Part shown: one piece after another, positions 1 through 19,054 of the stretch
Numbering within the stretch: position 1 is the first letter of the stretch
How the letters are laid out: each line of letters opens with the position of its first letter
Source of the DNA: Bradymonadia bacterium
Lineage (GTDB): Bacteria > Myxococcota_A > Bradymonadia > UBA7976 > UBA1532
Direction: 5' to 3'
DNA length: 19,054 nt
Assembly (NCBI GenBank): GCA_046290225.1
Contig: JBKAGE010000068.1
Span: 1 to 19,054, forward strand
The notes under the pieces: model-generated
The model's input: the letters and a program-made list of their open reading frames with translations, nothing else
The model's database searches: none
What the model was told of the DNA's origin: nothing
Program-made: the position numbers and the translations under genes

Positions 1-201
1 GGCCCCCATCCGTACGCTGTTCCCCACCGTCACACCTGCAGGCACCACAGACCCGGCGCCAATCACCGTGCTGTTTCCCACACTCCCGTTCACCGTCGCA
101 CCGTCGCCGATGCTCGCGTACGTCCCAATCGATGCACCCGCACCGATGATCAGGTTGCTCCCCAGCGTCGCCGTCTCCGGGATGTTCGCCAGCGGGCTCA
201 C
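1..201 (-). repeat. Hexapeptide repeat region (left-handed beta-helix), continues beyond the window
   Basis: VSPLAN IPETAT LGSNLI IGAGAS IGTYAS IGDGAT VNGS VGNSTV IGAGSV VPAGVT VGNSVR MGA: [LIV]-G-x4 periodicity. Confidence 0.8.
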
Positions 202-936
202 GCAGGCATCACCGTAAGTGTCACCGTTGTCATCCGTCTGATCGCCGTTGGCGATGGTGGGGCAGTTGTCCACGTCACCACAGACACCGTCGCCATCAAC
301 ATCATTGGCGGCGTCGGCGGGGCAGGCGTCACAGACATCACCAAGGCCGTCAGCATCACCATCAGCCTGATCAGCGTTGGCGCCATTGGGGCAGTTGTCC
401 ACATCATCGTTCACCCCGTCACCATCGGCGTCGGGGTTGGCGTTGGCGAAGAACATGACCTCGCGGATCTGACAACGGTGGTTGGCGAACTGAGCCTCGA
501 TGACGAACAGGCGAATCGCCCGCACACCTGCCACAGGGGCAAAGTTCGCCTCGACGGTGCTGGGGCCGTTGTCGACGGTGAACCCGCTCAAGTAGCTGAT
601 GCGGTTGCCCTGGCCATCGAGCATCTCAAGATCGAAGCGCTCGACCCCATCGTCATCAGAGCCAAAGTCGTTGTAGAGCCGAATCGACGACACCTCGACG
701 GCGCTGTTGAAGGTGAACTCGAAGTACTCCACTCCAGGGTCGATGTTCTGGAAGAACGAGCCACCAGAGCTCTCATTGAGATCACCGTTGATGAGGTTGC
801 CCGGCGTACCCGTAATGCCAGGAGCGGTCACTCCATCAGGGGTGGTCCACTGTGCCTGAGCGTTGGCAGCAGTCGAAAGGCCGGCGGTCAGCGCAACAGC
901 ACTGACTGCGGTGAGAATTCGATTCCGAATCCGCAT
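1..936 (-). CDS. Exported multidomain protein, runs off the left edge: Sec signal peptide + discoidin/F5-8C-like beta-sandwich + thrombospondin type-3 repeats + hexapeptide (left-handed beta-helix) repeats
   Basis: Hand-translated; absent from the ORF track because there is no stop in the window. ATG at 936 has GGAG upstream (alternative in-frame ATG at 960), and the frame is open for 312 codons to base 1. It begins MRIRNRILTAVSAVALTAGLSTAANAQAQW (basic n-region, hydrophobic core, AxA), then ...EYFEFTFNSAVEVSSIRLYND...VRAIRLFV...CQIREVMFF (discoidin-like), DADGDGVNDDVDNCPNGANADQADGDADGLGDVCD (TSP3) and LGSNLI-IGAGAS-IGTYAS-IGDGAT (hexapeptide). Confidence 0.88.
   Translation of the reverse strand, partial: MRIRNRILTAVSAVALTAGLSTAANAQAQWTTPDGVTAPGITGTPGNLINGDLNESSGGSFFQNIDPGVEYFEFTFNSAVEVSSIRLYNDFGSDDDGVERFDLEMLDGQGNRISYLSGFTVDNGPSTVEANFAPVAGVRAIRLFVIEAQFANHRCQIREVMFFANANPDADGDGVNDDVDNCPNGANADQADGDADGLGDVCDACPADAANDVDGDGVCGDVDNCPTIANGDQTDDNGDTYGDACVSPLANIPETATLGSNLIIGAGASIGTYASIGDGATVNGSVGNSTVIGAGSVVPAGVTVGNSVRMGA
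202..432 (-). repeat. Thrombospondin type-3 (Ca2+-binding) repeats
   Basis: Two DxDGDGV..DVDNCP..AN.DQ.D...D..GD.C units. An exact 16-nt DNA repeat tggggcagttgtccac occurs at 258-273 and 387-402, 43 codons apart. Confidence 0.9.
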
Positions 937-1063
937 GAGAGACTCCAGGGGTGTCGTCATGCGGTAGAGGATATCGATGATGTGTTACGAATACCACCCC
1001 TGATTACTCAGGCGCACACTTCGCACACAATGGGTCAGAGTATGTGATGTCGGGGCTGGACGA

Positions 1064-2422
1064 TCAGACCGGGAGGGGCTTGCCGCGGCCGATGGCGTAG
1101 TAGGTGTAGCCACGGGCTTCGAGGCGATCGGGATCGTAGAGGTTACGACCGTCGAAGATGAGCTTCTCTTTGAGCTGGGTGGCCATCTGATCGAAGTCGG
1201 GGCGGCGGAAGGCGCTCCACTCGGTGCAGATGATCAGCGCATCGGAGCCATCGAGGCAGTCATAGTTGCCCTCGCAGTAGGTGATGCGATCGCCGAAGTA
1301 GTGCTCTCGGGCGTTTTCGGCAGCCTCGGGATCGTAGGCCTTCACCTGGGCGCCGGCCTCGAGCAGGCCGTTGATGAGCTCGATGCTCGGGGCCTCGCGC
1401 ATGTCGTCGGTGCGAGGCTTGAAGGCCAGGCCCCACACGGCGAAGGTCTTGCCGCTGAGATCCTCGGTGTCGTAGTGGGCCTTCACCTTGCGCAGCAAGA
1501 TGCGCTTCTGGTCCATGTTCACGGCGTCGACAGCGTCGAGGATGCGCAGACCATGACCACGGGTCTCGCCGGTGTAGCGCAGGGCCTTCACGTCCTTGGG
1601 GAAGCAGCTGCCGCCGTAGCCGGTGCCGGGGAACAGGAACTGGTAGCCGATGCGAGGATCGGAGCCGATGCCGGTGCGCACCTTCTCGATGTCGGCGCCG
1701 ACGCGCTCGGCGAGGTTGGCCAGATCGTTCATGAAGCTGATCTTGGTGGCCAGCAGGGCGTTGGCAGCGTACTTCGTCAGCTCGCTGGAGTAGACATCCA
1801 TGAAGTGCATGCGATCGCGGGTGCGGCAGAAAGGCTCGTAGAGCTCGTGCAGCACGGTGCGGGCCTTCTCGCCCTCTTCGCTGTCGGGGGTGCCGATGAT
1901 GATGCGATCGGGCTTGAGGAAGTCGTTGACGGCGTCACCCTCTTTGAGGAACTCGGGGTTCGAGCACACGGCGAAGGGCACCTTGGCCTCTTCACTGATG
2001 AGGGCCTTCACCCGCTCCGAGGTGCCCACGGGCACGGTGGACTTGGTGAGCACCACCTTGATGCCATCGGTGAGCACGTTCTCGCCGCCACCGAGGGTCT
2101 TGCCGATGGTCCGAGCCACGGTCTCGACGAACTTCATCTCGGCGCTGCCGTCGTCGCCCTGGGGGGTGCCCACGGCGATGAAGATGACCGCCCCTTCGCG
2201 GATGGCCTGCTCCACGTTGGTGGTGAAGGTCAGCCGCTCGGCCTCCTGGTTCCGGCGCACGATGTCCGAGAGCCCGGGCTCGAAGAAGGGCACTACGCTC
2301 TCTCGCAGACTCTCTACTTTTTTCTCGTCTACGTCTGCACAGACAACATGATTACCGCTGTCTGCGAGGCAGGCCCCCACCACCAGACCAACATAGCCAC
2401 TGCCGATGACCGTAACCCGCAT
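1064..2422 (-). CDS. ugd: UDP-glucose 6-dehydrogenase (UDP-glucose/GDP-mannose dehydrogenase family)
   Basis: MRVTVIGSGYVG (Rossmann GxGxxG), FIAVGTP, KSTVPVGT, NPEFLKEG, catalytic GYGGSCFPKD, WGLAFKPRTDDMREAPS, DGRNLY. Start moved from 2524 to ATG 2422 because AGAGG precedes it and family similarity begins there. Confidence 0.95.
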   Translation of the reverse strand: MRVTVIGSGYVGLVVGACLADSGNHVVCADVDEKKVESLRESVVPFFEPGLSDIVRRNQEAERLTFTTNVEQAIREGAVIFIAVGTPQGDDGSAEMKFVETVARTIGKTLGGGENVLTDGIKVVLTKSTVPVGTSERVKALISEEAKVPFAVCSNPEFLKEGDAVNDFLKPDRIIIGTPDSEEGEKARTVLHELYEPFCRTRDRMHFMDVYSSELTKYAANALLATKISFMNDLANLAERVGADIEKVRTGIGSDPRIGYQFLFPGTGYGGSCFPKDVKALRYTGETRGHGLRILDAVDAVNMDQKRILLRKVKAHYDTEDLSGKTFAVWGLAFKPRTDDMREAPSIELINGLLEAGAQVKAYDPEAAENAREHYFGDRITYCEGNYDCLDGSDALIICTEWSAFRRPDFDQMATQLKEKLIFDGRNLYDPDRLEARGYTYYAIGRGKPLPV

Positions 2423-2479
2423 GTTCATTCCTCTCTGTTTGACGTCGCACCGCACTATGTAGGACAGAAGGTGCCTTGG

Positions 2480-2509
2480 CGCAATGTGTCCGATCGCAAT
2501 GCGTCCGAT
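2480..2509. repeat. 15-bp tandem direct repeat in the ugd/lysC divergent intergenic region
   Basis: cgcaatgtgtccgat (2480-2494) is followed directly by cgcaatgcgtccgat (2495-2509), 14/15 identical. Confidence 0.8.
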
Positions 2510-2562
2510 CTGACCCATGGCCATATCGGCACGGGTCGCTGGCTCGATGAGGTGATCTCGAC

Positions 2563-3744
2563 GTGTCGATCATCGTTCAAAAATACGGGGGCAGCTCGGT
2601 GGCCACACCGGCCCACATCCGCCGAGTGGCCCGCAGAGTGGTGGAGACCCGCCAGCGAGGCCACGACGTGGTGGTGGTGGTCTCGGCCATGGGCAACACC
2701 ACCAACGATCTGCTCGATCTGGCGGGCTCGGTCTCCGACAACCCTCACCGCCGAGAGCTCGACATGCTGGTCACCGTGGGGGAGCGCATCTCCATGGCCC
2801 TGCTGTCGATGGCGATCCACGATCTGGGGCACCCGGCGGTGTCGTTCACAGGATCCCAGAGCGGCATCATCACCACCGACGCCCACACCCACGCCCGCAT
2901 CGTGAAGGTGAAGCCCGATCGCGTACGACAGGCGCTCTCTACGGGGCAAATCGTCATCGTGGCGGGCTTCCAGGGGGTGAGCGAGCGCCTGGAGATCACC
3001 AGCCTGGGCCGTGGAGGCACTGACGCCACTGCAGTGGCCATGGCAGCGGCCCTCGGCGCCGAGTGTGCCGAGATCTGCTCCGATGTCGACGGGGTGTACT
3101 CCGCTGATCCACGGGTGGTGCCTGAGGCTCGCAAGCTCGACGAGATCGGCTACGCCGAGATGCAGACCCTTGCCGACGCCGGAGCCAAGGTGCTCCATGC
3201 CGAAGCAGTGGAGTGGGCCCGACGAGAAGGCATCGACGTGCACTGCGTGGCCACCGACGATCCACACCGAGCGGGCACAAGGGTAGGGCCTACCCCCGAA
3301 GCGCCTGATCAGCGCGTGGTCGCGGTGACCCATCACAAGGCGATGTTCCACTTGGAGCCCGAGGTGGCAGGGCAACCTGCGCCCCATGGCCTGCCGGCGC
3401 TGCTGGCTGCTCACGGGGCTTCGGGGTCGGAACTCTGGATGCTGCCCATGGGATGGGCGGCGGCGGTGCCCCAACAAAACGTGCATGGGGTCGAGGCCTT
3501 CGAAGAGGCCCTTGACCGTCTCGGTGGCATCCGGGTCAGGCGAGATTTGACCTGGATCACCGTGGTTGGGCGAAAGCTCACGGCCCCCCCCGGGTTGGGT
3601 CAGAGGGCGGTCCGTTGCCTGGAGCTGAAGCAGGTACCCATCCGCGGCACCCTCGTGGATCCCGGCCGGTTGAGGTTCCTCGTCGATCAGGCCCACGCCA
3701 CAACAGCCGTGCAAGCCCTTCATCGTACCCTCATCGAGGGATAG
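2563..3744 (+). CDS. lysC: Aspartate kinase with divergent C-terminal ACT-like domains
   Basis: [73 protein letters not shown] start preceded by GAGGTG. Confidence 0.92.
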
Positions 3745-3827
3745 CGACGGTGACCCTGCCGATTTAACTCCTCTTTGTTCGTTGCCGATTCAACGCAGGT
3801 AACGATGCACGCGCTGAGGGGTATCCA

Positions 3828-4931
3828 ATGAGTCGCATCCTGGTCATCGAGGACGAAGAGGAGCTGAGGGAGCTGATCGCTCAGTTCCTGCAATTTCACG
3901 ATCACGACGTATCCACGGCAGAGCATGGTCTCGCCGGTTTGGAGGCGGCACGTTCGACCCGGCCCGACTTGATCATCTCTGATGTGATGATGCCCAAGAT
4001 GGACGGCTTCGAGGTCCTCGAAGCCCTCAGGGAAGATCAAGAGACGGCGGACATCCCCTTCTTGTTTCTCACCGCCAAGGCAGATCGTCAGGACATGCGC
4101 CGGGGCATGGAGCTCGGCGCAGATGACTATCTGACCAAGCCATTCGAAGCCCTCGAGCTGATCGAGGCCGTCGACCGTCGCCTGGCACGCCACGAATCCT
4201 TCAAATCGCGACAGCAGGAAGCCATCGACACCCTGCACCACGATCTGTCGCGCATGTTGCCCCACGAGCTGCGCACACCGCTCTCGGCCATTTTGGGGTA
4301 TGGCCGCATGCTCAGAGACGAGTGGACGGCCTTCACGCCTCAAGAGATCAGGCGCATGCTCGACGACATCTGCGCCGCCGGCGCACGACTGGAGCGTCTC
4401 TCGGAGAACTACAGTGTCTATGCTGGCCTGCTCACCGAGCGCAACGAAGCCATCTCGCCGGTGAGCACCCCACTCGAGCACGAGGCGGCCTGCAGCATGG
4501 CCCGGCTCGTCGTCGAGCGCCTCACCTTCGGCACTGACCGTGCCGCAGACGTCTCCGTAGAGCTGAGCCCAGGGGTGATCCCCATGGAGTCCAGCCGATT
4601 CACCCGAATGCTCACCGAGCTCCTGGACAACGCCCTGAAGTTCTCCACGGCCGGTGATCCAGTGCAGGTGGCCGGCTCACCTGACGGAGAAGGCTACCGC
4701 CTCGAGATCGTCGATCACGGTCAGGGCATGTCCGCCGACCAAATCGCCCGAACAGGCGGGTTCAAGCAGTTCGATCGCGACGCCCAGGAGCAGCAAGGCA
4801 CTGGCCTCGGCTTGGCCATCGCCCGAATGCTCGCCGAGCGCACAGGTGGCTGGTTGCACCTCGTGCCCCCTGAAGCCCCTGCCGACCGAGGGCTCCGCGT
4901 AGAGATCCAGCTGGGCCCCCAAGCCCAGTGA
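3828..4931 (+). CDS. Hybrid response regulator/histidine kinase (REC-HisKA-HATPase)
   Basis: REC: ILVIEDE, LIISDVMMPKMDG, FLTAK, GADDYLTKPF. H-box PHELRTPL, N-box LLDNALKFS, G1 DHGQGM, G2 GTGLGL. Confidence 0.92.
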   Translation: MSRILVIEDEEELRELIAQFLQFHDHDVSTAEHGLAGLEAARSTRPDLIISDVMMPKMDGFEVLEALREDQETADIPFLFLTAKADRQDMRRGMELGADDYLTKPFEALELIEAVDRRLARHESFKSRQQEAIDTLHHDLSRMLPHELRTPLSAILGYGRMLRDEWTAFTPQEIRRMLDDICAAGARLERLSENYSVYAGLLTERNEAISPVSTPLEHEAACSMARLVVERLTFGTDRAADVSVELSPGVIPMESSRFTRMLTELLDNALKFSTAGDPVQVAGSPDGEGYRLEIVDHGQGMSADQIARTGGFKQFDRDAQEQQGTGLGLAIARMLAERTGGWLHLVPPEAPADRGLRVEIQLGPQAQ

Positions 4932-7849
4932 GCGAGCAACCCCACAGCGCCCTCGCAGCCATCGAAGGGCAGTTGCGGGCGATCCTGGAGGCCTCTCACG
5001 AGGGACTGGCCCTCATCAGCCCCGACATGAAGGTGGTCAACACCAACGCCCGATGCATCGATCTCGTGGCGCACATGTTCGGCGTACGTCTGTCTACCGG
5101 TGACAGCCTCGATGTACTGGTCCGCCCCAACCGATGGTCCAACCTCTCGTATGCCATTCAACGTGCGCTCAAAGGGGAGCAGATCAGTTATTGCCGGCCG
5201 GGGTTGTGTACCCCTGGCAGCTGGCTGCGTCTCACCCTGACACCCGTGAAGAGCGGCGGTGAAGTGCAAGGCCTCGTGGTGGGCCTGCAAGACATCACCG
5301 AGCATCGAGCGGCCGAGCAGGAGAGCATGCGTCGAATGGCGTTGCAGCGCGGCCTGAGCAGCTTGAGTGAGCTGGCCCTGCGGGCAGAGTCGGTGACATA
5401 TGTCTGCTGGAAGGCTCTGGAGATCTTGAGAGATTCGGCCACGGGGCCGCTGTTGTGCGATCTGCGGCTGCACGAGAGCACGCTGAGCAGCCAGATGTTG
5501 CGTATGAGCGACGACGGCCTGCCCATGCTCCACAGCCACGATGAAACACAGCTCAAACTCAGCGAGTCATTGATGTCTCTGCTGAGTCAACCACCAGAGG
5601 ACGACACCCCATTGCGCGCGGCTGGCCCCGCGTGGCCTGCGGAGTGGCAGGGTACCTGTGGCCACCTCGTGCTCATCGGGAACTCTGGTCAACAGCTGGG
5701 CACACTCTGGGTCGGCTACGCTGATGGCCAGACAGTGGATGCAGCTGTGGTGGAGACTGTGCAGTCGATGTGTCACCTCATCGCCTCGGCCTTCTCCCGG
5801 ATCAAGAGCCTCGATGCCCTCACCGAGAGCGAGCAGGTGCTCCATGACGCTCAACGCGCTGGGCAAATCGGGAGCTACTCCTTTGATTTGCTCACTCAGA
5901 GCCTGAAGTGGACCGAGGAGACACACCGCCTCTTCGAGATGCCCTCTGCGTTGGGGCAGCCCACGGTGGAATCGTACCTCTCTCGTTGCCATCCAGAAGA
6001 TCTACCAGACCTGCAACAGGCCTGGCAGGGATCTCTCAAGACAGGCAAGGCCTTCGAGATCGAACACCGAATCATCCTGCCTGGGGGCCGTCTGCGCTGG
6101 CTGCAGTGCACTGGGCGCCCGGTCTGCTCTCACGATGGTGAGATCGTGAGGCTCGCGGGCACGGCCCTCGACATCACCGAGCGCAAGCAAACGGAGCTCG
6201 AGCTCGCCGCTCACCGCAACCGCCTGGCCCACCTGGTCGAGCAGCGCACGACGGATCTGAGCGTGGCCAACGAGGCCCTGCGCGAGAGTCAGCAGTTCCT
6301 CGAACGCCTCACCTCGAACACGCCCAACACATTGCTGGCGTACGATCTGGTCACAGATCAGCCCATCTTCGTGAACGCCCGTGTGGAGCAGATGACCGGG
6401 TATGCACCCGTTGAGATCATCGCCATGGGTCGAGATATGATGTCTCGCCTGATCCACCCGAGAGATCTCGAAGAGGCTCAAGTGGCCCTGAGCCGCATCG
6501 CCACCTCGATGCCGGGGGAAACATTCCAGTTCGAAGCCCGCATCAACACACGAGATGGCGGCCAACGCTGGTGGCGCGTATTCCTGACCGTGCTCGAGCA
6601 CGACGCATCAGGGCAACCCACTCAGGCGCTCTACACCTGTCAGGACGTCACCGCACACAAGGCCGCAGAGCAGGCGCTGATGGAGAGCGAGGCCCTGCTG
6701 GCCGAGTCGCAGACGGTGGCTCAAGTGGGCTCGATTCTCTACGACTACAGCAAGGGCATCGAGCGCATGTCTCCCCAGGCATTGCGCATTTACGGGCTCA
6801 ATGATCCGACTCGCCGGTACCAGACCCAACATCTGACAGAGCGGATTCTGCCGGATGATCTGGAGCGGCTCAGTGAACACGTCAAAGAGGCAGCCCGCGC
6901 ACAGAAGTCGGGCTACTCGATGGAGTACCGGATCCGGCGAACTGATGGTGCGATCCGCTGGATCTATGGCTGCGGCCGCTTTGAACGCGGCACTTCGGGC
7001 ATGCCCGAGCGGCTCTTCGCCACAGTGCAGGACATCACCGAGCGCAAGGAGATGGAAGAGAAGCTGCGCTCGGCCCTCGCCCGACAGACGGAGCTGAGCG
7101 AGCTGAAGACCCGCTTCGTGTCGATGGTCTCTCACGAGTTCCGCACCCCGCTGGCGACGATCCAGGGGGCGGCACAGATGATCGATCTCTATGGGCACCG
7201 TCTCAACGCCGAGGCCACTAAGAAACAGCTGGGGACGATCCAACGCAACACCCGGGAGATGACCGCCCTGCTCGAAGATGTGCTGATGCTCGGCCGAGCA
7301 GAGTCGGGCAACCTGCGCTTCAACCCCTCGGAGATGATCGTCGGCGATGAGATCCGCAGCTTCATCGAAGAGTTCTCGATGGGCCTGGAGACTCAACACC
7401 GTATCGAGCTGAGGGAGAAGGAGCGCCCCATCAAGGCCCGCGTCGACTTCACCTTGTTCCGCCACATCTTGGGCAATCTGCTCACGAATGCAGTGAAGTA
7501 CTCACCAGATGCTCGCCAAATCGACATCTGTGTCCGCAAGCTGCACGATCCCGAGCTGGGTGTAGATGGCGGCTTCTCCCTGGAGGTGACCGACCATGGC
7601 ATCGGGATCCCCGAGGCAGATTTGAGCCGCCTCTTCGAACCGTTCCACCGTGCGGAGAACGTGGGCACCATCCGGGGCACTGGCTTGGGGCTGTGCGTGC
7701 TCCACCACGCTGTGGAGCAGCACGGTGGTCACATCGACGTGGTCAGCAAGGTGGGCCATGGCACCACCTTCTCGGTCAGATTGCCGCTCACGCCCGCAAT
7801 GCAGCCCACGTTCAGCCCCTCGAACTGGGGCGATCGCACGTTCGGCTGA
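4928..7849 (+). CDS. Soluble multi-PAS (about 4 PAS/PAC plus a possible GAF-like domain) sensor histidine kinase
   Basis: PAC ends QDITEHR, LDITERK, QDVTAHK, QDITERK; HPEDL and HPRDL motifs; H-box SHEFRTPL, N-box NLLTNAVKYS, DHGIGIP, FEPFHR, GTGLGL. No obvious TM helix. The GTG start overlaps the upstream TGA (GTGA). Confidence 0.93.
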   Translation: MSEQPHSALAAIEGQLRAILEASHEGLALISPDMKVVNTNARCIDLVAHMFGVRLSTGDSLDVLVRPNRWSNLSYAIQRALKGEQISYCRPGLCTPGSWLRLTLTPVKSGGEVQGLVVGLQDITEHRAAEQESMRRMALQRGLSSLSELALRAESVTYVCWKALEILRDSATGPLLCDLRLHESTLSSQMLRMSDDGLPMLHSHDETQLKLSESLMSLLSQPPEDDTPLRAAGPAWPAEWQGTCGHLVLIGNSGQQLGTLWVGYADGQTVDAAVVETVQSMCHLIASAFSRIKSLDALTESEQVLHDAQRAGQIGSYSFDLLTQSLKWTEETHRLFEMPSALGQPTVESYLSRCHPEDLPDLQQAWQGSLKTGKAFEIEHRIILPGGRLRWLQCTGRPVCSHDGEIVRLAGTALDITERKQTELELAAHRNRLAHLVEQRTTDLSVANEALRESQQFLERLTSNTPNTLLAYDLVTDQPIFVNARVEQMTGYAPVEIIAMGRDMMSRLIHPRDLEEAQVALSRIATSMPGETFQFEARINTRDGGQRWWRVFLTVLEHDASGQPTQALYTCQDVTAHKAAEQALMESEALLAESQTVAQVGSILYDYSKGIERMSPQALRIYGLNDPTRRYQTQHLTERILPDDLERLSEHVKEAARAQKSGYSMEYRIRRTDGAIRWIYGCGRFERGTSGMPERLFATVQDITERKEMEEKLRSALARQTELSELKTRFVSMVSHEFRTPLATIQGAAQMIDLYGHRLNAEATKKQLGTIQRNTREMTALLEDVLMLGRAESGNLRFNPSEMIVGDEIRSFIEEFSMGLETQHRIELREKERPIKARVDFTLFRHILGNLLTNAVKYSPDARQIDICVRKLHDPELGVDGGFSLEVTDHGIGIPEADLSRLFEPFHRAENVGTIRGTGLGLCVLHHAVEQHGGHIDVVSKVGHGTTFSVRLPLTPAMQPTFSPSNWGDRTFG

Positions 7850-7867
7850 TCTGGGGATCGCGCCTGG

Positions 7868-8260
7868 TCAGCGCCCCTCGTACCCGGCGATCTCGCCGAT
7901 CACCTTTTCCCAGTTGCGACCGTCGAAGGGGCGGATGGTGAAGGTCTCGTAGATCTCGGGGCCAAGGCTGCGCAGATTGACGCTCACCCCGTCAGGATGG
8001 CTGCGAGGTGTATAGAAAGCTTGCACACCACACCGGTCACAGAAAGTGTGCTGCGCCACCCCGGTGTTGAAGGTGTACGTGGTGAGCCGCTCAGCGCCCT
8101 GCAACAACCGGAACCGGTCTTTGGGCACGATGACGTGTACGAAGCCCTTCTGAAAACACAGCGAGCAGTTGCACGCGTCGGCCACTCGCTGGCCCACGTC
8201 GACCTCGAACTTCACCGCGCCGCAATGGCACTGACCTGAGAAAGTCTCGAGTGTGCTCAT
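7868..8260 (-). CDS. GFA / CENP-V family Zn-binding protein
   Basis: GQCHCGAVKF, CNCSLC, HTFCDRCG, YTPRSHPDGVSVN, FDGRNWE. Confidence 0.92.
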   Translation of the reverse strand: MSTLETFSGQCHCGAVKFEVDVGQRVADACNCSLCFQKGFVHVIVPKDRFRLLQGAERLTTYTFNTGVAQHTFCDRCGVQAFYTPRSHPDGVSVNLRSLGPEIYETFTIRPFDGRNWEKVIGEIAGYEGR

Positions 8261-10854
8261 GGCACCAGTCTCCCTCGACGGCCGCTGATCTCCTCGGCGC
8301 GGAACCGCAGGGGCCGATAACGGCCTTCGATCCAGTCCTCGGTGGGGTAGGCGTTGCTGAAGGGCACGTTGAGTGTGGTTTCGGGTACGCCGTCTTCACC
8401 GAAGCCGTGGACCATGCGATACACGGCCCCGTCACTGGCGACACACAGCTCTCGCAGCTCACCGGCGGACCACAGCGGGCACTGGGCCACGTTCACCGTG
8501 GACTCGGCGCCGTCGGTGGCCACCAGGGTGGTCTCGCCGTCGGCCTGTACGAAGGCTGACCGGTGCACGTCACCCCAGGTGGGCTCTCCTCGGGCCGTAT
8601 ACTCCGTGAGGGCGCGATCCATGGCCGTCATCATGTTGCTGGCCATGCCTTCGTCGATGAGGGCGTCGATGGCGAAGTCATAGGTCAGATGCGTGATCTT
8701 GGCGGCGGTGACCGGAGCGGCGTCGTTCACGGTCTCGTAGAGCACGTTGAGATCGTCGAAGAGGGTGATCCGGGCGAGGTGGGCATACCAGATGCGATAC
8801 AACGCCGCAGGCTGTGAGCTGCGGATCATATGTCGATCCCAGGCTGTGAGAGTGGCGACGGCCTCGGCGATGTCTTCTCGAGCAGCCCACATCGACAGCG
8901 GGCTGCCCTCGTCGGCGCCCTGTACCTCGGCCCACGAGGCCTCGAGATGCACCATGAAGGCCTCGGCGAGCAGGCTGTAGGCGTCGTTCTGGAGCACCTC
9001 GGTCTCGGCCCGGGTGATGGGCGTGTCACCGGCTTCGGCAATGCGGGCCTCGAGCACGCTCTTGAGTCGGCCGGCGCGATACCCTGGGGCGTAGAAGCTG
9101 CCGTAGTAGAAATCGTCGTTGAGCGGATCGTTGTCCGCGGTGTGACCCCACGGATCGTTGTTGGCACTCATGATGTAGTCGGGATCAGCCCCGAGGTGAG
9201 GTAGCCGGCCGGCCTCCGGCTCGGTGTCCAGCCACGCCGCTCGACCGTCATCGGGCCAGTCGAGGGGGAACGAGCGCCACAAGGTGCTGATGTCGCTGGC
9301 CTGCATGATGGTGTTGGCTCGGGGGCGGCCCTCCACCGGGCCGCGATCAGGCACTAGGCCGTGCACGCGATAGCGGATGCCCTCGGCGCTGGCAGCGGTC
9401 CAGTTCTGCATGCCGGTGCTGCCGAGGCTGATGGCCGCTTCGAACTCGTCGAGGGTCTCCGCCCGCATCAGCTGCAAGAACACCCGCAAATCGAGGTTGG
9501 GGGCCTGATAGCCGGGCCAACCCACGATGAGCTCACCATCGGCGAAGACCGACTGGGGCAATGGCAGCATGGCCTCGGGCAGCAACACCCCAACCCCCTC
9601 GACCCACCGCACCTCGAGGGTGCGATCTTCGAGGGCGCCGTCTTCACCCTTCACCTGATAGATCTGCGTCTCCACCAGGACCGGCAGCTGCTGATCGCCG
9701 AAGGTGGCCTGCAGACCGTCATCCGTGTCGGCGACGGCGACGTCCCAGAGATCCATCATGTCGGCGAAGTGGGTGGTGGCCCCCCAAGCGAGGGCGCCGT
9801 TGTGGCCCACCTGAATGCCAGGCACTCCGAAGAAGCCCACCCCGATGACATCGAAACTACCCCCAGCATCGGCGGAGTTCAGGTGCGCCATGTACATGCG
9901 GTTCGGATCGAGCAGCCCGGCATGGGAATCATTGGCGAGGAGCGGACGACCGTTGTCAGTGAACCGGCCATTCACCGCCCAGAGGTTGCTCCCCTCGCCC
10001 ACACCGAGATCTCGCCGCCAGCGCAGCGCGAAGTCGAGCATCACCCGAGCCATCTCGGGATCGACAGGCGCCCCGATCTCGAAGGGGGCGGGGCCCATCT
10101 TTCGCTTGCCGTCGGTGACGCCGCCCACCGCGTCCATGATGTAGGCTTCTGCACCCGGGGCGAACACCGGCACTTCTGCGGCCACGTCGGGGGCGATGCG
10201 GCCAATGACCGAGTTGAGCAGGTCGAATTCGAGGGTGCTGCTGAAGCCGAACTGAATGCGCACGCCGATGGTGAGCAGGTCAGCGGCGGTGAAGGACTCG
10301 GGTGAGTGCCCATACTCCTCGAAGCCCTCAGGCAGGGTCGCCGTACCACCATTCACGCTGTCGACATGACGATTGATGCCTGCGGCGAAGGCCTCAAGCA
10401 GTTCATACTCCTCGGGAAACTGCTCGGCGAGGGCCTCAGCAGAGGCGGCGCCGAGCTCCGGGAACCGGAGAGCCCGGGACTGAATGTCACCGCCCTCGGC
10501 AGACTCACCGAAGATCTCCGCGAGACGGCCACTGGCCCGGCGCTTGTTCACGTCGAGTACCCACAGATGATCTCGAGCCTGCTGGAATCCGGCGGCGTAC
10601 ATGAGATCCAGATCGTTCTGAGCGTAGATGTGGGGCACGTTGTCTTCGTCGTAGACGAACTCCACTGGCGCCTGCAGCTGATAGCCCTCGGGGGCATCGA
10701 CATCAGCATCCGCCTCGACGCCAGCGTCGGCCATCACCGTGGCGTCGGGGATGATGATGGCGGCATCGGGAGGCTGCACCCGGCTGCCGCTGTCCTGGTC
10801 GCACCCGCTGAGGGCGGCGCCGGTGAGCATCAAGGGGATCAACGCGCGGTTCAT
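8257..10854 (-). CDS. Penicillin acylase / AHL acylase family Ntn-hydrolase, predicted lipoprotein
   Basis: Lipobox LSGC after a hydrophobic signal; D..NVPHIYAQND.DL.YAAGF..ARD; SGRLAEIFG; beta-subunit nucleophile G|SNLWAV (Ser codon 9988-9990); LLANDSH; GHNGALAWGAT; SANND; PGYRA.R. The stop overlaps the GFA start (ATGA). Confidence 0.9.
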   Translation of the reverse strand: MNRALIPLMLTGAALSGCDQDSGSRVQPPDAAIIIPDATVMADAGVEADADVDAPEGYQLQAPVEFVYDEDNVPHIYAQNDLDLMYAAGFQQARDHLWVLDVNKRRASGRLAEIFGESAEGGDIQSRALRFPELGAASAEALAEQFPEEYELLEAFAAGINRHVDSVNGGTATLPEGFEEYGHSPESFTAADLLTIGVRIQFGFSSTLEFDLLNSVIGRIAPDVAAEVPVFAPGAEAYIMDAVGGVTDGKRKMGPAPFEIGAPVDPEMARVMLDFALRWRRDLGVGEGSNLWAVNGRFTDNGRPLLANDSHAGLLDPNRMYMAHLNSADAGGSFDVIGVGFFGVPGIQVGHNGALAWGATTHFADMMDLWDVAVADTDDGLQATFGDQQLPVLVETQIYQVKGEDGALEDRTLEVRWVEGVGVLLPEAMLPLPQSVFADGELIVGWPGYQAPNLDLRVFLQLMRAETLDEFEAAISLGSTGMQNWTAASAEGIRYRVHGLVPDRGPVEGRPRANTIMQASDISTLWRSFPLDWPDDGRAAWLDTEPEAGRLPHLGADPDYIMSANNDPWGHTADNDPLNDDFYYGSFYAPGYRAGRLKSVLEARIAEAGDTPITRAETEVLQNDAYSLLAEAFMVHLEASWAEVQGADEGSPLSMWAAREDIAEAVATLTAWDRHMIRSSQPAALYRIWYAHLARITLFDDLNVLYETVNDAAPVTAAKITHLTYDFAIDALIDEGMASNMMTAMDRALTEYTARGEPTWGDVHRSAFVQADGETTLVATDGAESTVNVAQCPLWSAGELRELCVASDGAVYRMVHGFGEDGVPETTLNVPFSNAYPTEDWIEGRYRPLRFRAEEISGRRGRLVP

Positions 10855-10953
10855 GGAAAACCCGTTCGTGAATGTCGTGGTCGGGTAGAGCTATCAGCAC
10901 ATTATCGACCGGGTCAATTGCGCTCGGGGGGGCTTTCTGCCATGTAGGCGCCT

Positions 10954-11454
10954 ATGGAGCCGCTGATCCCCGATGTACTCGATCTGGCCCCCCTGCCCGC
11001 CCTCGAGGGGGGCGATCGCCTCACCGCTCTGGTGGTGGGCCCTGGGGCTCTCTTCGTCGACTGGCATGTCGATCCCCGCAGTCTCGTCCGCCTCAAAGGC
11101 AGCCTCGAGGCCGATGCCGACGGGGCCCACATGGCCCTGAGGGTGCACTTGATCGACCCCGAGCAAACGGGCGTGCCCCGCGCCCGTCAGGTGCTCGATC
11201 AACGGGTCGATGCCCTGAGCGGTCACCAGCACCTGACCTTCACGGCCCACGATCGGCCCGTGCTCGCGGTGGTGTCGGTGGGCCTCGACGACGGCCACGC
11301 CTTCGGACACCTCGTCCGCTCGGCGCCGGTGATGCTGCCTCCGTGTATCTCCCAGGAGCCCCACGAGACGACACCCACCAAGGCAAGCACGGAAGAAAGC
11401 ACGGAAGAGATCATCGACTGGGCGTCAATGGCGCTGGTGCAGGAGATCCCATGA
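10954..11454 (+). CDS. DUF4912-like protein
   Basis: DRLTALVVGPGALFVDWHV...MALRVH resembles the DUF4912 pattern (DR.V....DP..L.AYW...LVLR.Y). It is translationally coupled (ATGA) to the GH57 gene, a usual neighbour of DUF4912. Confidence 0.68.
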   Translation: MEPLIPDVLDLAPLPALEGGDRLTALVVGPGALFVDWHVDPRSLVRLKGSLEADADGAHMALRVHLIDPEQTGVPRARQVLDQRVDALSGHQHLTFTAHDRPVLAVVSVGLDDGHAFGHLVRSAPVMLPPCISQEPHETTPTKASTEESTEEIIDWASMALVQEIP

Positions 11455-13049
11455 GCGCCACCACGGTGTTGATCACCCATCATCATCTGCCAGCCATCTC
11501 TCGTGACCACGTGGGTCAGCGCCCCGAGGGCTGCTGGGTGCTGCAGTATGTGCTCCACACCGCCCTGCCGCTGCTGCAGGTCACTGAAGGGCTCGTGGCC
11601 GACGGGGTGCCCTTCACCTTGGGCGCAGCCTTCACGCCCACCCTGCTCTGGCAGCTCTCAGATCCGAACCTGCCCCAGGCGTTTCGCCCCTGGCTCGCGG
11701 TGCAAAAGGCTGCCCACGAAGCCATACAGGCAGCGTGTGTCGACGCCAGCCTCCAGCCAGCGCTCGATGCCTGGAGCAGGCACCTCGAACGTCTCGGTGC
11801 CCTCTTCGAGAAGCTCGACGGTGACATCCTCGGCGCCTTTGTCGATCTGCACCGTCGTGGCCACCTGGAATTGCTCGTGGTGCCGGCGAGCCATGGCATC
11901 TTGCCGCTGACGGGTCTCGTCCCCCTCCAATTGCAGGCAGGTCTCACGGCCATCGAGCGCACCTTCGGTAGGCGACCCAAAGGCCTCTGGGTGCCCGAGG
12001 GGGCCATCTCACCTCAGCTCACAGTGGAGGCAGCCGCTCTGGGCTTCACCCATGCTCTCGTAGAGCCTGAGGCCCTCGGGGGCGCCCCGACCCTGCGCGA
12101 CACAGCAGGCCAGAGCACCCTGCTGTACATCAGCCGTGATGCAGGCTTTGCTCAAAGCCCAAAGGCCACTGACGCCGCCTACCCTGGCGCCTACGGCCTG
12201 CAAGTTGACGATCCGGCCACCAGGGCACTCCCCAATGGCGTGGCCATGGGCTATGCCCGCCTGCACACAGGTGATCGGCTGGGCGCCCCACTCTGGGCAC
12301 GGGGCGACGGCAGCTTCATCAAACAGCCATATGATCCCGAAGCCGCAGTGGCAGCTGCCCAGGCACACGCAGACAGCTGGGCCCGACACCAGTCAGAACA
12401 ACACCGTGTCGGCGCCATAGACGCCACCGCCATCACCGACCGCTGGCTCGAAGGCCCTGCCTTCCTCGATCATCTCTATCGGCATGGTGGAGTGGCGTGG
12501 GGCACCCTCGAAGCAGTAGCCGAGCAGAGCACCCCCTTGGCTGATCGCAGCCCTCAGCTCTACAGCCGAGGACCTCAGGGCGATTTGCAGTGGTGGTGTG
12601 ATACGGCCCACCACTGGCTGACCCCTCGAGTACAGGGCCTCGCCCGACGCCTGTCGGCGCTCACTGGGACCATCAAGAGCAACCAGGGCAAAGCCGCCCT
12701 CGCCCAAGGGGCTCGCGCCTGGCTGCTCGCCGCCGCCAGCGACTGGCCTGCCCTGATGAGCGCCGAGCGATGGGTCGACGTCGCCCTCTCCAATGTGCGG
12801 GCTCATCTGCACGCCTGTGCGCGTATTTGCGAGATGCTCGAGGGCAGTGACGGCCTGTTCGAAGAGGTCGATCGCACATGGCTCACGATGTACAGCGCCC
12901 AATGGTCGCTGTGGCCCGACCTCGATCTCGAAGTCATCACACCACAGACGCCGGCCTCTCTGGAGCCAGCACCTCAGGCGCCCCCTGGCCCCATGGCCCA
13001 CGCCGAGGACGACCATCCTCTACGTCTGAAGCCCGGTGAGTTCGTCTGA
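11451..13049 (+). CDS. GH57 family 1,4-alpha-glucan branching enzyme-like protein (DUF1957 C-terminus), divergent
   Basis: Start is ATG 11451 with an AGGAG RBS. Motifs: HHHLP (HxHLP), FTPTLLWQLSDP, SHGILPL, FGRRPKGLWVPEG (nucleophile Glu, 11997-11999), YDPEAA, AIDA...WLEGPAFL (acid/base Asp, 12420-12422), LLAAASDW. Confidence 0.85.
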   Translation: MSATTVLITHHHLPAISRDHVGQRPEGCWVLQYVLHTALPLLQVTEGLVADGVPFTLGAAFTPTLLWQLSDPNLPQAFRPWLAVQKAAHEAIQAACVDASLQPALDAWSRHLERLGALFEKLDGDILGAFVDLHRRGHLELLVVPASHGILPLTGLVPLQLQAGLTAIERTFGRRPKGLWVPEGAISPQLTVEAAALGFTHALVEPEALGGAPTLRDTAGQSTLLYISRDAGFAQSPKATDAAYPGAYGLQVDDPATRALPNGVAMGYARLHTGDRLGAPLWARGDGSFIKQPYDPEAAVAAAQAHADSWARHQSEQHRVGAIDATAITDRWLEGPAFLDHLYRHGGVAWGTLEAVAEQSTPLADRSPQLYSRGPQGDLQWWCDTAHHWLTPRVQGLARRLSALTGTIKSNQGKAALAQGARAWLLAAASDWPALMSAERWVDVALSNVRAHLHACARICEMLEGSDGLFEEVDRTWLTMYSAQWSLWPDLDLEVITPQTPASLEPAPQAPPGPMAHAEDDHPLRLKPGEFV

Positions 13050-13055
13050 GCCTGC

Positions 13056-15788
13056 TCAGTTCAGCGGATCACGCGAGCCCATGAGCCGAAAGTCCCGCCA
13101 CCCCTCGATCTCAGCCCTGACCACAGCTCGATAAGCACTGGCCGGCTGCTCGAGTCCACCTGCATCGATGAAGGCCCGCAAGAACGCCAATGCCACCTGC
13201 TCGTCCACAGTGCCCTCGGCGATGAGCAGGGTGCGCGTTCCCACAGCGAAGAAGGCGTCGACGAGCCCTTGAGACTCCATCGACCCTCCACGACGCTCAC
13301 CGCTGTGACATGCCATCACCAGCGCCAGCCGGGGCCCTGCCTCAAGAGAAAGCACATCGGCGAGCTCGAAGAGATCCCCACCCGCGAAGCGCAAGCAGTT
13401 CCCTTGAGCGCCACATGCAGCCTCACCATGACCCACGAAGACGAAGACCTCAGCCGCCGGCAGGGCGTCGAGCAGACGATCGCGGCTCACCTCTTCACCC
13501 ATGAGCAGCAACCCGTCAGACAAGTGTGAGTCAGCCAGCTGCGGCAGCACCTCACCCACATGCCCCAGGTTCTCTTCAGGATCGCCCACGATGACAGGTG
13601 GGTTGTGCTCGTCGCCCACACGTTTCGAGAGAAGGTGCGCGGGGCTCTGTAGATAGCTCAAGGTCACTCGAGCCGCCCATGGGGATCCATCCGGATCCAG
13701 CTCGCGGTGCACAACCTCAGCAGCGAGCGCGCCGCCCGTCGCCACATAGACATGCTCTGCCTCTGCAAAGATCTCGGGCCACTCGGACCACATCGACTCA
13801 GGCGTGGGCAACAGCGCATGATCGACCTCACCCTCGACGATCAGGAAGGTGTGCCAACTGCCCCTGAAGGCGAAAAGCATCACCAGGACCTCACCCTCAT
13901 CAAGGGCCGCGGAGATGCCTGGCAGGGTCAGCTTCTTTGGACTGGCTCTCAGATTGTGACCATCGAGCCAGAACAATAGATCTTCAAAGGCGATGTCCCG
14001 TGCTCGACGGGCTTGAGTGATTTGCACGTCTGTGCTCGGCTCAAGCCCCTGCCCCTGCCGCAGAGCCTCACCATAGACCTCACGGGCACGCTCGAGCGCG
14101 CCCACACGCTGTTGATACTCCGACAAAAACTCTGAGGGCAGATCACGTTGTGGATCGTTGAGAGGCACTGAGCTCATGAGCGTCGACTGAGCGCTGGCCA
14201 GCACAGTCGCCGCGCGGTCGATGTCGCCATGCTCCGTGAGTAGATCGAGATAATCGCCCACCAGATCTCGGTGAGCCGACATGAAACCGCTTCGATCCAC
14301 GCCAGGTGCCGTCCAACGACTGCGCTGTTCGATCTCTTTCATCGCCTCGTCGAACGCCTGCCACCCCTGGCCGTCGAGACCCAGAGCCACGAGAGCCTCT
14401 CCGAGCGCCGCCCGCGCCTGCCACCCGTAGACCGCCGCCTCTTCACTGAGGCGAGCGAGCCGGTCCGCATGGGCAAGATCGACGAGGGCACTGGCATACC
14501 GTCCCTCGGCGATCTTGAGCTTGCCCCATAGCAAATACAGCTCGGAATCATCCACCTCGGGGCACGCCTCAAGCGTGTGCCGCGCCGCATCAAGATCGCC
14601 GAGCCACAAGTAAAGCGACACGAGAACCATGCGCGCTTCTGAGACCCCTCGCTCATCCCCCATGGTGGCGTACTGCCTCGCTGAAGACTCCAGCAATGCC
14701 AACGCCTCCACCACGTCATCCGTGACCTCCCAATGGATCGCGTGCCGTACCAGCATCCACCCGCACATGGTCTTGAACCCTGCCTGAATCGTGGGCCAGC
14801 GTATGGCGCCTGCAGGCGGCGACGCGTCGCCTTGCATATAGGGGCCCATCACCCGGTCGCAGAGGTCCCGAGCAGCAGCAAAATCCCCGATGTATATCAG
14901 CGACTTGAGGACGCCTGACTGGGTGTAGATCCACAGAGCTTCGTGGTTGAGATGGTTCAAGCGCCGTGCGGCCGACTGATGCAAGCGCAACGCCCGCCGC
15001 AGGTACCCTTGCCGGGCAGCGACCCCTCCGGCCATGAGCTCTACAACGGCCCAGCCTGCTTCATCTGCCTTGGGTAGAAGGCGCCCTGCCCATCTGAACA
15101 ACGCCTCCGACTGATCGTATCGATTGGACTCCGAGCTCGCGTGCATGGCGGCGTTCAGCCGCGCGACGGCGAGATGTGTTGATCCTTCAGCCAGAGCAGC
15201 CCTGGCACCGAGCACCCACTCCTCTACAGCACGCTTCGCCTGCTGTTGATACCAGAACACCCGCCCACGCAAACGCCAGCCCCACTGACGCACCCCCAGC
15301 CCATGGGTGCTCGATGTGCTCAGCGCTTTTGCCTGAGCATACGCTTCGTCATAAGCCTTGGATGCGATCAGCGCGTCGATGGCCTTCACCTCGGGCAACG
15401 CTCTCGGATCAGGCCACCACTGCACACGCCAGCTCTGACTGCGGGCTTCACAGCGCACCACCAACTCGCTGGGGCCCAGCTGAGCGGGGGGCTCGAGCAC
15501 GCCCAGAATCAGCCAGCCATCGACCTGGACATCGCTGATTTTCAACACTTCTGGCACTGCACCACTGGCCTTCGACGTCACCGCACAGTGACGCAGCTCT
15601 CCGACCTGCTCGATCCGCCACCTGATGATGGGCAGTGATCGCCCGCTGAAGGCCCATTGATGAGGTGCTGGCCGTGTCGTGACATACCCGTGCAGCTGTG
15701 CAGACAAGGTGGATGGAGACTCACACCCCCACGCCAAAAGCATCAACGTTACCCACACAACACAGTGCTGCGGTGCAACATTCTTCAT
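13056..15788 (-). CDS. TPR-CHAT domain caspase-like (clan CD) protease 1, probable lipoprotein
   Basis: N-terminus MKNVAPQHCVVWVTLMLLAWG|C, then a beta-rich segment, a long TPR-like helical region, and a C-terminal CHAT domain: IVGDPEENL, FVFVGHG (His 13428-13430), LVMACHSG (Cys 13308-13310), GLVDAFFAVG, W..FRLMG. ATG 15788 is preferred over TTG 15794. Confidence 0.88.
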   Translation of the reverse strand: MKNVAPQHCVVWVTLMLLAWGCESPSTLSAQLHGYVTTRPAPHQWAFSGRSLPIIRWRIEQVGELRHCAVTSKASGAVPEVLKISDVQVDGWLILGVLEPPAQLGPSELVVRCEARSQSWRVQWWPDPRALPEVKAIDALIASKAYDEAYAQAKALSTSSTHGLGVRQWGWRLRGRVFWYQQQAKRAVEEWVLGARAALAEGSTHLAVARLNAAMHASSESNRYDQSEALFRWAGRLLPKADEAGWAVVELMAGGVAARQGYLRRALRLHQSAARRLNHLNHEALWIYTQSGVLKSLIYIGDFAAARDLCDRVMGPYMQGDASPPAGAIRWPTIQAGFKTMCGWMLVRHAIHWEVTDDVVEALALLESSARQYATMGDERGVSEARMVLVSLYLWLGDLDAARHTLEACPEVDDSELYLLWGKLKIAEGRYASALVDLAHADRLARLSEEAAVYGWQARAALGEALVALGLDGQGWQAFDEAMKEIEQRSRWTAPGVDRSGFMSAHRDLVGDYLDLLTEHGDIDRAATVLASAQSTLMSSVPLNDPQRDLPSEFLSEYQQRVGALERAREVYGEALRQGQGLEPSTDVQITQARRARDIAFEDLLFWLDGHNLRASPKKLTLPGISAALDEGEVLVMLFAFRGSWHTFLIVEGEVDHALLPTPESMWSEWPEIFAEAEHVYVATGGALAAEVVHRELDPDGSPWAARVTLSYLQSPAHLLSKRVGDEHNPPVIVGDPEENLGHVGEVLPQLADSHLSDGLLLMGEEVSRDRLLDALPAAEVFVFVGHGEAACGAQGNCLRFAGGDLFELADVLSLEAGPRLALVMACHSGERRGGSMESQGLVDAFFAVGTRTLLIAEGTVDEQVALAFLRAFIDAGGLEQPASAYRAVVRAEIEGWRDFRLMGSRDPLN

Positions 15789-15840
15789 GGCCAACCCTGG
15801 ACAATCACTCGATTTAGGGTCATGGTGTGTCCCAGTTGGG

Positions 15841-15859
15841 TGGTCTGCAGAACAGACCA
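15841..15859. promoter_or_regulatory. Perfect 7-bp inverted repeat in the 80-bp CHAT1/ECF divergent intergenic region
   Basis: TGGTCTG-cagaa-CAGACCA, abutting the putative RBS (AGGCGG) of the sigma gene. Function is inferred only. Confidence 0.4.
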
Positions 15860-15868
15860 GGCGGTGCG

Positions 15869-16444
15869 ATGAGCTCTAAAAACTTCGAAGACCAACAGCT
15901 GATCCATGACTGCCTCACCGGCCGTGAGCACTTCGTAGAACTCTATGCCCGCATCAACCCGATGATCATCAGCCAGCTGCGCCGGCTGTGCATCGGGGCG
16001 ACCCCGCTGACCGTCGACGACAGCGCACAAGCCCTGTGGGTGCGCTTGCTCTTGAACGACGGCAGCAACCTCAAAAAATATGACCCGAAACGGGGTGCCT
16101 TGACCACGTTCATGAGCACCACCACGTTCAATTTCTTCCGTGAACTCTCCAAAAAAAACCAAGACCCCATCGTCGATCCGAGTGCCCTGGACGACAAACC
16201 AAGTACGGACATGCCTGTTGATGAGCGACTCGCCTTGAGCAAGGAACTTCAGCGGCTACGCGAGCATCTAGAGAAAACATTGTCGGCCCAACAGCGCGCA
16301 GTGATGGCCATGCACTTTTTCGATGGGCGCTCAGCCTCGGACATCGCTGCGCTGCTCGGAAAAAAGACACAGATAATCTACAACGATATCTACAAGATAC
16401 GAGAGGCGGCCCGCGCTTTCGTCAAAAAAGATGAGGCGCCGTAG
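15869..16444 (+). CDS. ECF-type RNA polymerase sigma-70 factor
   Basis: 191 aa with sigma2 (EDQQLIHDCL...FVELY...VDDSAQALWVRLL...YDPKRGALTTF) and sigma4 (LSAQQRAVMAMHFFDGRSASDIAALLG...IYKIRE). ATG 15869 is preferred over GTG 15827. Confidence 0.9.
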   Translation: MSSKNFEDQQLIHDCLTGREHFVELYARINPMIISQLRRLCIGATPLTVDDSAQALWVRLLLNDGSNLKKYDPKRGALTTFMSTTTFNFFRELSKKNQDPIVDPSALDDKPSTDMPVDERLALSKELQRLREHLEKTLSAQQRAVMAMHFFDGRSASDIAALLGKKTQIIYNDIYKIREAARAFVKKDEAP

Positions 16445-16515
16445 TTAGAAAATGTCGATCGCGACCCTACATACATATAGAGCGGCGGGCCTCAAGACCG
16501 AGTGGAACACACCAC

Positions 16516-16548
16516 CTGTACCCCTTCTTCCCGATTCCGGGGGTACAG
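16516..16548. other. Stem-loop in the sigma/anti-sigma spacer
   Basis: ctgtacccc (16516-16524) and ggggtacag (16540-16548) form a perfect 9-bp stem with a 15-nt loop. There is no U-tract, so it is not called a terminator. Confidence 0.55.
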
Positions 16549-16594
16549 ATTCAGCAGACCAAGGTTGTGGGGGGGTCTGTCGATGAGGGGTGGG

Positions 16595-17407
16595 ATGAAA
16601 CACGATCACACAGAACACGACGACATCGACACCTACATCAAGGCGCTCGACCCGGGAGCGACAGGCCAGGAAGAGCGCCTCGATGACGCCACCTTACTGG
16701 CCTGGCGAGCCGGCCAGTTGTCAGACTCAGAACGTGAGACGGTCATGTTGCGCCTGGCCGAGTGCCGAGCGTCTCGTGAGCGGCTCTACGCGCTGGCCCA
16801 ACAAGAGACAGACTCATCTGAGCCAGCCACGGTGGAGCCTGCATCAAACGTAGTGCCTCTACCTGCCTCCAACAGTGCTTCCCCCAACCGACGCACCTTC
16901 ATCCAAATCAGTACGGGTCTCGCAGCAGCGGCGGCATTGACTGTGGGTGTGCTCACCTACGGCGGTGGCCCTGTGGGGCAAGATGCGCCCGATTTGGAGT
17001 TTGGCAGGGCTCAGGGTGTGCGACAGACCCAGCTCGGCGACGGGCCCAACGTCGCTGGCCGAGGCACTCCACAGGCACCTCTTGAGTTCGCACCTCACGG
17101 TAACTTCAAAATAAGGCTGATGGGTCACACCACCAGCGACACTGTGGGTGTCTTCGAGGAGCGAGATGGCATACTGCACCGCCTCGAAGCTGCGACCCAC
17201 ACTCTCCCCTCCCACACTGGCGGCCCCGACGATCTCTTCATCAAGGTGAAAATTGCTCAACTCAGCGACGGAGATCAGGCCAAGCACCTGCTCATCGCCG
17301 TGGGCGACACTGCGGGTGACGTCGACGCGCTGAAGGGTGCAAAGCGCACTGTACTGGACGACGACTGGGCCCCAGGGCGCTGGTCTTCCTTCTGGCTGAG
17401 TCGCTGA
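16595..17407 (+). CDS. Putative membrane-anchored anti-sigma factor (degenerate zf-HC2/ZAS domain + TM + extracytoplasmic domain)
   Basis: Directly downstream of the ECF gene. LDDATLLAWRAGQLSDSERETVMLRLAECRASRERL matches the anti-sigma pattern L..Y..G.L...E...VE.HL..C..C. It continues with a NVVPL linker, the hydrophobic helix ISTGLAAAAALTVGVLTY and a beta-rich C-terminus. ATG 16595 follows GAGG. Confidence 0.8.
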   Translation: MKHDHTEHDDIDTYIKALDPGATGQEERLDDATLLAWRAGQLSDSERETVMLRLAECRASRERLYALAQQETDSSEPATVEPASNVVPLPASNSASPNRRTFIQISTGLAAAAALTVGVLTYGGGPVGQDAPDLEFGRAQGVRQTQLGDGPNVAGRGTPQAPLEFAPHGNFKIRLMGHTTSDTVGVFEERDGILHRLEAATHTLPSHTGGPDDLFIKVKIAQLSDGDQAKHLLIAVGDTAGDVDALKGAKRTVLDDDWAPGRWSSFWLSR

Positions 17408-17422
17408 GCAAGGATCAGCAAC

Positions 17423-18937
17423 TCAACGCAGGCCCACGACGCGGAAGCGGCCCCAATCGAGGGTACTGCCCTCCTCCACAAGTTGGGAAACCACAGTCTT
17501 GTAGGCCTTCGCGGGGTTTTGCGCCCCACCTGCAGCGAGGAACCTCTTCAGAAACTCCAGGGCTTCAGCTTCGGGCACGGCACCTTCAGCCACGAGCACA
17601 GTCTCCGTGCCCACCGCGAGGAAGGCTTCCGTGAGGCCTATGGACTCAGAGATCGCCAAACGTGCCGACTCACTGCTATGACATGCAATGATGAGGACAA
17701 CTCGAGGGCCCACACCCATTTCCAGAATGTCCATTGCGCCAAACATGGCGCCTTCAGCCAGCCCCAAACAGTTTCCTAGTTGCTCGCACTCACGATATCC
17801 ATGGCCTACGAAGATGACAGCATCGGAGCGAGACAGCTCTGAAATCAAGGCGGCACGTGTCACCTCATCTCCCATTTTCAGTTGAACAGCTGGGCCAAGG
17901 GTCTCTTCAATCAGATTGGGGAGCCCGGTGCTCATCAGGCCCAAATCGAGGTTCGGGTCACCAAAGACTGAAACGACCTCCCCTTGCTCCGACATACTTC
18001 CGAGGATTCGGTCTACGCTGGGTAAATAGCTGAGTGTCAGCTTACTGGCCCAAGGAGTCCCATGTTCATCGAGTGTCCTATGCAAGGTGTTGGCACCTGG
18101 AAACCCACCTGTAGACACATACAAGTGAGCCGACTGTCCAATGATCTGAGGCCATTCATCAAAAGCGTTACTTGGCTGCTTCAGCACCCTGAAGTACAGC
18201 CTCCCGCGACTCAGCAAAAAAGCATACCACTCACCTCGTGAAGGGTAGAGCACCAAGAGAGACTGCTCATCTGTCAGGGAGTTGGACAACTGTTGCTGAT
18301 CTACCGCCCCTATCGAAATCGAACTCGAACCTTCCTCCAGCCACTCGACAAGCGACTCAAAAGCAATGGTTCGCTCAACTCTTGCAGAAAACACACACTG
18401 TTCAAAAGCACTATCAGACACACCCGCGCACTGTTTTACGGCCCGATCGAACCGCTCTGTGGCCTGCTCAAAGTCTCTAACACACTCTAAATACTCATTC
18501 TTCCTATCACCTTCAAGACCACTCATATCAACATTAGAACCAATACTTCTAACCAATAGCCCCTGACCCCTAATTGCAACTAAAAATGCTTTATCAAAAT
18601 CATGAATCTTAACAAGGGACTCCATATAATCTCTTATTAAAGTACGCCTTGAGCCTAAAAACCGAGCTCTTCCAAGGCCAAACGGCATCATCATACTGTC
18701 ACTTATTAACTCATCAAATGCCCTCTCATATATTTCAATAGCATCCCCTAAATGACCTAATGTGCTATAAATATGACCTTGCAAAACCGAAATACGCCAA
18801 GCCCATGTAAGCTGATACTCTTGAGCCATATGAGATTGTTTTGCTTGATTCAATAGACTTACTGCATTATCTACATTCCCCTCAGCAAGAGAAATAGCAC
18901 TTCGACTAAAAAAATATGACACATGCTCGGTGAGCAC
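17423..18937 (-). CDS. TPR-CHAT domain caspase-like protease 2, paralog of 13056..15788; probably the 3' part of a longer frameshifted gene
   Basis: Collinear with CHAT1: HLYVSTGG/HVYVATGG, GTPWASKLTLSYL/GSPWAARVTLSYL, FGDPNLDLG/VGDPEENLG, IFVGHG (His 17801-17803), IIACHSS (Cys 17681-17683), GLTEAFLAVGT, W.RFRVVG. The GTG at 18937 has no clear RBS, and there is an in-frame TAA upstream at 18989-18991. Confidence 0.85.
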   Translation of the reverse strand: MLTEHVSYFFSRSAISLAEGNVDNAVSLLNQAKQSHMAQEYQLTWAWRISVLQGHIYSTLGHLGDAIEIYERAFDELISDSMMMPFGLGRARFLGSRRTLIRDYMESLVKIHDFDKAFLVAIRGQGLLVRSIGSNVDMSGLEGDRKNEYLECVRDFEQATERFDRAVKQCAGVSDSAFEQCVFSARVERTIAFESLVEWLEEGSSSISIGAVDQQQLSNSLTDEQSLLVLYPSRGEWYAFLLSRGRLYFRVLKQPSNAFDEWPQIIGQSAHLYVSTGGFPGANTLHRTLDEHGTPWASKLTLSYLPSVDRILGSMSEQGEVVSVFGDPNLDLGLMSTGLPNLIEETLGPAVQLKMGDEVTRAALISELSRSDAVIFVGHGYRECEQLGNCLGLAEGAMFGAMDILEMGVGPRVVLIIACHSSESARLAISESIGLTEAFLAVGTETVLVAEGAVPEAEALEFLKRFLAAGGAQNPAKAYKTVVSQLVEEGSTLDWGRFRVVGLR

Positions 18938-18939
18938 AA

Positions 18940-19053
18940 CTACACTATCAAGATGTTTGAGGTGGACCCCAAATCTTGGACATGTAGGTTAAATAAGACC
19001 GACATGTCGGATAGGGGTTCAAGATGGGTCGCAGGAAGCGACGAAATTTCACT
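18940..19053 (-). pseudogene. Probable upstream, out-of-frame segment of CHAT protease 2 (extends beyond the window)
   Basis: The frame starting at 19053 reads SEISSLPATHLEPLSDMSVLFNLHVQDLGSTSNILIV*. VLFNLHVQDLG aligns with CHAT1 VSLYLWLGDLD, just before the point where the main CHAT2 frame picks up (LKHLDS vs RHTLEA). Only 37 codons are visible. Confidence 0.5.
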
Positions 19054-19054
19054 C

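Follow-up and report, generated by a model that had tools for sequence, protein, structure and literature searches.

A split DdvS/DdvA-like locus in a Bradymonadia bacterium, with a candidate cleavage site in the linker of its anti-sigma factor

Can a caspase-fold protease exported to the periplasm serve as the site-1 protease that cuts a membrane anti-sigma factor and frees an ECF sigma factor? Work on DdvA left open whether a periplasmic caspase-fold domain has this role, as fusion of the protease to the anti-sigma, together with the trigger, hampered testing; to our knowledge, cutting of a membrane anti-sigma by a CHAT protease has no demonstrated case. We addressed this question in a Bradymonadia bacterium, using the window, i.e., the whole analyzed stretch of 19,054 nucleotides, for which an earlier note had proposed a CRISPR-independent module of two TPR-CHAT proteases bracketing an ECF sigma/membrane anti-sigma pair. 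An important feature of a split module is that enzyme and substrate are separate, that a candidate scissile bond is present in about nine of ten homologs, and that a natural Arg to Leu change provides a specificity control.

Reanalysis of the window showed that the four genes of the module and both His-Cys dyads are real (Table 1). The divergent placement of CHAT1 and the sigma gene stood as proposed; the CHAT2 frame is convergent with the anti-sigma gene and ends 15 bp from its stop codon, and the flanking genes encode a GH57 branching enzyme, a penicillin amidase and a histidine kinase. The sigma factor scores 45.2 bits against the TIGR02937 cut-off of 42.9; unlike most relatives, it has no hydrophobic segment at the N-terminus, and its sigma4 helix is altered. 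The AF2 model of the anti-sigma bears out the proposed membrane protein and consists of a three-helix domain (residues 31-73), one transmembrane helix (102-120), a disordered linker (124-156) and a periplasmic beta-sandwich (170-269). Two of the profiles expected for the module, PF12770 and Sigma70_r4_2, were matched, whereas zf-HC2 found no match in the anti-sigma. The zinc-ligand positions are occupied by R53, C57 and S60, leaving the domain without zinc ligands; HxxxCxxC is present in 83 of 148 anti-sigma homologs, and the family profile matches the ChrR anti-sigma domain (E=5.6e-6). A Foldseek search with the anti-sigma model returned nothing at E<=0.001, only weak Ig-like matches.

Table 1. 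Positions of the module's features in the window
Feature	Position	Strand	Remarks
CHAT1	13056..15788	-	910 aa; PF12770 E=8e-12, 45.6 bits
CHAT1 catalytic dyad	13308..13430	-	His787 in GHG (13428-13430), Cys827 in ACHS (13308-13310)
CHAT1 signal peptide (lipoprotein type), last residue Cys22	15723..15788	-	read from sequence
Divergent spacer between CHAT1 and sigma gene	15789..15868	.	80 bp, from sequence
ECF sigma factor gene	15869..16444	+	191 aa; TIGR02937 above cut-off, Sigma70_r4_2, alignment
Anti-sigma gene	16595..17407 (alternative start 16586)	+	270 aa, single-pass; AF2 model
Anti-sigma linker motif G141-x5-L147-G148	17015..17038	+	family form G-x5-R-[GSA]
CHAT2, 3' half of the IS-interrupted paralog	17423..18957	-	5' half on contig C42:99-1370(-)
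Target-site duplication, 3 bp	18955..18957	-	matching triplet beside the element's other end on C42
One end of multi-copy insertion element	18958..19054	.	window contig ends within the element

CHAT1 comprises the signal with Cys22, a beta-sandwich (about 30-124), a TPR arm (about 132-539), a helical hairpin (552-611) and the CHAT domain (about 630-905). With its AF2 model (pLDDT 78.6), Foldseek retrieved separase (6e-13), DdvA (8rw5, 5e-12) and Craspase (3e-11), and a phmmer search of CHAT1 against PDB sequences gave 0 matches. The dyad columns are invariant in all 33 family CHAT domains, and a hydrophobic stretch followed by Cys lies 816-930 aa before the C-terminus in 24 of 29 family CHATs. 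Because of its lipoprotein signal, CHAT1 is probably a lipoprotein facing the periplasm, unlike Craspase. It should be noted that the database gene call for CHAT1 is 883 aa long, with a later start that would drop the signal. The lipoprotein-type signals on both CHATs were absent from the earlier note. Acidic residues are nearly invariant in two loops of the family, assigned by secondary-structure order as L1 (D736, 32/33) and L5 (D863, 32/33); the L1 and L5 regions are described as setting P1-Arg specificity in clan CD (PMC4357240).

The layout with two intact dyads stood, but CHAT2 is not a whole gene: an insertion element has split a 934-codon paralog, and the window holds its 3' half. The frame in the window aligns to CHAT1 residues 424-906 only (35% identity) and retains the dyad, with His (17801-17803) in GHG and Cys (17681-17683) in ACHS. 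Contig C42 carries the 5' half, which is 22% identical to CHAT1 residues 11-403 (E=1e-16), bears a lipoprotein-type signal and abuts the other end of the element; one and the same 3-bp target triplet flanks the element at its two ends. The reconstructed empty-site allele is a single frame with zero stop codons, and GC3 is continuous over the join (0.30, then 0.25). Over 95 bp, the element end in the window matches the beginning of contig C11 at 99% identity, and the other end is present at C42, C52 and C80. The two ends are in inverted orientation, with 20 of the first 25 bases in common, they begin with TG and finish with CA, and several copies lie at contig ends. We take the element to be IS3-like from these features; like the IS3 family, it has terminal inverted repeats TG...CA and a 3-bp target duplication, and here it is known from its ends alone, as the body and transposase are absent from the assembly. 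The single rve_2 match elsewhere, on C19, had no visible connection to the element ends, and a plasmid comparison gave no informative match. A group II intron was considered as the insert and dropped, given the inverted repeats and target duplication, and a naturally short cytoplasmic CHAT2 was rejected when the signal-bearing 5' half was found. CHAT2 has been recently inactivated by the element, and CHAT1 is now the sole intact protease at the locus; the suggestion that the two paralogs act as alternative receptors or as a cascade therefore fails in this assembly. CHAT2 is sister to CHAT1 (SH-aLRT 100; domains 41% identical), and the bracket is a local duplication with one copy broken, because none of the related sigma loci has two module CHATs; as such, it adds little.

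We next consider how widely the genes are linked, since the earlier note had named a lack of linkage elsewhere as grounds for refuting its idea. The idea survives this test: among 46 distinct sigma-clade loci, 31 have a member of the exported TPR-CHAT family, of which 29 show the CHAT domain and two are truncated by contig ends. This figure may favor CHAT-linked matches, because the profile used to find the sigmas came from five sequences of the window genome, all CHAT-linked and similarity-chosen, with the fifth paralog omitted. Of the 15 CHAT-less loci, 10 are flanked by 6.7 kb or more on both sides and five are short. An anti-sigma was detected at 40 of the 46 loci, and a secreted S8 subtilase at 24; it is missing at the window locus, with no S8 gene on the window contig (C68) or at the start of C42. 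CHAT and anti-sigma occur without S8 at six loci, at least three of them with long flanks; the single S8 locus without a visible CHAT (L054) lies on a contig of 6.9 kb. A C14 caspase takes the place of S8 at two loci. Of the 50 sigma-like ORFs in the genome itself, seven have a CHAT no more than 8 kb away, among them all four best paralogs of the window sigma, and the linkage is therefore beyond chance. The relatives are Myxococcota records, with Bradymonadia-labeled ones among them. The module recurs many times among uncultured relatives of predatory bacteria, and the window holds a diverged copy.

The absence of cas genes and arrays was confirmed: Cas1 (PF01867) and RAMP (PF03787) had no match in the 99%-complete genome, a crude scan found no CRISPR array, and positions 12000-19054 contain no CRISPR-like repeats. 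PADLOC, run on six proteins, produced a single HTH-level match, on the sigma factor; none of the neighbors examined is a CBASS or CRISPR gene, and an Rfam search had no match. A shared promoter motif was not found by Gibbs sampling of 33 upstream regions (13.0 bits versus 11.3 for shuffled sequences, no bipartite motif), and a sigma70 promoter scan was at chance level.

What is new here is a motif in the anti-sigma linker, G-x5-R-[GSA], which is a candidate site-1 cleavage site. In 150 anti-sigma homologs, Gly is present in 149, and the Arg position is occupied by Arg in 137, Lys in seven and Leu in one; the looser form G-x5-R-[GSADT] is found in the linker of 130 of 148 homologs, whereas a control window matched in length has it in 29 of 148. 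Residues 141-156 of the linker have pLDDT under 50. In the window anti-sigma, Leu replaces the family's Arg. Because all 13 full-length anti-sigmas from loci without a nearby CHAT domain also have the Arg (at two of these loci, the CHAT gene is cut by the contig end), this residue may have a structural role or be the target of a different protease. In three family loci, Met, Gln or Lys occupies the position while the CHAT retains its usual residues; therefore, simple covariation is not seen. A complex prediction for CHAT1 (124-910) and the anti-sigma ectodomain (123-270), both supplied as alignments, gave no call either way.

Among known systems, the closest is DdvS/DdvA of Myxococcus xanthus (PDB 8rot, 8rw5, 8rlz; PMC11506125), and DdvA is the best natural CHAT match in PDB for the family CHAT profile (8rot, E=4.8e-14). 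In each system, an ECF sigma is paired with a single-pass anti-sigma whose N-terminal domain is of the ZAS type, in the window copy by family homology, and with a TPR-CHAT that has a His-Cys dyad and a periplasmic location, predicted for the window. For both, a site-1 cut within the flexible linker next to the membrane is proposed, with RseP or an RseP-type protease acting second. The authors of that study proposed the CHAT site-1 role and showed RseP cleavage after ectodomain loss; dyad mutants, however, behaved as wild type, and phage Mx4 triggered no cleavage (PMC11506125). In the window, by contrast, the TPR-CHAT is a separate lipoprotein encoded on the other strand, with an N-terminal beta-sandwich, and the 270-aa anti-sigma ends in a small beta-sandwich and is devoid of zinc ligands; an S8 subtilase is a further component of the family. 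Some DdvA-like pairs, though not all, control a CBASS/CRISPR island next to them, which is not seen at the window locus. Since CHAT and anti-sigma are separate proteins, the system is a split DdvS/DdvA-like one and not a DdvA-type member. The linkage of ECF, CHAT and subtilase genes is already in print for ECF54, where protease control was proposed only (PMC7826278 supplement; PMC8999054), so that neither this linkage nor the cleavage idea is novel. ECF54 is 100% actinobacterial, has no putative anti-sigma and carries a carboxypeptidase-regulatory-like gene at +1, whereas the window family belongs to Myxococcota and has a membrane anti-sigma; CHAT and subtilase lie near the sigma in both (31 and 24 of 46 loci here), and the window locus has CHAT only. 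Craspase and the Haliangium type III-B system, the models first invoked, are more distant, because CHAT1 is exported. In type III-E Craspase, the TPR-CHAT Csx29 cuts the anti-sigma Csx30 in trans and relieves the ECF-like CASP-sigma (PMC10028731); that system is cytoplasmic, activated by Cas7-11 and target RNA, and has a soluble anti-sigma, in contrast to the signals on both CHATs and the transmembrane anti-sigma of the window. Haliangium type III-B links a SAVED-CHAT to PCaspase and PCc-sigma (bioRxiv 2023.06.23.546230) and thus resembles the window family in genetic linkage of CHAT to a second protease and a sigma; it is cA3-activated and cytoplasmic, with the second protease cutting the sigma itself, and the window CHAT lacks a SAVED domain.

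Representing the proposed pathway as "hold-sense-cut-release", we give about an even chance to a split DdvS/DdvA-like envelope switch, in which the exported CHAT cuts the membrane anti-sigma and frees the ECF sigma, with the following steps: (i) the sigma would be held at the inner membrane by the N-terminal three-helix domain of the anti-sigma, as family homology suggests, with CHAT1 as a membrane-anchored periplasmic lipoprotein; (ii) an extracytoplasmic ligand, most likely a protein, would bind the beta-sandwich/TPR arm of CHAT1 and align His787 and Cys827, by analogy with DdvA and Craspase; (iii) CHAT1 would cut the disordered linker about 25 residues past the transmembrane helix, at G-x5-(R/L)-G; (iv) an RseP-type site-2 protease, as shown for truncated DdvA, would cut the transmembrane helix, the stub would be degraded and the sigma would be freed to serve its putative regulon. 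The genome has four ORFs with site-2-protease motifs. The predicted signal of CHAT1 and the modeled transmembrane and periplasmic parts of the anti-sigma would place enzyme and substrate in one compartment. Conversely, the window copy lacks the linker Arg, and its divergent CHAT1 could reflect decay. As for the earlier claim of CRISPR-independent cutting, linkage and the conserved candidate Arg are consistent with it, and cleavage itself is predicted by analogy.

The S8 subtilase is an alternative site-1 enzyme, with the D-H-N-S set intact in 28 of 28 sequences. Hence, CHAT may be a receptor, an inhibitor or an output of the sigma regulon, while S8 or a housekeeping periplasmic protease cuts the anti-sigma and CHAT cuts a foreign or envelope protein, an explanation that we find doubtful but worth weighing. 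Besides the frequency of S8, it accounts for the 10 well-flanked CHAT-less sigma loci, seven of which have a detected anti-sigma, all with the Arg motif, and for CHAT+S8 pairs without sigma on C73 and C37; however, loci with CHAT, anti-sigma and sigma but no S8 recur (six plus the window locus), and an Arg conserved just ahead of a small residue suits clan CD proteases better than subtilases, which have broad specificity. If instead CHAT activates an S8 zymogen, which then cuts the anti-sigma or degrades the trigger, the window locus would have to borrow one of the five S8 paralogs in its genome. Such a two-step periplasmic cascade seems unlikely to us: CHAT genes pair tightly with S8 genes, and the two sets of distances are correlated (Mantel r=0.50, n=24), a correlation that can be explained by shared ancestry alone; the two C14 caspase loci fit it, as does the report that SAVED-CHAT activates PCaspase, which cuts a sigma factor (bioRxiv 2023.06.23.546230). 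Against it are the lack of S8 on C68 and at the C42 start and the active-site loops of the window CHATs, the most diverged of the family, which make cross-activation of a distant S8 doubtful.

The same divergence could mean that the window copy is a decaying relic under relaxed selection, its signaling lost along with S8, the zinc ligands and the Arg. The branch to the CHAT1/CHAT2 pair is long (1.31), and at 36 well-conserved family columns CHAT1 departs at 16 and CHAT2 at 13, compared to at most six in relatives; in addition to the insertion, there is AT-rich drift, with GC3 of 0.25-0.38 in the middle of CHAT2 (a low-GC3 TPR as a general family signature was rejected, at 11 of 27 relatives). 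No close relative of the pair was found at E<=1e-20 among 8000 scored candidates or in metagenome contigs, and at E<=1e-30 relatives occurred in one of 300 phylum genomes, with three candidates scored per genome. We nevertheless consider decay improbable: the frames of CHAT1, sigma and anti-sigma are open throughout, the CHAT2 empty site contains no stop codon, and each of the 13 columns at which CHAT2 departs is altered in CHAT1 too, eight to the identical residue, despite the modest identity of the two domains. Both also retain a new Cys pair in the His loop, a pattern that looks like selection on a new state. The window copy is lineage-specific and fast-diverged, without the usual S8 and with CHAT duplicated, and its common loop changes, together with Arg to Leu, suggest a switched specificity. 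A cytoplasmic Craspase-like system, in which CHAT cuts the cytoplasmic part of the anti-sigma on an intracellular signal, is very improbable; the fold likeness to Csx29 and the database gene call that begins after the signal peptide speak for it, whereas lipoprotein signals family-wide and on both window paralogs, the genome without RAMP or Cas1, and the exposed conserved linker on the periplasmic side speak against it.

Returning to the split switch with CHAT as the cutting enzyme, we tentatively suggest, at well below an even chance, a more specific version: exported TPR-CHAT lipoproteins would be ligand-gated site-1 proteases cutting between Arg and [GSA] of G-x5-R-[GSA], and the window copy would be co-rewired (P1 Arg to Leu; D863E, loss of the Pro-Trp loop and the new Cys pair; the sigma4 recognition helix). 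If so, the window locus would form a channel insulated from its paralogs, with five or more such modules present in one periplasm. The module may be a major, unstudied route of envelope sensing in Bradymonadia-type predators; some relatives have up to 11 sigma-clade matches per genome.

The module is real and conserved. The two-protease bracket that distinguishes the window arose by local duplication, and one of its copies is broken. In an assembly of 8.58 Mb (83 contigs, 99% complete), the window is an entire contig, C68. The divergent arrangement of the protease gene CHAT1 and the ECF sigma gene, 80 bp apart, was confirmed, with the sigma product passing its family model. Both window CHATs carry the GHG and ACHS dyads read in them earlier, and these columns are His and Cys in 33/33 domains of the family, i.e., the exported TPR-CHAT/sigma/membrane anti-sigma modules of related genomes. 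The claimed lack of cas genes and arrays was likewise borne out: neither Cas1 nor RAMP was matched in the genome, and a crude 20-mer scan for CRISPR arrays was empty.

Features of the window and of related loci (G000, genome of the window; C, contig; L, fetched sigma or CHAT locus)
Feature	Location	Strand	Remarks
CHAT1	window 13056-15788	-	910 aa; PF12770 45.6 bits
Sigma gene	window 15869-16444	+	TIGR02937 45.2, cut-off 42.9; hydrophobic segment missing
Anti-sigma gene	window 16595-17407	+	
Second CHAT frame (CHAT2)	window, ends 17423	-	PF12770 47.8 bits
Sigma-to-anti-sigma gap	window 16445-16594		150 bp, unusual for the family
Short inverted repeat in this gap	window 16520-16548 (approx.)		spotted by eye
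Left neighbours of module			GH57, DUF4912, penicillin amidase, histidine kinases; no apparent relation to module
Secreted protein, cut by contig start	window 1-960		DNA 88% identical to C74 start; repeats presumably calcium-binding-like Asp-rich and hexapeptide-like
Secreted protein, 230 aa	L111:1875-2567 (C42)	same as CHAT2 5' half	no Pfam match; ~500 bp upstream of CHAT2 5' half
Two CHAT + S8 pairs (G000)	C73:17142-22379; C37:183921-191122		no sigma nearby; C37 pair followed by 613-aa ORF, C-terminal part weakly matching the anti-sigma profile (39.7 bits)
Module variant (G000)	C78:360875-370169 (L012); also L075, L077		C14 caspase lipoprotein replaces S8; in L012 a second, different exported TPR-CHAT is next in tandem
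More distant sigma/anti-sigma pair (G000)	C55:56476-58146		same kind; 103.8 and 52.2 bits; no CHAT match on contig
RHS/FG-GAP/SpvB-domain protein	L054:3058-6927		directly 3' of family sigma and S8; possible regulon member in that genome
Sigmas with hydrophobic segment (examples)	L014:7052-7699; L015:4021-4689; L017:4044-4697; L012:5675-6337		

The earlier note had proposed looking for more CHAT copies; G000 as a whole, window included, has 11 CHAT matches. The four best in-genome paralogs of the window sigma (C35, C38, C76, C78) are all CHAT-adjacent, and the fifth (C2), omitted from the profile built from five sigmas, is not; of 50 sigma-like ORFs in the genome, only 7 have a CHAT within 8 kb. 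We assembled 46 loci (29 from named genome contigs plus all 29 relatives' matches of at least 150 bits, minus 12 duplicates), carrying taxon labels of Myxococcota, several of them Bradymonadia. Counts among these loci are not independent because the genomes are kin: an anti-sigma is present in 40, an S8 subtilase in 24, a C14 caspase in 2, and a CHAT domain in 29, with two more CHATs cut by contig ends, so that the expected neighbourhood conservation is seen in 31/46. Ten loci lack a CHAT across flanks of at least 6.7 kb on each side, and five more are too short to judge; the CHAT-less loci scanned have kinases, TonB receptors, MoxR or housekeeping genes as neighbours. Outside this set are 14 relatives' sigma matches below 150 bits, at least 11 of which have one of the listed CHAT matches within 8 kb.

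Gene order varies among family loci. One, L061, matches the window in layout, its CHAT gene diverging from sigma and the anti-sigma gene coming next, and has S8 in the place of CHAT2. None of the 46 loci has two module CHATs, and the bracket is thus not a conserved topology; a second CHAT of a different type lies near some sigmas (C78, and C4 and C57 of the related genome G008). Since CHAT1 and CHAT2 are sisters on a long branch in a quick tree (SH-aLRT 100), the pair is, by this phylogeny, a local duplication.

Only part of the bracket stands: the second CHAT frame with its dyad is there, but the gene is not whole, as an insertion element interrupts it and its 5' half lies on C42. The CHAT2 frame (521 aa) aligns to CHAT1 only over residues 424-906 (35%), and the window closes with 97 bases that match the start of C11 at 99% identity. 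With the N-terminal half of CHAT1, tblastn matched the start of C42 (E=2e-12; 22% over residues 11-403), where the frame opens with a hydrophobic signal followed by a Cys and continues into a 97-base end common to C52 and C80. The two end types are mutual inverted repeats. An identical 3-bp triplet lies beside the C42 and C68 ends and is absent from the other three; therefore, additional element copies exist. The join of C42, element and C68 is inferred from this target duplication and from homology. The reconstructed empty-site allele has 934 stop-free codons and 28% identity to CHAT1 over residues 11-906, and GC3 is unbroken across the join (0.30, then 0.25). Taken together, these sequence features identify CHAT2 as a formerly full paralog, recently disrupted. 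The element is unassembled and multi-copy, found at five contig ends (C11, C42, C52, C68, C80; three of one type, two of the other); we take it to be an IS3 from its end features, the body being absent from the assembly.

In the AF2 model of CHAT1 (pLDDT 78.6), the signal helix is followed by a beta-sandwich (30-124), and a TPR arm and a long helical hairpin then lead to the CHAT domain; separase, DdvA and Craspase are the top Foldseek ranks. The hydrophobic stretch of CHAT1 extends up to Cys22, and an equivalent occurs at matching C-terminal distance in 24/29 family CHATs, as counted by an in-house hydrophobicity rule, not SignalP. The database gene call (883 aa) would leave out the signal; this family pattern of signal and Cys speaks for the longer one. 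In the anti-sigma model, a TM helix joins a three-helix domain to a disordered linker, beyond which lies a beta-sandwich. The profile of the anti-sigma family matches the ChrR anti-sigma domain (E=5.6e-6); HxxxCxxC occurs in 83/148 homologs, and the zinc ligands are gone from the window protein and all four in-genome paralogs. Given the lipoprotein-type signal of CHAT1 and the TM helix and ectodomain of the anti-sigma, protease and ectodomain are predicted to share the periplasm. A cytoplasmic Craspase-like system, to which the Foldseek rank of Craspase might point, is hence very improbable; both Craspase (PMC10028731) and Haliangium SAVED-CHAT (bioRxiv 2023.06.23.546230) are cytoplasmic and CRISPR-driven.

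The earlier proposal that CHAT cuts the anti-sigma is plausible, with the balance of probability about even, in the following form: a ligand at the TPR arm would activate CHAT1, which would cut the anti-sigma linker, and an RseP-type enzyme would then cut the TM helix and free sigma. Site-2-protease (RseP-type) motifs occur in four ORFs of the genome. TPR chemistry and the DdvA discussion suggest a protein ligand. A shared promoter motif was sought and not found. The candidate cleavage site is G-x5-R-[GSA] in the family's disordered linker, ~25 residues past the TM helix: among the best 150 of 229 anti-sigma representatives at E<=1e-30, 149 have the Gly, 137 the Arg and 7 a Lys, and the motif occurs in 130/148 versus 29/148 in a control window. 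According to PMC4357240, P1 specificity in clan CD is set by L1/alpha1, L4 and L5, with acidic residues in Arg-specific enzymes; strand order would map these loops onto CHAT, where Asp736, which follows the first strand, and Asp863, which follows the fifth, are each kept in 32/33 family domains. As counter-evidence, the linker Arg is retained at loci without an adjacent CHAT, and at three loci where Met, Gln or Lys stands in its place the usual CHAT residues are unchanged. The Arg retained at CHAT-less loci would fit a reading in which the CHAT serves as receptor or output and a different site-1 protease cuts the anti-sigma; we consider this rather unlikely. A CHAT-to-S8 cascade would suit the S8-bearing loci; S8 is absent from the window locus, and this reading is improbable.

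The window copy has diverged, and a decaying relic would account for the broken CHAT2 and for Leu147 at the linker Arg position. CHAT1 and CHAT2 both depart at 13/36 well-conserved columns, 8 to the same residue (relatives, at most 6); D863E, G826A and T829S are among the changes, as are H783 and the Pro-Trp that follows the catalytic His, and a new Cys pair in both, 792/798, could form a disulfide. That new residues are jointly kept in domains only 41% identical argues for changed specificity rather than decay, and a relic is quite improbable. Close relatives of the window CHAT pair were sought, and none were found among the candidates scored. The region-4 helix of the window sigma is altered at two columns that at least 85% of 50 relatives conserve, and the N-terminal hydrophobic segment present in most relatives is missing from this sigma.

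Returning to CHAT as the cutting enzyme, the closest functional likeness is DdvS/DdvA, for which PMC11506125 proposes CHAT as site-1 protease and demonstrates RseP cleavage of truncated versions; no activity of the CHAT is reported there. DdvA holds the same parts in one polypeptide; the window module is not a member, since its CHAT is unfused to the anti-sigma. In ECF54 of Actinobacteria, ECF, TPR-CHAT and subtilase genes are already linked, without an anti-sigma (PMC7826278, PMC8999054). In the literature searched, largely open-access papers, we found no description of a TPR-CHAT exported as a protein of its own alongside a membrane anti-sigma. The split layout, the named candidate bond and the natural Arg-to-Leu variant make the open DdvA question testable.

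The hydrophobic segment of most clade sigmas (13-20 residues just before region 2; mean hydropathy ~2-3.5, starts as predicted) might tether these proteins to the membrane or be a pro-sequence removed by proteolysis. The sensor arms of several G000 CHAT paralogs contain GC3 patches of 0.25-0.5 (window 18400-18957, C42, C76, C37, C38, C73), where the genome median is 0.80 and the first percentile 0.59; this signature is not general in relatives (11/27) and suggests segment replacement or fast drift.

What the first reader, a model, noticed from the sequence alone, without database searches (positions are those of the whole stretch)
17423..18937. Steep GC gradient and coding-strand cytosine depletion within one CHAT gene
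Hand counts: about 65% GC at 17521-17640 (protease end), about 58% in sampled lines at 17701 and 17881, about 49% at 18061-18180, and about 38% over 18481-18900 (TPR half). In 18481-18900 the coding strand has about 47 C vs 113 G in 420 nt (2 C vs 20 G in 18481-18540), with many T-ending codons. Yet this part is stop-free and aligns without gaps to GC-rich CHAT1 (FGLGRARFLGSRRTLIRDYMESL vs PGVDRSGFMSAHRDLVGDYLDLL). Inference: either the sensor half was swapped in from a low-GC donor, or the TPR region undergoes localised C-to-T-biased mutation while the catalytic domain is conserved, as expected for a diversifying receptor.
Basis: partly seen in the sequence, partly recalled or inferred. Interest (0 to 1): 0.7.

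Follow-up and report, generated by a model that had tools for sequence, protein, structure and literature searches.

The report
AT-rich trough in transposon-split protease gene
A bacterial sensor-protease gene, recently cut in two by a jumping gene, has a roughly 1-kb middle section that is unusually poor in G+C and especially in C; this is real, but most likely reflects ordinary mutation pressure or segment exchange in a fast-changing sensor region rather than a new mutation-targeting machine.

Summary
All hand counts are exact. But the ORF is only the 3' half of a ~934-codon TPR-CHAT gene: an IS3-type element starts at 18958, the 5' half lies on contig C42, and removing a 3-bp target duplication gives one stop-free frame. 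The 'gradient' is one flank of a central trough (GC3 51% / 26% / 57%), not a sensor-versus-protease split. It is the genome's most AT-rich 420-nt window and its C deficit exceeds all AT-rich comparators. Against targeted C-to-T hypermutation: G is lost too, no sequence context, and the skew sign follows replication strand in 11 of 11 CHAT paralogs. Against a swap from a distant donor: all five gene regions stay in one subfamily, and no low-GC carrier was found. Step and smooth models fit equally. Chimera and post-insertion decay are unlikely. Best reading: a variable sensor cassette left to ordinary leading-strand mutation pressure (0.45); rival, a swapped block (0.32). No reads or close orthologs were available, so the mutation spectrum is untested.

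The parts
17423..18957 (-). 3' half of a TPR-CHAT protease gene ('CHAT2'); frame is open up to the insertion boundary, so the GTG at 18937 is not the native start
   Evidence: Pfam CHAT 47.9 bits over cut-off 24 plus weak TPR hits; model matches DdvA and Csx29 folds
18476..18957 (-). In-window part of the AT-rich, C-depleted trough (TPR helices and start of the coiled-coil); the trough continues on G000:C42:671-98
   Evidence: changepoint at rejoined codon 584/585; C3 0-7%; edge width unresolved
17450..18070 (-). CHAT (caspase-like) domain with intact His379 (17801-17803) and Cys419 (17681-17683); GC3 ~60%
   Evidence: Pfam PF12770 residues 290-496; H379, C419 invariant in alignment A1; GC3
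18955..18957 (-). One copy of the 3-bp target-site duplication (the other ends the 5' half on C42)
   Evidence: dropping one copy restores the frame
18958..19054 (+). Left end of an IS3-type insertion sequence: 25-bp terminal inverted repeat and start of orfA at 19024; inserted opposite to the gene; contig ends inside it
   Evidence: same end on C11 (99% over 95 nt); right end on C42, C52, C80; elements with this end consensus are 1.3-1.45 kb with 3-bp duplications in 9 of 16 and encode IS3 transposase in 5 of 8 ORFs tested over cut-off
16595..17407 (+). Candidate membrane anti-sigma factor (N-terminal ZAS-like part, one hydrophobic helix, C-terminal domain)
   Evidence: look-alike clusters include zf-HC2 on 64% of members of one cluster; homologs within three genes of 34 of 51 family hits; no Pfam/NCBIfam family over cut-off
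15869..16444 (+). ECF-type sigma factor
   Evidence: TIGR02937 45.5 bits over cut-off 42.9; Sigma70_r4_2
13056..15794 (-). Intact paralog CHAT1, 912 aa, uniform GC3 ~68-70%, same strand, also G3>C3; internal control
   Evidence: 28% identity to the rejoined gene over 942 columns

Best explanation
The gene is a lipoprotein-like TPR-CHAT protease of a sigma / anti-sigma / TPR-CHAT signalling module (inferred role: the TPR part senses a ligand, the CHAT domain cuts the anti-sigma and frees the sigma). SHOWN: it was recently split by an IS3-type element that landed in an already AT-rich segment; the segment became AT-rich while the gene was still under selection; its C/G asymmetry points the way this genome's leading strand does. 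INFERRED: the middle ~350 codons are the most variable part of the protein, a cassette too divergent among alleles to take part in the homologous recombination (GC-biased conversion or selection) that keeps the rest of this genome GC-rich. Left alone for a long time, its synonymous and then its amino-acid composition relaxed towards the ordinary mutational equilibrium: AT-rich, with extra C-to-T on the coding strand because that strand is both the leading-oriented strand and the non-transcribed strand. Conversion tracts reaching in from the conserved ends give the graded flanks.
For: Smooth V in C/(C+T) over 16 bins of 60 codons, 0.45 down to 0.06 and up to 0.70; smooth trough fits as well as steps (BIC 1183.1 vs 1181.3). 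Asymmetry sign splits the 11 CHAT genes perfectly by replichore (5 leading negative, 6 lagging positive, p=0.004), and low-GC3 segments genome-wide do the same (11 leading vs 18 lagging, p=0.001), as expected for mutations made in place. All five regional trees keep the gene with CHAT1/P0006/P0008; the trough is the least conserved region (14-25% identity vs 37-48% in CHAT). No stop in the trough despite 19 CAA/CAG/CGA codons. CHAT genes are enriched for low-GC3 segments (5 of 11 vs 14 of 692, p=3e-6), as are other variable modules: a PglX-like methyltransferase middle, an Rhs C-terminus. Mechanisms in print: deamination on lagging-template and non-transcribed strands (PMC10710837, passages); higher GC3 in recombining genes and AT-biased mutation (PMC4450053, passages).
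Against: No allele or ortholog data: recombination pattern and mutation spectrum are not measured. The neighbour CHAT1, same strand and family, has no trough, nor do 36 homologs in relatives (TPR lower than CHAT in 12 of 36, p=0.89); in this genome TPR<CHAT holds in only 7 of 11 (p=0.15). The asymmetry (log-odds -1.58) is about 3 SD beyond other low-GC3 leading segments (-0.22 +/- 0.45), and leading-strand asymmetry does not grow as GC3 falls, so replication bias explains the sign but not the size. Paralogs C37 and C76 show clean two-step profiles, more like block exchange. Replichore calls are codon-based (73% per-gene agreement; C42 total -128, C68 -42 of which CHAT1 itself -28).
Confidence: 0.45

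Rival explanations
1. Block swap or nested mosaic: the middle of the gene (or the whole gene, with its ends later replaced) came by recombination from a same-subfamily gene in a low-GC, strongly strand-skewed genome, in the same orientation, and keeps the donor's composition.
For: Three-step model has the best BIC by a small margin (51/26/57% GC3). Trough codon usage looks like an AT-rich genome: TTA 13 of 41 Leu, AGR 13 of 24 Arg, ATA 7 of 21 Ile against 0 of 113, 8 of 68, 2 of 25 in CHAT1. Paralogs C37, C76, C38 have step-like low-GC3 blocks; at C37 the block runs across the end of the upstream gene. Family and order include genomes of 41-58% GC.
Against: No donor: matches only in the own family among 113 genomes of the class (14 of 113; at most 8 candidates scored per genome), and the 41-54% GC relatives sampled had no match. 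Their genes do not reach this C deficit (0 of 135 windows). C-loss and G-loss boundaries differ (375-645 vs 290-550; bootstrap p=0.035), awkward for one block, though the PglX-like gene shows the same. No change of subfamily in the trough (supports 0.0-0.96, weak in places).
Confidence: 0.32
2. A localised, strand-asymmetric cytosine-deamination zone (targeted deaminase, R-loop, or bidirectional internal transcription) mutagenises the sensor segment and diversifies it.
For: C deficit beyond all comparators; 3' side of the insertion has C:T 10:81 but G:A 32:36; C loss peaks 3' of G loss by about 70-100 codons, the geometry expected if each strand is deaminated downstream of a central point; smooth-fit centre at codon 426-445, next to the insertion at 425.
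Against: No 5' or 3' context preference; the 5' side is symmetric (13:48, 16:37); amino-acid changes are mostly multi-step, not single C-to-T; the offset is post hoc and runs the other way in 8 of 11 other troughs; uracil glycosylases present (4 over cut-off); no match to two deaminase-toxin families (controls also silent, so weak); promoter-like sites on C42:1-2000 at chance level (2 vs 1.8); absent from 36 homologs.
Confidence: 0.12
3. The insertion sequence caused the trough, or the gene decayed after being broken.
For: The insertion sits near the centre of the trough.
Against: Perfect 3-bp duplication, 97-98-nt right ends 100% identical on three contigs, no stop or frameshift in either half and 19 stop-prone codons intact where about two thirds of synonymous C is gone. 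Three other flanks of the element start at 50-53% GC and show no trough.
Confidence: 0.03
4. Assembly chimera near 18470.
For: Metagenome-type assembly; no reads could be laid.
Against: The trough is shared by two separately assembled contigs that join in frame; the protein is collinear with P0006 and P0008 across the point; no repeat or second copy there.
Confidence: 0.03

Closest known systems
DdvA-DdvS of Myxococcus xanthus (PMC11506125; passages read)
   Same: TPR-CHAT protease fold with His-Cys dyad (top two Foldseek hits 8rw5, 8rot, E 9e-12 and 1e-10), tied to an ECF sigma and a membrane anti-sigma
   Different: DdvA fuses anti-sigma, membrane helix and TPR-CHAT; here they are separate genes, with two TPR-CHAT genes flanking the pair; no CRISPR or CBASS genes in the window
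ECF54-type contexts (PMC8999054; passage read)
   Same: ECF sigma beside CHAT-domain proteins (and subtilases), proposed proteolytic control
   Different: described there as acting without an anti-sigma; here an anti-sigma-like gene is beside 34 of 51 family hits
Craspase Csx29 / Csx30 / CASP-sigma (PMC10028731; search listing and start of abstract only; pathway details recalled)
   Same: TPR-CHAT fold; protease-anti-sigma-sigma logic
   Different: no Cas7-11 in the window; probable secretion signal; activator unknown
AT-rich variable modules inside genes (methyltransferase target-recognition regions, Rhs C-termini; general knowledge, recalled)
   Same: low-GC3 block between conserved GC-rich flanks; both kinds occur in this genome
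   Different: here the flanks are themselves depressed (51%, 57% vs genome 78%), edges may be graded, and C loss is far stronger (C3 8% vs 18% in both)
Diversity-generating retroelements (recalled; PMC8195603 passages)
   Different: DGRs mutate A and need a template copy; here A rises and no second copy exists in the assembly

Membership tests
TPR-CHAT (clan CD, PF12770) protease | CHAT domain over the curated cut-off | tested here: met
   47.9 bits vs 24
TPR-CHAT (clan CD, PF12770) protease | His-Cys dyad | tested here: met
   H379 and C419 invariant in A1
TPR-CHAT (clan CD, PF12770) protease | N-terminal TPR-like helical repeats | tested here: met
   helical hairpins in model, residues 6-126; Pfam TPR hits below cut-off; fold matches DdvA/Csx29
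TPR-CHAT (clan CD, PF12770) protease | protease activity and substrate | not testable with these tools
   needs biochemistry
IS3 family insertion sequence | terminal inverted repeats starting TG, multiple copies | tested here: met
   two left and three right ends at contig ends
IS3 family insertion sequence | 3-4 bp target duplication | tested here: met
   3 bp, frame restored
IS3 family insertion sequence | orfA/orfB DDE transposase | tested here: inconclusive
   body not assembled (no HTH_Tnp_1 over cut-off); elements elsewhere with the same end consensus carry NF033516 in 5 of 8 ORFs tested
DdvA-type anti-sigma | anti-sigma domain, membrane helix and TPR-CHAT in one chain | tested here: not met
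   separate convergent genes
ECF54 system | no anti-sigma; ECF54 group assignment | tested here: inconclusive
   anti-sigma-like neighbour present; no ECF-group models available
Craspase (type III-E) | Cas7-11 and CRISPR array linked | tested here: not met
   none among window ORFs or among called genes on C42:1-16 kb by inspection; whole genome not searched
Diversity-generating retroelement target | template repeat copy | tested here: not met
   no second copy of 17401-18956 in the assembly
Diversity-generating retroelement target | adenine-specific mutagenesis | tested here: not met
   A3 rises from 15-17% to 26% in the trough
Deaminase (APOBEC/DddA-like) hypermutation | sequence-context preference of C loss | tested here: not met
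   C:T by 5' base 6:44, 4:17, 7:23, 6:46; all 3' contexts fall similarly against the flanks; saturation limits power
Deaminase (APOBEC/DddA-like) hypermutation | excess of recent C-to-T variants | not testable with these tools
   no runs listed; no close orthologs

The most novel reading that the evidence does not exclude
A ~1-kb zone inside the sensor part of a signalling protease is a self-sustaining cytosine-deamination hotspot: each strand loses C downstream of a central point (for example from bidirectional internal transcription or a recruited single-strand deaminase), diversifying the TPR surface while selection keeps the frame open, and the same exposed DNA attracted the IS3 insertion. 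That would be a bacterial receptor-diversifying mutator distinct from DGRs.
Probability: 0.1. Interest if true: 0.85.

Novelty: new variant of a known kind. Interest (0 to 1): 0.35.

Why it matters
As best explained, it is a clear single-gene example of a variable module drifting away from its genome's base composition, with an intact same-strand paralog 1.6 kb away as control; it bears on whether AT-rich patches in GC-rich bacteria are imported or made in place, and warns that low GC alone is not proof of transfer. It also corrects an annotation: the 504-aa protein on record is a fragment. If the localised-deamination reading held, it would be a new way for bacteria to diversify receptors.

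Tried and rejected
Reads: no sequencing run was listed for 17000-19054, so coverage and variants were not examined. Close orthologs: no other genome in the genus; family best hits 31% or less; locus scans found nothing; protein searches gave only the window's own protein and distant hits; nearest relatives P0006 (38%) and P0008 (31%) have no DNA access; dN/dS was therefore not computed. Sharp versus graded edge: likelihood flat for edge widths 1-90 codons. Family-wide TPR<CHAT rule: rejected in relatives (12 of 36; 36 full-length genes from 40 loci chosen among the hits for long frames) and not significant here (7 of 11). General offset of C loss 3' of G loss: 3 of 11 usable troughs, 4 of 15 dropped for failed fits. 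IS-made trough: three other flanks negative. DGR: rejected; two reverse transcriptases exist on C79, not linked. 5mC-motif deamination: two C5-methyltransferase genes exist but C loss is not motif-bound. Repeats and hairpins in the gene: only short two-copy matches. IS ends against plasmids: no useful match. Earlier scan findings: none. Literature: no paper held 4 of 5 terms on intragenic AT-rich segments in GC-rich bacteria; searches listed nothing on this family or on such a trough (listings and abstract starts only); the library lacks most subscription papers, and supplements (such as table S7 of PMC11506125) were not read.

Full report
1. Observation. The window is the whole of contig C68 of an 8.58-Mb, 83-contig assembly. 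The stretch is the most AT-rich of 142,500 overlapping 420-nt windows. With my own gene calls (6,015 genes, amino-acid log-odds caller), it holds the lowest 100-codon GC3 of 2,509 genes of 400 codons or more (0.23; next 0.29), while its within-gene range (0.42) ranks only 15th.

2. The ORF is half a gene. At 18958 a sequence begins that recurs at the start of C11 (99% over 95 nt); a related inverted repeat ends C42, C52 and C80. C42 carries, on its minus strand, a 430-codon frame that runs into that repeat and resembles the N-terminal half of CHAT1. The C42 flank ends with, and the C68 flank starts with, the same three bases; dropping one copy gives a 2,823-nt frame with only the terminal stop, aligning to CHAT1 over 942 columns at 28%. 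Of the other two right-end flanks neither complements the C68 flank. Elements in other genomes with this end consensus are mostly 1.3-1.45 kb, have 3-bp duplications in 9 of 16 complete cases (37 of 80 loci were long enough to examine) and encode IS3 transposases (5 of 8 ORFs over cut-off, 1 below, 2 with no hit). The element's body is not in the assembly, so IS3 is an inference from ends and duplication.

3. Shape. From the probable GTG start (C42:1370) the gene has 934 codons, the insertion at codon 425. A Gaussian trough centred on codon 432 fits as well (BIC 1183.1 vs 1181.3), and edge width cannot be resolved. C/(C+T) at third positions runs 0.45, 0.47, 0.35, 0.34, 0.29, 0.25, 0.17, 0.06, 0.17, 0.15, 0.26, 0.35, 0.59, 0.50, 0.55, 0.70 in 60-codon bins; G/(G+A) also dips, to 0.26, about 100 codons earlier (separate boundaries favoured, bootstrap p=0.035 of 400). 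So both C and G are lost, C more. Even the flanks are below the genome's GC3 of 78% and CHAT1's uniform 68%.

4. Is the C deficit ordinary? Its sign is. A codon-based replichore call puts C42 and C68 minus strands as leading (73% per-gene agreement). Among the genome's 11 CHAT genes, the 5 on the leading strand under-use C relative to G and the 6 on the lagging strand over-use it (p=0.004); the 29 other genes with a 150-codon window of GC3 <=0.45 split the same way (-0.22 vs +0.47, p=0.001). Its size is not. CHAT2's window scores -1.58, about 3 SD beyond the 11 leading ones; 48 C are seen where 85 +/- 5.5 are expected; none of 135 windows of 30-43% GC from relatives or 48 from unrelated taxa reaches skew 0.39 or log-odds -1.5 (haphazard sample, no strongly skewed genome in it, fixed windows against a chosen extreme). 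The excess is on the 3' side of the insertion (C:T 10:81, G:A 32:36) and not the 5' side (13:48, 16:37), with no context preference.

5. Timing. No stop lies in the trough although it holds 19 CAA/CAG/CGA codons and about two thirds of synonymous C is gone; by inference the shift happened under selection, before the insertion. Amino acids moved too (FYMINK 0.24-0.26 vs 0.11-0.16 in CHAT1), mostly by multi-step changes, which points to a long process. Three other flanks of the element begin at 50-53% GC and show no trough: it prefers AT-richer sites but does not make them. A chimera is unlikely because two contigs share the trough and join in frame, and the protein is collinear with P0006 and P0008 across the point; reads were not available.

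6. Relatives. In trees of 41 proteins for five regions, CHAT2 always falls with CHAT1, P0006 and P0008 (clade support 0.95, 0.0, 0.83, 0.95, 1.0); its tip is the longest of the four in the two trough regions but also in the CHAT domain. The family was found only in the own family of the class (14 of 113 genomes). Thirty-six homologs from 10 relatives show no such trough. In this genome CHAT genes are enriched for low-GC3 segments (5 of 11 vs 14 of 692 length-matched): C37, C76 and C38 have step-like blocks, C73 is uniformly low. Fifteen other genes have supported internal troughs; the deepest is the post-catalytic part of a PglX-like methyltransferase, and another the C-terminus of an Rhs protein, the kinds of module known to vary between strains (recalled).

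7. The module. The C-half has a CHAT domain with its dyad and folds like DdvA and Csx29 (pLDDT 70). Between CHAT1 and CHAT2 lie an ECF sigma and an anti-sigma candidate. Of 51 family hits (including both halves of CHAT2 and three TPR-only hits), 26 have a sigma within three genes against 4.3% of random genes, and 34 have an anti-sigma-like gene. N-termini look like lipoprotein signals by eye and by a loose pattern. By analogy with DdvA-DdvS (PMC11506125, passages), ECF54 contexts (PMC8999054, passage) and caspase systems with variable sensors (PMC8195603, passages), I infer signal-triggered cleavage of the anti-sigma; nothing here shows it. The host is probably a Myxococcota bacterium (inferred look-alikes only). 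In this strain CHAT2 is probably inactive: the 3' half lacks the signal peptide and most TPRs.

8. Explanation. Best (0.45): a hypervariable sensor cassette shielded from the recombination-linked force that raises GC3 (PMC4450053, passages) and so relaxed under ordinary AT-ward mutation, with C-to-T favoured on a strand that is both leading-oriented and non-transcribed (PMC10710837, passages). It explains sign, gradation, subfamily constancy and lack of a donor; it does not explain why CHAT1 is spared or the size of the C deficit. Block exchange from a skewed low-GC donor (0.32) explains codon usage and the paralogs' steps but has no donor. Localised deamination (0.12) explains the size and the offset but lacks context, enzyme and generality. 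Insertion-caused decay and chimera get 0.03 each.

9. Verdict. A real and extreme compositional feature, misframed by a contig end. Kind known (AT-rich variable module; TPR-CHAT/sigma/anti-sigma signalling; IS3 disruption), degree unusual. Not found in print in the searches named under Tried and rejected. Interest 0.35; the bold reading has probability 0.1.

Noticed in passing
G000:C79:175953-183349: Two convergent reverse-transcriptase genes (540 and 453 codons by my calls), each preceded by a 560-640-codon gene, GC3 typical of the genome; a paired RT arrangement, type not determined.
   Followed up: no
G000:C57:21144-24899 (L084): PglX-like Eco57I/DUF7008 methyltransferase with GC3 88% / 37% / 68% / 91%: the genome's largest within-gene range, with leading-strand T>A in the low block.
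   Followed up: partly
G000:C37:183921-189277: Low-GC3 block (0.38-0.44) spans the end of an 873-codon gene (subtilase-like motifs by eye, untested) and the first 335 codons of the TPR-CHAT gene behind it, like a cassette between two conserved anchors.
   Followed up: partly
G000:C80:144796-146968 and G000:C52:74943-75427: Other copies of the same element end sit just upstream of a C5 DNA methyltransferase gene and at a 157-codon ORF; their left-end partners are not matched in the assembly.
   Followed up: no
P0006 (953 aa): Nearest homolog also has AT-codon-rich amino acids in the N-terminal TPR region (FYMINK 0.24) but not elsewhere, so its DNA may carry a similar trough.
   Followed up: partly
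window 1-984 (minus): Repeat-rich secreted-type protein cut by the contig start; by eye it has the aspartate-rich and hexapeptide repeats of G000:C49:140-3199, which has TSP_3 and Hexapep hits and a low-GC3 N-terminal 600 codons.
   Followed up: no
G000:C4:79242-79703: Short AT-rich ORF (GC 0.42) with strong G>C skew, inserted between housekeeping genes.
   Followed up: no
genome-wide: GC3 of this genome (0.78) is below that of most large-genome relatives (~0.9 around their CHAT loci), and the family spans about 51-73% GC in the stretches sampled.
   Followed up: partly
window 8257-13049: An 865-aa protein with an Ntn-hydrolase-like motif (penicillin acylase type) and a 568-codon glycoside-hydrolase-57-like gene next to CHAT1; both labels by eye and recalled, not tested.
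   Followed up: no
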